Numbered from the stretch's first letter, positions 1 through 63,757 are shown. The stretch: DNA of 63,757 bases from Mollicutes bacterium (GCA_003557505.1 PWOH01000029.1:1-63757); one strand, 5' to 3'. Notes: a model not told the origin generated them from the sequence alone. Program-made: numbers and translations.

Positions 1-1
1 A

Positions 2-703
2 GACATCCTTGTTGATCGTCTAAAACGTGAATTCAAAGTTGAAGCCAATGTTGGCGCACCACAAGTTTCCTACCGTGAAACCTTTACACAAGAAGCTGAT
101 GTCGAAGGGAAATTCGTTCGTCAGTCAGGTGGTCGTGGACAATATGGTCACGTTTGGGTCAAATTCGAACCAAATGAAGATGAAGGCTTCCAGTTTGTGG
201 ATAAAGTTGTTGGTGGAGTTGTCCCACGTGAATATATCCCAGTCGTTGGAAAAGGACTTGAAGAATCACTACAAAATGGTGTAATCGCTGGTTACCCAGT
301 AATCAATGTAACGGCAACACTACATGATGGGTCATACCATGATGTTGACTCTTCTGAGGCTGCCTTTAAAGTAGCAGCATCACTTGCCGTACGTAACGCA
401 AAGGATAAAGTTAAACCAATCTTACTTGAACCGATTATGTCAGTTGATGTCATCACACCTGATGATTATCTAGGGAACGTTATCGGTGACTTAACAGGAC
501 GCCGTGGTAAAGTTGAAAGCCAAAATGAGCGCGGAAACGCTCATCAAATCAAGGCTTTTGTTCCACTAAGCGAAATGTTTGGTTATGCGACTTCACTACG
601 TAGTAATACGCAAGGTCGCGGGAACTATACCATGCAATTTTCACACTATGATCCAGCACCAAAATCAATTAGTGAAGAAATCATTAAAAAGCGTAATGGC
701 TAA
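2..703 (+). CDS. fusA: Elongation factor G, C-terminal part (5' end outside window)
   Basis: Frame is open from base 2 ([28 protein letters not shown]...) to TAA at 701-703. EF-G domain IV-V sequence. Followed by tuf, as in the str operon. Confidence 0.93.
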
Positions 704-782
704 TTGATTTAACTTGCAATATGCACTATAATACGATAAAATATCAATGATATAAGAACCAATTAAAGGAGGAAATAACGAA

Positions 783-1973
783 ATGGGAAAAGAAAAATTT
801 GAACGAAAAGGAACACATGTCAATATCGGTACAATCGGCCACGTTGACCATGGTAAAACAACTTTAACTGCTGCAATCGCAACAGTTTTACACAAAAGAG
901 GAATCGGTGGAACTAACGCCTCTGACTATGCTTCTATTGATAATGCCCCTGAAGAAAAAGAAAGAGGTATTACAATCAATACAGCTCATATCGAGTATTC
1001 AACTGAAAAGCGTCACTATGCGCACGTCGACTGCCCAGGACATGCTGACTACGTTAAAAACATGATCACTGGTGCTGCACAAATGGATGGATCAATCCTT
1101 GTTGTAAGTGCTGCAGACGGACCAATGCCACAAACTCGTGAACATATCCTTCTTAGCCGCCAAGTAGGTGTCCCTAAGATTGTTGTATTCATGAATAAAA
1201 CAGACCAAGTTGACGACGAAGAGCTTCTTGAGCTTGTTGAAATGGAAATCCGTGAACTTCTTAGTGAGTATGACTTCCCAGGTGACGATGTACCTGTAAT
1301 CGCTGGTTCTGCGCTTAAAGCGCTTGAAGGCGACGAAGCTCACGAAGACAAAATTATTGAACTTATGGATGCTGTTGATGAGTACATCGACGATCCAGTT
1401 CGTGAAACTGACAAGCCATTCCTTATGCCAGTTGAGGACGTATTCAGCATCACAGGACGCGGTACAGTAGCGACCGGTCGTGTTGACCGCGGAAAAGTAA
1501 AAGTCCAAGACGAAGTTGAAATTGTTGGTATTAAACCAACGCGTAAAACTGTCGTTACTGGTGTTGAAATGTTCCGTAAGCTTCTTGATGAAGCTGAAGC
1601 GGGTGACAACATTGGAGCATTGCTTCGTGGGGTTACACGTGAAGATATCCAACGTGGACAAGTACTTGCTAAACCAGGAAGTGTTACACCACACACTAAC
1701 TTCCGCGGTGAAGTTTATGTACTTAGCAAAGAAGAGGGTGGACGTCATACGCCATTCTTCTCTAACTACCGCCCACAATTCTACTTCCGTACCACTGACG
1801 TTACCGGTGTAGTTGAACTCCCAGAGGGTGTTGAAATGGTTATGCCTGGCGACAATGTGGAAATGAATGTAGAGTTAATCTACCCAATCGCGCTTGAGCA
1901 AGGAACTAAGTTCTCAATCCGTGAAGGTGGACGTACTGTTGGTGCCGGTGTAGTAGCCGAAGTCATCAAGTAA
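783..1973 (+). CDS. tuf: Elongation factor Tu
   Basis: 396 aa with [17 protein letters not shown] and NKTD GTPase motifs. AGGAGG lies ~10 nt upstream of the ATG. Confidence 0.98.
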
Positions 1974-1990
1974 TTCAAATACTCATAATA

Positions 1991-2019
1991 AGCACTCCTT
2001 AACCGGAGTGCTTTTTTTA
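1991..2019 (+). terminator. Rho-independent terminator after tuf
   Basis: AGCACTCC-ttaacc-GGAGTGCT hairpin followed by a T7 run. Confidence 0.85.
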
Positions 2020-2111
2020 CACATTTTGCACGCATTTTTTGCATGGTAAGTACTATTAATTGTTAAGTGTGTTCTTCCTTGATATAATACGGTTATTCAA
2101 GAGGTGAGCAT

Positions 2112-2489
2112 ATGAAAAAAATACTATTATATAGCTTAGGTGGCATTGTGTTCATAGGGCTTTATTTATTAATTATCGAAGTGAATGTTTTACAGTTAAG
2201 CGTCCCAGTATTAATGCTGTTACGATTGATAGTTTTTACTGTCATCGTCATAAGTGCACTTTATCACTTGAATCCTGAGAAAATGATTATATTTCCCCTG
2301 CTTGTCTTGGCATTCAACGTCATGCTAATCATTATTGCCATTATCGCAACTATAGATCCAATTATATTCACTATATGGATAATGATTTTATTTACATGGC
2401 TTATTTTTACGTTTATTCTTTACTACGTTTTCCAACGATTACGCATGCACAAGCAACTTGATAAGTACCGCAAACCTTCACAAGAGTGA
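2112..2489 (+). CDS. Small polytopic membrane protein, function unknown
   Basis: 125 aa with about 4 hydrophobic helices. GAGGTGA RBS. TGnTATAAT-type -10 at 2080-2088. Confidence 0.65.
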   Translation: MKKILLYSLGGIVFIGLYLLIIEVNVLQLSVPVLMLLRLIVFTVIVISALYHLNPEKMIIFPLLVLAFNVMLIIIAIIATIDPIIFTIWIMILFTWLIFTFILYYVFQRLRMHKQLDKYRKPSQE

Positions 2490-2497
2490 AGGTTTTA
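2474..2497 (+). terminator. Possible terminator overlapping the stop of the 125-aa ORF
   Basis: ACCTTCAC-aaga-GTGAAGGT hairpin followed by TTT. Confidence 0.45.
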
Positions 2498-2569
2498 ACA
2501 ACTTATAAAAGGCACGTTATATTTTTTTTAGCTCGATATTTGTTACAATAAAGATAAGGAGTGAATTTG

Positions 2570-3331
2570 ATGTTGATAGATACCCATGTGCATCTGAATA
2601 ATGATGCCTTATATGAAAACGTAGAACACTATATTAAAAAAGCCACTGATGAAGGTGTTAAGACCTTTATTGTAATTGGATATAATCCAATGATGAACGA
2701 ACGCGCGATTAAAATCGCTGAAACCTATGAGAATGTTTATGCATCGGTTGGGATGCATCCCACGTATGTGAAAGATATGCAAAAAGGCGACGTAGAATTA
2801 TTCACTAAACAACTCTCACACCCTAAAGTAAAAGCAGTTGGGGAATGTGGACTTGATTATCACTGGGATAAAGAAAACCCTGAGGCACAAAAGGAAATGT
2901 TTGCCAAACAAATTGAACTTTCTAAAGCCTTGGATATGCCCATTAGTATCCACATGCGTGATGCGACTGAAGATACTTACAATGTTTTAAAGGCGTTTGC
3001 GCCTGTTAAAGGCATTATGCATTGTTATAGCGGATCTAAAGAATATGCAGAGAGGTTTCTTGACCTGGGCTTGCATATCTCTCTAGGGGGACCTGTGACG
3101 TTTAAAAACGCCAAAAAGCCAAAAGAAGTTGCTAAAATTGTCCCCCTCGATAAATTGCTTATTGAAACCGATGCACCATTTTTAGCGCCTCACCCTTATA
3201 GAGGAAAACAAAACGATTCTAGTTACTTGCCGTTAATCGCACAAAGCATCGCTGAACTTAAAAACACTGATTATGAAACCATTGCTAAACATACTACACA
3301 AAATGCTAAGAAGTTATTTGGACTGGAGTGA
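2570..3331 (+). CDS. tatD: TatD-family metal-dependent DNase/hydrolase
   Basis: Begins MLIDTHVHLN. HxH and later His/Asp metal-ligand pattern. ATG at 2570 sits 8 nt after AGGAG. The ORF track extends to an in-frame GTG at 2561. Confidence 0.9.
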   Translation: MLIDTHVHLNNDALYENVEHYIKKATDEGVKTFIVIGYNPMMNERAIKIAETYENVYASVGMHPTYVKDMQKGDVELFTKQLSHPKVKAVGECGLDYHWDKENPEAQKEMFAKQIELSKALDMPISIHMRDATEDTYNVLKAFAPVKGIMHCYSGSKEYAERFLDLGLHISLGGPVTFKNAKKPKEVAKIVPLDKLLIETDAPFLAPHPYRGKQNDSSYLPLIAQSIAELKNTDYETIAKHTTQNAKKLFGLE

Positions 3332-3336
3332 TTCCT

Positions 3337-4503
3337 ATGAAAAAACTAATGCTTGTATTTGCGTTAATCATGATGACCCTGACTTTAAGCGCCTGTGATT
3401 TTTTGTTTATCGAAGAAGAAACGCAGAATGAAGACCCACCAATATATAATGTTAATGAGTTCACCCGTCAAGAACTGATTGACTTAGTAGAATCGCTAAT
3501 GGAAGAAAGTTATCATCGCGTTGAATATGATCTTGAATCTTTTGAGGCCGCCGCTGTTGAGATGATTGAATCTCGCCGCGACAGTGTTGTGGGCGTTTCT
3601 GCCTCCTCAGGATTTGGCTCAGGCGGAACCGGGTCTGGTGTAATATATCATAAAGAAGGCAACGAATACTATGTGGTAACTAACCACCATGTCCTTCAGC
3701 CCGATGGTAGCACTGGGCCACATAGTAATATTGAGATTGTCTATGAACGCAATGGCATGCGTTATACCATCGACAACAATAATACTGAGATTCTCGGCTT
3801 AAACGCCACAACCGATTTAGCGGTTATTCGTTTCACATCCAACGAAAACTTTCCAACCGTTGATTTCGCCGATTCTTATGATATAAAAATCGGTCAATTT
3901 GCTTATGCGATAGGGAATCCACTTGGCTATAGTTACTTTGGTAGTGTCACCATGGGGATCATTTCTGGACTGGCGCGCTTTGTGCCAGGTTCTCAGTACG
4001 AAGTGCCGTTCCTCCAACACGATGTTGCGATATCACCAGGAAATAGTGGGGGCGCTTTATTTAATATTAATGGAGAACTGATTGGCATTAACAATATGAA
4101 AATTGTCGATGATGCTACGACTAATATTGGGTTTGCTATTCCTTCCAACACAGTTGCGCGCGTTGTTGATGCGCTGCAAAACGAAGGGGAGTTTATCCGA
4201 CCATTCTTTGGGATATCAGCTGCTGAAGGTGTTGCGGCCTGTGGACAAGATAGCGGGGTTTGTGTGTCTAGTATTAATCCAGATGGAACCGCGGGTCAGA
4301 CCTCATTAGAAGAAGGGGATGTTATCGTGGGCTTTAAATTAGAAGAGTGGGATGACTATCAAGAAATCTTAAATTTCAATGAATTACGCGAAGCGATACT
4401 CAACTCTAAAGTCGGGGCAAACGTATCGATTCGATACATTAGAGACAATTATGTTTATGAGACAAGTTATGTTGAACTTGTTGTCCATCCCGATGACCGA
4501 TGA
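3337..4503 (+). CDS. htrA: HtrA/DegP-like S1C serine protease with C-terminal PDZ, lipoprotein-anchored
   Basis: Lipobox LTLSAC. Catalytic triad contexts VTNHHV, TDLAVI and GNSGGAL. PDZ-like C-terminus. ATG at 3337 follows GGAG. The ORF track starts at an in-frame GTG at 3328. Confidence 0.88.
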   Translation: MKKLMLVFALIMMTLTLSACDFLFIEEETQNEDPPIYNVNEFTRQELIDLVESLMEESYHRVEYDLESFEAAAVEMIESRRDSVVGVSASSGFGSGGTGSGVIYHKEGNEYYVVTNHHVLQPDGSTGPHSNIEIVYERNGMRYTIDNNNTEILGLNATTDLAVIRFTSNENFPTVDFADSYDIKIGQFAYAIGNPLGYSYFGSVTMGIISGLARFVPGSQYEVPFLQHDVAISPGNSGGALFNINGELIGINNMKIVDDATTNIGFAIPSNTVARVVDALQNEGEFIRPFFGISAAEGVAACGQDSGVCVSSINPDGTAGQTSLEEGDVIVGFKLEEWDDYQEILNFNELREAILNSKVGANVSIRYIRDNYVYETSYVELVVHPDDR

Positions 4504-5354
4504 TTTCTAGTAATCGTTTAAAAAGCGCGGTGCGAAAACGTCGTTCAACTCGCACCTATAAAAACTGTTCACTTAGCGCTGATGATAAAGTGAAACTACA
4601 ATCATACATTGATGAAATAAAGACCATGACCGGTCCCTTTTCGACCACCTTTGATACCCTGCAACTAATCGAACAATCAACCGGAAAAGCCGAAAAGATT
4701 GGGACTTACGGATTTATTAAACACGCTCCGGCATTTATTGTAGGGGCCACTAAAAACACGAAACCGCATTTAATTGATTATGGGTATCTTTTTGAAATGC
4801 TTATATTAGAATTAACAGAGAATAACTTTGGGACGGTGTGGCTCGGTGGTACATTTAAAAGACCAAGATTCGATGCCTTAATCAAAGACGATAATTACTT
4901 TATTCCCGCCATCACACCAGTGGGCTATAAGCATGCACGTCATTCTATGAGGGAATATGCAATTCGCAAAATCGCGAGTGCGGATTCAAGAAAAGATTTT
5001 GGCGATCTCTTCTTTGAATACCCTGCCATGGTCAGTTTGAAGCGTACCGATGAACCTAGATTGGCTAAAGCTTTGGATATGGTTCGAGGCGGACCTTCTG
5101 CCTCAAACAAACAACCTTGGCGCATCTATCATAAGAAGAACACGTTGCATGTCTATTTAAAAAAGGATCCCAAGTATAATGCTATGCTTAAATACGATAT
5201 TCAATACCTAGACATTGGCATTGCACTATGTCATTTAGAAATTGGTCTAAAGACCCACGATTTTTCATTTAAACGCTTTGATGAGGCACCAAATATTGAA
5301 CTTGACAATCATGAATACATCCTCTCTTATAAAATCAAACGCTTGAAACATTAA
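4500..5354 (+). CDS. Nitroreductase-family protein (long form)
   Basis: 284 aa. N-terminal RRSTRTY nitroreductase signature. ATGA overlap with the upstream stop. Confidence 0.7.
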   Translation: MISSNRLKSAVRKRRSTRTYKNCSLSADDKVKLQSYIDEIKTMTGPFSTTFDTLQLIEQSTGKAEKIGTYGFIKHAPAFIVGATKNTKPHLIDYGYLFEMLILELTENNFGTVWLGGTFKRPRFDALIKDDNYFIPAITPVGYKHARHSMREYAIRKIASADSRKDFGDLFFEYPAMVSLKRTDEPRLAKALDMVRGGPSASNKQPWRIYHKKNTLHVYLKKDPKYNAMLKYDIQYLDIGIALCHLEIGLKTHDFSFKRFDEAPNIELDNHEYILSYKIKRLKH

Positions 5355-5419
5355 ATGCGTTGTATTTTTTCCGCGTTTATAATACAATGTAGAAAGCGAA
5401 CCAAAGGAGATGATTATTT

Positions 5420-6523
5420 ATGGCACTTACTGCTGGAATTGTGGGGCTCCCAAATGTTGGGAAATCCACACTCTTTAACGCCATAACGAAAGCTGGAGCT
5501 CACGCTGCAAACTATCCATTTGCGACCATAGATCCGAATGTAGGAATCGTGAATGTTCCCGATGAAAGACTGCATAGTATTTCAAACATTATTAACCCCA
5601 AAGAAATCGTACCAACCGGTTTTGAGTTTACCGATATTGCCGGATTGGTCAAAGGCGCATCAAAAGGTGAAGGATTAGGGAACCAATTTCTATCTCATAT
5701 TCGTGAAGTCGATGCGATTGTACATGTTGTACGATGCTTTGAAGATGGCGATGTTGTCCATGTCGATGGTAATATTGACCCAATCCGCGATATGGAAACC
5801 ATCAACACCGAGCTTATTTTTGCGGACTTGGATGTTGTGGAAAAACGCTTACCCAAGATTGAAAAGAAAGCCAAACTAAAAGTTGATAAGGATATCGAAC
5901 AAGAATACCTTCTTTTAAAGAAAATCTATGAAACGTTAATGGATAACTTACCGATTCGTAGTATCAACTTTAACGACAATGAGTATAAAATGATAAAACA
6001 TTATGGCTTTTTAACGTTGAAACCACTAATCTATGTCTGTAATGTCAGTGAAGACATGATTCAAAATGATGAATCTAGTGTGTTTGTTGATCAGGTGTTC
6101 AAACGTGCAAAAGAAGAGAATGCAAAAGCGATTACCATAAGTGCTCAAATCGAAGCGGAGATGAGTGAACTCGATGACGATGAAAAACAAGAGTATCTCG
6201 AATCTATGGGACTTTATAAAAGTGGCTTGGATGCACTCATAAACGAAAGTTATGAATTACTTAACCTGCGGACATTTTTTACCGCTGGTGAGAAAGAGGT
6301 TCGCGCTTGGACCTATAAAAATGGCATGACTGCCAAGCAATGTGCGGGTGTCATTCATTCTGATTTTGAGAAAGGCTTTATCCGTGCCGAAACCGTCAGT
6401 TACAATGATCTGATGACTTTCGGTTCAATGCAAAAAGCTAAAGAAGCTGGAAAAATGCGTCTTGAAGGCAAGGAATACCTTGTTAAAGACGGCGATATTT
6501 TACTTTTCCGTTTCAATGTTTAA
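5420..6523 (+). CDS. ychF: Ribosome-binding ATPase YchF
   Basis: 367 aa. [10 protein letters not shown]-loop. Conserved TGS-like C-terminal end [11 protein letters not shown]. Confidence 0.96.
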
Positions 6524-6541
6524 TAAAAGGAGCTATAAACC

Positions 6542-7018
6542 ATGACTGAACTAGAAACTTTAATGAATTATTTAACGCTTACGATTATGTTGTTTTTTAT
6601 AACGTTTTTCCTCGATATTTTTTATCAGTATATTCGTTATAAAATGATAACCCCTCGTAAAATGCTTTCACACAAAAAGGGTGGAATCTTCGAACATTAC
6701 AAAATTGTAGGTGGCCTTATTTTAGCCCTGCTATTAACGCATGGGATATTTGATATTTCACCGTTTAGTGAAAGTGTATTGGCTTTTGCGATTGACTTGA
6801 CCCTTAACTATATCTTTATTACTATTTTTCTAACTTTCTTCTTAGTATTTTTGTTCTTCCTTGCAGTTTATACCTTCGCTAAGATTAAAAAAGTTGAGGA
6901 CCTTACTCAATTCATGAACAAAAAGACCGTACCAATTATTAACACGGCAATGATTTTGGCTGTGTTAATTGCGGCAGCGCTTCTTATTATATTATTATTA
7001 AATGTACCGATTGAATAA
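6542..7018 (+). CDS. Polytopic membrane protein, function unknown
   Basis: 158 aa with 4-5 hydrophobic segments. AAGGAG RBS. Confidence 0.6.
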   Translation: MTELETLMNYLTLTIMLFFITFFLDIFYQYIRYKMITPRKMLSHKKGGIFEHYKIVGGLILALLLTHGIFDISPFSESVLAFAIDLTLNYIFITIFLTFFLVFLFFLAVYTFAKIKKVEDLTQFMNKKTVPIINTAMILAVLIAAALLIILLLNVPIE

Positions 7019-7046
7019 AACGCTGAAATCCAGCGTTTTTATTTTT
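7017..7046 (+). terminator. Rho-independent terminator
   Basis: AAAACGCTG-aaatc-CAGCGTTTT hairpin followed by a T run. Confidence 0.8.
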
Positions 7047-7095
7047 ACACACACGCATGAAACATTAAATGCTATAATGTTTACAGGTGATAATT

Positions 7096-8316
7096 ATGAA
7101 AGCAACGATTATATCGGTTGGAAATGAAATCTTATTAGGAAAAACCATTAATACCAATCTTGCCTTTTTAGCGTCTTCCTTATTTTCTTTAGGAATAGAA
7201 ACGAAAACGGCGATTTGTATCTCTGATGATGAAAAAGAAATTCACAAGGCATTAAAAAATGTAGAAACTTCATTAGTTATTCTTACAGGTGGATTAGGCC
7301 CTACACGTGATGACGCTACCAAAGAGAGTGTTGCGAGCTATTACAATTTTGTGCTTGAGCGCAATGATGACATTGTAGATAAGATGGCTGCCTATTTTGA
7401 ACGGATGGGGCGCACGATGGATCCATCCAATGAAAAACAAGCCTACTTTCCTAAAAACGCCATCATTCTTGAGAATGAACGCGGGACTGCACCCGGGGCG
7501 ATTATTCCTGTTAATGGGAAACATATTGTCTTATTGCCGGGACCACCCAGTGAACTACAACCAATGTTTGAAGGTATCAAAAATTATTTAAAACCGTTTT
7601 TAAACGAAACCATTTATCAACGTGGCTATCTTGTGGCTGGTGTAGGTGAAAGTGACTTAGAAAGCGAAATGGGCGCAATTTATGATGATCATCCCGATGT
7701 CAATATCGCACCTTACGCATCCCTCGGAGAGATTCGTTATATCTTTACCTCTAAAGACGAAGCCAAACTGCAAAAAGCGTTAATGGATTTTAAAAAACAC
7801 TTTAAAACGCATATCGTTGGACCATTTGATCAATCATTTGAAGAATTGGTTATCAACACATTAAATGATCAAGGCAAAACGATTGCTTTAGTGGAGTCTT
7901 GTACGGGTGGTATGCTTGCGAGTCGCTTGGTCAATGTCAGTGGGGCTTCTAAGGTCTTTCATGAAGGCTACGTGCTTTATGACAACGAAGCGAAAGTTAA
8001 ACAACTTGGTGTCAATCAGGTGATTATTGATAAGTTTGGCGCGGTTAGTGACCAGTGTGTTTATGAACTAGCTTATCAATTGACACAAAAGACTTCCGCC
8101 GATGTGTCAGTGAGTATATCGGGGATTGCTGGACCTGAAGGTGGCACAAAAGATAAACCGGTGGGGACGGTCTATTTTGGAATATGCCATGAAGGGAAAA
8201 CCAAAACGTTCAGACGGGTATTTTCGGGTGATCGTCAAATGATTCGTCAAAAAGCCTCATCCTATGCCTTGTTTCTTGTGATGAATGCGGTGATGCATAA
8301 TGAAGACCTCGATTAA
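7096..8316 (+). CDS. cinA: CinA-family protein (MoCF-like N-domain + PncC nicotinamide-nucleotide amidase C-domain)
   Basis: Begins MKATIISVGNEILLGKTINTN. C-terminal part has ESCTGG and GIAGPEGG motifs. ATG at 7096 follows AGGTGA. The ORF track starts at an in-frame GTG at 7087. Confidence 0.92.
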   Translation: MKATIISVGNEILLGKTINTNLAFLASSLFSLGIETKTAICISDDEKEIHKALKNVETSLVILTGGLGPTRDDATKESVASYYNFVLERNDDIVDKMAAYFERMGRTMDPSNEKQAYFPKNAIILENERGTAPGAIIPVNGKHIVLLPGPPSELQPMFEGIKNYLKPFLNETIYQRGYLVAGVGESDLESEMGAIYDDHPDVNIAPYASLGEIRYIFTSKDEAKLQKALMDFKKHFKTHIVGPFDQSFEELVINTLNDQGKTIALVESCTGGMLASRLVNVSGASKVFHEGYVLYDNEAKVKQLGVNQVIIDKFGAVSDQCVYELAYQLTQKTSADVSVSISGIAGPEGGTKDKPVGTVYFGICHEGKTKTFRRVFSGDRQMIRQKASSYALFLVMNAVMHNEDLD

Positions 8317-9025
8317 CCGTTATACACACAAGGGCATTCCTACACTGGAATATTCCCAACCAGGAAACGATCGCTTAATTTTTGTGAATCATGGAATCTA
8401 TGGCAATAAAGACCAAGCCATGAAACTTGTAGGAATGACGTTGGTGAAACTTGGGTATACAGTCGTAGCGCTTGATGCGGCAAAACATGGGCAACGCGCT
8501 GAGGCGCCATATAAAGAGCGCAGTGACCATACCTTATCAAGATTGTACATGTTTGACGTGGTCAAACAAACCAGCGATGATATCCTAACACTTTATCAAG
8601 ATAAGTATCGGGATAAACACGACAGTTTCGATGTTTTAGGATTTTCTATGGGGGGATATGTTACATATTATACTGCGAGTCAATCACAACGAATAAAAAC
8701 CATCATACCTATTATTTCATCCCCCGCATTTTCCAAATCAAATGTTTGGGAACTCCCCACGGATTACAAAGAGAAATACCAAGAAGAAGCCAACGAAATC
8801 TATCAACGTATTCAAGCAATGGACCCGGCACTGCATCCCGAGGAGTTAGTGTTTGATCGTGCCATCATATTGAGTGGTGAACATGACCAAACAGTTCCCA
8901 AAGAAACGACGGAAACCTTCATTAATGACAATCCGGAATTCAATATTTTCTATGAAGTTTTTGATACAGGACATCAAATGGTTCCAGCCATGCAAACCAC
9001 CCTTAAAACGAAGCTTCATAAATAA
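8300..9025 (+). CDS. Alpha/beta-fold hydrolase (esterase/peptidase-like)
   Basis: 241 aa. GFSMGG nucleophile elbow. Late Asp and His (GEHDQ, DTGHQ). Overlaps the end of cinA by 17 nt. Confidence 0.75.
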   Translation: MKTSINRYTHKGIPTLEYSQPGNDRLIFVNHGIYGNKDQAMKLVGMTLVKLGYTVVALDAAKHGQRAEAPYKERSDHTLSRLYMFDVVKQTSDDILTLYQDKYRDKHDSFDVLGFSMGGYVTYYTASQSQRIKTIIPIISSPAFSKSNVWELPTDYKEKYQEEANEIYQRIQAMDPALHPEELVFDRAIILSGEHDQTVPKETTETFINDNPEFNIFYEVFDTGHQMVPAMQTTLKTKLHK

Positions 9026-9035
9026 TCGTAAAAGG

Positions 9036-9064
9036 TTTACAAGCACCACCCTATATGATATAAT
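9036..9064 (+). promoter_or_regulatory. SigA-type promoter of rpsF-ssb-rpsR
   Basis: TTTACA (9036-9041), 17-nt spacer, TATAAT (9059-9064). Confidence 0.6.
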
Positions 9065-9138
9065 CATTTATCGTGAGAAAACTCACTTTCCTTGCTGTGC
9101 AATCAGCACGGCCAAATGACCAAAAGGAGGTATATAGA

Positions 9139-9426
9139 ATGACTAAATATGAAATCATGTACATCATTCGTCCAACTGTTAGCGAAGAGGATCGTAAAGC
9201 ATTAATTCAAAAGCTTGAAGATATCTTTACCGCTAATGATTCAAAAGTTGTTAAACGTGACGAATGGGGAATGCGTGAGCTTGCTTATGAAATTGAGAAG
9301 CATACTAAAGGCTACTATGTAGTACTTGATGTTGAAGCAACTCAAGAAGCAAGAGCAGAATTCGAGCGTATTATCGGATTAAGTGAAGATGTAATCCGTC
9401 ATTTGATTCTTAAAGACGTACGTTAA
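9139..9426 (+). CDS. rpsF: 30S ribosomal protein S6
   Basis: Begins MTKYEIMYIIRP. AAGGAGG lies 8 nt upstream. The longer ORF-track start at 9073 has no RBS. Confidence 0.96.
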   Translation: MTKYEIMYIIRPTVSEEDRKALIQKLEDIFTANDSKVVKRDEWGMRELAYEIEKHTKGYYVVLDVEATQEARAEFERIIGLSEDVIRHLILKDVR

Positions 9427-9441
9427 TTTATGAGGTGAATT

Positions 9442-9921
9442 ATGATAAACCGAGCGATTTTAGTAGGCCGTCTTACCAAAGACCCTGAACTTCGAAGAAC
9501 CCAAAGTGATATTCCTGTAACGACATTTACGCTTGCCGTAAATCGAACATTTAAAAATCAGCAAGGTGAACAAGAAGCCGATTTCATTCAAGTTGTCGTT
9601 TGGCGTCGCCAAGCTGAAAATGTTGCAAAGTATGTCAACAAGGGTAGTTTAGTCGGGGTAGAAGGACGCATTCAAAGCCGTTCTTATGACGACTCCAATG
9701 GCAATCGCAGGTTCGTCACCGAAATAGTGGCGGATTCTGTACAATTCTTAGAAACCAAAGCCACGCAAAACCAAGGACAAAATAGTTATCCTGACCAAGA
9801 TTATGGCAATAACTATAACAATTCCTACAATGATACGCCCAGCAATAACAATCAGCGCAAAAAGCGTGATGACGATGATCTTAAAGATATCGATATTGCT
9901 GAGGACGATTTACCATTCTAA
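9442..9921 (+). CDS. ssb: Single-stranded DNA-binding protein
   Basis: OB-fold N-terminus MINRAILVGRLTKDPELR. N/Q-rich linker. Acidic tail ending DDLPF. Confidence 0.96.
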   Translation: MINRAILVGRLTKDPELRRTQSDIPVTTFTLAVNRTFKNQQGEQEADFIQVVVWRRQAENVAKYVNKGSLVGVEGRIQSRSYDDSNGNRRFVTEIVADSVQFLETKATQNQGQNSYPDQDYGNNYNNSYNDTPSNNNQRKKRDDDDLKDIDIAEDDLPF

Positions 9922-9936
9922 AAAGGAGGCATTCAC

Positions 9937-10167
9937 ATGGCTAGACCAAACTTTCGTAAACGCCGTAAAAAGACATGTTATTTTACTGAAAATAAAATTC
10001 AATACATCGACTATAAAGACGTAGAAATGCTAAGACGCTTTATCTCTGACCGCGGGAAAATTCTTCCTAAGCGTGTTACCGGAACCAAAGCTGGTTACCA
10101 AAAAGAGTTAAGTGTCGCTATCAAGCGTGCACGTCACATGGCACTATTACCATTCGTAAAAGAATAA
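9937..10167 (+). CDS. rpsR: 30S ribosomal protein S18
   Basis: 76 aa. Contains [24 protein letters not shown]. Confidence 0.96.
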
Positions 10168-10176
10168 TTGATTAAT

Positions 10177-10206
10177 AAAATGCGCGGATTTTCCGCGCAT
10201 TTTTTG
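10177..10206 (+). terminator. Rho-independent terminator after rpsR
   Basis: TGCGCGGA-ttt-TCCGCGCA hairpin followed by a T6 run. Confidence 0.85.
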
Positions 10207-10231
10207 TATAATGAAATCGAGGAGTGATAGT

Positions 10232-11419
10232 GTGGAACTTTTAAATAAAGATGAAACCAAAATCAAAAAAATCAATGCCTTCATGCAAGAAATATCACAA
10301 GATTTACCCAAAGGCAAAAAGCGTGAAGTGTATGAAATGTATGAATCTTCCATCAAAGCGATTCGTCCCATTGACTTATTTTATGTAGAACAATATCGCC
10401 ACGATTCATCATTAAGTGTCGAGGCCATCAAAGAAAATGCCAACAAGTTTGTCAATGTGTTCTTTGAAGGACTGAAAAATCATGAAATGCAGTCTCATGA
10501 CCATCCTTTTTTTCAAAGTCTTTTAGACGAAAACAACGCGATAATTGCCCACCTCGATGATATGAAACAATACTTTAAAGCCGGTCCGCTTACCGAGAAC
10601 CAACAGGCATTAATCAAAGGCTTTGAAAAGTGTTTAGAATTTGAGAAGAAATATGTAAAAAAAGAAAATATTCTGTTTCCTAAAATTGAAGGGAAAATCC
10701 CTTCAAATAAACCCCTTGAGGTCATGTGGTCACTGCATGATGATGCACGTAAGCTACTCAAAGACATTATCGAAACCCTGCGTGATTTGTCCGATGAAAA
10801 AAAGACAAACCAGCAAATCGGAAAATACTACTATTTAGTCTATGGCATTATCCAGAAGGAACAACTAATTTTGTTTCCGGTTGCGAATATGGTTTTAGAT
10901 CATAAAACCATGGATAGTATGTATGAGGAATGTTTTGATTTTGGCTTTACATTTATCGAGAAAACCCGACCGAAATTTAATGATCAAATCAAAGAACCCC
11001 AGGGCAATGATGTGAAGTTTCTCTCACGTAGTGGGGAACTCACCTTTAAACAGATTGCCTTAATATTTAATCATCTACCGGTTGATATTACTTATGTGGA
11101 CAAACATGATAGAGTCAAATATTTTAATGAACGAAAAGCGCGTCATTTTCCAAGAAATCCTTCCATTATAGGCCGGTTAGTCAAACACTGCCATCCACCG
11201 AAAAGTGTTGATACGGTAGAACGTATTATTGAGGCATTTAAAAGCGGAGAAAAAGATACCGCTGAGTTTCATATTAATTTTAAAGGTCAGTTTCTTCATA
11301 TTCGTTATTTTGCGGTAATGGATGAGTCGAATCACTACGAAGGCGTATTGGAAGTCTCTCAGGATATCACCGACATTCAGAAATTAAAAGGCGATAAACG
11401 GTTGTTAGATTGGGAATAA
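10232..11419 (+). CDS. DUF438 / hemerythrin-like / PAS-domain protein (COG2461-type putative sensor)
   Basis: His-rich helical middle region (HDHPFF, WSLHDD). C-terminal PAS-like block (ITYVDKHDRVKYFN..HCHPPKS..FLHIRYFAV). Start is uncertain: in-frame GTG at 10232 is 7 nt after GGAG, while the ATG at 10211 has no RBS and abuts the terminator. Confidence 0.75.
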   Translation: MELLNKDETKIKKINAFMQEISQDLPKGKKREVYEMYESSIKAIRPIDLFYVEQYRHDSSLSVEAIKENANKFVNVFFEGLKNHEMQSHDHPFFQSLLDENNAIIAHLDDMKQYFKAGPLTENQQALIKGFEKCLEFEKKYVKKENILFPKIEGKIPSNKPLEVMWSLHDDARKLLKDIIETLRDLSDEKKTNQQIGKYYYLVYGIIQKEQLILFPVANMVLDHKTMDSMYEECFDFGFTFIEKTRPKFNDQIKEPQGNDVKFLSRSGELTFKQIALIFNHLPVDITYVDKHDRVKYFNERKARHFPRNPSIIGRLVKHCHPPKSVDTVERIIEAFKSGEKDTAEFHINFKGQFLHIRYFAVMDESNHYEGVLEVSQDITDIQKLKGDKRLLDWE

Positions 11420-11445
11420 AAAAAGCCGTGCAAGCACGACTTTTA
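11420..11445. terminator. Bidirectional terminator between convergent genes
   Basis: AAAAAGCCGTGC-aa-GCACGACTTTT hairpin (one mismatch) with A/T runs on both sides. Confidence 0.65.
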
Positions 11446-11447
11446 AA

Positions 11448-12122
11448 TTATTCAAGTGGTTTGATTTTCTTTATGAAGTAGACAAACGGTGTATCAAGCG
11501 CCGCAACAATTAACTTAATCAGATACGTTGTAATGAATATTGATACAACAACTTCAATAGGATATAGCCCCAAAAACGCAATTGGCACAAAAATTAAGGT
11601 GTCGACCAGCTGTGAGACCATGGTTGAACCGATGTTTCTCAAGTAGAGCGTTTGATCACTACTGTAATAGGACTTAATTTTTTGAAATAAATGCACATCA
11701 AGTATTTGCGAGATAATATAAGCGGTGATACTACCAAGGGCAATGCGTGGCATGACTTCAAAAATAGTGCTGAGAGCACCGTGGGCAAAATCATCGACGT
11801 GCGGTTCAAACATCAAGGCAACTTGCATGATAATAACCATGCTTATTAACGCGAAAAACCCAACGTACACAGCCTGTTTGGCAACTTTCAATCCGTATTT
11901 TTCATTCAATGAGTCTGTGGCCAAAAAGAGTGTCCCATACATGATATTACCGAGAGTAGCGGTCAGACCGAAAATTTCGATTGTTTTAGTGACTTGAATG
12001 TTTGCTAAAACGGTTCCCATTGCCACCCAGGCAATCAGTCCTGTTTTTCCAAAGAACTTATATATGCCAATAATTAACGTGAAGTTAAGCAAGGCAAATA
12101 AAAACCAAATCATTTCATTCAT
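11448..12122 (-). CDS. yhhQ: YhhQ/VUT-family queuosine-precursor (preQ0/preQ1) transporter
   Basis: Begins MNEMIWFLFALLNF. Polytopic protein with NIMYGTLFLATD and STMVSQLVDT motifs typical of the YhhQ family. ATG at 12122 sits 7 nt after AGGAGG. The longer ORF-track start at 12209 runs through the promoter. Confidence 0.85.
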   Translation of the reverse strand: MNEMIWFLFALLNFTLIIGIYKFFGKTGLIAWVAMGTVLANIQVTKTIEIFGLTATLGNIMYGTLFLATDSLNEKYGLKVAKQAVYVGFFALISMVIIMQVALMFEPHVDDFAHGALSTIFEVMPRIALGSITAYIISQILDVHLFQKIKSYYSSDQTLYLRNIGSTMVSQLVDTLIFVPIAFLGLYPIEVVVSIFITTYLIKLIVAALDTPFVYFIKKIKPLE

Positions 12123-12129
12123 AATAATT

Positions 12130-12168
12130 CCTCCTAGTTTTGATATCGCAGGATGGTTTCGAACTGCG
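12130..12168 (-). promoter_or_regulatory. Candidate preQ1-I riboswitch (translational, sequesters the SD)
   Basis: RNA reads CGCAG-UUCGAAACCAUC-CUGCG-AUAUCAAAACUAGGAGG. This is a 5-bp P1, a 12-nt loop starting UUC, and an A-rich tail ending ACUAGG inside the SD. Segment lengths match the B. subtilis queC aptamer as I recall it. The downstream gene belongs to a preQ1-regulated family. Confidence 0.45.
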
Positions 12169-12180
12169 TTACAGGAACGT

Positions 12181-12209
12181 ATTATAGTGTTGATGTGGTA
12201 TGTTGTCAA
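12181..12209 (-). promoter_or_regulatory. Consensus SigA promoter of the yhhQ-like gene
   Basis: On the minus strand: TTGACA (12209-12204), 17-nt spacer, TATAAT (12186-12181). Confidence 0.7.
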
Positions 12210-12242
12210 GCGTTATTTCTCCTTAATTATGCAAGCGATATA

Positions 12243-12251
12243 TGATATAAT
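12243..12251 (+). promoter_or_regulatory. Extended -10 element upstream of gdpP
   Basis: TGaTATAAT lies 30 nt before the ATG at 12282. Confidence 0.5.
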
Positions 12252-12281
12252 ATGCTCATAGCTTTAAAGTGAGGTGTAACT

Positions 12282-14708
12282 ATGGAACGAAAGGTGTTAA
12301 TCGCAATAAGTGCAGTCTATATCACTGCGGTGGTATTTTTGTTTTATATATTTGACACTACCCTCACCATTCCTTTTTTAACGATTGTTCTCCTATTATT
12401 GGCAGGAAACATCGTTTTCTTTGTGTTTGTATTGAAAAACCGTCGTCGCCTCGTTGTTTCACTTACTGATCGCCTTAACACGAAAGATAAAATCCTCAGA
12501 CGAAAAGAAAGTATAGAAGAACGGATATTAAACGATATTCCAACTGGTATTGTGATGTTAAACGATGCCTTGAAAGTTGAGTTTGCCAATAGTTTCGCCA
12601 AAGCAATTTTTCAAAATCCTTTAGAGGAAAGAAGTCTTAGTACTCTGCACAAATCGCTTTATGATATGATTGTCAATGGAACATTGAACTATCCAAGAAT
12701 TGTTAAAATATACGAAGAACACTATGAAGTGCATTATCACGACCATGAACAGTCTTTGTATTTTTATAAAGTCGGAGAACTGGAACGCTTACGAAAAGCC
12801 TACGCTGATCACACCACGGTCATCGGGGTTTTACATTTGGATAACTTAGAAGATGCTTTAAGTGTCTTAGATGTTCAGGAGCGTAACGAAATTCAAGGGA
12901 AATTCCTTGGTGCCTTGGATCATTGGGCGGAACATTATGATTTCCATATTGTCCCGATTACGAACTCGAAGTTGTATGTCTATTTACATAATAAAAATTT
13001 GGATGCTGTAATCAAGGATGAATTTTCAATTATCAATGAAATTGCTCATATTTCCCGAGAAAACGATTTGATGGTCACCTTGTCCGGTGGCTTTGCTGGG
13101 GCGAATATTCCCATATCCAATTTAGCGGATATTGCTGATGAAGCACTTGATTTAGCGCTTTCTCGTGGTGGTGACCAGATTGTTATCAATATTCAAGGGG
13201 AAGATTTCAAATATTTCGGTGGTAATACCAACACCCAGGAAAAAAGAACCCGAATTTCAAGTCGCATCAATGCTAAGAAACTTGATATGTTGTTTGATGA
13301 TGCCTCAAAAGTATTCATCGTCCCGCATATTTATCCAGATAATGATGCCTTGGCTGCCGCAATTGGTGTGCTTAACATGGCGCTAGCTGCCAAGAAAGAA
13401 GCCTACATTGTCCTTGATTTTGAAACCCTTGATAAAACGGTTAAGAAAATACTTAGGCAAATGGAATACGAATACATCGTCTTACTTGATTATTTCATTT
13501 CCCCTGAAAAGGCATTACAATATCAAGACAATGATGCCTTAGTTGTTCTCGTGGATCATCACTCCAAAGGTCAATTAATCAACGAGAAACTGGTGTCACG
13601 TTCGAAAAATATTGCGATTATTGATCACCACAGAAAACTCAGTGATGCGATTGAAAATACGTTATTATCGTACATTGAACCTTATGCATCAAGTTCTTGT
13701 GAGCTGGTAGTCGAGATGCTTAATGTATTTCCTAAGCCTGTTGATATTACCGCCTTTGAAGCAACCATTATGCTTTCAGGGATGATTGTTGATACCAATA
13801 ACTTCATGTACCGTACTGGGGCAAGAACCTTTGAAGCGGCCGCGATTTTAAGAAAATACGGGGCTGATCCTTATAAAGTTAAAACGATTTTACGGGAGTC
13901 TCTCAAAGACTTACAAATCAAAGCGGATCTATTACAACGTGCTGAAGTTATTTCTAAACGTTTCTCATTAGTGATTGTTCCTGATTCATTTGAACCTGAC
14001 CGTCAAATGCTTGCTAGAATCGCCGATGACTTACTAGAAATTGATCATGTCGTTGCCGCATTTGCAATTGGAAATGTAGCCAGTGACACGGTCGGTATCT
14101 CTGCTAGGTCTTTAGAAGGCTATAATGTCCAGTTAATCATGGAAAAATTCGGTGGTGGCGGTCATTTGAATAACGCCGGTGCTCAATTATCTGATACGAC
14201 CTTAGAGCAAACCAGAGAAGAACTCATCAAAATATTAGAAGAAAGTAAACAGGAGGGAAGACCCATGAAAGTTATTTTACAAAAAGATCTTAAAGGCAAA
14301 GGGAAAAAAGGTGAAATTATCGAAGTTCCAGCTGGTTTTGGCAACTATCTTTTAACCAGTAAACAAGCGATTGAAGCCACCCCTGAAAATATGCAGTTAA
14401 TCGAAAACGAAAAAGAGAAAGCAAAAGAACAAGCCAAACAAGCATACGAAGAAGCCAAAGCCTTAAAAAAACGCATTGATTACCGTGCAGTCAAAGTTTA
14501 CGTGAAGCTTGGTAAAAATGGTAAGTTATTCGGGAAAATCAATACAAAACAAATTGCTGAGGCTTTAGAGGAACAACACGGAATTAAAATTGACAAACGT
14601 AAAATCCAACTTGATAATCCTATTACAGCACTGGGGACTTATCAAATAGAAGTCAAACTCCACAAAGACGTTACTGCGACGTTTGAACTCTTAGTATTGG
14701 AACAATAA
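12282..14708 (+). CDS. gdpP: GdpP-type c-di-AMP phosphodiesterase reading without a stop codon into ribosomal protein L9
   Basis: 808-aa ORF. Two N-terminal TM helices, a PAS-like region, a degenerate GGDEF-like region, DHH motifs (VDHHS, IDHHRK) and DHHA1 GGGGH. There is no stop before the in-frame L9 start at 14265. Confidence 0.85.
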   Translation: MERKVLIAISAVYITAVVFLFYIFDTTLTIPFLTIVLLLLAGNIVFFVFVLKNRRRLVVSLTDRLNTKDKILRRKESIEERILNDIPTGIVMLNDALKVEFANSFAKAIFQNPLEERSLSTLHKSLYDMIVNGTLNYPRIVKIYEEHYEVHYHDHEQSLYFYKVGELERLRKAYADHTTVIGVLHLDNLEDALSVLDVQERNEIQGKFLGALDHWAEHYDFHIVPITNSKLYVYLHNKNLDAVIKDEFSIINEIAHISRENDLMVTLSGGFAGANIPISNLADIADEALDLALSRGGDQIVINIQGEDFKYFGGNTNTQEKRTRISSRINAKKLDMLFDDASKVFIVPHIYPDNDALAAAIGVLNMALAAKKEAYIVLDFETLDKTVKKILRQMEYEYIVLLDYFISPEKALQYQDNDALVVLVDHHSKGQLINEKLVSRSKNIAIIDHHRKLSDAIENTLLSYIEPYASSSCELVVEMLNVFPKPVDITAFEATIMLSGMIVDTNNFMYRTGARTFEAAAILRKYGADPYKVKTILRESLKDLQIKADLLQRAEVISKRFSLVIVPDSFEPDRQMLARIADDLLEIDHVVAAFAIGNVASDTVGISARSLEGYNVQLIMEKFGGGGHLNNAGAQLSDTTLEQTREELIKILEESKQEGRPMKVILQKDLKGKGKKGEIIEVPAGFGNYLLTSKQAIEATPENMQLIENEKEKAKEQAKQAYEEAKALKKRIDYRAVKVYVKLGKNGKLFGKINTKQIAEALEEQHGIKIDKRKIQLDNPITALGTYQIEVKLHKDVTATFELLVLEQ
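14265..14708 (+). CDS. rplI: 50S ribosomal protein L9 (internal in-frame start with its own SD)
   Basis: Begins MKVILQKDLKGKGKKGEIIEVPAGFGNYLL, 147 aa. AGGAGGG at 14251-14257 lies 7 nt upstream of the ATG. Confidence 0.9.
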   Translation: MKVILQKDLKGKGKKGEIIEVPAGFGNYLLTSKQAIEATPENMQLIENEKEKAKEQAKQAYEEAKALKKRIDYRAVKVYVKLGKNGKLFGKINTKQIAEALEEQHGIKIDKRKIQLDNPITALGTYQIEVKLHKDVTATFELLVLEQ

Positions 14709-14709
14709 T

Positions 14710-16083
14710 ATGGCCGAAAAACAAATCCCGCATAGTTTAGAAGCGGAACAAAATGTCTTAGGTGCTGTATTCATTGACCCAGCTACCATGCAAACGATTG
14801 GGGATTCGCTTGAAAAACCTGACTTTTATAATCGCCGGCACCAACTCATTTTCGTGGCGATGAAAGAACTCTATGATGAAAGTATCGATATTGATTATAC
14901 AACCCTGACAGATCGCTTGAAAAATCAGGATCTACTATTGGATGCTGGGGGCACAGATTATATCTTAGGCTTATCGGATACTACCCCCTCGATTGTCAAC
15001 CTTGAACACTATATAAACATTGTCCGCGATAAAGCGGTCGTCCGCAAAATGATGGATATTTCCAAAAGTATCTACGAACAAGGGTTTGAAGCACAAAGTA
15101 TGCAAGATTTCATCGTAGAAGCGGAAAAGAAAATTTTTGACGTCGCCCGTTCTAGAAGAACCAGTGACTTTATTCCCATCGGTCAAGTGACCGAGGAGGT
15201 TATTACTAAAACTGAAGCCGCAAAAAACAAACAAGGTGAGTTGACGGGGTTGGATACAGGGTTTGAAGAGTTTAACCGCTATACGCTTGGTTTACAGCCT
15301 TCAGAATTATACATTATTGCTGCGCGTCCTTCGATGGGGAAAAGTGCTTTCGCACTGAATGTCGTTACTAACATTGCCAAACTCCAAACCAAACCATACA
15401 TTGCTTTTTTCTCTCTGGAGATGGGCGTCGATCAATTGGTAGGAAGGATGCTTTCTAGTGAAGCACGCGTCGAGTCTAACCGCTTACGGACAGGAAATCT
15501 TTCCCCACAAGAGTGGCAACAACTTTCTTTGGCGTCTGACCGACTCCAAAAATTGAACATTTTATTTGATGATTCAGGAACCGTCAAGGTAACCGATCTC
15601 CGGCAAAAATGTCGTAAATTGGCACAGGAAAATCGTCTTGATCTTGTTGTGATCGACTACTTACAACTTTTAAGTGGTTCACAACACTATACCAACCGTG
15701 TACAAGAAGTTAGTGAAATCTCGCGAATGTTAAAAGAAATGGCTCGTGAGTTCAAGATACCGGTTGTGGCGTTATCACAGTTATCAAGAAGTGTTGAACA
15801 GCGTCCAGACAAGATTCCGATCATGGCCGACCTTCGTGAATCCGGTTCGATTGAACAAGATGCGGATGTTGTGCTGTTTCTCTTTAGAGATGATTACTAT
15901 ACCAAAGATAAATCAGAACGGCCTAATATTGTGGATGTCATGGTTGCCAAAAACCGTAGTGGCGCAACGAACATGAAGGGATTTCCCTTACTGTTTAGAA
16001 AGAATTATTCACAGTTTAAAACGAAGGCTGTCACCTATGATAACGAAGAAGAAAATAGTGATTTAATAGATATTGATGATTAA
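14710..16083 (+). CDS. dnaB: Replicative DNA helicase DnaB (DnaC in Bacillus nomenclature)
   Basis: 457 aa. Begins IPHSLEAEQNVLGA. Walker A ARPSMGKSAF. Also LSQLSR. Confidence 0.97.
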   Translation: MAEKQIPHSLEAEQNVLGAVFIDPATMQTIGDSLEKPDFYNRRHQLIFVAMKELYDESIDIDYTTLTDRLKNQDLLLDAGGTDYILGLSDTTPSIVNLEHYINIVRDKAVVRKMMDISKSIYEQGFEAQSMQDFIVEAEKKIFDVARSRRTSDFIPIGQVTEEVITKTEAAKNKQGELTGLDTGFEEFNRYTLGLQPSELYIIAARPSMGKSAFALNVVTNIAKLQTKPYIAFFSLEMGVDQLVGRMLSSEARVESNRLRTGNLSPQEWQQLSLASDRLQKLNILFDDSGTVKVTDLRQKCRKLAQENRLDLVVIDYLQLLSGSQHYTNRVQEVSEISRMLKEMAREFKIPVVALSQLSRSVEQRPDKIPIMADLRESGSIEQDADVVLFLFRDDYYTKDKSERPNIVDVMVAKNRSGATNMKGFPLLFRKNYSQFKTKAVTYDNEEENSDLIDIDD

Positions 16084-16109
16084 GGTGTCTCTTTGAGACA
16101 TCTTTTTTT
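16084..16109 (+). terminator. Rho-independent terminator after dnaB
   Basis: GGTGTCTC-ttt-GAGACATC hairpin followed by a T7 run. Confidence 0.8.
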
Positions 16110-16179
16110 ATCCTTATATAGTATTTTTCAAAGGGGGGTGCTATAATATTTGCGGACTTAATGAAATAGGAGGCACGAC

Positions 16180-17574
16180 ATGACTCAATCGAAAAAACAC
16201 GCGAAACCAATGAAGAAAAAAATTGACCTGACAACTGGCAGTATTCTCAAAAAACTTTTGATTGTGGCCATTCCGACGTTACTGACGTCTTTAGCGCAAA
16301 TGGCCTATAACTTAACTGATATGTTTTGGGTCGCACGGGTTGATCGTGTCGGATTTGTGCCAACTGAAGCGGTTGCGGCGATTGGAACGGCAGGGTTTTT
16401 ACCGTGGTTTGGGATTGGGATGATTATGATTGTCAAAGTCGGTGTCTCTGTATACACGTCTCAAGCCGCTGGGCGTAACGATAAAGAAGCCGTAAATCGG
16501 ATTGCGACGAATGGACTGCTTGCGATGTTATTGCTCGCAACTATTTATGTTATATACGGTCGGTATTTCAATCATCATTTTGTGGGATTATTTAAAATAG
16601 ATAATCAAACGGTTGTTGCGATGTCGCAAAATTATTTGCGTATTGTCACAACCTTTGGATTTTTCTTATTCGCTTTGAATTTATTTAATGGCATATATGA
16701 TGGCCTGGGAAAAACCATTAATACCTTTTATGTGATGGGGACAGGTCTGTTAGTTAATATGTTGCTGGACCCTTTATTTATCCTTGGGTTCGGATGGGGT
16801 GTAGAAGGTGCTGCCTATGCAACTGTAATTGCACAAGGGGTAGCCTTATCATTATACGGTTTTGTCTATTTTTCAAAACGTCGACCTGCAGTGATTAACT
16901 TCAAGAAGTATCTCAATGTTCAATCCATGAAAGATATCGTTTTTTTAGGTTTTCCTGTAGGACTTCAAAGTATGGCAATGACATCATTTTCTATAGTGGT
17001 GGGTATCATTGTGGCTTCATATGGTGAAATAGCGATGAGTGTTTCGCGCTTAGGCTCTCAAATTGAAGCCTTGAGCTGGATGGTTGCGGCCGGGTTCCAA
17101 GTTGCACTCAGTGCGTTTGTCGGTCAAAACTACGGCGCCAATCAAATAGAACGCATTAAGGCAGGGTATGAAACTTCCTTGCGTTTGTTGGTACCGTATG
17201 GATTAGCGATAAATGCGTTATTATATTTTTTTGCGGAGCCGATATTCGCCATCTTCATTAGTGAAACTGAAACGTTGGCGGCGGGTGTGTTATATTTAAG
17301 AATTATTTCTGTATCGCAAATTTTTATGATTTTGGAGATGATGACTGCAGGGGCTTTTAATGGCTTAGGAAAGACGGTTATTCCCTCGACCATCAGTTTT
17401 GTGGGGAACGCTTTGCGCATCCCATTTGCGTTGATGGCAGTTTCCATCAGTGGGATATGGTGGACCATTTCCCTAAGTAGTGTATTTAAGGGAACGGTAA
17501 TGGTTATCTTGTTTGTGATCATCTTTTATATGTTCCGTTTGAAACGCACAAAAGCTTTAGTACTTGAAAACTAA
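16180..17574 (+). CDS. MATE-family efflux transporter
   Basis: 464 aa with about 12 TM segments. N-terminal PTLLTSLAQMAYNLTDMFWV signature. TGcTATAAT at 16139-16147. AGGAGG RBS. Confidence 0.88.
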   Translation: MTQSKKHAKPMKKKIDLTTGSILKKLLIVAIPTLLTSLAQMAYNLTDMFWVARVDRVGFVPTEAVAAIGTAGFLPWFGIGMIMIVKVGVSVYTSQAAGRNDKEAVNRIATNGLLAMLLLATIYVIYGRYFNHHFVGLFKIDNQTVVAMSQNYLRIVTTFGFFLFALNLFNGIYDGLGKTINTFYVMGTGLLVNMLLDPLFILGFGWGVEGAAYATVIAQGVALSLYGFVYFSKRRPAVINFKKYLNVQSMKDIVFLGFPVGLQSMAMTSFSIVVGIIVASYGEIAMSVSRLGSQIEALSWMVAAGFQVALSAFVGQNYGANQIERIKAGYETSLRLLVPYGLAINALLYFFAEPIFAIFISETETLAAGVLYLRIISVSQIFMILEMMTAGAFNGLGKTVIPSTISFVGNALRIPFALMAVSISGIWWTISLSSVFKGTVMVILFVIIFYMFRLKRTKALVLEN

Positions 17575-17620
17575 AGACGACTGTACTATAATATGCCAAG
17601 TAACTTATGGAGTTGATGAT

Positions 17621-18688
17621 ATGAAAGATCGTTTAGAATCGATGAAGAAACGTTATTACCAAATAAACGAAGAGCTTAGTGACCCTTCTATTACGAGTAA
17701 TATCGATAGACTTACCCAACTTTCCAAGGAACAACGTGAACTTGAAAAGACGGTTGGACGATATGAAAAGTATTTGGAAATTGAAAGTTCAATTGAAGAT
17801 TTAAAAGAAATGAGTAAAGATAGTGACCCAGACATTCGTGAAATGGCGAATATGGAGCTTGAAGAAAACCGTGAAACACTCAAAAAACTCGAAGATGAAC
17901 TTCATAAATTGCTTATTCCTAAAGACCCGAATGACAAAAAGAATGTTATTGTTGAAATTCGGGGGGCTGCAGGAGGAAATGAAGCCAATATTTTCGCAGG
18001 AGATTTGTTTAGAATGTATCAGAAGTTTGCGGAAAAACATGGTTGGAGTTTAAGTGTCATTAATGCTGTAGACGGTGATGCGGGTGGATTTGCCCAAATT
18101 GAGTTCACTATTAAAGGCAATCAGGTCTACTCACATTTAAAATATGAATCAGGTGCACATCGTGTGCAAAGAGTCCCTGAAACCGAATCCCAAGGTCGTG
18201 TACATACCTCAACCGCAACGGTTATTGTGTTACCCGAAGCTGAAGATGTTGAAGTTGAAATGCATAATAACGATCTTCGTATAGATACCTTTAGAAGTAG
18301 TGGTGCGGGTGGACAAAGTGTTAATACCACAGACAGTGCAGTGCGTGTAACGCATGAGCCTACAGGACTCGTGGTAACTTGTCAGGATGGAAAAAGCCAA
18401 CATGAAAATAAAGCCACAGCGTTAAAAGTTATGCGCGCTAGACTTCATGATTTTTACGAACAAGAGCGCCTTGAAAAAGAAGGTCAAGAGCGTCGCAGTA
18501 AACTTGGAACCGGTGAACGTAGTGAAAAGATTAGAACGTATAATTTTCCACAAAATCGTGTCACCGATCATCGTATAAATTTCACAATTCAACAATTAGA
18601 CCGTGTCATTGAAGGAAAACTCGATCCGATCATTGAAGCGTTGTTTAATGAAGAATATGAAAAAAAATTGAATGAAACAACTCAATAA
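17621..18688 (+). CDS. prfA: Peptide chain release factor 1
   Basis: SGAGGQSVN (GGQ) motif. PET-type recognition region (RVPETESQGR). ATG at 17621 sits 8 nt after GGAG. Confidence 0.96.
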   Translation: MKDRLESMKKRYYQINEELSDPSITSNIDRLTQLSKEQRELEKTVGRYEKYLEIESSIEDLKEMSKDSDPDIREMANMELEENRETLKKLEDELHKLLIPKDPNDKKNVIVEIRGAAGGNEANIFAGDLFRMYQKFAEKHGWSLSVINAVDGDAGGFAQIEFTIKGNQVYSHLKYESGAHRVQRVPETESQGRVHTSTATVIVLPEAEDVEVEMHNNDLRIDTFRSSGAGGQSVNTTDSAVRVTHEPTGLVVTCQDGKSQHENKATALKVMRARLHDFYEQERLEKEGQERRSKLGTGERSEKIRTYNFPQNRVTDHRINFTIQQLDRVIEGKLDPIIEALFNEEYEKKLNETTQ

Positions 18689-18732
18689 AGTCATGCTTAT
18701 GCATGTCTTTGTTGTATTTAAGGAGTACAAAC

Positions 18733-19590
18733 ATGCCTACTTATAAAGAAGTCTTAAACATTAATGAACAATATGCCCTTGATAATGGGAAAGAACCAAC
18801 AGCTATTAAGATTCTATTAATGCATTTCGCAAAGCTTTCCAATACGGATCTTGTGGCTAGTTTAGATAAAGTGATGACCCAATCAAGATACAAAAAATTC
18901 CGCGAAGCGGTCGATGAATATGTAATCCAAAATCGTCCGGTTCAACATATTACTGAACATGAATATTTTTATGGCTATGCATTTAACGTGAATGAAAATG
19001 TAATGATTCCACGTTGTGAAACTGAGGAACTTGTTTCTTACACTTTAGAGATTATTGATGATCATTTTGCCAATCATGAACGTATTAATCTTCTTGATGT
19101 GGGGACTGGATCAGGATGCTTAGCGATTGCTTTTGCTAAAGAAGAGCCCAAAGTTAAGGCCACTGCCACTGAACTTTCAGAGGAAGCCTTAGATATTGCT
19201 AGAAAAAATGCGTCTGCTTTAAATTGTGACATCGAGTTTTTACAAGGTGATCTCTTTGAACCCATCAAAGAAAGAACATTTGATGTCATTATTAGTAATC
19301 CACCATATATCCCTAACGATGAAGCACTTGAACCCATCGTAAAGGATTTTGAACCTCATCTTGCATTATTTGGCGGTCCTGATGGTTTGGATTATTACCG
19401 TAGAATATTAAAAGAGATTAAACCGCTACTCAATGAGCACTTCATTGTCGGCTTTGAACATGCTTTCAATCAATCCAAAGCCATTAAACGATTAATAAAG
19501 AAAGAATTCGCCAATGTCAGTATCATACAAAAGAAGGACATGCAAGGCAAAGATCGTATGACTATTTTTAAAAACAAAGTCATAAAATAA
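18733..19590 (+). CDS. prmC: Release-factor glutamine N5-methyltransferase PrmC/HemK
   Basis: LDVGTGSGCL SAM-binding motif and NPPY motif. ATG at 18733 sits 7 nt after AGGAG. Confidence 0.93.
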   Translation: MPTYKEVLNINEQYALDNGKEPTAIKILLMHFAKLSNTDLVASLDKVMTQSRYKKFREAVDEYVIQNRPVQHITEHEYFYGYAFNVNENVMIPRCETEELVSYTLEIIDDHFANHERINLLDVGTGSGCLAIAFAKEEPKVKATATELSEEALDIARKNASALNCDIEFLQGDLFEPIKERTFDVIISNPPYIPNDEALEPIVKDFEPHLALFGGPDGLDYYRRILKEIKPLLNEHFIVGFEHAFNQSKAIKRLIKKEFANVSIIQKKDMQGKDRMTIFKNKVIK

Positions 19591-19632
19591 ATTATATATA
19601 TTATTAATAAATATATATAGCGAAAACACTGC

Positions 19633-19661
19633 TTGACACGATAAAAAAGCGGTGCCATAAT
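19633..19661 (+). promoter_or_regulatory. SigA-type promoter of topA
   Basis: TTGACA (19633-19638), 17-nt spacer, CATAAT (19656-19661). Confidence 0.6.
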
Positions 19662-19682
19662 AACCGCAGGGAGTTGACAGCC

Positions 19683-21743
19683 ATGGATAAACTTGTCATT
19701 GTTGAGTCACCATCAAAATCGAAGACCATCAAACAGTATCTAGGGGATGATTTCGAAGTCTTGTCTTCTAAAGGACATATCCGCGATCTTGCGATCAGCA
19801 ACGTTGGTGGACTTGGTCTCGATATTGAAAATGATTTCAAGCCGCAATACACGGTCTTGAAAGACAAAAAGAAAATCATTGATACATTGATTAAAGCAGC
19901 GAAAAACGCGAATGAAATCTATCTTGCAACGGACCCTGACCGCGAAGGAGAAGCTATCAGTTGGCATCTCAAAGAAGTGTTGGAAACGGTCAAAAGCGAT
20001 AAAGATTTCCATCGTGTTATTTTTAATGAGGTTACTAAAGATGCGGTGTTGAAATCTTTTGAAGATGCCCGTGATATTGATTATAATTTAGTGTCTTCAC
20101 AAGAAACCCGTCGTATACTTGATCGCATCATTGGTTTTAAGTTATCTAAATTATTGCAAAACAAAATTAAGTCCAAATCAGCAGGCCGTGTTCAAAGTGC
20201 GGCTTTAAAAATACTGGTTGATCGCGAACGTGAAATTGATGCGTTTATCAGTGAAGAGTACTGGAAAATCTTGGCTGAGTTTGAAGCATTTGAAGCTGAA
20301 TTAATTAAACTCAGTGGTCGTAAACCTAAACTTGGTGATGAACAAGCTGCGCAAAAAGTATTAGATGGACTCGATGAAACATTTAGTGTAGAATCGTTAA
20401 AAAAACGTGAGCGCCGTCGTGCGGCGAAAGCACCGTTTACAACCTCTACCTTACAACAGGAAGCCTCACACAAACTCAACTATACTGGACAGCGTACGAT
20501 GATGATTGCGCAACGCCTTTATGAAGGAATTGACCTTGACAATGAAACAGTTGGTTTGATTACTTATATGCGTACCGATTCTACAAGAATGTCTCAAGCC
20601 TTCATGAATCCGGCCAAGTCATATATTGAAAAAGAATACGGGAAACGATATTTGGGCTCACAACGTAAACAGCAAACTGTTAAAAACATGCAAGATGCCC
20701 ATGAGGCCATTCGCCCGACTAACATCAATCACCATCCGGATAAGATTCGTCGTCATCTTTCCCGAGATGAACACCGTCTTTATACGATGATTTACTATCG
20801 TGCCATTGCCTCTATGATGGCCCCAGCAAAATTCTCTAATACCACATTGAACTTAAAAAATAATAACACTATATTCCGCGCCAAAGCGCAAGAACTTGTT
20901 TTTGATGGGTATCTTAAGGCTTATGGTAAATATGAAAGTGTTGAAACTTCAGATTTACCGGAATTAAAAACCGGTGATACGCTTAAAGCGAAAAAAATTG
21001 AGAAGTCCCAACATTTTACGAAACCACCAGCGCGTTACACAGAAGCTAAACTGATCAAAGAAATGGAAGAGTTAGGCATTGGTCGTCCGTCGACTTATTC
21101 ACAAACCATTGCGACCCTTAAGAAGCGTAAGTACGTAAATCTTGAGGAAAAGAAGTTTGTGCCGAGTGAACAAGGTCGCTTAACCATTGAAAAGTTAGAA
21201 GGCTTCTTTGAACAAATCGTCAGTGTCGATTACACGGCCAAAATGGAAAATATCCTTGATGATATTGCGAGTGATAAAGCAGAACAAAACAATGTTGTTC
21301 GTGATTTTTACAATACATTTATTCCACTAGTCGATAAAGCTAACCAGGAAATGGAAAAAATTGCCCCAAAAACAACCGGTGAACAATGTCCGAAATGTGG
21401 ATCTGATATGGTTTACCGTGAATCACGTTACGGAACATTTGAAGCGTGTAGTGCATATCCTGATTGTAAATACATCAAACCTCAAGAAGATAAAGCAGAA
21501 CCTGAGAATACGGAAATCACTTGTCCTAAATGTAAAAAAGGTGAAATTGTTAAACGCGAAGCGAAACGTGGACGCAATAAAGGCAACACTTTTTACGCGT
21601 GTAACAACTATCCTAAATGTAAAAATATCCTCAAAGGGAAGCCAACCGGAGAGATGTGTGAGACACATGACGATCTGTTGGTAGAACTCAAAGATGGCAC
21701 CATTGAGTGCAATTCATTACCTGAGGAAACCAAAGAAAAATAA
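19683..21743 (+). CDS. topA: DNA topoisomerase I
   Basis: Toprim N-terminus KLVIVESPSKSKTI. Two complete C-terminal Cys4 zinc ribbons (CPKC..C..C). ATG at 19683. The ORF track starts at an in-frame TTG at 19674. Confidence 0.96.
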   Translation: MDKLVIVESPSKSKTIKQYLGDDFEVLSSKGHIRDLAISNVGGLGLDIENDFKPQYTVLKDKKKIIDTLIKAAKNANEIYLATDPDREGEAISWHLKEVLETVKSDKDFHRVIFNEVTKDAVLKSFEDARDIDYNLVSSQETRRILDRIIGFKLSKLLQNKIKSKSAGRVQSAALKILVDREREIDAFISEEYWKILAEFEAFEAELIKLSGRKPKLGDEQAAQKVLDGLDETFSVESLKKRERRRAAKAPFTTSTLQQEASHKLNYTGQRTMMIAQRLYEGIDLDNETVGLITYMRTDSTRMSQAFMNPAKSYIEKEYGKRYLGSQRKQQTVKNMQDAHEAIRPTNINHHPDKIRRHLSRDEHRLYTMIYYRAIASMMAPAKFSNTTLNLKNNNTIFRAKAQELVFDGYLKAYGKYESVETSDLPELKTGDTLKAKKIEKSQHFTKPPARYTEAKLIKEMEELGIGRPSTYSQTIATLKKRKYVNLEEKKFVPSEQGRLTIEKLEGFFEQIVSVDYTAKMENILDDIASDKAEQNNVVRDFYNTFIPLVDKANQEMEKIAPKTTGEQCPKCGSDMVYRESRYGTFEACSAYPDCKYIKPQEDKAEPENTEITCPKCKKGEIVKREAKRGRNKGNTFYACNNYPKCKNILKGKPTGEMCETHDDLLVELKDGTIECNSLPEETKEK

Positions 21744-21756
21744 TAAAAAGAACGCC

Positions 21757-21785
21757 TTGACATATTTTTAGGGTCGTGTTATTAT
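21757..21785 (+). promoter_or_regulatory. Strong SigA promoter in the topA-ftsY spacer
   Basis: TTGACA (21757-21762), 17-nt spacer, TATTAT (21780-21785), preceded by TG at 21777-21778 (extended -10). Confidence 0.6.
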
Positions 21786-21790
21786 TTAAA

Positions 21791-21892
21791 TGCAGCTGAG
21801 AAGTTGCACTTATCCCTTACATAGCATGGTGAATATTCATTTATTCACACATCCCCTTCCTTAATCCGCCGCGAGGCGGATTTTCCCTTTTT
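21791..21892 (+). ncRNA. Candidate ~100-nt small RNA with two C-rich single-stranded motifs
   Basis: Bounded by the promoter above and by the terminator AATCCGCC-gcga-GGCGGATT + T runs (21863-21892). Internal hairpins at 21791-21808 and 21829-21848. C-rich stretches UAUCCCUUAC (21811-21820) and AUCCCCUUCCUU (21851-21862). No ORF with an RBS. ftsY has its own TGnTATAAT -10 at 21926-21934. Confidence 0.4.
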
Positions 21893-21964
21893 ATAGGGTT
21901 TTTTATTTTTATAGAGACACTCTTGTGTTATAATACCTTTGAAAAAAATAAGGATGTGGCAAAT

Positions 21965-22930
21965 ATGGGCTTCATAAAAAAGTTGTTTCAAACCAAAAAA
22001 CGCCGCGAAAAAGCGCAAAAATATAAAATTGGGATGGAAAAGACTCGTCAAAACGTCTTCAATCAACTCAATGACCTTCTAAAAAGCGGTCAAAAAATTG
22101 ATGAAGATCTTTTCGAAGCAATTGAAGAAGTATTTATCATGGCTGATATCGGCGTAGATACAGTCTTAAAACTGGTTAATCACTTACGCGAAACCGTAGA
22201 AGTTAAAAAACTGGAAGATGCGGAAGCATTAAAAGAGATTATTGTGGAAGAGATGTTTAAGCGTTATGTTCAAGAAGAAATCGTCGATACTAATCTCAAT
22301 GTCGAAGATGATCTGAATGTGTTGCTTTTTGTGGGTGTCAACGGTGTTGGAAAAACAACCACCATTGGGAAAGTTGCCCATTTGTTAATGCAAGAAGATA
22401 AAAAAGTACTGATGGTTGCAGGGGATACATTTCGTGCCGGCGCTATCAATCAACTACGTATATGGAGTGAAAGAGTCGGTTGTGACTTTTTTGAAAAACC
22501 GCAAGGTTCTGACCCTTCAAGTGTGATGTTTGATGCGATTCAATATGCAAAGGCAAATGATATTGATGTGTTATTGTGTGATACGGCCGGACGCCTTCAA
22601 AATAAACAAAATCTCATGAATGAACTTCAAAAAATTCATCGCGTGATTGGCCGTGAAATTGAAGGTGCGCCACAAGAGACATTGCTGGTTCTTGATGCAA
22701 CAACCGGGCAAAATGGTCTGTCACAGGCGAAAATTTTTAATGAAGTCACGCATTTAAGTGGGGTTGTACTCACTAAACTAGATGGGACCGCAAAAGGTGG
22801 GATTGCCTTGGCGATTAAGGAGACTATCGGTATTCCAGTCAAGATGATTGGACTCGGTGAGAAATTAGAAGACTTGGAGTATTTTGATATTGAAGAATAT
22901 ATTTACGGTCTGTTTTCGGATGTGATATAA
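21965..22930 (+). CDS. ftsY: Signal recognition particle receptor FtsY
   Basis: Begins MGFIKKLFQ. NG domain with GVNGVGKTTT, DTAGR and TKLD motifs. Confidence 0.96.
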   Translation: MGFIKKLFQTKKRREKAQKYKIGMEKTRQNVFNQLNDLLKSGQKIDEDLFEAIEEVFIMADIGVDTVLKLVNHLRETVEVKKLEDAEALKEIIVEEMFKRYVQEEIVDTNLNVEDDLNVLLFVGVNGVGKTTTIGKVAHLLMQEDKKVLMVAGDTFRAGAINQLRIWSERVGCDFFEKPQGSDPSSVMFDAIQYAKANDIDVLLCDTAGRLQNKQNLMNELQKIHRVIGREIEGAPQETLLVLDATTGQNGLSQAKIFNEVTHLSGVVLTKLDGTAKGGIALAIKETIGIPVKMIGLGEKLEDLEYFDIEEYIYGLFSDVI

Positions 22931-23254
22931 ATGGATAAATTAGAAAAACATCACCATATCAATATGTTGTTTGCGTACTACGGAAGTCTTTTGACAGACA
23001 AACAACGTAGTATCATGCATTATTATTTTGAAGAAAACTTTACCTTGGCTGAAATCGCTGATAATGCTGGTATTTCACGGAATGCCGTACATGACCAAAT
23101 ACAAAAAACGATTAAGAAACTCGAAGATTACGAAGCGAATCTCGCGTTGCTAAAAAAAAGTGAAAAACGTCAAGATATTATCGAATCTCTCAAAGAAAAG
23201 ACAAGTGATGAAGCGACACTTGCCTTGATTGAATCATTGGAAAAGGTGGATTAA
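22931..23254 (+). CDS. ylxM: YlxM/UPF0122 putative HTH protein of the SRP operon
   Basis: 107 aa. Contains LFAYYGSLLTDKQRSIMHYYFEENFTLAEIA. Lies in the conserved position between ftsY and ffh. Confidence 0.9.
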   Translation: MDKLEKHHHINMLFAYYGSLLTDKQRSIMHYYFEENFTLAEIADNAGISRNAVHDQIQKTIKKLEDYEANLALLKKSEKRQDIIESLKEKTSDEATLALIESLEKVD

Positions 23255-23255
23255 T

Positions 23256-24668
23256 ATGGCATTTGATCAGTTATCCGATCGCATGCAAATGGCCTTGCGC
23301 CGTGTGCGCGGAAAAGCACGTTTAACCGAAAAAGATATTGATGAAATGATGCGTGAAGTTAGACTGAGTCTTCTTGAGGCGGATGTTAACTTCAAAGTTG
23401 TCAAAAACTTTACGAAAGATATTAAAGAAAAAGCCAAAGGCGATAAAATTCTTAAAGGACTGAATCCTTCTCAACAAGTTGTTAAAGTCGTTCATGAAGA
23501 ACTCAAGGAACTGCTGGGTGGAGAGACCTCTGTCTTTACATTGGATAAGTCCAAACGGACAACGATTATGCTGTGTGGACTGCAAGGTAGCGGGAAAACA
23601 ACCACTGCCGGAAAACTGGCAAAATACCTAAAAGAAAAAGAAAGTACCAATCCCCTGCTCGTCGCTTTAGACGTATACAGACCAGCGGCTGTTGATCAGT
23701 TGATTACACTAGGGGAACAACTCAACATTCCTGTCTTTGAACGTGGCATCGATGACAAGCCGGAAAACATTGCCAAAGACTCATTGGTTTATGCCGAGGA
23801 GAATGGCCATGACGTTGTGATTTTTGATACAGCAGGTCGTTTACATATCGATGAGACCCTAATGGGTGAATTGCAACGGATTAAAGATACAATCACACCA
23901 GATGAAATCCTACTTGTGCTTGATGCAATGACCGGTCAGGACGCTGTGAGTGTTGCTGAGCATTTCCATCAATCCTTGAGCATCACCGGAAGCATCATCA
24001 CAAAACTCGATGGTGATACACGTGGTGGAGCTGCACTCTCATTAAGAAAAGTCACGGATGTGCCTATCAAATTCATGGGACTTGGTGAGAAACTCGATGC
24101 CATTGAAGTGTTTCATCCTGAGCGTATGGCCAGTCGTATTCTTGGTATGGGTGATGTGCTCACTTTAATTGACAAAGTCCAAGAAAATGTCGATGAAGAT
24201 GACATGATGAATATGATGGAAAAAATGATGTCTGGCAAGTTTAATTTTAATGACTATTTAAAGCAACTAAAAATGATAAAACGGATGGGCTCACTGGGTA
24301 GTCTCATGAAGATGATTCCCGGTGCGGGAAAAATGATGAAGAACGCTGACTTGGACGATAAGAAGCTCGTTTATATCGAAACCTTGATTGGTGGTATGAC
24401 AAAAGCGGAACGCAAGAACCCAGAGTTGATTAAGAAGAGTTCTTCAAGACGCCGTCGTATTGCGAATGGTTCTGGCCGTAGTGTTGCAGAGGTGAATCGT
24501 CTGATTCAAACGCTTGATCAACAAGCACAAGCGGTGAAAAAAATGGGGACAATGGACCCTAGCAAACTTGATCCTAAGAACCCCATGAAAGGGATGCAAG
24601 GATTACAACAACCGCAAAAACAAGGTAAAAAAGGAAAAGGGAAAGGAAAAGGAGGATTTAGGTTTTAG
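23256..24668 (+). CDS. ffh: Signal recognition particle protein Ffh
   Basis: Begins MAFDQLSDRMQ. GLQGSGKTTT motif. Met-rich M domain. Lys/Gly-rich tail. Confidence 0.97.
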   Translation: MAFDQLSDRMQMALRRVRGKARLTEKDIDEMMREVRLSLLEADVNFKVVKNFTKDIKEKAKGDKILKGLNPSQQVVKVVHEELKELLGGETSVFTLDKSKRTTIMLCGLQGSGKTTTAGKLAKYLKEKESTNPLLVALDVYRPAAVDQLITLGEQLNIPVFERGIDDKPENIAKDSLVYAEENGHDVVIFDTAGRLHIDETLMGELQRIKDTITPDEILLVLDAMTGQDAVSVAEHFHQSLSITGSIITKLDGDTRGGAALSLRKVTDVPIKFMGLGEKLDAIEVFHPERMASRILGMGDVLTLIDKVQENVDEDDMMNMMEKMMSGKFNFNDYLKQLKMIKRMGSLGSLMKMIPGAGKMMKNADLDDKKLVYIETLIGGMTKAERKNPELIKKSSSRRRRIANGSGRSVAEVNRLIQTLDQQAQAVKKMGTMDPSKLDPKNPMKGMQGLQQPQKQGKKGKGKGKGGFRF

Positions 24669-24686
24669 CCTAATCCTCCTTTTTAT
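24646..24686. terminator. Bidirectional terminator shared by ffh and the convergent Cof-type gene
   Basis: AGGAGGATT(T)AGG-ttttag-CCTAATCCTCCT hairpin flanked by A and T runs. The 5' arm encodes the last ffh codons. Confidence 0.75.
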
Positions 24687-25498
24687 TTGAAATATTTCTT
24701 TAAAAACTTTTCAATGCCGTTTTCCTGGTTGGTATGTGGTAAACGGACATCGGCAACTTCTAAAAGTTGTGCTCTAGCATTTTTCATCGCCACGCCTTTA
24801 CCAGCAAACTCAAGCATTTCGACATCGTTGTCACCATCACCAAAAGCGATAATGTTTTCTCGTTTGATGCTCAAGGTGTCAGCAACATGTTTGATAGCGA
24901 GTCCTTTATTGGTTTTTGGGGTATAGAGTTCTATAATGAATTTATGTTCGTTCCCCCAGTTTCTAGTCAGTAATTTATCGGGATAAGTCCTAGCAACATA
25001 TTCTTCAATAAGGTGCCCTTGTCCTTCATTTGCGACAATAATAAATCCATTGGTGCCTTGGTCTTGAGGAAGAGTTTCTTCAAAAGGACCGGTATATAAT
25101 TGTGCTCCGTTAAAATAATGAAGCATATCTTCGATTTCTTCAGTTCTTTTAATCAAATAAATGTCATCACGGATTTCGCAAAAAGCGTTGTCGATATAAT
25201 CGGCATTCTTTTTGAAAATATCGATCACCGCATCACGATCAACGACAATGTTGACTTCTTCAAAATCAGGGTTATTGCGCCACGTAATTAAACCCCCGTT
25301 ATAATTGATAAGCGGGGTGTCTAATTCAAGTTCGTCGTAAAAGCGAATGCTGCTTCGGTAAGGACGCCCAGTCGCTATAACCAGCTCATGTCCTTGTGCT
25401 TTGAGTTTTTTAAGATATTCTTTAGTCTCTTCTTTAAGGGTGGCCCAGTCATAAAGTAAAGTTCCATCCAAATCGAGCGCTATTAAATGTTTTTCCAT
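24683..25498 (-). CDS. Cof-type HAD-IIB sugar phosphatase
   Basis: Begins MEKHLIALDLDGTLL (DxDGT motif). Late GDGDND motif. Confidence 0.9.
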   Translation of the reverse strand: MEKHLIALDLDGTLLYDWATLKEETKEYLKKLKAQGHELVIATGRPYRSSIRFYDELELDTPLINYNGGLITWRNNPDFEEVNIVVDRDAVIDIFKKNADYIDNAFCEIRDDIYLIKRTEEIEDMLHYFNGAQLYTGPFEETLPQDQGTNGFIIVANEGQGHLIEEYVARTYPDKLLTRNWGNEHKFIIELYTPKTNKGLAIKHVADTLSIKRENIIAFGDGDNDVEMLEFAGKGVAMKNARAQLLEVADVRLPHTNQENGIEKFLKKYFK

Positions 25499-25716
25499 AA
25501 TTATCACCACGCAATATTATCGCACAAACCGGAGTTAAAGGCAAATGTTGGTTTTCAAGTTACACTGTCAACCTTAAATTATTGCAAAACCCTACACTAG
25601 TCATAAGGAATTGTTGCCGACAAACCCTGTGTATTTATGGTATAATGTTAAGAGATACTTAAAGAAACAACAAGACACTCTCGTACGGACAAAGCGAGTG
25701 AAAACTGGGTGATAAT

Positions 25717-26466
25717 ATGATTGAAATTTCGTTTGGTGGCTTTATTAATTTTCTACTAGGAATCTTTTCAGGGTTTGTCCTGTTTACTGTCACCTATATA
25801 TACTTCATTGTTCGAGGGAAAAATCTTGATATGGAATCTATTACTGGAACAGTAGAAGATGTAGACCAAGAGGAATTGCAAGCGCTGATTATCGATAAAC
25901 AAAACCTTTTTAAAAAGAAATATAAAAACCATGATAAAGGTCTTGGAAAAACTGTTTTTGACCTTTCTTACGAGTTGGTCGAAGAAATATCGGGATATTA
26001 TTATCCTGATTCGAAGTATCCAATGCTCGAACTTTCTGTCGATGAAATGATTGACCTCACGCATTATATTACAGAACGTATTGATAAAATACTTGAACAG
26101 CCACTGCTTAAAAACACAAGAAATGTCAGAGTGACAAGAATTGTCACGTTATTTGAAAAGAAAAAGCAAATCGAGGACAAAAAGATTGTCAAAGCAATGC
26201 GTAATAAAAATGTCAATCGCGCTGTCAAAGCGACACTGGGCGCAATTAATGTTTTCAATCCCGCTTACTGGTTCCGAAAACTTGTTGTTAATACCAGTGT
26301 AGATTTTATCACAAAACGGGTTGCTTTAATGATCATTGGCGTTGTTGGTGAGGAAACTTCGAAGATTTATTCTAAGAAGCTCTTTGATAAAGATATCGAG
26401 TTTGACTTGGTTGAAAAAGAACTGCAGGCACTTGAACGTGGGACTGAAGATAATGAAGACGATTGA
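25717..26466 (+). CDS. Membrane-anchored hypothetical protein
   Basis: 249 aa. One N-terminal TM helix, charged coiled regions, acidic C-terminus. GGGTGA RBS. TGgTATAAT at 25638-25646. Confidence 0.65.
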   Translation: MIEISFGGFINFLLGIFSGFVLFTVTYIYFIVRGKNLDMESITGTVEDVDQEELQALIIDKQNLFKKKYKNHDKGLGKTVFDLSYELVEEISGYYYPDSKYPMLELSVDEMIDLTHYITERIDKILEQPLLKNTRNVRVTRIVTLFEKKKQIEDKKIVKAMRNKNVNRAVKATLGAINVFNPAYWFRKLVVNTSVDFITKRVALMIIGVVGEETSKIYSKKLFDKDIEFDLVEKELQALERGTEDNEDD

Positions 26467-26788
26467 TTCTATTCAAACATTTGAATCAATTGTCACTACA
26501 CACAACGTCGTTGTGGTAATCTTCAGTAGTGATGTATGTCCGGACTGTATGTATTTAGAAACCTTTATCGGGCGCATTGAAGAGAAATATCCCTCTCTTG
26601 TTTTTGGTCTCATTAAACGCGATGTCTTGCCTGAAGTTTTTACTCACTACAATATTTATGGTGTACCTTCACTATACGTATATAAAAACGGGGAAATTAT
26701 TGGACAGTATGTTGATAAAAAGCGTAAGACTTTTGAACAAGTTGATCGCTTTTTAAGTCAAACATTGTCATTGAAGGGAGAACGATGA
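26453..26788 (+). CDS. Thioredoxin-fold protein (CPDC active site)
   Basis: 111 aa. Contains VVVIFSSDVCPDCMYLE...YGVPSLYVYKNGE. The ATG overlaps the upstream gene by 14 nt. Confidence 0.8.
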   Translation: MKTIDSIQTFESIVTTHNVVVVIFSSDVCPDCMYLETFIGRIEEKYPSLVFGLIKRDVLPEVFTHYNIYGVPSLYVYKNGEIIGQYVDKKRKTFEQVDRFLSQTLSLKGER

Positions 26789-26791
26789 TTC

Positions 26792-28984
26792 ATGCTTTTT
26801 AAGCGAAAGAAGAAAAAACTCATCCCACCACTTAAGCGCACACGGGATGAGGTGCCTTTTCAAGTCTATGAGATTCAGGAAAAGAAAAAGGATAAACCCG
26901 TCGCTGCCAAACGCGAAAACCGTTTTGTATCGCCGATTTTTGGACGTTATGTGAAGGATGAAGTTGTCATTCCGATTCGCAGTAAAGTCTCTAGAGATAT
27001 GGATAACCTTGATGCGTTTCGGACCAAACCGCGCATGACTAAAGATGAAAGAATCCGTAAATATGGCACCGCTTATCCTGAATTTGATCTTGTACGTGGT
27101 AAAAATCTTGATGAAGTTGTAGAAAGCCAAAATCAATCTCACTCCAGACGTTCGAAAAAAATTGTCGGTGCTTCTATCATTGATAACGACAATACTCAAA
27201 AAGAAGATAGAGAACCAACCCATAATAACCACGAAGAAACTCAAGACCATTCAACGCCAGATATGCCTCATGAAACCCAAACCAGCCATTCCGAAGCAAC
27301 CGCTGTTAAAAGAGATACGAGCATGTATAATTATTTAAGAAATCAAAACACACCCGAAGAAGAATCAACGGAAGAAGCGACAACCCAGGAAGAACCCCCA
27401 CCGTCTCCTCCGTCTAAATCCGCAGTAGAACAGGAAAAACCACAAGACACACCATCACAACCAACCCAAGAGTCCACTTCACAACCTGCAGCTAAACCTG
27501 CAGAAAAACAACACGCAATGCCTACATATGACAGAACCAAACAAACTGTCAAAGCCGGTGACAGCTTGTTTCCCTCCTATCAAATCCCTCAGGTTAGTTT
27601 ATTAAAAGAACCTTCAGATGACAAACCTGATTTGAGTGAGTCCATAGAACGTCAGATCAACCGACTCAATGAACTATTTTCAGAGTTCAGTGTTGGGGCT
27701 CGCGTCTTTAAACATACTGAAGGCCCAACAGTTACGCGTTATGAACTCGCATTAGAAAAAGGGGTTAAAGTCAATAAGATAACGACACTTGTCGATAATA
27801 TCAAAATGGCTTTAGAAGCAAAAGATATCCGGATTGAAGCACCGATTCCAGGCAAAAAAACCGTTGGTATAGAAGTGCCTAACGAACAAGCACAAACCGT
27901 TCATTTTGCCAATATTGTCAAGCGTTCCATGTTTAAAAATGCTGCTATGCCACTGACGATTGCTTTAGGACTAGATATTGATGGCAACCCAATCTATGCA
28001 CCAATCAAATCCATGCCGCATGGATTGATTGCCGGTGCGACGGGTAGCGGGAAAAGTGTTTGTATCAATACAATTCTGATGAGTCTTTTACTCAAATACA
28101 AACCCAGTGAACTTAAGCTAATGCTTATTGACCCTAAAATGGTCGAACTGAGCGCCTATAATCATTTACCGCATTTAATTACCCCTGTGATAACCGATGC
28201 TAAAGCCAGTGCTGCAGCCTTAAACTGGGTTGTTGAAGAAATGGAACGACGCTTTAAAACCTTTAGTGAAAACAATGCTAGAGATATTGATAGTTATAAC
28301 CGGAAAACAGAAGATGAAAGTGAAAAACTTCCTTACATTGTTATCATTGTTGATGAGTTAGCGGATCTTATGATGGTGGCTTCGCAAAATGTTGAAGAAT
28401 CAATCATGCGTATCACGCAAAAAGCTCGTGCTTGTGGGATTCACTTGATTGTCGCAACCCAACGTCCTTCTACAGATGTCATAAAAGGAACCATCAAGTC
28501 CAATATTCCTACTAGAATCGCTTTCAGTGTATCTTCTCACATTGATTCTCAAACAATCATTGATAGTGCTGGTGCAGAGACTTTGTTGGGGAAAGGTGAC
28601 ATGCTTTATGCACCATCTGGTCAAAGCAAACAAAGACTCCAAGGTGCCTTTGTCAATGATGTCGACATCGAAACCGTTACGGAGTTTATCCGTAATCAAG
28701 CAGAGCCGAATTACTTGTTTAATGAAGAAGCACTTGTTAAAAATGCGACCAAAACATTTGAACAAGACGAACTATTAGAAGATGTTGCCAGATATGTAGT
28801 GGACGCTCAAGAAGCGTCAATCAATAAAATTTCCAAAAACTTCTCGATTGGGTTTAACCGTGCGCAACGTATTGTGGAATCATTGGAAGCCGCAGGGATC
28901 GTTTCGGCTAATCTAGGGTCCAAAGCTCGAGAAGTGCTTGTAGATGATGATGACATCGAACATATACTCAATAACATGGGATGA
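26792..28984 (+). CDS. ftsK: FtsK/SpoIIIE-family DNA translocase without transmembrane domain (SftA-like)
   Basis: 730 aa. Hydrophilic basic N-terminus. P/Q/T/S/E-rich linker. Motor domain with GATGSGKSV Walker A and IVIIVDE Walker B. C-terminal gamma winged-helix. Confidence 0.92.
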   Translation: MLFKRKKKKLIPPLKRTRDEVPFQVYEIQEKKKDKPVAAKRENRFVSPIFGRYVKDEVVIPIRSKVSRDMDNLDAFRTKPRMTKDERIRKYGTAYPEFDLVRGKNLDEVVESQNQSHSRRSKKIVGASIIDNDNTQKEDREPTHNNHEETQDHSTPDMPHETQTSHSEATAVKRDTSMYNYLRNQNTPEEESTEEATTQEEPPPSPPSKSAVEQEKPQDTPSQPTQESTSQPAAKPAEKQHAMPTYDRTKQTVKAGDSLFPSYQIPQVSLLKEPSDDKPDLSESIERQINRLNELFSEFSVGARVFKHTEGPTVTRYELALEKGVKVNKITTLVDNIKMALEAKDIRIEAPIPGKKTVGIEVPNEQAQTVHFANIVKRSMFKNAAMPLTIALGLDIDGNPIYAPIKSMPHGLIAGATGSGKSVCINTILMSLLLKYKPSELKLMLIDPKMVELSAYNHLPHLITPVITDAKASAAALNWVVEEMERRFKTFSENNARDIDSYNRKTEDESEKLPYIVIIVDELADLMMVASQNVEESIMRITQKARACGIHLIVATQRPSTDVIKGTIKSNIPTRIAFSVSSHIDSQTIIDSAGAETLLGKGDMLYAPSGQSKQRLQGAFVNDVDIETVTEFIRNQAEPNYLFNEEALVKNATKTFEQDELLEDVARYVVDAQEASINKISKNFSIGFNRAQRIVESLEAAGIVSANLGSKAREVLVDDDDIEHILNNMG

Positions 28985-28988
28985 TTTT

Positions 28989-29810
28989 ATGAATAACACC
29001 GACCGCCCTGATATCCAACAAGTGGAACATGTAAAACGTAAATTGGAGCGCAAGACCATCTTTGTCTTGCTTGCGCTCTTTTTCATCGTATTTCTTCCTT
29101 TAATCAGGGATCGGTATGTAACATTTGATATGATTTATACCACTACACTTAGTGATGTGATTCCCATTATTCGTGTACCTGTGTTTTATAATACCCCCAT
29201 CCTTTATTTGTTGGCGGGAGCCATGTTGATTTATTTGGGAACCGTTATCGTGAGACTCTTTATATTAAAAGACAGTCTTGAACAATTTAAACGAATATAT
29301 CATCGCTTCGATTTAGTTAGTTTTGTTGTGTATCTTATCACAACATACATTATAGTTAATGCCTTTTTCTTTTCATTTGCGGTTGTAGAAGGTGCCAGTA
29401 TGGAACCGACGTTTCATGATGGCGATAATGTCGTCATGCAACACTGGAAAAACAGTTATAATCGAGGAGACTTAGTAGTCATACGTACCGATTATGCTGA
29501 AAGTGAGTATTTGATTAAACGTGTCATCGGGCTTCCAGGTGAATTTATTGAAATTGAGCATGGGGCCGTATTCATCGGAGGGAATATTTTGGATGAATCG
29601 GTTTATTTAGAAACGTCTGTTGAAACCCAATGCTCACTGGGCCGTCAATACTGTAGTTTTCAACTTGATGATGAACAATACTTGGTGCTTGGTGATAACC
29701 GCATAGATTCTATGGATTCAAGACACTTCGGTGCCGTTAGTATATATGATATTTACGGGACGGTAAGTTTTAGATACCGCCCACTCAGCGAACTGGGAAG
29801 GGTGAACTAA
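28989..29810 (+). CDS. lepB: Signal peptidase I with extended multi-TM N-terminus
   Basis: GASMEPT (catalytic Ser), LIKRVIG (Lys) and GDNRIDSMDSR boxes. The start at 28989 (MNNTDRP) is tentative. The ORF is open from 28944. Confidence 0.88.
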   Translation: MNNTDRPDIQQVEHVKRKLERKTIFVLLALFFIVFLPLIRDRYVTFDMIYTTTLSDVIPIIRVPVFYNTPILYLLAGAMLIYLGTVIVRLFILKDSLEQFKRIYHRFDLVSFVVYLITTYIIVNAFFFSFAVVEGASMEPTFHDGDNVVMQHWKNSYNRGDLVVIRTDYAESEYLIKRVIGLPGEFIEIEHGAVFIGGNILDESVYLETSVETQCSLGRQYCSFQLDDEQYLVLGDNRIDSMDSRHFGAVSIYDIYGTVSFRYRPLSELGRVN

Positions 29811-29811
29811 C

Positions 29812-30678
29812 ATGAGTAAAATTAACTATTATCCAGGCCATATGGCAAAGACTAAACGTCAAATAAAAGAAAAATTAAAACTCATTGATATTGTCTTTGA
29901 ACTTGTCGATGCCCGTGCCCCAAAGTCATCAATGAACCCTGAACTTCACGACATCATTGGCAATAAACCAAAATTAATCTTAATGAATAAATCTGATTTA
30001 GCAGATGGCAAAGGCATTGAAGCATGGGCAAATCATTTTCATGAACAAGGCCATCATACCTTAAAAATAAATGCTTTAAACGGAAAAAATGTTAATCGCA
30101 TCGTGCCGACCGCCAAGGATATTCTTAAAGACCAATTTGATAAAGAAGCCAAGAAAGGTCGGAAACCACGACCAATCAGAGCACTGATTATCGGAATTCC
30201 CAATGTTGGGAAAAGTACACTTATCAACAAGTTAGTGGCTAAAAAAGCAACCAAGGTGGGTGACACCCCCGGAATTACCAAACACCTGCAAATAATCCGT
30301 ATTCATCAAGATCTTGAATTGTTGGATACCCCAGGTATTTTATGGCCGAATCTTGATGATCAAACCGCCGCATTGAAACTTGCCCTACTTGGGACCATTA
30401 AAGATCATTTGGTGCCACGAGATGAAGTGGTAATTTATGGGTTTAATGTTTTACGTAAGCATTATAAAGAGGCCTTTGAAAGACGCTATGATATGACCAT
30501 TGAGACAACGGATGAGTCATTAGATATCTTTAATAAAATCGGTGAACGTCGTGGCAGTTTAGAGCGTGGCGGTGAAATCAATTATGAACGTGTCATGGAT
30601 CATTTTTTATACGATTTCAGACACCAGCAGTTCGGTCCGGTTATTTTAGAATGGCCAGAGGAATCGAATCATGTATGA
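29812..30678 (+). CDS. rbgA: Ribosome biogenesis GTPase A (YlqF)
   Basis: Circularly permuted GTPase: MNKSDL (G4) precedes GIPNVGKST (G1) and DTPG (G3). Confidence 0.95.
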   Translation: MSKINYYPGHMAKTKRQIKEKLKLIDIVFELVDARAPKSSMNPELHDIIGNKPKLILMNKSDLADGKGIEAWANHFHEQGHHTLKINALNGKNVNRIVPTAKDILKDQFDKEAKKGRKPRPIRALIIGIPNVGKSTLINKLVAKKATKVGDTPGITKHLQIIRIHQDLELLDTPGILWPNLDDQTAALKLALLGTIKDHLVPRDEVVIYGFNVLRKHYKEAFERRYDMTIETTDESLDIFNKIGERRGSLERGGEINYERVMDHFLYDFRHQQFGPVILEWPEESNHV

Positions 30679-31288
30679 GTATGAAGATGCATTAAAACGC
30701 AAAGGTTACAAAGTCATTGGTGGCTGTGATGAAGCCGGTAGAGGTCCACTGGCCGGTCCGTTAGTCGTCGCATGCGTAGTATTGGATGATAATAATCCCA
30801 TCGAAGGACTTAATGACTCTAAAAAACTGAGTGCTAAAAAACGCTTGATGTTGTACCAGGAAATCAAAGCCAAAGCGGTCGCGTATAAAATTGTCGAATA
30901 CAATGCTCAAACGGTCGACGAATATAATGTTTATCAAGCCTCTAAGCGGGGCATGATTGAAGCGGCAAGTCATATCGAAGGATTGGAGTTCTTGCTTACG
31001 GATGCCATGCCAATTCAATACGAGCGTTTTGAAAGTCTCTCAGTGATTAAAGGGGATCAAAAAAGTGCTTCCATTGCGGCCGCTTCGATATTGGCAAAAG
31101 TAACCCGCGATGCTTATATGGATGCCCTCCAGCACAAATATCCAGGCTATGGATTTGAAAAACATAAAGGATACCCAACCAAAGCGCATATGGAAGCACT
31201 TGATGCGCTTGGTGTTTGTGCGGAACACCGCAAATCATTTGCGCCAGTAAAAGCTCGGTTGGCCATCCAAACAACGTTAGATATATAG
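30671..31288 (+). CDS. rnhB: Ribonuclease HII
   Basis: 205 aa. GCDEAGRGPLAGPLV active-site motif. Confidence 0.95.
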   Translation: MYEYEDALKRKGYKVIGGCDEAGRGPLAGPLVVACVVLDDNNPIEGLNDSKKLSAKKRLMLYQEIKAKAVAYKIVEYNAQTVDEYNVYQASKRGMIEAASHIEGLEFLLTDAMPIQYERFESLSVIKGDQKSASIAAASILAKVTRDAYMDALQHKYPGYGFEKHKGYPTKAHMEALDALGVCAEHRKSFAPVKARLAIQTTLDI

Positions 31289-31293
31289 GTGAT

Positions 31294-31854
31294 ATGATGA
31301 TTATTGATGTAGAAACCATAGTGAAAAAACCCATGAAGGGAAAAGTAGCCATTTTTCAAACGGATACCGTGTATGGTATCGGTTGTCTTTATCAAGATGA
31401 ATCGGCTATTGAGCGTATTTATGCAATTAAAAAACGCGACGTAAAAAAGCCCTTGGCAATTTTATGTGGATCACTTGAACAAGCACAAGCACTCGCAGAA
31501 AACTATACGGATTTTGAAACGTTAGCCACACAATACTGGCCGGGTGCCTTGACGTTGGTTGTCAAACGGAGTGATAAAGTTCCTATGAGCGTGACACGGG
31601 GCATGGACACTGTCGGCTTAAGAATCCCGAATGATCCAGTGGCTCAAAAGATTCTCAATCATTTTGGTCCGATGGCTGTGACCTCACTGAATATCAGTAG
31701 TGAACCGGATGTGACGACCTATGAAGAAGCATTGCGATTTAAGTCAGTTGTGGATTATCTTGTGAAAGGGTCTTCGACCGCGGGATTGAGCAGCACAGTC
31801 TATGACACACTCAATGGTAAAGTCTTACGTCAAGGCGTTGTGAAGATTGATTGA
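31294..31854 (+). CDS. tsaC: L-threonylcarbamoyladenylate synthase, YrdC-domain-only type
   Basis: Contains VAIFQTDTVYGIGC and WPGALTLV. About 186 aa. Start is ATG at 31294 or 31297. Confidence 0.88.
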   Translation: MMIIDVETIVKKPMKGKVAIFQTDTVYGIGCLYQDESAIERIYAIKKRDVKKPLAILCGSLEQAQALAENYTDFETLATQYWPGALTLVVKRSDKVPMSVTRGMDTVGLRIPNDPVAQKILNHFGPMAVTSLNISSEPDVTTYEEALRFKSVVDYLVKGSSTAGLSSTVYDTLNGKVLRQGVVKID

Positions 31855-31935
31855 AATGATTTGCATGGGAAAGTAATTGTAATTTAATGGACTTTTGATA
31901 TAATAGAAAAGTAGTCTTTTAGAGAAGGTGTATAT

Positions 31936-32367
31936 ATGAAAGTAGGAATCGGTGCCGATCACGGCGGCTATGAATTGAAACTAAAAATTGTTGAGTATTT
32001 GAAATCAGCAGGTTTTGAGTATGAAGATGTTGGTACAAACAGCAAGGAATCTTGTGATTATAATGAATTTGCGAAAACTGTCGCTGAAGGCGTAGCCAGC
32101 GGAAAGTATGACCGCGGTATCCTTATTTGCGGTACAGGCATTGGGACAAATATTCAAGCCAATAAAGTCAAAGGTGTACGTGGTGCGCTAGTCCATGATA
32201 TGTTCTCAGCGAAAGCGACTAGGTTGCACAATGATTCTAATGTACTAAGCATGGGCGGACGTATTATCGGTGATGAACTGGCAAAAGCGATTACGGAAAT
32301 TTGGTTAACGACCGAATTCTCTGGTGATGAACGCCATAAACGTCGTGTAAGTAAACTAGAATCATAA
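31936..32367 (+). CDS. rpiB: Ribose-5-phosphate isomerase B
   Basis: 143 aa. GADHGGYELK and ICGTGIG motifs. TGaTATAAT at 31896-31904. Confidence 0.94.
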   Translation: MKVGIGADHGGYELKLKIVEYLKSAGFEYEDVGTNSKESCDYNEFAKTVAEGVASGKYDRGILICGTGIGTNIQANKVKGVRGALVHDMFSAKATRLHNDSNVLSMGGRIIGDELAKAITEIWLTTEFSGDERHKRRVSKLES

Positions 32368-32389
32368 CGTTACCAAAAAAGAGGTTGCG

Positions 32390-32611
32390 ATGGATAAAAA
32401 GTTTTTGATGAGATTATTGGCAATTAGTTCAAACTTTGTTTGGGAAATGTTGGTCGCCATCCTTATAGGTCTGTTTTTAGGACGTATTCTTGACCGATGG
32501 TTGGGGTTTGAACGCTTATTTGTCGTTATTTTAATGATTCTTGGGATGATAGGGGCTTTACGTAATTTTATGGTCCGTGTCTACAGATTAGGAGATAAAC
32601 ACAATGAATGA
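32390..32611 (+). CDS. atpZ: AtpZ/AtpI-family small membrane protein of the ATP synthase operon
   Basis: 73 aa with two TM helices. First gene of the atp operon. Confidence 0.75.
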   Translation: MDKKFLMRLLAISSNFVWEMLVAILIGLFLGRILDRWLGFERLFVVILMILGMIGALRNFMVRVYRLGDKHNE

Positions 32612-32999
32612 ACAACCGAGTTTACTTGTTAAAACATTTGCGATTGTTTGGCCGTATGTCATTGTGATGAGTGTCTTAACATTCATTGTTTTTGATGTTA
32701 TCTTAGCTATGGAATCAGCTATCGCCTTGAGTTTCTTTTTAGGGTCAGTTGTTACAGTGATGCTTTGGTCTATGACGTATAAATCTGCCTTTAAGGCGGT
32801 AAACAGTAATCCAGAGAAACTAAAGAGTCTTTCAATAAGAAACTATATTATCCGTTTTTTATTTTATGCGTTGATTCTTGTTATCGCGCATTTCAATACA
32901 CAACTTGAACCAATCGCGACGTTTGTAGGATTTACCTCGTTTAAGGTCGCATTACTTATCACATCAATATTATATGGAGGAAGTGAGCATGATGCTTAG
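32604..32999 (+). CDS. atpI: ATP synthase protein I
   Basis: 131 aa with 4 TM helices. Lies immediately before atpB. Confidence 0.75.
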   Translation: MNEQPSLLVKTFAIVWPYVIVMSVLTFIVFDVILAMESAIALSFFLGSVVTVMLWSMTYKSAFKAVNSNPEKLKSLSIRNYIIRFLFYALILVIAHFNTQLEPIATFVGFTSFKVALLITSILYGGSEHDA

Positions 33000-33639
33000 T
33001 CCGAATATTATCGCATCAATGATTGTCATTGTGACATTAATCGTTCTTTTGACAATTATCGGCCAAAAAGTCAGCAAACTCGATCCTGCAGAACCGATTA
33101 AAGGCTCACTGTTTTTGCCTGTTCTTGGGATTATGAAACTCAATGATATGATTAGTGGGTTTTATGGTGACCACTGGAAACGGTTTGCGCCAATCCTTAC
33201 CGCAATCTTTTTGTATTTGGCGTTTGCCAATACATCCAGTTTGGTAGGATTATCAACGCCGCTGTCAAATATTAATATTGCCTTAACGTTCTCGTTTTTG
33301 GCATTTATGATTATTCAGACCTATGGTTTGATTATTAGAACGCCATTGAAAAGAATGAAAGACTTGATGAGCCCTTCAATTTTGTTGTTTCCTGTCAATG
33401 TAATCGGTGAACTATCTACACCGCTTGCGATGGGACTACGTTTGTTTGGGAACTTGTTAAGCGGGGCTGTAATTACAGTCATCATCTTTTATATCTTACC
33501 GATGGGTATTAATTTAATTCCGCTTGCGTTTGTGGTTCATCCGATTTTTAATATCGGATTCGGACTCATCCAAGCGTTTGTGTATTTCATGTTACTCACG
33601 ATTTTCTTATCAATGGCAATAGAAGCTGACGAAGCTTAA
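32989..33639 (+). CDS. atpB: F0 ATP synthase subunit a
   Basis: Conserved LRLFGNLLSG (essential Arg). ATG at 32989 sits 8 nt after GGAGG. The ORF track starts at 32974. Confidence 0.93.
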   Translation: MMLSPNIIASMIVIVTLIVLLTIIGQKVSKLDPAEPIKGSLFLPVLGIMKLNDMISGFYGDHWKRFAPILTAIFLYLAFANTSSLVGLSTPLSNINIALTFSFLAFMIIQTYGLIIRTPLKRMKDLMSPSILLFPVNVIGELSTPLAMGLRLFGNLLSGAVITVIIFYILPMGINLIPLAFVVHPIFNIGFGLIQAFVYFMLLTIFLSMAIEADEA

Positions 33640-33661
33640 AAATAAAAAACTTATATTTTGA

Positions 33662-33955
<294 letters not shown>

Positions 33956-33984
33956 ACATGTGGTCATGAGGAGGCATCATCACT

Positions 33985-34518
33985 ATGGAAGCAGTTGCTA
34001 ATGCCATAGAAAGATTAGTTGAACAAACCGGACTCACAGGCATTAATCCTGTGGAAATGGTCATCCAACTCATCGCCACCATTATCTTGATCCTCGTGGT
34101 CAAGTATTTCTTCTGGAATAAAATCACGTCGTTCATTGAAGCCCGTCGTGATATTGTTGATGGAGAACTGAGCGAAGCGACAGAAAAAAGTGACGAAGCC
34201 CGTCGCTTGAAACAAGAAGCGATGGATGAGTTGGAAGACGCAAAGCTTAAAGCTAAACGTTTAATCGAGGACGCGAAAAGCCGTGGTGAAGATACGCGTA
34301 GAGATATTATCAAAACGGCGAAAGATGAAGCGGAAACCATTAAACAAAATGCAAAAAAAGACATGAATAAAGAAATTGAGATGGCTAGAAACAAAATGCG
34401 CAATGAAATAGTTGAAATTGCGACGGTGTTAAGTCAAAAAGCCATCGAGAAGAAAATTAATCGTGAAACTTACAATCGCTTGTTAGATCAAGCCATTGAA
34501 GAGGTTAGAAAACAATGA
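33985..34518 (+). CDS. atpF: F0 ATP synthase subunit b
   Basis: 177 aa. One N-terminal TM helix followed by a long charged helix. Confidence 0.9.
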   Translation: MEAVANAIERLVEQTGLTGINPVEMVIQLIATIILILVVKYFFWNKITSFIEARRDIVDGELSEATEKSDEARRLKQEAMDELEDAKLKAKRLIEDAKSRGEDTRRDIIKTAKDEAETIKQNAKKDMNKEIEMARNKMRNEIVEIATVLSQKAIEKKINRETYNRLLDQAIEEVRKQ

Positions 34519-35030
34519 GTGCGATCAGTGAACAATACGCCGTCGCACTTTTTGAACTGTCTAATCAAACCAACAATCTCGATGCAATTACTGCAGAATT
34601 TAAACAATTTATAGCAAGCATCGATCTCGATACCATGGGTTTTTTTAAACATCCTGGTGTCGAAAAGAAGCGCAAAAAGGATGTTGTACATTCACTGGAT
34701 CAAAGTGAACTGTTCAATCATTTTCTTTGTGTGCTTATCGATAATAATCGTTTTGACATTATCCACGACATTAAAGCTTCATTCGATGTCATGCTTGATA
34801 ATATGTTTAAACGAATGACTGTGTATGTTTATAGTAAAAAACCACTTACTAAAGCAAAAGTCTCCGCATTAAAAACTGAATATGAGAACAAATACAATCG
34901 TCAAGTGACAATAGAGAACCGTGTTGATGAATCGATTTTAGGTGGCCTTCGTTTTGAATTCGACGGCAAAGTTATCGATGATACGATCAACAACAATTTA
35001 CACCAACTTAAACGTCGTTTGACCAGATAG
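34515..35030 (+). CDS. atpH: F1 ATP synthase subunit delta (OSCP)
   Basis: 171 aa. Operon position between b and alpha. C-terminal ILGGLRFEFDGKVIDDT motif. Confidence 0.9.
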   Translation: MSAISEQYAVALFELSNQTNNLDAITAEFKQFIASIDLDTMGFFKHPGVEKKRKKDVVHSLDQSELFNHFLCVLIDNNRFDIIHDIKASFDVMLDNMFKRMTVYVYSKKPLTKAKVSALKTEYENKYNRQVTIENRVDESILGGLRFEFDGKVIDDTINNNLHQLKRRLTR

Positions 35031-36551
<1,521 letters not shown>

Positions 36552-36563
36552 GGTGGTGGAACC

Positions 36564-37454
36564 ATGAGTTCAATGCGAGAAATTAAAAAACGAATCAACG
36601 CAACGGAAAAAACATCGCAGATTACCAAAGCGATGCACATGGTAAGCGCCGCCAAACTTAAAAAGGCTGAGCGCTCTATCAAAGCGTTTCGTCCCTTGAC
36701 TAAAAGACTGTCTCATGTCTTATCACGAGTTTTAAACAGTGATAAAGAACTCACACATCCCATTCTTGAAGGACGCGATATTGATAAAACTGTCTATATC
36801 CTAATCTCTTCTGATCGTGGGCTTGCGGGTCCTTATAATAACAATGTGTTTAAAGCCTTTGAAAAATATGTTGAAAAACAGCATCAATCTAAAGATGAAT
36901 TTGAGATCGCAGCGTTGGGATTCAAGTCTTTCGCTTTTGCTAAACGCAAAAAATACACATTGATCAACAAAGAAGTCATTCAAGTACGAGATGATGTTCA
37001 ATTTCTAGACTTCCAGTCAATTTCTGATGAGTTTATCAAAGGGTTTCTTTCAGGAAAATATGATAAGATTGTTGTATTTTATAACAAATTCATCAATACA
37101 CTCCAGCAACAAGTCAAGCATCAAACCTTGATACCATTACAAGATAATCCCTTGTTACAAATCGAGGATGATGATAACGGAAACGCACCCTATCGAACGA
37201 TTTATCATTATGAACCATCAGCAAGTCGTGTCTTACAGGAACTTTTACCCATGTATGTTGTGAACTTGTTATACGGCATGATTCTTGAATCAAAAGCCAG
37301 TGAGCACGCTTCACGCATGACAGCAATGAAAAGTGCAACCGACAACGCCAAAGATCTCATCCAGGACTTGCAACTGCATTACAATCGTGCAAGACAGGAT
37401 GCCATTACCATCGAACTTACCGATATCATCGGCGGCGCCGAAGCGGTGAACTAA
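36564..37454 (+). CDS. atpG: F1 ATP synthase subunit gamma
   Basis: 296 aa. Contains REIKKRI...ITKAM and the C-terminal ITIELTDIIGGAEA. Confidence 0.96.
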   Translation: MSSMREIKKRINATEKTSQITKAMHMVSAAKLKKAERSIKAFRPLTKRLSHVLSRVLNSDKELTHPILEGRDIDKTVYILISSDRGLAGPYNNNVFKAFEKYVEKQHQSKDEFEIAALGFKSFAFAKRKKYTLINKEVIQVRDDVQFLDFQSISDEFIKGFLSGKYDKIVVFYNKFINTLQQQVKHQTLIPLQDNPLLQIEDDDNGNAPYRTIYHYEPSASRVLQELLPMYVVNLLYGMILESKASEHASRMTAMKSATDNAKDLIQDLQLHYNRARQDAITIELTDIIGGAEAVN

Positions 37455-38876
<1,422 letters not shown>

Positions 38877-38884
38877 GTGATTCG

Positions 38885-39277
38885 ATGAAACTCGTAGTAG
38901 TCACACCAAGCGGAGAGCTATTTAACGAAACCGTTGATTATATTGTTATAAGCAGTAAAAATAATGGCGACTTTGCAATCATGAAAGATCACGCCCCCAT
39001 TATCAGTGCGATTGATGTGGGGTATATAAAAATGATTCAAGGTGATAAAACGCTTTATACTGTTGTGATCAATGGTGCACTTGAACAACAAGATAATCAA
39101 ATCAATATAATTGCTCAAGAAGCCCATGTTGGCTTAAACAAGGACAGTGCAATGGACCATCTTAATGAGGTTCGAAAAGAACGCCTTGAAGCTAACAGAC
39201 AGCGCACGCAAGACTTTTTGCAAGCTGAAAAAGAACTCCGTAAAAATCTCCGTGAAGCACGTGCTTCAAAACGGTAA
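38885..39277 (+). CDS. atpC: F1 ATP synthase subunit epsilon
   Basis: 130 aa. Last gene of the operon. Beta-sandwich domain plus helical tail. Confidence 0.92.
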   Translation: MKLVVVTPSGELFNETVDYIVISSKNNGDFAIMKDHAPIISAIDVGYIKMIQGDKTLYTVVINGALEQQDNQINIIAQEAHVGLNKDSAMDHLNEVRKERLEANRQRTQDFLQAEKELRKNLREARASKR

Positions 39278-39290
39278 ATAGAAGAACTAC

Positions 39291-39325
39291 AGGCAAGGCG
39301 TCCAAGCCTTGCCTTTCCTATTTTG
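39291..39325 (+). terminator. Terminator after the atp operon
   Basis: AGGCAAGGC-gtccaa-GCCTTGCCT hairpin followed by an interrupted T run. Confidence 0.6.
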
Positions 39326-39368
39326 TATGTTATAATTAATTTGATAATACATTAAGGAGGAATTTTAA

Positions 39369-39806
39369 ATGGAGAAACAAGCAAAACTCATGAACCAACT
39401 TGTTGCAGATTTAGCAGTTAACTTTGTAAAATTCCACAACCTTCATTGGAATGTTGTAGGGGAAAGATTCGAACCAGTTCACGTTTATGCTGAAAAACTT
39501 TATGATATGCTTAATGAGCAATATGATGAAGTTGCAGAACGCATGAAAATGTTAGGGGTGTTCCCTGCTGCACAGATGAAGACGTATCTTGAAATGACAA
39601 ATGTTGAGGAACTCGAAGATCGTGATTATCAAATTCCTGAAGTATTCAAGATTTTGAAAGAAGAACTTGAAAAACTTCGTGCTCTTGCAACAGAAATTCG
39701 CACCCTTGCGGATGACGGTGGAGACTTTGCTACAGTTGCTATGTTGGAAGATATGGTCGGCGAGTATGACAAAGAAATCTGGTTTATGGAACAAGCAATT
39801 AAATAA
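39369..39806 (+). CDS. dps: Dps-family DNA-protection/ferritin-like protein
   Basis: 145 aa. HWNVVG..F..VH, with DE..ER ferroxidase ligand spacing. Confidence 0.9.
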   Translation: MEKQAKLMNQLVADLAVNFVKFHNLHWNVVGERFEPVHVYAEKLYDMLNEQYDEVAERMKMLGVFPAAQMKTYLEMTNVEELEDRDYQIPEVFKILKEELEKLRALATEIRTLADDGGDFATVAMLEDMVGEYDKEIWFMEQAIK

Positions 39807-39812
39807 CTCATT

Positions 39813-39839
39813 AAAGCGCCTGTAAATAGGCGCTTTTTT
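39813..39839 (+). terminator. Rho-independent terminator after dps
   Basis: AAAGCGCCT-gtaaat-AGGCGCTTT hairpin followed by a T run. Confidence 0.85.
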
Positions 39840-39892
39840 GTTGACACAATAAATCTTACATTATATGCTAAAATCACCAAGGAGGGATTTCT

Positions 39893-40567
39893 ATGAGAGT
39901 CATAACATTTAATACCTTAAGTTCAACAAATGATTATTTAAAAGAACATATCAGTGCTTTTGATGAAGCGATTTGTATTCATGCACTTCATCAGACTAAT
40001 GGCCGTGGCAGGCGAGGACGAACCTGGAAAGCCAAAAATGGTGAAAATCTTCTAGTTTCTATTTATCATCCCTCCATATCAACAAATGCTCGTGCTTTAT
40101 GGATAAGCATTCTTTCAGTTATTAAAACACTGAGTGATTATGACGTTTCCGCTGATATTAAACTCCCTAATGATATCCTTGTCGATAATCGGAAAATAGC
40201 TGGAATTTTAATAGAACACTTACGCGGAAAACAAAAAATCATTGCGGGGGTTGGCTTCAATGTAAACGAAGTCTTTGAAGATGTCTTTCTAAATGCTTCG
40301 TCACTCAAATTTTTAACGGGTGAAAATCATGATATTAATGACATTCGTGATGAACTACTGGGACATTTTGAAACACTCATTCAATATTCTGATGCCGAAC
40401 TACTTGAAATCTTCAAAACGCAGTTATTTAAGAAGAAAATCAGGGCATTTCTTGGTGATAAAGGTGTAGTGGTCCGTGATATTGATGAAAATTTTAACTG
40501 TAAAATCAATGAAGAGTGGATGAGTTGTGATAACTTAGAATTTGTGCCACCACTATCAGAGGAATAA
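39893..40567 (+). CDS. birA: Biotin--[acetyl-CoA-carboxylase] ligase, group I (no N-terminal HTH)
   Basis: 224 aa. QTNGRGRRGRTW (GRGRxGR) motif and KLPNDILVDNRKIAGILIE. Lies just upstream of the acc genes. Confidence 0.9.
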   Translation: MRVITFNTLSSTNDYLKEHISAFDEAICIHALHQTNGRGRRGRTWKAKNGENLLVSIYHPSISTNARALWISILSVIKTLSDYDVSADIKLPNDILVDNRKIAGILIEHLRGKQKIIAGVGFNVNEVFEDVFLNASSLKFLTGENHDINDIRDELLGHFETLIQYSDAELLEIFKTQLFKKKIRAFLGDKGVVVRDIDENFNCKINEEWMSCDNLEFVPPLSEE

Positions 40568-40770
40568 ACAAAAGGTTCATGTACGTACTAACAATTTCGT
40601 ATAAAAACTATAATTAAATTCATATAGATCATGAAAACGGTCCGCATTGTATAAAATAGCGCAGTGTAGGCCTTTTTTCTTTGCGGTGAAATGGAGTTAT
40701 ATTCATTATCTATTAATTTGATTGTTAGTATGCATATGCCGATTATCTAATTAAAGCGTTTACGAAATGC

Positions 40771-40783
40771 TTTGAATATCAAA
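40771..40783. promoter_or_regulatory. FabT-box-like palindrome, copy 1 (upstream of acpP)
   Basis: TTTGAATATCAAA, a perfect TTTGA-N3-TCAAA palindrome, lies 5 nt upstream of the acpP -35 element. Confidence 0.4.
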
Positions 40784-40788
40784 ACTTA

Positions 40789-40817
40789 TTGACATCTATA
40801 GGGGTTGCATTTATAAT
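40789..40817 (+). promoter_or_regulatory. Consensus SigA promoter of the acpP/FAS cluster
   Basis: TTGACA (40789-40794), 17-nt spacer, TATAAT (40812-40817). Confidence 0.7.
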
Positions 40818-40865
40818 GCATCTTATGAAGGATATTTTGCACTTCAGATAAAGGAGGGTTGAAAC

Positions 40866-41090
40866 ATGTTCGAAAAAGTACAATCAGTTGTCGCTGAAGA
40901 GCTCGGTGTTGAAAAAGACGATGTCACGATGGAAGCTAGCATTCTTGATGATCTTGGCGCAGACTCATTAGATGTCGTAGAGTTAATTATGGCGTTAGAA
41001 GAGGAATTTAACATAGAAGTTAGCGACGACAAAGCACAATCAATGAAAACAATTAAAGATGTTATCGAATATATCGAATCACAACAATAA
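40866..41090 (+). CDS. acpP: Acyl carrier protein
   Basis: 74 aa. LGADSLD phosphopantetheine-attachment motif. AAGGAGGG RBS. Confidence 0.97.
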
Positions 41091-41125
41091 CCTAATTATC
41101 ATATATTTTTTTATCTTATAAAATA

Positions 41126-41138
41126 TTTGAATATCAAA
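41126..41138. promoter_or_regulatory. FabT-box-like palindrome, copy 2 (upstream of accB)
   Basis: Identical TTTGAATATCAAA, 19 nt before the accB ATG. Confidence 0.4.
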
Positions 41139-41157
41139 GTATCTAGGAGATGTTCTC

Positions 41158-41604
41158 ATGAATAATAGAGAATTAAAAACAATCATAAAGTTGTTCGAAG
41201 ACTCAGAGCTTTCCAGTATGAAACTTGAGAAAGATGATGTAAAAATTGAGCTTCACAAACCTAAACCAAACGAACCGCAAACACTGCAACATACTGTCGC
41301 ACCACAGCCTAGTCAACCGACCCCTTCACAACCAGAAGCTCCAGTTGAAAAACCAACAGAAAAAACTAACTATACAGAAGTGAAAGCCCCTTTGGTGGGC
41401 ACTTACTATGAAGCGGCCGCCCCTGATCAGCCACCATTTGTCAGAGAAGGTCAAACCGTTAGAAAAGGGGATACGCTTTGTATCATCGAAGCGATGAAGG
41501 TCATGAATGAAATATCTGCGCCTAAAGATGGAAAAGTTGTTAACATCCATGTTGAAAACGGTGATATGGTTATGTATGATCAAGTTGTCCTGGAGATTGA
41601 ATAA
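41158..41604 (+). CDS. accB: Biotin carboxyl carrier protein
   Basis: 148 aa. P/Q-rich linker. EAMKVMNEI biotinylation motif. Confidence 0.95.
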   Translation: MNNRELKTIIKLFEDSELSSMKLEKDDVKIELHKPKPNEPQTLQHTVAPQPSQPTPSQPEAPVEKPTEKTNYTEVKAPLVGTYYEAAAPDQPPFVREGQTVRKGDTLCIIEAMKVMNEISAPKDGKVVNIHVENGDMVMYDQVVLEIE

Positions 41605-42956
41605 TGTTACAAAAAATACTCATTGCCAATCGTGGTGAAATTGCAGACCGTATTATACGTAGTTGTAAACAACTTGGGATTGATACGGTAGCTGTCTACT
41701 CACAGGCAGATAAGGATTCACTTCATGTTCATCTTGCAGATGAGGCTGTATGTATAGGGAAGACCAGTGCGACTGAAAGTTATTTAAATATGGAAAACAT
41801 CATTAGTGCCGCAATTAATACAGGTGCCGAAGCAATTCACCCAGGCTTCGGCTTTTTGAGCGAAAACGCAAAGTTTGCGGAGTTATGCGAATCTTGTGAC
41901 ATAACATTCATCGGCCCATCGGCCGTGGTAATTGAAAAAATGGGTGATAAATCTATGGCGAAAAAACTGATGAAAGAAGCAGGGGTTCCTTTAGTTCCCG
42001 GGAGTGCCGAAGAAGTGACGTTAGAAGAAGGTCAAAAACTTGCGAAAAAAATCGGTTGTCCCTTATTGATTAAAGCTTCTGCAGGTGGTGGGGGTCGCGG
42101 TATGCGCATTGTTCGCTCGCTTGATCAGTTTGAAAAAGCTTTTTATTCCGCTAAACAAGAAGCCAAGGCAGCGTTTGGAAACGATGGTGTTTATATCGAA
42201 AAACTTATTGAAAACCCCAAACATGTTGAGGTTCAGATTCTAGCGGATAAGTACAAGAATATCATCCACTTGGGAGAACGTGATTGTAGTATTCAACGTC
42301 GAAATCAAAAAGTCATTGAAGAAGCACCAGCAATGATCAGTGACAAACTGCGAGATAAGATGTATAAAGCGGCGATTAAAGCGGCTGAATATGTTAGCTA
42401 TGAAAATGCCGGAACCGTGGAATTTGTTGTTAAAGACGATGAATTTTTCTTTATTGAAATGAATACGCGAATTCAAGTCGAACATCCGGTGAGTGAAATG
42501 ATCAGCGGGGTAGACATCATTAAAGAACAAATCCGTATCGCTTCTGGAGAAGAGATGCAGTTGAAACAAGATTCCATTCATTTCAGTGGTCATGCAATTG
42601 AGGTTCGTTTAAATGCCGAAAATCCCAAAAAGAACTTTCAACCCTCACCTGGTCGTGTCGAACTTTTACATATCCCTCAAGGCCTAGGCATAAGGTTTGA
42701 TTCTATGTTATATACGGATTATGAAATTCCACCGTACTATGATTCCATGATTGGCAAACTCATTGTACATGGTAAAGACAGATTAGATGCAATTAGGAAT
42801 TTAAGAGCTGCTTTAGAAGAGTTAATTATCGAAGGCATTGATACGAACCAGTATTTTCTAATGATGATATTGATGCAAGATGTCTTTGTCAAAGGCGATA
42901 TAGATACATCGTTTATTGAGAAATATATCGAGAGGTTGTTGGATTATGAAGCGTGA
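41604..42956 (+). CDS. accC: Biotin carboxylase
   Basis: 450 aa. Begins ILIANRGEIA. ATP-grasp motifs. Confidence 0.97.
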   Translation: MLQKILIANRGEIADRIIRSCKQLGIDTVAVYSQADKDSLHVHLADEAVCIGKTSATESYLNMENIISAAINTGAEAIHPGFGFLSENAKFAELCESCDITFIGPSAVVIEKMGDKSMAKKLMKEAGVPLVPGSAEEVTLEEGQKLAKKIGCPLLIKASAGGGGRGMRIVRSLDQFEKAFYSAKQEAKAAFGNDGVYIEKLIENPKHVEVQILADKYKNIIHLGERDCSIQRRNQKVIEEAPAMISDKLRDKMYKAAIKAAEYVSYENAGTVEFVVKDDEFFFIEMNTRIQVEHPVSEMISGVDIIKEQIRIASGEEMQLKQDSIHFSGHAIEVRLNAENPKKNFQPSPGRVELLHIPQGLGIRFDSMLYTDYEIPPYYDSMIGKLIVHGKDRLDAIRNLRAALEELIIEGIDTNQYFLMMILMQDVFVKGDIDTSFIEKYIERLLDYEA

Positions 42957-43836
42957 TGTCTTAAAAAATGCGTTTGATAAACAACGCCAGTTTAAATCCA
43001 AAACAGTCTCTTATCGTAAAAAACCCCTTCAAAGTGCTAAACAACCTGATGTCCCCAAAGGACTATATGAAAAATGCCAAAGTTGTGGAAAAACCTTTAT
43101 TGCCAAAGATATGATTAAAAATATGTTCGTTTGTCCATCGTGTGACAATCATTTTAGGCTTCGTGCCATCGACAGATTAAATATCACTGTCGACCCCCAT
43201 TCGTTTTTAGAAAAGGGTCTCGGATATATCACCCTAGATCCATTGTTTATCGATGGTTACGAACAAAAAGTTGCTGATTATAAAAAACAAACAAATCTAG
43301 ATGAGGCTTACATTTACGGCTATGCTCAAATTGAAAGTATTCCCTGTGTGATTGGCATCATGGATTCACACTTCATGATGGGATCGATGGGGAGTGTCGT
43401 AGGGGAAAAAGTTACGAAAAGTATCGAGTATGCGATGGTGAAGCGTCTACCGTTAATTATGTTTGTAGCGTCTGGTGGTGCCCGGATGCAAGAAGGAATC
43501 TTTTCATTAATGCAAATGGCTAAAACCTCTGGTGCGTTAAAGAAACTTGATGAACAAGGATTGCTTTTTGTTAGTGTCCTTACCCATCCAACCACCGGTG
43601 GCGTAACCGCATCATTTGCTTCACTTGGTGATATTATCTTAGCTGAACCTAATGCTTTAATTGGGTTTGCTGGACCCAGGGTTATCAAACAAACGATTAA
43701 ACAGGATTTACCAGAAGGCTTTCAACGTGCGGAGTTCCTTAAAGATAAGGGGATGGTGGATAAAGTCGTTCATCGCCACGCCCTTAAGGATACTTTGCAT
43801 ACGATTTTAAAAATGCATCAAGGTGGAAGTGAATAA
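42946..43836 (+). CDS. accD: Acetyl-CoA carboxylase carboxyltransferase beta
   Basis: Zinc ribbon CQSCGK...CPSCDNH. ATG at 42946 overlaps the end of accC. Confidence 0.95.
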   Translation: MKRDVLKNAFDKQRQFKSKTVSYRKKPLQSAKQPDVPKGLYEKCQSCGKTFIAKDMIKNMFVCPSCDNHFRLRAIDRLNITVDPHSFLEKGLGYITLDPLFIDGYEQKVADYKKQTNLDEAYIYGYAQIESIPCVIGIMDSHFMMGSMGSVVGEKVTKSIEYAMVKRLPLIMFVASGGARMQEGIFSLMQMAKTSGALKKLDEQGLLFVSVLTHPTTGGVTASFASLGDIILAEPNALIGFAGPRVIKQTIKQDLPEGFQRAEFLKDKGMVDKVVHRHALKDTLHTILKMHQGGSE

Positions 43837-43839
43837 CCT

Positions 43840-44796
43840 ATGGATATATTAAAAAAAGAGAAGAAACTGATAAAACTTGAAGAAGAACTAATAGAGTTGG
43901 ATGACGAGAAGAAAATTGAATCAATTAAAAGTAAAATTGAAGATTACAAACACGGTATGATGCAAGATTTAAGTGCTTGGGATCGTGTGATGTTAGCGCG
44001 TCATATGAAACGACCTACCAGCAAAGATGTTATCAATGCTGTATTTGATGATTTTATAGAATTACATGGCGATCGAAACTTTGGTGACGATAAAGCCATT
44101 ATTGGTGGTATCGCGTATTTTAATGGCCAACCAGTGACTATTATTGCCCAACAAAAAGGGAAAACAACGGAAGAGAATATCGAATCTAATTTCGCGATGC
44201 CACATCCAGAAGGATATCGTAAAGCATTGCGTTTGATGAAACAAGCTGAAAAATTCAATCGCCCGATTATCACGTTGATTGATACACCAGGCGCTTTTCC
44301 CGGAATTGGGGCCGAAGCACGTGGCCAAGGCGAAGCCATTGCACGCAATCTCTTTGAGATGAGTGCAATAGAAGTGCCGATTATTAGTATTGTTATTGGT
44401 GAAGGTGGCTCTGGTGGTGCACTGGCAATCGGTGTTGCCAATGAAGTGCATATGCTAGAAAATGCGATTTATTCCATCCTATCCCCAGAAGGCTACGCTT
44501 CCATATTATGGAAAGATGCAAAAAAAGCGAAAAACGCCGCTGAAGTCATGAAACTTACCAGTTACGATTTACTTGATTTCGGTGTCATTGAAGGCATTAT
44601 CAAAGAACCAATCGGTGGAGCGCATCACAATCCCACACAAACCTATGAAGCCATTGGGAAAAGACTGCAACAATCGATTGAATCATATTATAATCGCAGT
44701 AGCTATGAAATTAAGACAGCACGTTACACAAAATTTCGAAAAATCGGGTTTTTCCAACGCTTTAATTATGATAATCTTAAAGGAGTGGTCAAATGA
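43840..44796 (+). CDS. accA: Acetyl-CoA carboxylase carboxyltransferase alpha
   Basis: 318 aa. Contains IDTPGAFPGIGAEARGQGEAIA. Confidence 0.96.
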   Translation: MDILKKEKKLIKLEEELIELDDEKKIESIKSKIEDYKHGMMQDLSAWDRVMLARHMKRPTSKDVINAVFDDFIELHGDRNFGDDKAIIGGIAYFNGQPVTIIAQQKGKTTEENIESNFAMPHPEGYRKALRLMKQAEKFNRPIITLIDTPGAFPGIGAEARGQGEAIARNLFEMSAIEVPIISIVIGEGGSGGALAIGVANEVHMLENAIYSILSPEGYASILWKDAKKAKNAAEVMKLTSYDLLDFGVIEGIIKEPIGGAHHNPTQTYEAIGKRLQQSIESYYNRSSYEIKTARYTKFRKIGFFQRFNYDNLKGVVK

Positions 44797-45761
44797 AACA
44801 TACTCAAGTGCTTGGGACAGGGTCTTATGTTCCCAGCAACAGAGTCACCAATGCTGACCTAGAAAAAATAGTGGAAACATCGGATGAATGGATTCAAAGT
44901 CGTACCGGCATTGTAAGTCGTCCGAAAACTATTGATGAAAATACATCAGATTTAGCCTATCAAGCAGCTTTAAAAGCACTTGATAATGCAAACTTAACTG
45001 CACAAGATATTGATTTAATAATCGTTGCTACAGTAACCAGTGATTACCAGTTCCCGGGCGTTTCACAGTTACTGCAAAAACGTTTGGGATGTCGTTTTAT
45101 TCCAGCCTTTGATCTCAATGCGGCATGTAGTGGATTTATCTATGCCCTCAATGTTGCGGATAAAATGATTAAAAGTGGTACCTATAAAACTGCACTGATT
45201 CTCGGTGCTGAAACATTGACCAAATATACTGATTACACGGACCGAAATACTTGCGTACTGTTTGCGGATGGTGCGGGGGCTATGGTTGTTGGTGAAAGTG
45301 ATGAAGCAAAAATTAAACATATTGTCACCTATGCGGATGGCGATGCCGAAAGCATGTTGAAAATGGATGGTTATCCCTTGAAGGTTGGGTTTGAAACCCC
45401 ACCCCAGAAACGTCCTTTCCTAGAAATGCAAGGCAGTGAAGTCTTTAAATTTGCGACATCAGTCCTTCCTAAGACAATTGAAGAGTTATTAAGTGTAACC
45501 AATCACACCCTTGATGAGGTTGATATAGTCATTGCCCATCAAGCCAATTCACGCATTATCGCCAAAGCGGCGAAGACATTAAAAATTGCACCAGAGAAAA
45601 TGTATGTCAATATTGATCGTTTTGGAAACACCTCAGCCGCTAGTGTGCCACTGGCGATTGATGAGGCTATCAAAACTGGAAAACTTAAAAAAGGCGACCT
45701 CTTTGCGACGGTCGCATTTGGAGCCGGTCTAACATGGGGCGGCGCACTGATTAGACTATAA
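44793..45761 (+). CDS. fabH: 3-oxoacyl-ACP synthase III
   Basis: 322 aa. AACSGF active-site Cys. HQAN and GNTSAAS motifs. Confidence 0.96.
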   Translation: MKHTQVLGTGSYVPSNRVTNADLEKIVETSDEWIQSRTGIVSRPKTIDENTSDLAYQAALKALDNANLTAQDIDLIIVATVTSDYQFPGVSQLLQKRLGCRFIPAFDLNAACSGFIYALNVADKMIKSGTYKTALILGAETLTKYTDYTDRNTCVLFADGAGAMVVGESDEAKIKHIVTYADGDAESMLKMDGYPLKVGFETPPQKRPFLEMQGSEVFKFATSVLPKTIEELLSVTNHTLDEVDIVIAHQANSRIIAKAAKTLKIAPEKMYVNIDRFGNTSAASVPLAIDEAIKTGKLKKGDLFATVAFGAGLTWGGALIRL

Positions 45762-45782
45762 CGAATCCATAGGAGCGTTACT

Positions 45783-46697
45783 ATGAAAATTGCGTTTTTA
45801 TTTTCTCCCCAAGGGGCCCAATATGCCGGCATGGGGAAAGACCTTTACGATAATAACGAAATAGTGAAACAACGGATTGATGAAGCTGACAGTTACTTAA
45901 ATTATGACTTGAAAAATGTCATGTTTGATAACGAAGAGGCCCTAAACTCTACTCGGTATGTTCAAGTGGCGATTTTTACGCTGAGTAGTGCGATTCGTGA
46001 TGCCTTGAAACAAGAAGGCATTGTCAGTAGTGGGAGCGTTGGATTATCTTTGGGTGAATATGCGGCGTTTTACGATCGTGGTGTTTTTGATTTTTACCAG
46101 GGGGTACAAACCGTTGAGCACCGCGGCTTTTTCATGCATGAGGCCACGAAAAAAACCACAGGATCCATGGCGGCGGTTCGCGGACAATTGGATGTAATAG
46201 AGCCACTTGTCAATCAAATTGAAAACTTGTATGTTGCGAATTATAATTTGGCGAATCAATATGTAATTTCTGGTGACCCCAAAAGCATTGAAATTTTTGC
46301 TGAACGGGCTAAAGAAAACGGCATTAGGCGGGTAACCCCACTTAAAACAGCGGGTGCCTTTCATACGCCTTATATGCGTGATGCAGCCTTAGCGTTTGGT
46401 GAATACCTTAAAATGAGTCGGTTTAACGAACCATCAGGCGGATTATACCTCAATACAACAGGGGCTCTATATGATAAAGATATCAAAACCCATATGATCA
46501 ATCAAATCACCTCGCCTGTGAAATTTTATCCCGCGATTGAAGCGATGATTGCGGATGGCTATGACACATTCATCGAATGTGGGGTTAAAAACACCTTGGC
46601 CTCAATGGTGAAAAAAATAGATAAATCTGTTCAAACGTATCATGTTGAAGATATAAAAACCCTTAATAATGTAATCAAGGAGTTGAATGAATCATGA
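45783..46697 (+). CDS. fabD: Malonyl-CoA:ACP transacylase
   Basis: 304 aa. GLSLGEY active-site Ser. Confidence 0.94.
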   Translation: MKIAFLFSPQGAQYAGMGKDLYDNNEIVKQRIDEADSYLNYDLKNVMFDNEEALNSTRYVQVAIFTLSSAIRDALKQEGIVSSGSVGLSLGEYAAFYDRGVFDFYQGVQTVEHRGFFMHEATKKTTGSMAAVRGQLDVIEPLVNQIENLYVANYNLANQYVISGDPKSIEIFAERAKENGIRRVTPLKTAGAFHTPYMRDAALAFGEYLKMSRFNEPSGGLYLNTTGALYDKDIKTHMINQITSPVKFYPAIEAMIADGYDTFIECGVKNTLASMVKKIDKSVQTYHVEDIKTLNNVIKELNES

Positions 46698-47431
46698 ATG
46701 AAAAACGAACTGTTTTAATTACGGGTGCATCACGTGGAATCGGGCGTGCACTAGCGATGGCCTTTGGTGAAAATGGTGATAATGTCGTTGTAAACTACCG
46801 CCGCAGCGAACAAAGTGCTCAAACCATCGTTGAAGCCATTAAAAAAGCTGGTGGTGATGCACTTGCATTGAAGGCTGATGTCAGTGATTTTGATGAAGCG
46901 AAAACACTGGTTGAGCAAACGATCGAACATTTTGGAAGTATTGATGTATTAATTAACAATTCAGGCATCACCAAAGATACCTTGATGCTTCGAATGAAAG
47001 AAGAAGATTTTGATGATGTAATCAACGTCAATCTTAAAGGCAGTTGGAATATGATTAAACATGTCACCCGTCCGATGTTCAAACAAAAGTCTGGTCGCAT
47101 CATTAATATTTCTAGTGTAGTAGGATTAATCGGGAATCCCGGTCAAACCAACTACGTCGCCTCCAAAGCAGCTGTCAATGGGATGACTAAATCATTGGCA
47201 AAAGAATATGGTAAGAAGAATATAACTGTTAACGCAATCGCGCCAGGGTTTATTGAGACCGAAATGACGGATGCACTCAGTGATGAAATTAAGGATGCAT
47301 ATCGTGCTCAAATTCCATTGAATCGCTTTGGAAAAACAGATGATATTGCGAAGACTGCTTTATTTTTAGCGAGCAAAGATGCCGGCTATATTACCGGTCA
47401 AATAATTAGTGTTAATGGGGGGATGGTTTAA
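46694..47431 (+). CDS. fabG: 3-oxoacyl-ACP reductase
   Basis: 245 aa SDR. TGASRGIG and YVASKAAV motifs. Confidence 0.95.
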   Translation: MNEKRTVLITGASRGIGRALAMAFGENGDNVVVNYRRSEQSAQTIVEAIKKAGGDALALKADVSDFDEAKTLVEQTIEHFGSIDVLINNSGITKDTLMLRMKEEDFDDVINVNLKGSWNMIKHVTRPMFKQKSGRIINISSVVGLIGNPGQTNYVASKAAVNGMTKSLAKEYGKKNITVNAIAPGFIETEMTDALSDEIKDAYRAQIPLNRFGKTDDIAKTALFLASKDAGYITGQIISVNGGMV

Positions 47432-48669
47432 TGAAACGCAGAGTCGTAATTACAGGATTAGGGTCAATTAATCCACTAGGGAATAGTGTTGATGATTCGT
47501 GGCAAGCCGCTCAAAAAGGGGCAAATGGGATTGACATAATCAAAAGAATTAATACCGATGAACTTGATGTCAAGATTGCCGGAGAAGTCAAAGGATTTGA
47601 TGCTCAAGAATATTTTGGGAAAAAGCAGTTCAAACGTCTAGACCGATTTACCCAATTGGCGATGAAAGCCACTGATGAGGCCATTGAAGATTCTAATTTA
47701 GACCTTTCAGCTATTGATTTAAAGCGCGCTGGTGTCTTTTATTCAAGTGGTATTGGTGGATTAGAAACCATTGCTGAACAAGAAGACAAAGCCAAAGAAA
47801 AAGGCTATAATAGAATTAGTCCCTTCTTTATTCCGATGTCTATCATTAACATTGCGGCAGGAAATATTGCCATCAAGTATGGTTTCAGAGGCGCGGCAAC
47901 TTCAAGTGTTACAGCTTGTGCCTCAGCAACAAATACCATTGGTGATGCGTTTAGAAGTATTCGTGATGGCTATCATGAAGTCATTATCAGTGGTGGATCA
48001 GAAGCGTCTATCACACCGCTTGGTTTAAGTGGGTTTAAAGTCATGCATGCTTTGAGTCGTTCCAACGATCCTGCAAATGCCTCTAAACCTTTCGATCTCA
48101 ATCGCAGCGGATTTGTGATGGGAGAAGGGGCTGGAACATTGATTTTAGAAGAACTTGAACACGCCAAAAAGCGTGGCGCAAAAATTTATGGTGAAGTTAT
48201 TGGCTATGGGTCGACCTGTGACGCTCATCACATGACAAGTCCCGATCCAGAAGGCAAAGGTGCTTACAACTGTATGCTAAATGCATTGGAAGATGGTGGC
48301 ATCGATAAAAATGATGTTGGCTATATTAACGCGCATGGAACGTCAACACCACTTAATGATAAAATTGAAACCTTAGCGATTAGAAACCTTTTTGAAGAAC
48401 ATGCGAACAATCTTCTCGTTTCTTCTACAAAGTCCATGACAGGGCATTTGTTGGGGGCTAGCGGAGCGGTTGAAGGAATCTTTGCGGTGCTAGCCTTACG
48501 TGATGGCTTTGTGCCACCAACGATTAACTTTGAAGATCAAGATCCAGAATGTGATTTGAACTATACCGCTAATAAAGGGGTTAAAACTTCACTGAAATAC
48601 GCAATTTCTAATTCACTCGGTTTTGGTGGACATAACGCCACCCTTGCCTTTAAAAAGTGGGAGGAATAA
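47431..48669 (+). CDS. fabF: 3-oxoacyl-ACP synthase II
   Basis: 412 aa. ACASATN active-site Cys. HGTSTP and GHLLGASG motifs. Confidence 0.96.
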
Positions 48670-48671
48670 CT

Positions 48672-49103
48672 GTGAAATTAAACAGTAACGAAATTCAAAA
48701 GATTATTCCCCATCGTCATCCCTTCATTTTAGTTGATAGAGTGGATGCGTTAACCGAAGGTGAATACGTCAAAGCTATCAAAAATGTAACAGTCAGTGAG
48801 CCGTTTTTCGAAGGGCACTTTCCTCATCATCATGTGATGCCCGGTGTCTTAATTGTGGAAGCATTGGCTCAAGCTGGTGCAATCGCTATTCTTAAAAAGG
48901 AAGAGTTTGCAGGAAAAACAGCCCTTTTTGCCGGTATTGATAAATGTCGTTTTAAACGTCAAGTCATCCCGGGTGATACGTTGACACTAGAAGTTGAAAT
49001 TACTAAAATTAAAGGTCCGGTTGGAAAAGGAAAGGCCACCGCAACAGTAGATGGAGAACTTGCTGTTAGTGCGGAAATTACGTTTGCTATCAATATTAAA
49101 TAA
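48672..49103 (+). CDS. fabZ: 3-hydroxyacyl-ACP dehydratase
   Basis: HRHPFILVD and [12 protein letters not shown] motifs. GTG at 48672 sits 6-7 nt after GGGAGGA. The ORF track starts at an in-frame GTG at 48657. Confidence 0.93.
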
Positions 49104-49108
49104 TCTTG

Positions 49109-49146
49109 ACGTTTCCGCAAATCAAAATTGCGGAAACGTTTTTTTG
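49109..49146 (+). terminator. Rho-independent terminator closing the FAS cluster
   Basis: ACGTTTCCGCA-aatcaaaat-TGCGGAAACGT hairpin followed by a T7 run. Confidence 0.9.
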
Positions 49147-49181
49147 TGGAAAATGTTATAATTGAACCAAGGAGTGAAATT

Positions 49182-49379
49182 ATGTCCATTCAAAGAAAAG
49201 ATATCCACCTCGGCACACGGGTCCAAGTCGTGCGAAAAGAAGACCAACGCAGCGGGAAATTGACAGAAGGAACAGTTGCGAAAATTTTAACCAATTCCCC
49301 CCACCATCCCCATGGCATCAAAGTTAAACTTGAAGATGGTCAGGTGGGACGTGTCAAGGCGATTATCGACAATACTTAA
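49182..49379 (+). CDS. YwbE/DUF2196-like small protein
   Basis: 65 aa. Contains RSGKLTEGTV..ILT.S..HPHGIKV.L.DGQVGRV. AGGAG RBS. Confidence 0.8.
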   Translation: MSIQRKDIHLGTRVQVVRKEDQRSGKLTEGTVAKILTNSPHHPHGIKVKLEDGQVGRVKAIIDNT

Positions 49380-49397
49380 TGATTATGAGGGAGAATT

Positions 49398-50408
49398 ATG
49401 AGACCACAACTCATTCACAATGTTATTAAAGGATTTGCGTTACGAAAAGACAGTTCCATTGCAATTAACTTTTGGGGCAGTGATGATGCGCTTTTAAACC
49501 AGATTGAAAAAGCCTTACGTCATAATAATCATGATGTGATTAACCATCAAGTTGATCTTGAACGCATTAAAACCTTAGCCGAAGATAATGCTTTACTGAT
49601 TGATGAAGAAACATTATCAAAATTGGTGGCCGCTGACAATGCCATCGATATTTTTACGCATCCTGTCAAAATGCCAGAGGGGTTTCCTCAAGATAAAATC
49701 GATGATTATAAAATGTATCTGGGAAAACTGTTTCAAGCGATGAAAAGCGGTAAAGAAAAATTTATTCAGTGGCGTTTACCGACTGAAGGTAATGCCACAG
49801 CGATTGATAGTGATACTTATATAGAAGCCGTGCAACGCGCGAGTATGGTCGATTATGACAAATTAAAAAGAATGGCCTATAGTGTCGAACAATTTGTAAC
49901 GGATAAGAAGAAAGTCCGTATTATGGCGAAGGGTACCGACCTTACTTTCTATATCAGTGATGTTAAATGGTTTAAAGACATCGGTGATGGCGATGTTCCT
50001 GCCGGAGAAATTGCCTGTGTTCCTCACCTTGCAGATGCAAATGGACATTTACATGTCCCGTTCGTTGCTTTCCAGCAACTCACCTTTTACAATCTTGATT
50101 TCACCATCAAAGATGGCGTGTTTTCTACAACCGATGATGCCTTTAATGAATTTTTGGAAAAGTTCAGTGGTGATGCAAATGTGTTGGCTGAGTTTGGGAT
50201 TGGGCTAAATGGCGCGATTCAATCATTGATAGGTAATCAATTACATGATGAGAAAAAACTTAATACTGTGCACCTTGGCATTGGAACCAATGCGATGTTC
50301 AACGGACCCAACAAAAGTGATCTACATTTTGATTTTGTGATTGAACCTACCGAGGTCATCATGGATGAAGCATATTTGATTAAAGATAATGCGATTCGTT
50401 TAAAATAA
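49398..50408 (+). CDS. Aminopeptidase, M29 (AmpS/PepS)-like
   Basis: 336 aa. Contains PAGEIACVP, VHLGIGTN and DLHFDFVI, resembling M29 metal-ligand blocks. Assigned from memory of the family. Confidence 0.6.
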   Translation: MRPQLIHNVIKGFALRKDSSIAINFWGSDDALLNQIEKALRHNNHDVINHQVDLERIKTLAEDNALLIDEETLSKLVAADNAIDIFTHPVKMPEGFPQDKIDDYKMYLGKLFQAMKSGKEKFIQWRLPTEGNATAIDSDTYIEAVQRASMVDYDKLKRMAYSVEQFVTDKKKVRIMAKGTDLTFYISDVKWFKDIGDGDVPAGEIACVPHLADANGHLHVPFVAFQQLTFYNLDFTIKDGVFSTTDDAFNEFLEKFSGDANVLAEFGIGLNGAIQSLIGNQLHDEKKLNTVHLGIGTNAMFNGPNKSDLHFDFVIEPTEVIMDEAYLIKDNAIRLK

Positions 50409-50447
50409 AAAGTGGATAGCCATCCAAATGATGGTTTATCCACTTTT
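50407..50447. terminator. Bidirectional terminator between the aminopeptidase gene and dut
   Basis: AAAAGTGGATA...TATCCACTTTT long hairpin with an inner CCATC/GATGG stem. Confidence 0.8.
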
Positions 50448-50888
50448 TTATCCTGTTGATCCAAATCCGCCTTCTCGTTTTTTCCCGTTTCCTGTGTCAT
50501 TGGAAACTTTTAGGAATTTCTCAAAAATACCTTGGGCGATTCGTGTGCCTTTTTTTAAAGTCACCGGTTGGTCACGGAAGTTGATCAATTGAATGAAAAT
50601 TGCGCCGTCATTATCTTTATTGCCATAATAATCCCCATCGATAATGCCGACGTTATTGGGTATAGTCAGTCCGTATTTGACGGGTAAAGAACTTCTTGGA
50701 AATATTTTTAAGACTTCATCATCTTGCATATAAGCTTTTATGCCTGTTTTGGCGAGAGCGATTTCACCAGGATTGATAAATAATGTCTCACAAATTGCGA
50801 AATCATAACCGGCACTTTGCATTGTGCCGCGCTCAGGCAAGTTCACTTGCTTGTTTGAATATCCTTTTGCAATTTCAAAACCACGCAT
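50448..50888 (-). CDS. dut: dUTP diphosphatase (trimeric type)
   Basis: 146 aa. SAGYDF, GIIDGDY and C-terminal GFGSTG motifs. Confidence 0.94.
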   Translation of the reverse strand: MRGFEIAKGYSNKQVNLPERGTMQSAGYDFAICETLFINPGEIALAKTGIKAYMQDDEVLKIFPRSSLPVKYGLTIPNNVGIIDGDYYGNKDNDGAIFIQLINFRDQPVTLKKGTRIAQGIFEKFLKVSNDTGNGKKREGGFGSTG

Positions 50889-51016
50889 TTAATCAGTCCT
50901 TTCTAAATCATATTATAGCATAGAAAATCGCCTGTGCTTCAACGGATATTATTTTAGTCTTATGTCAGTTTATGGTAATATGTTTATAGTATTCAGAAAG
51001 AAATGAGGTGTGAAAT

Positions 51017-51619
51017 ATGCTTAAAAAACGATATCGTAAGGCTCTGAAGTATAGTTATGGGCGCTGTGACGATTGTGATGATTTTGTGATTGGTGTTGGC
51101 GTTCAACATTATGGTGAGTTGTTTCATCGTTTTGATTCTTCGCCACTTTACAAACGTGATTTAAACCCTGAGTTAATCAACTATCTTGAAGAAGCCCGTC
51201 AGGCTATTCCTTTTAAGGATACTGTGCACCTTGAAATCAATGCGGCAGAGATTCCTGAAAATGATGAAACCGAAGCTCATGTGATCGAAGCGATGAAAAA
51301 CGCTTTTACGATAGAAGGCGATTTTATAGAACAGGAGCTTAGAAGTAACACAATTGAGTTTTCTACCTATTTGTTATTAAGTATTGTTTTTCTATTTTCT
51401 GTTTTTATTGTGCCTTATATCGAAGTGCCCAGTTTGTTGGGGTCGGTGTTAAGAGAAGGACTTTTTATTATGGTTTGGGTGTTTTTATGGCAAGCTTTCT
51501 CACTGTTTTTCTTTTCACGTTTAGAGATATATCGTCGCCGTAAGCGATTTAAATCACTGGCGAAAATGGATATCTTTTTTAAACATCGTGTGGATGAGTT
51601 AAAAAACCTTGAAGGTTAA
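51017..51619 (+). CDS. Hypothetical membrane protein
   Basis: 200 aa. Soluble N-terminal half followed by two TM helices. GAGGTG RBS. Confidence 0.6.
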   Translation: MLKKRYRKALKYSYGRCDDCDDFVIGVGVQHYGELFHRFDSSPLYKRDLNPELINYLEEARQAIPFKDTVHLEINAAEIPENDETEAHVIEAMKNAFTIEGDFIEQELRSNTIEFSTYLLLSIVFLFSVFIVPYIEVPSLLGSVLREGLFIMVWVFLWQAFSLFFFSRLEIYRRRKRFKSLAKMDIFFKHRVDELKNLEG

Positions 51620-51680
51620 TTAAAAATATAAATAGGCCTTGAATTTTAAGACAATATACCATAAACTATTCATGTAAAAC

Positions 51681-51818
51681 ATAGGTGCAAAATCAACAGG
51701 GAATTGGGTGAGAATCCCAAGCTGTCCCAGCAACCGTAATACGGACGAAATGCGTTTAACCACTGCTAAAGCGGGAAGATGCAAAGTAGGATGATGTCGA
51801 GCCGGTAGACCTACCTAT
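51681..51818 (+). promoter_or_regulatory. Cobalamin (B12) riboswitch aptamer
   Basis: ATAGGTGC..AGGGAA..GGTGAGAATCC..GCTGTCCCAGCAACCGTAA..CCACTG (B12 box)..GGGAAG..GAGCCGGTAGACCTACCTAT. The P1 stem pairs ATAGGT with ACCTAT. Possible promoter: TTGAAT (51639-51644), 17-nt spacer, TAAACT. Confidence 0.85.
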
Positions 51819-51929
51819 GATTTTTACGACTTACACTCCTGGGAAAGAGTTGTAACGTTGTCTTATGTGTGGTGAATACCGTAGTAGTTTTCTATTTCGT
51901 GTTTCACGCATTTATAGATAAACGTATAC

Positions 51930-51957
51930 ACCGTCCGGGAGGATGGTTTTTTTATTT
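51930..51957 (+). terminator. Riboswitch expression-platform terminator
   Basis: ACCGTCC-ggga-GGATGGT hairpin followed by a T7 run, 27 nt before the ATG at 51984. Confidence 0.65.
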
Positions 51958-51983
51958 TCATACACTTAAAAGGAGGCAACATA

Positions 51984-53282
51984 ATGAAAAAACTATTCTC
52001 TATCGGTCTTTTGGTGATCTTGATGGCTTTAGGTGCATGCACTGCAGATACAGAGCCCAATGATTCATTACAAGAAGATATTGAACAACTGCAACAACAA
52101 GTTTCATCGTTACAAGATGTTTTAGGGGACAAAGGAGATTCTATTGATGCGATGCAAAGTGAGATTGATGCATTGCACACAGAAATTGGTGCGCTTCAAT
52201 CGGAAATTGATGATCTTAAATCCCTTTACTATGATGGCAGTGTCGTCTTTTCGTACGAATTTGACAGCAGTGTTAAAGCACAAAGTGTTAATTATAGAGT
52301 ATCTGATGAACTCAGCGCTTTTGACTTACTAAGTGAAGCGTTTGACATTGAGTATACTGAATTCGAATGGGGCAATATGTTAAATGCGGTTGGTGCGTTA
52401 GATGCACCTTATGGCAGTTTTCTACATATCGCGAAGAACGGAACCGCTCTTGATGTAGGATTGTCTGATGCGACGTATGAAGATGGTGATCATTTCCATG
52501 TTGAAAGACAATGGTTTGATGACACCGCACATCAGTTATATGATGCGATTACGTTATTTACCGATAATCAACTGGATAACTATCTAGATGATGAAGACGG
52601 TAATTTGTCAGTGTTATCCGGATTATATCTCATGCATTACGAAGATTTTTCGCTGGTTTTAACCGATGAAGATGATTTAGAAAGTGTTGGTGAATACCAA
52701 CAAGGAATCATCAAACGTATGGTTTTAGGACAAAGTTTTGAGGCATTGCAAGATGATCTAGCGGCCCTTGATAACCCAACACATCTCTACCCTGCAAGTC
52801 TAAATGTCTTTGCCTTGCAAGGGCATGAGAGTTTTGATAATTATGCAAGTGACTTTTTAGATAAAGTTAACAATGCAGACTTTGAAACCATGGATCATGA
52901 TTCGCTGGTACTTGCGGCTTTTGCGCTTGAGTTAATCGATCACGAAGATGCCCGAGCGTATTACGATGATATCGTAGCGTATGTCTATGACAATCCTTAT
53001 GATTATTATTACGGTAAAAACTCGGTTAGCCTCGGATTAGTAATGATGCTTCTGAGTTATGAAGGTATTGCACTTGATCATGAGGATTTGATGCAAGACA
53101 ATCAAACGATTTTAGAAGTGTTCTTATCTTATCAATCAGATAATGGCGGTTTTTATTATACTGCCGATGATGAAACCATTGATGCGAATTTCTCTACACC
53201 GCAAGGCTTTTTAGCACTAAGTTATACGTATGCCGTTTATAGTGGGGAAGATGTCTTGCCGTTTGTTGTGATTGAGCAATGA
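51984..53282 (+). CDS. Surface lipoprotein: coiled-coil stalk + DUF4430-like domain + alpha/alpha-toroid (prenyltransferase-repeat-like) domain; putative corrinoid-binding protein
   Basis: 432 aa. Lipobox LGAC. Heptad region between residues ~26 and 80. DUF4430-like block (YGSFLHIAKNGTALDVGLSDATYEDGDHFHV). C-terminal repeated helices plus QSDNGGFYY. AAGGAGG RBS. Downstream of the B12 riboswitch. Confidence 0.8.
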   Translation: MKKLFSIGLLVILMALGACTADTEPNDSLQEDIEQLQQQVSSLQDVLGDKGDSIDAMQSEIDALHTEIGALQSEIDDLKSLYYDGSVVFSYEFDSSVKAQSVNYRVSDELSAFDLLSEAFDIEYTEFEWGNMLNAVGALDAPYGSFLHIAKNGTALDVGLSDATYEDGDHFHVERQWFDDTAHQLYDAITLFTDNQLDNYLDDEDGNLSVLSGLYLMHYEDFSLVLTDEDDLESVGEYQQGIIKRMVLGQSFEALQDDLAALDNPTHLYPASLNVFALQGHESFDNYASDFLDKVNNADFETMDHDSLVLAAFALELIDHEDARAYYDDIVAYVYDNPYDYYYGKNSVSLGLVMMLLSYEGIALDHEDLMQDNQTILEVFLSYQSDNGGFYYTADDETIDANFSTPQGFLALSYTYAVYSGEDVLPFVVIEQ

Positions 53283-53668
53283 AATTAAAGGTCGTTCTCT
53301 CGATTGTGGTGCTTATTGGCGTTATTCTCAGTTTCGCATTGTTTTCACCATTTTCTGCGGATTCAGAGGGGTCCGTTCAGATTATTGTTCGTGATTCTGA
53401 TACCATTGTTGTGATTGATGAGTGGGTTGATTTCTATGAAGGGGATAATCTATACCGACTCCTCGATAGAAACTACACCATTGAAACATCTGACCGATAT
53501 GGGACTTCTTATGGCCGATTATTGCTATCAATTGAGGGTATCGATACTAATTTTGAACAAACTTTTATACATATTAGTAAGGATGGAGTGAGTGCTAACC
53601 GAGGCATTGATAATATTGCTTTGGAAGATGGCTCTACCTATGAATTTGAAGTAAGAGTTCCACATTGA
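53279..53668 (+). CDS. Membrane-anchored DUF4430-like protein
   Basis: 129 aa. N-terminal hydrophobic anchor. Contains YGRLLLSIEGI...FIHISKDGVSANRGIDNIALEDGSTYEF. ATGA overlap with the upstream gene. Confidence 0.8.
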   Translation: MKLKVVLSIVVLIGVILSFALFSPFSADSEGSVQIIVRDSDTIVVIDEWVDFYEGDNLYRLLDRNYTIETSDRYGTSYGRLLLSIEGIDTNFEQTFIHISKDGVSANRGIDNIALEDGSTYEFEVRVPH

Positions 53669-53682
53669 AAGGTGGTGTAAGG

Positions 53683-54219
53683 ATGACTTCACTACGACGA
53701 ACGATTGTTTTGGCAATGAGTGTTACGATTCTCTTTGTTCAAGAACAACTCTTAACGTTTATTCCTAACGTACAATTTACAACCTTGTTGATTGTGTTAT
53801 TTGCGTCGCTTTATACGCTGCGTGAAAACATCCTCATCATCTTTGTTCATGTTATATTAGATTCGCTTTACATGGGGGCGTTCAATCCACTTTACATGAC
53901 ACCGATGTTTTTAGGATGGGTCATGATACCGTTGCTTTATAATACGGTTCTGGGCCGGACAAAAAATGAAGTGAAACTCGCGATTTTCGGATTGTTTATG
54001 GGGTTTGTATATGGATGGATGTTTATTCCATTTGTAATGTTTCAGCTCGGTATCTCACAGTTTTGGCCTTACTTATTGGCTGATATTCCGTTTGAAATTA
54101 TTATGGCAACGTCCAACTTCTTTACGGTGTTATGGTTGTATCAACCATTGTACCGTGTGCTAAGACGCGAACTAGACAATTTGGAACTTGCGGTTGTGCC
54201 ACTTAGCCGACATGGTTAA
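53683..54219 (+). CDS. Small 5-6 TM protein, ECF-transporter S-component-like (candidate CbrT-type B12 S component)
   Basis: 178 aa. Third gene of the riboswitch operon. ATG at 53683 follows AAGGTGGTG. The ORF track starts at an in-frame TTG at 53665. Confidence 0.7.
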   Translation: MTSLRRTIVLAMSVTILFVQEQLLTFIPNVQFTTLLIVLFASLYTLRENILIIFVHVILDSLYMGAFNPLYMTPMFLGWVMIPLLYNTVLGRTKNEVKLAIFGLFMGFVYGWMFIPFVMFQLGISQFWPYLLADIPFEIIMATSNFFTVLWLYQPLYRVLRRELDNLELAVVPLSRHG

Positions 54220-54229
54220 AAACCCAATA

Positions 54230-54257
54230 AAAACACTTGCTATGCAGGTGTTTTTTT
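54230..54257 (+). terminator. Terminator after the B12 operon
   Basis: AACACTTGC-tat-GCAGGTGTT hairpin followed by a T7 run. Confidence 0.8.
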
Positions 54258-54391
54258 GTTATACTACTTAATGCCGTAAAATACACACACAAATAGAGTC
54301 TATTGTTCGGAGCCTTAAAGGATTAAGGTGGGCATAGATGAGGACGTTTGTGGAGGCCAAAAAATCAAAAATAATAGGAGGACAATGTATT

Positions 54392-55486
54392 ATGGCAGTA
54401 GTATCTATGAAACAATTACTAGAGTCAGGTGTTCATTTCGGTCACCAGACACGCAGATGGAACCCTAAAATGGCTAAGTATATCTATACGAAGCGTAACG
54501 GGATTCACATCATCGATCTTCAACAAACCGTGCAATATATTGATGACGCGTATAAGCGTTTGAATGATATTGCAAGTGACGGTGGGAAACTTCTTATTGT
54601 AGGGACGAAAAAGCAAGCACACGACGCAGTTGTGGATGCCGCTAAACGTTCTGATCAATTCTATGTTTCTAAACGTTGGTTGGGTGGAACCTTGACAAAC
54701 TTTAAAACCATCCGTAAATCAATTCGTCGTTTACATCAAATTACCCAATGGGAAAAAGATGGAACGTTCGAAAGACTTCCTAAAAAGGAAAGAGTTGAAC
54801 TTCGCAAAGAACTTGCAAGACTTGAAATGTTCCTTGGCGGAATCAAAGAAATGCGTACTTTACCAGATGCGATTTTCATCGTAGACCCACGTAAAGAACA
54901 CAACGCAATTCGTGAAGCACGAAAGCTTAACATTCCAATTTTTGGGATGGTAGACACGAACTGTGATCCTGATGAAATTGACTACATTATCCCTGCAAAC
55001 GATGATGCAATTCGTTCAATTAAAGTCATTGTTAATAAAATGGCTGACGCGATGATCGAAGGATCTGGCGGACAAGCGCAACAACAAGATGCGCCTAAAC
55101 AAGCACAACCACAAAAGCAAGCACAAAAACAAGCACAACCACAACGTAAAGAAAGACCATCAGCGACAAAAGCTGATTTGAAAAAGAAAATGGATTCTTC
55201 AGCCGCTAAATCAGAAGCAAAACCAGCACCAAAAGCTGAAGCAAAACCAGCACCAAAAGCAGAAGCAAAACCAGCACCAAAAGCAGAAGCAAAACCAGCA
55301 CCAAAAGCTGAGAAAAAAACACAACCAAAAACTGAAACTAAAAAAGTTGAAGCGTCACAACCTAAAAAGGAAACTGTTGACCTTGAAAGTAAAACAGTTA
55401 GTGAACTTCGTCAACTTGCAAAAGATAAAGGGCTGTCTGGTTACTCAAAATTGAGAAAAGCTGAACTTATTGAAGCTTTGAAATAA
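54392..55486 (+). CDS. rpsB: 30S ribosomal protein S2 with a ~140-aa C-terminal extension
   Basis: Begins [33 protein letters not shown] at 54376-54381. The core ends near 55060. It is followed by a Q/A/P/K-rich repeat region and an HeH-like end. Confidence 0.95.
55214..55309 (+). repeat. 4 x 24-bp tandem repeat inside rpsB (encodes EAKPAPKA x4)
   Basis: GAAGCAAAACCAGCACCAAAAGC(T/A) repeated head-to-tail four times. The copies differ only at the last (third-codon) position. Confidence 0.95.
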
Positions 55487-55488
55487 TT

Positions 55489-55517
55489 AATAGAGAGCGC
55501 TTTGCTCTCTATTTTTT
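55489..55517 (+). terminator. Rho-independent terminator after rpsB
   Basis: TAGAGAGC-gcttt-GCTCTCTA hairpin followed by a T6 run. Confidence 0.85.
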
Positions 55518-55600
55518 AGAAAAAGACTATTCACGTTTTATAAATCAAAAAATATATGTTAAAATTATTACGATATAACACAACAATGGAGGTTATTGAT

Positions 55601-56473
55601 ATGGCAATCAAAGCAGCAGATGTAAAAGCATTACGAGATAAAACTGGTGCAGGGATGATGGACTGCAAAAAAGCGTTAAAAGAAACCGATGGTGATTTAG
55701 AAAAAGCTGTCGATTATCTGAGAGAAAAAGGAATTTCTAAAGCCGCTAAAAAAGCGGACAGAATTGCAGCTGAAGGGCTAACTAATGTTAAATCTAGCGG
55801 GGATAGAGCCGTTATTTATGAATTAAACAGTGAGACTGACTTCGTTGCGAAAAACGATCAATTCAAGAATCTGATTGAAGAAATTGGCGATGCCATTCTT
55901 GCTTCAGACGCTAAAACGTATGAAGAAGCACTTCAAGTAGACATCAATGGACAAAAAATGGAAGATAAAATCGTTGAAGCAACGGCTAAAATCGGTGAAA
56001 AGCTTACACTTCGTCGTGTAGTTATTGTTGAAAAAAGCAGTGACCAAGTCTTTGGTGAATATGTGCACATGGGTGGAAAAATTGCTGCACTTAGTATCTT
56101 ACAAGGTGGCAATGAAAATGTCGCGAAAGATGTTTCTATGCACGTGGCTGCGATTAATCCACGTTATTTGAAGAGTGATGAAATTAGTGAAGAAGTTATC
56201 GCACATGAACGCGAAGTCCTTCGCAATGAAGCATTAAACGAAGGAAAACCAGAACATATCGTCGATAAGATGGTTGAAGGCCGTCTTAACAAATTCCTTA
56301 AAGAAATCTGTTTGGTTAACCAACCATTCGTCAAAAATCCAGATTTGACTGTTGAAAACTTTGTTAAAGAATCGGGCGCTAAGGTCGTTGCCTTTGAACG
56401 TCTTGAAGTTGGCGAAGGTATTGAGAAAAAAAGTGAAGATTTCGCTAGCGAAGTTAAATCGCAAATGTCATAA
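55601..56473 (+). CDS. tsf: Elongation factor Ts
   Basis: Begins [31 protein letters not shown] lies 8 nt upstream. Confidence 0.97.
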
Positions 56474-56478
56474 ATTAT

Positions 56479-56510
56479 CTTAGGACACTTTTTTTCGTGT
56501 CCTAAGTTTT
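56479..56510 (+). terminator. Rho-independent terminator after tsf
   Basis: CTTAGGACAC-tttttttc-GTGTCCTAAG hairpin followed by a T4 run. Confidence 0.8.
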
Positions 56511-56529
56511 ATAGTTAGGGGAGAAACAC

Positions 56530-57243
56530 ATGGAGAAGAAAAAAAGGCTGATTATCAAACTCAGTGGTGAAGCACTTTCTTCACAAAACGGAAAAAGCAT
56601 CGATCCGCTTAGAGTTAGGGAAATTGCTGAAGAAATCAAAGATGCTTATGATTTGGGACTATTCGAAATTGGTATAATAGTCGGCGGTGGCAATATATGG
56701 CGCGGTAAAACTGCGAGCGAAATGGGGATGGAACGAAGCAGTGCTGATTACATGGGCATGATCGCAACCATTATGAACGCACTTGCCCTTCAAAATGCCC
56801 TTGAAACACTGGGTGTTGAAACCAGAACGATGACCAGCTTGAATATTCCTCAAGTCGCAGAACCATACATCAGAAGAAAAGCAATCAGTAATCTTGAAAA
56901 AGGTATGATTGTCATCTTTGGGGGCGGAACAGGGAATCCTTATTTCTCAACCGATACAACCAGTGCACTAAGAGCTGCCGAGATCGGCGCTAAAACTATT
57001 TTGATGGCGAAAAATGGTACGGATGGTGTGTATGACTTTGATCCGAAAGCGAATAAAGCAGCGAAAAAGTTCGAGCGTTTAACTCATCATGAAGTACTTG
57101 AAAATCGTTTAGAAGTCATGGATAGTACTGCCGCAGCACTATGTAAGGATAATGAAATTGAAATTGTCGTCTTTGATATGAATATCAAAGGCAATATCAA
57201 GCGGGCTGCGCTTGGTGAAAATATAGGGACCGTAATAAGCTAG
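56530..57243 (+). CDS. pyrH: UMP kinase
   Basis: 237 aa. KLSGEAL and VGGGNIWRG motifs. Confidence 0.96.
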
Positions 57244-57254
57244 GAGGATATGAA

Positions 57255-57812
57255 ATGATTGATGAAACAATGTTAGAAACAGAAGAGAAAATGGAAAAAT
57301 CGGTGGACTCCTTTTATCATGAACTTGCTAGAGTTCGTACCGGTCGCGCCAATCCGGCGATGCTTGATCCAGTGAGAGTCGATTACTACGGGGCGAAAAC
57401 ACCACTTAATCAAGTTGCTGGCGTTTCCACACCTGAGGCGAATCAACTGCTTGTAAAACCATATGACAAAAGTATTATCAAGGATGTCGAAAAGGCAATT
57501 ATGGCAGCGAACCTTGGGCTTACACCAAACAACGAAGGCGAACAAATTCGTATTGTTTTACCACAATTGAACGAAGAACGTAGAAAACAACTTGTCAAAC
57601 AAGTAAAGGAAATCGCGGAAGAATCACGTGTTAAAGTTCGTAATGCACGTCGTGAAGCCAACGAAGCGATTAAAAAAGCCGAAAAAGCTGGTGAACTGAC
57701 AGAAGATGACTCTAAAAGTTATCAAGAAGATGTGCAAAAACTGACAGACGATCACATTAAAAAAATTGACGAATCACTCAAAAACAAAGAAGAAGATTTA
57801 CTTTCTGTTTAA
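57255..57812 (+). CDS. frr: Ribosome recycling factor
   Basis: 185 aa. Contains VRTGRANPAMLD. Confidence 0.97.
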   Translation: MIDETMLETEEKMEKSVDSFYHELARVRTGRANPAMLDPVRVDYYGAKTPLNQVAGVSTPEANQLLVKPYDKSIIKDVEKAIMAANLGLTPNNEGEQIRIVLPQLNEERRKQLVKQVKEIAEESRVKVRNARREANEAIKKAEKAGELTEDDSKSYQEDVQKLTDDHIKKIDESLKNKEEDLLSV

Positions 57813-57813
57813 G

Positions 57814-57838
57814 AAAAACCACTTCGGTGGTTTTTTTC
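57814..57838 (+). terminator. Rho-independent terminator after frr
   Basis: AAAAACCAC-ttcg-GTGGTTTTT hairpin followed by a T run. Confidence 0.88.
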
Positions 57839-57945
57839 TTAATCCATTTTTACATAGAAAAAGCGCTAGGATTATTGTATAATAGTCCATGCATAAAACA
57901 ATATGCAGTCTCCATGCAGGATAAGGTAAGGGAGCGTTATAAATC

Positions 57946-58677
57946 ATGATTCAATTTAATAAAATACGAATGGATAATATCCCTCAACATATTGCGGTTA
58001 TTCTTGATGGTAACGGACGCTGGGCGAAAAGACGTGGTCGTTCACGAACATATGGTCACCAACAAGGCGCGCTTAATGTGAAAACAATCGCATTAGCTGC
58101 CCAAGATATTGGGGTGAAAGTGTTGAGTGTTTATGCGTTTTCCACGGAAAACTGGAAACGCCCTCAAAAAGAAATTGACTTTTTGATGAAGTTACCGAAA
58201 TCGTTTCAAGAAGAATCTTCAGAAGAACTGCATGATTACAATGTTCGGATTGTCTTTAGCGGAAGACGAGACCGTATCAATGATGAAAACCTTGAAATCA
58301 TGAAGACACTTGAGACAAAAACCAAGGATAATGACGGATTGATTCTTAATGTTTGTTTTGACTATGGGGGTCAGGACGAACTGACTCATGCGACAAAGAT
58401 GATTGCCAAAGCGGTTCAAGCAGGAGAACTTAAACTTGATGCCATTAACGAACAAACAATCACTGAACATTTATATACAAAAGGATTGCCATCGGTTGAT
58501 TTAATGATTCGAACCAGTGGTGAGAAGCGTTTGTCAAACTACTTGATTTGGCAAAATGCTTACGCGGAGTTTTATTTTACAAAAACACCATGGCCGGCCT
58601 TTAAGGCCAAACAATTACGCAAAGCTATTCTTGATTATCAAAATCGTAGTCGTCGTTTCGGCGGCTTGAAGGGATGA
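57946..58677 (+). CDS. uppS: Undecaprenyl-diphosphate synthase (cis-prenyltransferase)
   Basis: 243 aa. HIAVILDGNGRWA and FSTENWKRP motifs. Confidence 0.96.
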   Translation: MIQFNKIRMDNIPQHIAVILDGNGRWAKRRGRSRTYGHQQGALNVKTIALAAQDIGVKVLSVYAFSTENWKRPQKEIDFLMKLPKSFQEESSEELHDYNVRIVFSGRRDRINDENLEIMKTLETKTKDNDGLILNVCFDYGGQDELTHATKMIAKAVQAGELKLDAINEQTITEHLYTKGLPSVDLMIRTSGEKRLSNYLIWQNAYAEFYFTKTPWPAFKAKQLRKAILDYQNRSRRFGGLKG

Positions 58678-58681
58678 TTTG

Positions 58682-59488
58682 ATGCGAACACGTGTAATCA
58701 CGGGGATATTATTGGCCGCTGTGCTCATCCCTTTATTATTTGTTCCACCGACATTATTCATCACTGTCATGGGAGTGTTGACACTCATTGCCAGTGTAGA
58801 ATTTTATCGCATGGTTAATCAATCAACGAACCCTAAACAATTACTTCCTTATACGGGAATCAATCTTACGCTCTTTTTGATTACTGCCTTGATTTTAACT
58901 GAAAATTTAAACCAAGCGGTTTTTATGCCCTTAGTGTTCATTATTGTTATTCTTTATTTGATGCGTAAAGTGCTGGTTCAACAAAGTGACTCCTCGACAT
59001 TGATGCTGGGGACCTTTTATCTGGGGATTCCTTTTGCGACGTTGAGTTACATTCATGCGCAAGGCATGACGATGTTAATTTATCTATTAATGCTTACCAT
59101 GCTTACCGATATTTTTGCATACTTTGTAGGGGTGAAGTTCGGCAAACACAAACTTGCACCATCCATTTCGCCCAAAAAGACCATTGAGGGTTCGATTGGT
59201 GGAACCGTGGTTGCGGTTGGTATTGCGACGCCTTTTGCGCTTTATTTTGAGATTTTTGATTTAAGTCAAAATGTCGGGACTGTTTTAATTGTCATTGTAT
59301 TTGGTGTGTTTATTTCATTGTTGGCTCAAATGGGGGATTTGATTGCTTCCGCTTTAAAACGTCAGTTTGATATTAAAGATTTCTCTAACATCTTCCCAGG
59401 TCATGGTGGAGTCCTTGATCGTTTTGACTCAACCATGTTTGCCTCTGTTATTTTAACCCTTTTCCTTATGTTACTAGAGGTGATGTGA
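58682..59488 (+). CDS. cdsA: Phosphatidate cytidylyltransferase
   Basis: Polytopic. C-terminal SALKRQFDIKDFSNIFPGHGGVLDRFDS signature. Start is ATG at 58682 or the adjacent TTG at 58679. Confidence 0.94.
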   Translation: MRTRVITGILLAAVLIPLLFVPPTLFITVMGVLTLIASVEFYRMVNQSTNPKQLLPYTGINLTLFLITALILTENLNQAVFMPLVFIIVILYLMRKVLVQQSDSSTLMLGTFYLGIPFATLSYIHAQGMTMLIYLLMLTMLTDIFAYFVGVKFGKHKLAPSISPKKTIEGSIGGTVVAVGIATPFALYFEIFDLSQNVGTVLIVIVFGVFISLLAQMGDLIASALKRQFDIKDFSNIFPGHGGVLDRFDSTMFASVILTLFLMLLEVM

Positions 59489-59489
59489 C

Positions 59490-60629
59490 ATGAAGAAAAT
59501 AACCCTTTTGGGGGCGAGTGGCTCCATTGGCACACAAGCAGTTGAATTAATCGAAGAGTTTGATGAAACCTTTGAACTTGTCGCCATTACGGCTAATAAA
59601 AGTATAGAAACAATCGAAAAGATTTTGCACCATCATGATGTCCAAGTCGTTGTCATGGCTAAGGAATATGAACAACGTATCTATGATGTTGCGCCCAACG
59701 CCACTTTTTATGCGTTAGAAGACGATGGTCTATTAAAAGCGATTGACGCGACAGCGGATGCGACGGTTTTTAATGCACTGGTTGGGAGTGTCGGCTTAGA
59801 AGCGACCCTTCATGCCATTAAAAATAACCAAGATGTTTTATTGGCGAATAAGGAGTCATTGGTAGTCGGTGGTCCACTGATTAAAGAAGCCCTTTTAAAT
59901 TCCAACGCACAATTGATTCCAGTGGATAGCGAACACGCAGCCCTTCGTGAATGCTTAAAAGGTAAAAAGCACTCTGACATTGAAAAACTCGTCATTACTG
60001 CCAGTGGGGGGAGTTTTCGAGATGTCAGTAAGGAAAATTTGAAAAATGTGTCTAAAGAAGAAGCTTTAAAACATCCTAATTGGTCAATGGGAGCCAAAAT
60101 TACCATTGACTCAGCAACGATGATGAACAAAGTGTTCGAAGTCATTGAAGCGCATTACCTCTTTGATGTATCTTATGATAAAATTGAGGCGATCCTCCAC
60201 AAAGAGAGTATCGTTCATGGTATAGTGCATTTTAAGGATGGCAATGTATTGGCGCACATTGGACCCTCTGATATGCGCATTCCAATCCTTTCAGCAATGA
60301 AGGGTGATACGTCCTTGAGATATCATTCGGTCTTTGACCTTGTGACACAGGGGAGTCTGCATTTTGAACCGATTGATCCGCATCGTTTCTCACTCTTTGA
60401 CCTTGGTATCGCTGTGGCTAAAGAAAAAGGCATGCATGTGGTGACACTGAATGCTGCGAACGAAATAGCGGTTCAACGATTTTTAAAGGGGGACATTGGG
60501 TTTGTTGATATCGAAACACTTATCAAAAAATGTCTCGATTATTTTGAAAACCATATCCCACTTACATTGCCAAACATCTTATCGCATGATAAGTTGGTGC
60601 GTCGTTACGCAACTAAGTTGAAAATTTGA
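59490..60629 (+). CDS. dxr: 1-deoxy-D-xylulose-5-phosphate reductoisomerase
   Basis: 379 aa. GASGSIGTQA, LANKESLV, PVDSEH and HPNWSMG motifs. Confidence 0.96.
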   Translation: MKKITLLGASGSIGTQAVELIEEFDETFELVAITANKSIETIEKILHHHDVQVVVMAKEYEQRIYDVAPNATFYALEDDGLLKAIDATADATVFNALVGSVGLEATLHAIKNNQDVLLANKESLVVGGPLIKEALLNSNAQLIPVDSEHAALRECLKGKKHSDIEKLVITASGGSFRDVSKENLKNVSKEEALKHPNWSMGAKITIDSATMMNKVFEVIEAHYLFDVSYDKIEAILHKESIVHGIVHFKDGNVLAHIGPSDMRIPILSAMKGDTSLRYHSVFDLVTQGSLHFEPIDPHRFSLFDLGIAVAKEKGMHVVTLNAANEIAVQRFLKGDIGFVDIETLIKKCLDYFENHIPLTLPNILSHDKLVRRYATKLKI

Positions 60630-60639
60630 AGGTGAAATT

Positions 60640-62187
60640 ATGTTTTTAATCAATATTATTGTTTTTGTATTTGTACTGGGTCTAGTCATTTTACTCCATG
60701 AACTAGGACATTTCATTATGGCTAAACGTGCCGGCATTTTATGTCATGAGTTCTCGATTGGAATGGGCCCGATTCTTTATAGTAAGAAAAAGGGTGAAAC
60801 CCTTTATTCAATTCGTGCGATTCCCATTGGTGGGTTTGTTATGATGGCTGGAGAGGAAGTCAATGATGAGATGATCAAAGTTGGCTCTGAGATCAGAGTG
60901 CTTCGAGAAAATGATGTCATTACCCATATGATTATGGATGTCGCAGATGAACGCTACCAAGATGCGGAAAAAATTAAAGTTGAGTCTGTTGATTTACGTG
61001 GTAAAGAGGACGCACCCTTAACATTAAACGGTGAAACTGTCTCTAAACAGGCTTTTTATGTTTATCGCAAGAAGAAATTACAAGTAGCGCCTTTTGATCG
61101 TAGTTTCGAATCAAAGACACTGTTACAACGTTTCTTGGCCATTTTTGCGGGTCCGTTTATGAACTTTGTGTTGGCCTTTTTCTTATTTGTTATTATTGCA
61201 TTCTTAGTCGGGTTCCCGCAAAGCGATGATTCCGGAAGAATAACCAATGAAATCGGTGCGGTATCACCGGGCACTGCCGCTGATGGTGTCATTGAAGTTG
61301 GTGATTACATTATAGGTGTTGATGATATTGAAGGAATCGATTCATGGCAATCATTTACCGAGGCCATTGAACGACGCCAAGGGGTTCGTGACCTGACCTT
61401 GAGTATCTTGCGGGACAATGAAGAAATTGAAGTCACCCTAACGCCACGAATCGCTATTATTTCTATCGGTATATCCTCTGATCCTGAAGCAGAAGATCCG
61501 AGTGTAGTGAAACTCGGTCCAGTCCAAAACAATACCCCGGCTATCCAAGCTGGCTTTAAAACTGGCGATATTATTACGCAAGTTGATGAGACAACCATCG
61601 ATTCATGGGATGATCTCTTATCGGTCATGAAAGCGAATGTTGATGGTGAAGAAATGACATTTGAAGTTGAACGTGATGGTGAAACGCATACCATTACGAT
61701 TGATCCTTATGCTGAGAATCTTTTAGTCTCACAAGGTGCCTCTATCGTTAATGTGAGAATTGGGGTCTCTCCAGTCTATGAAAGAAGCTTCTTTCAAAGT
61801 TTCCCTGCTGGTTTTCGTGGGGTAGCGAATGCTTCAACTATGATTATCGATACCCTAAGATTCTTATTTAGTGGTGGGGTGAGTGTTGGTGATTTAGCTG
61901 GACCCGTAGGAATTTATTCTCTGACAACCAGCGCCTTCCAACAAGGCTTGGTAACCTTCTTGAACTGGACGGCCCTACTCAGTGTTAACCTTGGTATTTT
62001 AAACTTATTACCGATACCGGCATTAGATGGTGGACGGATTGTATTCTTAGGATATGAAGGTATCACCCGTCGTAAAGTAAACAAAACTGTGGAAAACTAC
62101 TTACATGCAATTATGTTCTTCTTATTAATAGGGTTATTGCTAGTGGTAACGTATAACGACATATTACGTTTATTTAATATAGGATAG
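60640..62187 (+). CDS. rseP: RIP site-2 metalloprotease RseP/RasP (M50)
   Basis: 515 aa. HELGHF zinc motif. PDZ region. C-terminal NLLPIPALDGG motif. Confidence 0.94.
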   Translation: MFLINIIVFVFVLGLVILLHELGHFIMAKRAGILCHEFSIGMGPILYSKKKGETLYSIRAIPIGGFVMMAGEEVNDEMIKVGSEIRVLRENDVITHMIMDVADERYQDAEKIKVESVDLRGKEDAPLTLNGETVSKQAFYVYRKKKLQVAPFDRSFESKTLLQRFLAIFAGPFMNFVLAFFLFVIIAFLVGFPQSDDSGRITNEIGAVSPGTAADGVIEVGDYIIGVDDIEGIDSWQSFTEAIERRQGVRDLTLSILRDNEEIEVTLTPRIAIISIGISSDPEAEDPSVVKLGPVQNNTPAIQAGFKTGDIITQVDETTIDSWDDLLSVMKANVDGEEMTFEVERDGETHTITIDPYAENLLVSQGASIVNVRIGVSPVYERSFFQSFPAGFRGVANASTMIIDTLRFLFSGGVSVGDLAGPVGIYSLTTSAFQQGLVTFLNWTALLSVNLGILNLLPIPALDGGRIVFLGYEGITRRKVNKTVENYLHAIMFFLLIGLLLVVTYNDILRLFNIG

Positions 62188-62197
62188 AGGTGTTTTG

Positions 62198-63433
62198 ATG
62201 AAACAAAGTTTATTATTTGTTCCAACTTTAAAAGACGCACCAAAAGACGCAGAAGTAAAATCGCATAAACTGATGGCACGCGCTGGGTTAATTAAACAGA
62301 CTGCGGCGGGGATTTATACGTATTTGCCATTAGGGCATCGCGTGATGAAGAAAATTGAAACGATTGTTCGTGATGAACACGACAAACGTGAATGTTCAGA
62401 ACTGCTCATGCCTGCGATTCAACCCAGAGACCTTTGGGAAGAATCTGGCAGATGGTCGGAATATGGTCCGGAACTGATGCGACTTAAAGATCGTAAAGAC
62501 CGTGATTTTTGTTTAGGTCCGACACACGAGGAAGTGATTACCCACGCAGTACGCGATTATATTAATTCATATAAGAAATTACCCTTGGCGCTTTATCAAA
62601 TTCAAACCAAATACCGTGATGAACTACGTCCACGGTTTGGCTTGATGCGAGGGCGTGAGTTTGTGATGAAAGATTTATATACATTTCACGAAAGTGATGA
62701 AGACTTAAATACCTGGTATGAAAAAATGAAGGTTGCTTATACGGATATTTTTAGACGTTGTGGGCTTGAGACAAAAATTGTTTCTTCAGATACCGGACAG
62801 ATTGGTGGAAAAGAAGCCGATGAGTTTATGGTGATGAGTGAAGTCGGCGAAGATACGATTTCATATTGTGATCAAGGCTCATATGCGGCCAATAAAGAAT
62901 TCAGTGGACTCTCAGCGGGTGATAAGTGTCCTGAATGTGAGGGAACCATCAAAGAAGCCAAAGGGATTGAAGTTGGAAATATCTTCAAACTTGGTACGAA
63001 ATACTCTGAAAGCATGAATGCGTATTTCACAGATCGCGAAGGCAAACAAAAACCTGTGCTTATGGGATGTTATGGGATTGGGATCTCGCGCACCCTAATG
63101 GCAGCGGTTGAACAACACAGCAGTGATAACGGAATTGTTTGGCCAAGTGAGATCACACCATTCAAAGTTCATATTCTTCCGCTTAAAACCAACGATGAAT
63201 TAACGATGGAAGTTGCTGATTCTATCTATAAGGAACTCTCGAAAACAAACGAAGTTCTAATAGATGACCGCGGTGAACGTCCCGGTGTGAAATTTAAAGA
63301 TGCTGATTTAATTGGTATTCCTTACCGAATAATCATCGGAAAAGATGTTTCTGAAGGAAAAGTTGAGTTTTTAAACCGATATACCGGAGAAAAAAATCTA
63401 GTAAATATCGCTGAAATTAGCGGTTTAATCTAA
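62198..63433 (+). CDS. proS: Prolyl-tRNA synthetase, bacterial type but lacking the INS editing domain
   Basis: 411 aa. N-terminus aligns with the E. coli type (LKDAPKDAEVKSHKLMARAG). Motif 2 RPRFGLMRGREF. GIEVGNIFKLGTKYS. Motif 3 GCYGIGISR. The anticodon-binding domain ends the protein. ATG at 62198 sits 7 nt after AGAGG. Confidence 0.93.
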   Translation: MKQSLLFVPTLKDAPKDAEVKSHKLMARAGLIKQTAAGIYTYLPLGHRVMKKIETIVRDEHDKRECSELLMPAIQPRDLWEESGRWSEYGPELMRLKDRKDRDFCLGPTHEEVITHAVRDYINSYKKLPLALYQIQTKYRDELRPRFGLMRGREFVMKDLYTFHESDEDLNTWYEKMKVAYTDIFRRCGLETKIVSSDTGQIGGKEADEFMVMSEVGEDTISYCDQGSYAANKEFSGLSAGDKCPECEGTIKEAKGIEVGNIFKLGTKYSESMNAYFTDREGKQKPVLMGCYGIGISRTLMAAVEQHSSDNGIVWPSEITPFKVHILPLKTNDELTMEVADSIYKELSKTNEVLIDDRGERPGVKFKDADLIGIPYRIIIGKDVSEGKVEFLNRYTGEKNLVNIAEISGLI

Positions 63434-63453
63434 AATTAATAAAAAAAGTAAAA

Positions 63454-63490
63454 AAAGTGAGCGCTAATGATTGACAAAAGTGCTCACTTT
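63454..63490 (+). terminator. Probable proS terminator whose loop contains the rrn P1 -35
   Basis: AAAGTGAGCGCT...AGTGCTCACTTT hairpin with flanking A/T runs. Confidence 0.5.
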
Positions 63491-63499
63491 TAATATAAT
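63471..63499 (+). promoter_or_regulatory. rRNA operon promoter P1
   Basis: TTGACA (63471-63476), 17-nt spacer, TATAAT (63494-63499). Confidence 0.7.
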
Positions 63500-63591
63500 T
63501 TTATACAGTTGCGCAAAACAAAGAGAAAAAAACACTTCGTTGAAACGCAACACCATAAACAAAAAAGAGTGAAATTACCTCGTGAAATACA

Positions 63592-63620
63592 TTGACATTT
63601 GAAACATAATATTGTAAAAT
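63592..63620 (+). promoter_or_regulatory. rRNA operon promoter P2
   Basis: TTGACA (63592-63597), 17-nt spacer, TAAAAT (63615-63620). Confidence 0.65.
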
Positions 63621-63648
63621 GTTATAGCACTCAAGAAACAAGTTATGG

Positions 63649-63663
63649 TCTTTGAAAACTGAA
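63649..63663 (+). promoter_or_regulatory. rRNA leader boxA-like antitermination element
   Basis: TCTTTGAAAACTGAA. This resembles the TCTTTGAAAACT element found in Firmicute rrn leaders. Confidence 0.5.
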
Positions 63664-63737
63664 TAGAACAGAATTACTTTTGAGTTTAAGAAACATCCAA
63701 ATCAAACAAAAGCTGTCTTAGGACAGTATACATAATT

Positions 63738-63757
63738 TTTTATGGAGAGTTTGATCT
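63738..63757 (+). rRNA. rrs: 16S ribosomal RNA, first ~20 nt (continues beyond the window)
   Basis: TTTTATGGAGAGTTTGATC matches the universal 16S 5' end (AGAGTTTGATC...). Confidence 0.85.

Follow-up and report, generated by a model that had tools for sequence, protein, structure and literature searches.

Background

Bacterial proteins in which an SLBB domain is fused to a toroid, in either domain order, were identified by Burroughs, Balaji, Iyer and Aravind (2007, Biol Direct 2:4; PMC1796856), who also found operons combining a second paralogous SLBB protein with CbiO/CbiQ-like (ECF-type) genes, and proposed that the SLBB-toroid proteins function in B12 scavenging. The transcobalamin-like SLBB clade was defined in the same study by a beta-hairpin inserted after the helix (PMC1796856). 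Transcobalamin (TC), intrinsic factor (IF) and haptocorrin (HC) are soluble proteins which consist of an alpha6/alpha6 barrel, a linker and a C-terminal beta domain. On the transport side, CbrT is the B12-specific S-component of ECF-CbrT from Lactobacillus delbrueckii (PDB 6FNP; Santos et al. 2018, eLife; PMC5997447). Among systems of similar architecture only one, Lsa1836-1840 of L. sakei, has been studied experimentally, and it was reported to import heme. In Bacteroides, the surface lipoproteins BtuG and BtuH belong to riboswitch-controlled B12 uptake loci and capture corrinoid ahead of the transporter.

Here we analyze a locus within a window of 63,757 nucleotides from a Mollicutes bacterium (GCA_003557505.1, PWOH01000029.1), in which three tightly packed genes, g1, g2 and g3, lie on the (+) strand downstream of a cobalamin riboswitch and a terminator. 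We propose, with a probability of about 0.7, that they constitute a corrinoid-repressed cassette with which a wall-less, Izemoplasmatales-like bacterium scavenges vitamin B12. A preliminary description of this DNA had already suggested a transcobalamin-like B12-scavenging operon; the switch, the folds and a match to CbrT uphold that suggestion, but its novelty does not stand, as the scavenging idea was independently predicted for the SLBB-toroid class in 2007 (PMC1796856). Our search of the literature found no bench study of such systems, whose computer prediction dates to that year.

Organization of the operon and its leader

The preliminary description had placed the three genes in a row with an ATGA overlap between g1 and g2 and a 14-nt gap before g3, and this layout is present there or a few bases off (Table 1); an in-frame TTG upstream of g3, at 53665, is a less likely alternative start. 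The sole Rfam match within the window is that of the covariance model RF00174, with a score of 83.8 bits (E 3.7e-19) as against a gathering score of 31.5 bits, which confirms the cobalamin riboswitch recognized earlier. Of 71 related loci, 63 retain the intrinsic terminator of the leader; its stem shows compensatory changes, and in nearly all of them it lies 78-131 nt 3' of P1. In the window, the segment CUCCUGGG can pair with positions 51934-51941, namely the 5' arm and loop of the terminator, and nearly all of the related loci carry a complementary antiterminator segment some 25-30 nt past P1, with a median z of -2.3; in the window itself the pairing is weak (z about -1, at most about 1 sd better than shuffles). 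The conserved terminator and the conserved position of the antiterminator support the earlier reading of the leader as a transcriptional OFF riboswitch, with ligand-dependent termination predicted from these sequence features. When cobalamin is sufficient in the cell, the bound aptamer would let the terminator form and transcription would end; when B12 is scarce, the candidate antiterminator segment would pair with the terminator 5' arm, and g1, g2 and g3 would be transcribed.

Table 1. Features of the cassette and its leader, in window coordinates
Feature	Coordinates	Strand	Description and basis
Cobalamin riboswitch aptamer (RF00174)	51666-51832	+	Full-length model match, positions 1-189
Candidate antiterminator segment	51836-51843	+	CUCCUGGG; MFE fold of 51800-51965
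Leader intrinsic terminator	51930-51953	+	7-bp stem (51930-51947), GGGA loop, T run
Shine-Dalgarno of g1	51970-51976	+	AAGGAGG, read from sequence; 7 nt 5' of ATG 51984
g1	51984-53282	+	432-aa lipoprotein with coiled-coil stalk, SLBB/DUF4430 beta domain and predicted alpha/alpha toroid; ORF, AF2, Foldseek, family architecture
g1 signal peptide	51984-52040	+	Lipobox LGAC (Cys19); A18 and C19 invariant in homologues
g1 coiled-coil stalk	52062-52229	+	Residues 27-82; single helix (AF2)
g1 beta domain (SLBB/DUF4430)	52236-52514	+	Residues 85-177; Foldseek and profile match
g1 alpha domain	52521-53258	+	Residues 180-425; predicted alpha/alpha toroid
g2	53279-53668	+	129 aa; N-terminal hydrophobic stretch (anchor or signal), then a single SLBB/DUF4430 domain (residues ~31-127); starts in the ATGA shared with g1
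g3	53683-54219	+	178-aa six-helix ECF S-component, remotely CbrT-like
Operon terminator	54229-54262	+	12-bp stem and T run; also delimited as 54229-54255; precedes rpsB

A stalked lipoprotein with a beta domain and a toroid

The AF2 model of g1 is confident (pLDDT 84, pTM 0.74). Both the lipobox and the heptad stalk claimed for this protein hold up: the lipobox occurs in nearly all g1 homologues, and the stalk forms one helix in the model, bears a hydrophobic residue at 15 of 18 a/d heptad positions and draws leucine-zipper-type Pfam matches. Since the stalk is missing from many g1 homologues it is optional, and its length, like the number of beta domains, differs widely among them. We envisage that g1 is lipid-anchored on the outer face of the membrane, with the stalk holding it about 8 nm off; the coiled coil further implies that the protein is probably oligomeric.

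In the AF2 model, the beta domain comprises strands 85-93 and 96-104, a helix (112-119), a hairpin (122-127/130-136) and strands 145-151 and 170-177, i.e. a beta-grasp fold with the clade-specific beta-hairpin after the helix. In Foldseek comparisons it matches the DUF4430 structure 3u7z (TM 0.82) and the beta domain of human TC (5no0; E 1.9e-5, TM 0.78, rmsd 1.9 A), and the corresponding sequence profile recovers 3u7z at E 0.0012. DUF4430 blocks had been proposed in both g1 and g2; the Pfam model PF14478 (DUF4430) falls under its cut-off of 23.8 bits in the two window proteins (13.7 bits in g1 and 21.5 bits in g2) but is carried by many family members, so that the assignment is sustained by the predicted fold and family-level profiles and not by direct Pfam matches.

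The alpha domain follows the beta domain contiguously in nearly all g1 homologues, in agreement with the reversed, beta then alpha, order put forward earlier, and contains a conserved YQxxxGxFxY...FSTPQxF motif. Its Foldseek matches include intrinsic factor (3kq4_A and 2pmv_B), drimenyl-diphosphate synthase, AprG and TEP1/complement TED domains, all with a probability of 1.0 over 214-343 aligned columns (214-281 with IF) and with modest TM scores (0.30-0.46); terpene synthases and complement TED domains score about the same as IF. Sequence searches of 1.84 billion proteins recovered proteins annotated as Prenyltrans, SQHop_cyclase and TED (E 2e-6 to 1e-3), and transitive matches tie the g1 toroid to the toroid regions of DUF4430/Prenyltrans SLH proteins. 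Direct sequence matches of the g1 toroid to Pfam or PDB are absent, PF01122 (Cobalamin_bind) matches neither g1 nor any of 44 alpha domains of the family, and profiles A8 and A9 recovered no TC, IF or HC among their matches to PDB sequences. Hence, of the toroid proposed earlier, the fold as predicted by AF2 and Foldseek and the transitive sequence matches stand, whereas the connection to transcobalamin is one of predicted fold only, with no sequence link. An STP motif apparently common to the toroid and transcobalamin is not significant.

The anchored SLBB protein and the S-component

Profile comparison of the g2 family with the g1 beta domain (hhalign 98.3%, E 1.3e-14) identifies g2, at the level of sequence, as a paralogue of that domain, consistent with its earlier description as an anchor plus one DUF4430-like domain. 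An N-terminal hydrophobic run is present in 81 of 82 g2 homologues and a lipobox in just one of the 82.

The AF2 model of g3 (pLDDT 93) has six helices, and S-components make up all of its top Foldseek matches: 4huq_S (TM 0.70/0.76) and also RibU, FolT, PanT, BioY and ThiT. Searched against PDB sequences, the g3 family profile recovered a single match, 6fnp_A (ECF-CbrT), which is near end-to-end but weak (E 0.0074, 19.4 bits); 6FNP is absent among the top 50 Foldseek matches of g3. Ten of 35 family members match PF12822 (ECF_trnsprt; best E 1.2e-6), whereas the window's g3 does not, nor is it recognized by any curated NCBIfam or Pfam model. The earlier description of g3 as an ECF S-component-like protein is confirmed by its fold. 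In keeping with the claim that the window lacks ecfA/A' ATPase genes, phmmer searches of its 143 ORFs with three ABC ATPase queries retrieved no ABC ATPase even at E<=10.

Conserved gene neighborhoods

We assembled 80 species-level loci found through g3. The cassette is not rare: the arrangement riboswitch-g1-g2-g3 occurs in about 68 of these genomes, from Izemoplasmatales, Acholeplasmataceae and relatives, and 10 more have riboswitch-g2-g3 without g1, one of them without a detected riboswitch. A cobalamin riboswitch was detected upstream in 71 of the 80 loci, and in 8 of the 9 without a match the upstream region is cut off by a contig end. Haloplasma and three further relatives likewise have homologous aptamers in front of this operon (loci L001, L002, L003 and L005), and in L037 a second cobalamin riboswitch is followed by a gene for a PduO-type cobalamin adenosyltransferase and then by g2' and g3'. 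In all loci g2 lies directly upstream of g3. As most loci have all three genes and the 10 others only g2-g3, g2 and g3 are best read as the conserved core, and g1 as an accessory surface trap.

Comparison with described systems

Like the proteins of Burroughs et al. (2007), g1 is a surface SLBB/DUF4430-toroid fusion, with the toroid C-terminal as in their Bacillus example, and its operon likewise contains a paralogous SLBB protein (g2) and a link to ECF-type transport (g3). It differs in being a stalked lipoprotein that lacks an LPXTG or SLH anchor and comes from a wall-less lineage, in its toroid, which is too diverged for a direct Pfam Prenyltrans match, and in the S-component standing alone, without CbiO/CbiQ-like genes; neither the riboswitch control nor the g2-g3 core was described in that study (PMC1796856). 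With TC, IF and HC g1 shares the combination of toroid and beta domain; unlike these soluble proteins it is predicted to be membrane-anchored, has essentially no linker between its domains, shows no PF01122 similarity and has no conserved His comparable to His173 of TC, and its B12 binding is a prediction. CbrT and g3 are six-helix S-components of equal size with a tie to B12, but the relationship is remote, and g3 always has an anchored SLBB protein encoded upstream, whereas CbrT as characterised needs the ECF module and no extracellular partner. L. sakei Lsa1836-1840 is similar in that one operon brings together an S-component and extracellular proteins resembling the beta and alpha parts of transcobalamin; there, however, these two parts are not fused into one protein, and the operon also encodes the A and T components. 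Functionally, g1 would be analogous to the surface B12-binding lipoproteins BtuG and BtuH, which have unrelated folds (a beta-propeller and others), reside at the outer membrane and feed the TonB-dependent BtuB instead of an ECF S-component.

Functional interpretation and alternatives

We propose that the SLBB beta domain and the toroid of g1 capture free corrinoid between them in a transcobalamin-like manner, though with the opposite domain order, that g2, held at the membrane by its N-terminal helix, receives corrinoid or presents it at the transporter, and that g3 carries it across the membrane, most likely by docking onto a shared EcfA-EcfA'-EcfT module whose genes lie elsewhere in the genome (group II organization). 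The relay from g1 through g2 to g3 is inferred from the conserved gene order. Group II S-components are normally encoded apart from the common module; the absence of the module from the locus accordingly says little against such docking. That g3 might instead be a solitary BtuM-like B12 carrier, working without an ECF ATPase module and with g2 as its extracellular partner, is an unlikely alternative. It would accord with the invariant g2-g3 pairing and with our ABC ATPase searches, which found no EcfA/A' in the window or beside the cassette in the 80 loci (five have ABC ATPases within 6 kb, in no case as an EcfA-like pair), and a solitary S-component-like B12 protein reportedly has a precedent in BtuM. 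Nevertheless, the fold of g3 resembles that of canonical module-dependent S-components, and ecfAA'T genes are usual in free-living Mollicutes relatives. Also improbable is the idea that g1 serves B12 sequestration or storage (competitive piracy) or adhesion, being merely co-regulated with g2-g3 and not feeding them. Ten loci manage on g2-g3 without g1, the variable stalk length and beta-domain number are a usual trait of surface proteins exposed to diversifying pressure, and huge surface proteins with SLH anchors contain related toroid-DUF4430 domains; yet about 68 species preserve the g1-g2-g3 order with overlapping or near-abutting frames under one riboswitch, and feeding and sequestration are compatible, Bacteroides BtuG doing both.

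The ligand itself has to be considered, since the L. sakei system was reported to transport heme: deleting it impairs heme uptake, a defect that complementation in trans corrects. No bacterial SLBB-toroid protein is known to bind B12, and g1 has no conserved His or Cys suggestive of cobalt coordination (the toroid family averages 0.11 Cys per domain and has no alignment column with at least 50% His), but to our knowledge IF and HC likewise provide no protein ligand to cobalt. In contrast to the L. sakei operon, for which no cobalamin riboswitch was reported, such a riboswitch lies ahead of the cassette at essentially all loci whose upstream sequence is intact, the adenosyltransferase gene of L037 is co-transcribed with g2' and g3', and the sole PDB sequence match of g3 is to a B12 S-component. 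We hence regard heme as a very unlikely ligand of the cassette. An enzymatic role for the g1 toroid, as a prenyltransferase, terpene cyclase or in corrinoid remodelling, in place of a binding scaffold, is more improbable still; it would draw on the drimenyl-diphosphate synthases matching about as well as IF in Foldseek and on one of the 44 family members touching Pfam Prenyltrans. Against it, DxDD is found in just 8 of the 44 toroids and is unaligned, CGEQ is found in none, Zn-ligand Cys/His are lacking, and the toroid belongs to an extracellular lipoprotein that also bears an SLBB domain and is controlled by B12.

Implications

Under the preferred reading, that of a B12 scavenging cassette, a more specific possibility, which we advance tentatively and consider somewhat doubtful, is that g2-g3 represents an ECF transporter requiring a dedicated extracytoplasmic binding protein, with the anchored g2 docked on the S-component as its substrate-binding partner and the stalked g1 as a long-reach first receptor, the three together forming a three-step B12 relay. 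It is a textbook rule that ECF transporters do without substrate-binding proteins. If real, the g2-g3 relay would break this rule, and the system would offer a living bacterial model of the beta-domain/toroid clamp that is thought to be ancestral to animal transcobalamin.

A conserved cobalamin riboswitch with a terminator platform

Scanned against Rfam, the window as a whole gave a sole match, the cobalamin riboswitch RF00174, which is full length (51666-51832, + strand) and scores 83.8 bits (gathering score 31.5). The preliminary description had named this aptamer and placed a hairpin before the Shine-Dalgarno sequence of the first of three tightly packed genes. It is accurate, as the coordinates of the riboswitch, terminator and genes agree with it down to the overlap and the gap between the genes (see table). 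The genes encode a stalked lipoprotein (g1), a putatively anchored protein of the transcobalamin-type beta domain family SLBB (Pfam DUF4430; g2) and a probable ECF S-component (g3). The aptamer also occurs 5' of the homologous operon in Haloplasma contractile and three metagenomic relatives. A covariance model made from five aptamer cores was run on 80 species-level loci, which had been collected via g3 with a 10-sequence alignment, and recovered a coding-strand aptamer upstream of g3 in 71. In eight of the other nine a contig end cuts just upstream, and L067 is the only one of the 80 loci with an intact flank and no match to this model.

Features of the operon, of the second cassette in Ca. 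Izemoplasma acidinucleici (locus L037) and of other window genes
Source	Feature	Coordinates	Strand	Remark
Window	Terminator-like hairpin and T run	51930-51947 onwards	+	16 nt 5' of g1 Shine-Dalgarno
Window	g1 Shine-Dalgarno AAGGAGG	51970-51976	+	
Window	g1	51984-53282	+	432 aa
Window	g2	53279-53668	+	129 aa; ATGA overlap with g1
Window	g3	53683-54219	+	178 aa; 14-nt gap after g2
Window	Strong terminator closing the operon	54229-54255	+	precedes rpsB
L037	Second cobalamin riboswitch	678-800		
L037	PduO-type cobalamin adenosyltransferase	845-1399		behind second riboswitch
L037	Diverged g2'	1399-1791		
L037	Diverged g3'	1766-2290		
Window	Hemerythrin HHE/PAS_10 protein	10211-11419	+	402 aa
Window	GdpP/L9 ORF	12282-14708	+	808 aa
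Window	Protein directly 5' of riboswitch	51017-51619	+	200 aa
Window	Ribosomal protein S2, extended	54338-55486	+	start probably ATG at about 54392

In 63 of the 71 loci a hairpin with five or more T's behind it is found 78-131 nt after P1, the closing stem of the aptamer (closer in two outlier loci), and its stems vary by clade in a compensatory manner (CCAUCC/GGAUGG, CCAUACC/GGUAUGG, CCAUGUC/GACAUGG and CCACGUCC/GGACGUGG). The leader terminator is solid. When 51800-51965 is folded, a long alternative helix appears that pairs 51836-51843 (CUCCUGGG) with 51934-51941, within the 5' arm and loop of the terminator. Nearly all loci have, some 25-30 nt past P1, a segment complementary to the terminator arm. 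Its median z against shuffles is -2.3, with values below -2 in 33 of 54 loci, and in the window itself the segment is weak (z about -1); conservation of position is the main support for the putative antiterminator. We regard it as nearly certain that the riboswitch is a conserved transcriptional OFF switch, as had been proposed from the window alone.

Domain architecture of the lipoprotein g1

The N-terminus of g1 is a lipoprotein signal with the lipobox LGAC; a lipobox is present in nearly all family members, and Ala18-Cys19 is invariant among the homologues. The AlphaFold2 model (pLDDT 84, pTM 0.74, 7-sequence alignment) comprises a single long helix (residues 27-82), a beta-rich domain (85-177) and an all-helical domain (180-419). 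Along the long helix the heptad register is clean (hydrophobic residues at 15 of 18 a/d positions), and leucine-zipper-type Pfam matches are obtained, so the coiled-coil stalk noted earlier together with the lipobox is well supported. Foldseek searches of the PDB returned as the top match the isolated human transcobalamin (TC) beta domain (5no0; E 1.9e-5, TM 0.78, rmsd 1.9 A over 99 columns), followed by the DUF4430 structure 3u7z (TM 0.82) and many full-length transcobalamins; the beta-domain profile also matches 3u7z in sequence (E 0.0012). The DUF4430-like block of the preliminary description is thus borne out at the level of fold, although the g1 of the window scores below the Pfam threshold (13.7 bits), which its homologues do pass.

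Foldseek aligns the helical domain, over 214-343 columns and at a TM of only 0.30-0.46, to intrinsic factor (3kq4_A, 2pmv), to drimenyl-diphosphate synthase, to AprG and to complement/TEP thioester domains, all of which are alpha/alpha toroids. In sequence this alpha domain is an orphan. Neither a direct search of PDB sequences with g1 nor one with a C-terminal alpha sub-profile matched a transcobalamin, intrinsic factor or prenyltransferase, and a 44-sequence alpha-domain profile matched no PDB chain. Among these 44 members none matches Pfam Cobalamin_bind and one touches Prenyltrans (E 0.008); against 5.8 billion proteins the profile found only same-clade proteins annotated as "hypothetical" or "DUF4430", with no annotated bridge. 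A presumed motif likeness between "GxFxY...FSTPQxFLAL" of g1 and "GHFGNVYSTPLALQFL" of human TC, the latter confirmed from the PDB sequence before scoring, was rejected, as the profile's score for TC is no higher than that of 10-20% of shuffles.

A bridge was obtained by an exhaustive phmmer search with g1 residues 83-432 against 1.84 billion representatives, which gave 77 clusters at 50% identity. Among these, the large proteins P0232, P0241 and P0242 match g1 in the alpha region only (E 2e-6 to 1e-3) and combine confident Pfam DUF4430 with toroid domains (Prenyltrans, SQHop_cyclase or TED); P0232 and P0242 also have SLH anchors. On the basis of this sequence bridge we group g1 with the "DUF4430 + toroid" surface proteins of bacteria, and the model suggests that its toroid is related to the eukaryotic transcobalamin alpha domain at the fold level only. 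The earlier reading of this domain as an alpha/alpha toroid in a transcobalamin-like protein stands for the predicted fold and the DUF4430/toroid bridge, but not as a sequence link to TC. The apparent extreme rarity of g1 (seven proteins in a word-indexed search) was a sensitivity artefact, as HMMs recover about 68 species. In three further short proteins (P0151, P0153 and P0154; 287 aa) the toroid profile matches the whole length and the beta domain is apparently absent; by analogy with Lsa1840 of L. sakei these may be stand-alone alpha subunits. One of them is filed under Bacteroidales.

The SLBB protein g2 and the probable S-component g3

Aligning the g2 family to the beta domain of g1 gives an hhalign probability of 98.3% (E 1.3e-14), and Pfam DUF4430 scores 21.5 bits on g2. 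An N-terminal hydrophobic run is present in 81 of 82 g2 homologues and a lipobox-like motif in only one, which implies that g2 is signal-anchored or exported via a signal peptide rather than lipidated; a signal anchor, as originally suggested beside the single DUF4430-like domain, seems more sensible in a wall-less cell.

The g3 model (pLDDT 93) has six helices, and its best Foldseek matches are all ECF S-components (4huq_S at TM 0.70/0.76, then RibU, PanT, FolT, BioY and ThiT), in line with the preliminary reading. Against PDB sequences the family profile has exactly one match, nearly end to end, to 6fnp_A (182 aa; E 0.0074). The entry 6FNP is ECF-CbrT, a vitamin B12 ECF transporter (PMC5997447), and from its length this membrane chain is taken to be CbrT. 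PF12822 is detected in 10 of 35 family members, and NCBIfam gave nothing meaningful for g1, g2 or g3. We consider g3 very probably an ECF S-component.

The reported lack of ecfA/A' genes was reproduced, in that phmmer found no ABC ATPase encoded in the 64-kb window; this method was used for the ABC check because a motif regex overlooked one ABC protein in L067. A pair of 288-aa ORFs at 28944-30678, considered as ecfA/ecfA', actually encodes a signal peptidase and a YlqF-type GTPase. Across the 80 loci an ABC ATPase lies within 6 kb in only five and an EcfA-like pair in none. Such an organization is expected of a group II ECF S-component with its shared module elsewhere.

Conservation and variants of the cassette

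HMMs for the four modules, run on the ORFs of all 80 loci, recovered riboswitch-g1-g2-g3 in about 68 of the 80 species genomes, which come from Izemoplasmatales, Acholeplasmataceae, other Mollicutes/Bacilli MAGs, Liberiplasma and Inordinaticella. Carriers with complete genomes include Haloplasma contractile, Liberiplasma polymorphum and Ca. Izimaplasma HR2/ZiA1. Ten genomes (L066, L067, L070, L072, L075, L076, L079, L081, L084 and L086) have g2-g3 without g1, nine of them with a riboswitch detected upstream, the exception being L067. As g2 is always directly 5' of g3 and g1 is sometimes absent, g2 and g3 are the core of the cassette and g1 is accessory.

The spacer between the lipidated Cys and the beta domain of g1 takes three forms, namely 1-14 aa without a stalk, 44-80 aa with a stalk (64 aa in the window), and about 100 aa with an apparent second beta domain. 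In L012, L014, L015, L021 and L043, where some 100 residues separate the lipobox from the main beta domain, two separate beta-domain HMM matches were obtained, which looks like a beta-beta-alpha arrangement replacing the coiled-coil stalk. The relative P0216 has a coiled coil of roughly 160 aa. At the g1 position of L085 (4081-5547) a 488-aa protein contains the beta domain and has no match to the toroid HMM; it may carry a different C-terminal module.

Ca. Izemoplasma acidinucleici (L037) has a second, tandem cassette (678-2290) upstream of its regular riboswitch-g1-g2-g3. Its PduO-g2'-g3' arrangement is an independent tie to cobalamin metabolism, and the two cassettes may differ in corrinoid specificity. 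Two full, divergent riboswitch-g1-g2-g3 cassettes about 8 kb apart (L032/L033) were seen on contig CAZFEG010000001.1, which is filed under a "Methanosarcinales archaeon" MAG and is probably mis-binned, given its Mollicutes-like gene content.

Genomic neighborhood and other genes of the window

The nearest homologues come from MAGs of Izemoplasmatales, an order of Mollicutes (g3 78% identity, g1 41-48%). In the related loci L002-L005, where the flank is present, the cassette occupies the same place between dut and rpsB-tsf-pyrH-frr-uppS-cdsA; that of Haloplasma is located elsewhere. The rest of the window consists of housekeeping genes, and no B12-dependent enzyme was found among the 20 window genes scanned. 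The protein immediately preceding the riboswitch has a hydrophobic C-terminal half and no Pfam family; the corresponding site in relatives lacks it, with dut lying immediately 5' of the riboswitch. Ribosomal protein S2 bears a long C-terminal extension with a Lys/Ala/Pro-rich repeat (KPAPKAEA, four copies) and a Rho_N/SAP-like domain; the S2 plus Rho_N architecture is common to L003, L004 and L005. A single ORF joins a complete GdpP-type c-di-AMP phosphodiesterase (residues 79-654; PAS, GGDEF-like, DHH and DHHA1) to a complete ribosomal protein L9 (662-805), reflecting either a genuine gdpP-rplI fusion or a missing gdpP stop codon; dnaB follows, as in Bacillus. The domains of the HHE/PAS_10 protein suggest O2- or iron-sensing signalling.

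Proposed mechanism and alternatives

We propose that at high B12 the ligand-bound aptamer would let the terminator form and switch the operon off, and that at low B12 the antiterminator would form and switch it on. The lipid-anchored g1, raised about 8 nm on its coiled coil in this lineage, would act as a surface trap, with the corrinoid bound between its SLBB domain and its toroid; g2 would be the membrane-proximal SLBB partner of the S-component, and g3 would carry the corrinoid across the membrane, powered by a shared energising module, EcfAA'T. The g2-g3 pair may constitute an ECF transporter dependent on a binding protein. A specific hand-off from g1 to g2 to g3 is a tentative part of this scheme, somewhat below even odds.

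That the substrate is a corrinoid we put at about 80%. The rival substrate is heme or another tetrapyrrole; heme uptake is what the one functional study found on a comparable system, that of Lsa1836-1840 in L. sakei, reports. In other, less likely readings g3 could be a solitary S-component acting like BtuM, or g1 a pure sequestration protein. The toroid of g1 could also be enzymatic; however, it displays no conserved catalytic signature, which favors a predicted binding scaffold over an enzyme.

Relation to earlier predictions and significance

Cassettes of this kind are known by computational prediction, and the window system is a further member. Burroughs et al. 2007 (PMC1796856) described bacterial proteins that fuse an SLBB domain and a toroid in either order, operons containing another, paralogous SLBB protein, an association with CbiO/CbiQ-like genes and host organisms without B12 synthesis, and proposed a scavenging role and a bacterial origin for animal transcobalamin. 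Hence the "reversed" beta-then-alpha order of the preliminary description is correct as modelled, but it is not new. In agreement with its remark on experimental work, the literature searched contained no characterization of a bacterial member as a B12 binder, and on bacterial DUF4430/transcobalamin-like experiments and B12 or ECF in Izimaplasma it held nothing beyond Burroughs et al. 2007 and the L. sakei study. What the present analysis adds is a clearly delimited subfamily of wall-less Bacilli, of lipoprotein type and under riboswitch control, in which the core of SLBB protein plus S-component is invariant, stalks are optional and dedicated ATPase genes are lacking.

B12 capture by bacteria without an outer membrane is poorly understood. 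Both CbrT and BtuM were discovered recently. Should the proteins of the present cassette bind B12 tightly, they might serve as small B12 capture reagents. With three small genes and a single riboswitch the cassette is compact; it is conserved in some 80 species of wall-less Bacilli, free-living as well as host-associated, and comes in natural variants with or without g1 and with stalked, unstalked or double-beta-domain forms. This makes three questions directly testable. The first is the 2007 prediction that SLBB-toroid proteins scavenge B12 in bacteria and gave rise to animal transcobalamin. The second is whether extracellular binding proteins can cooperate with an ECF S-component, and the third is whether, in the communities of sediments and guts, systems of this type prefer some corrinoids over others.
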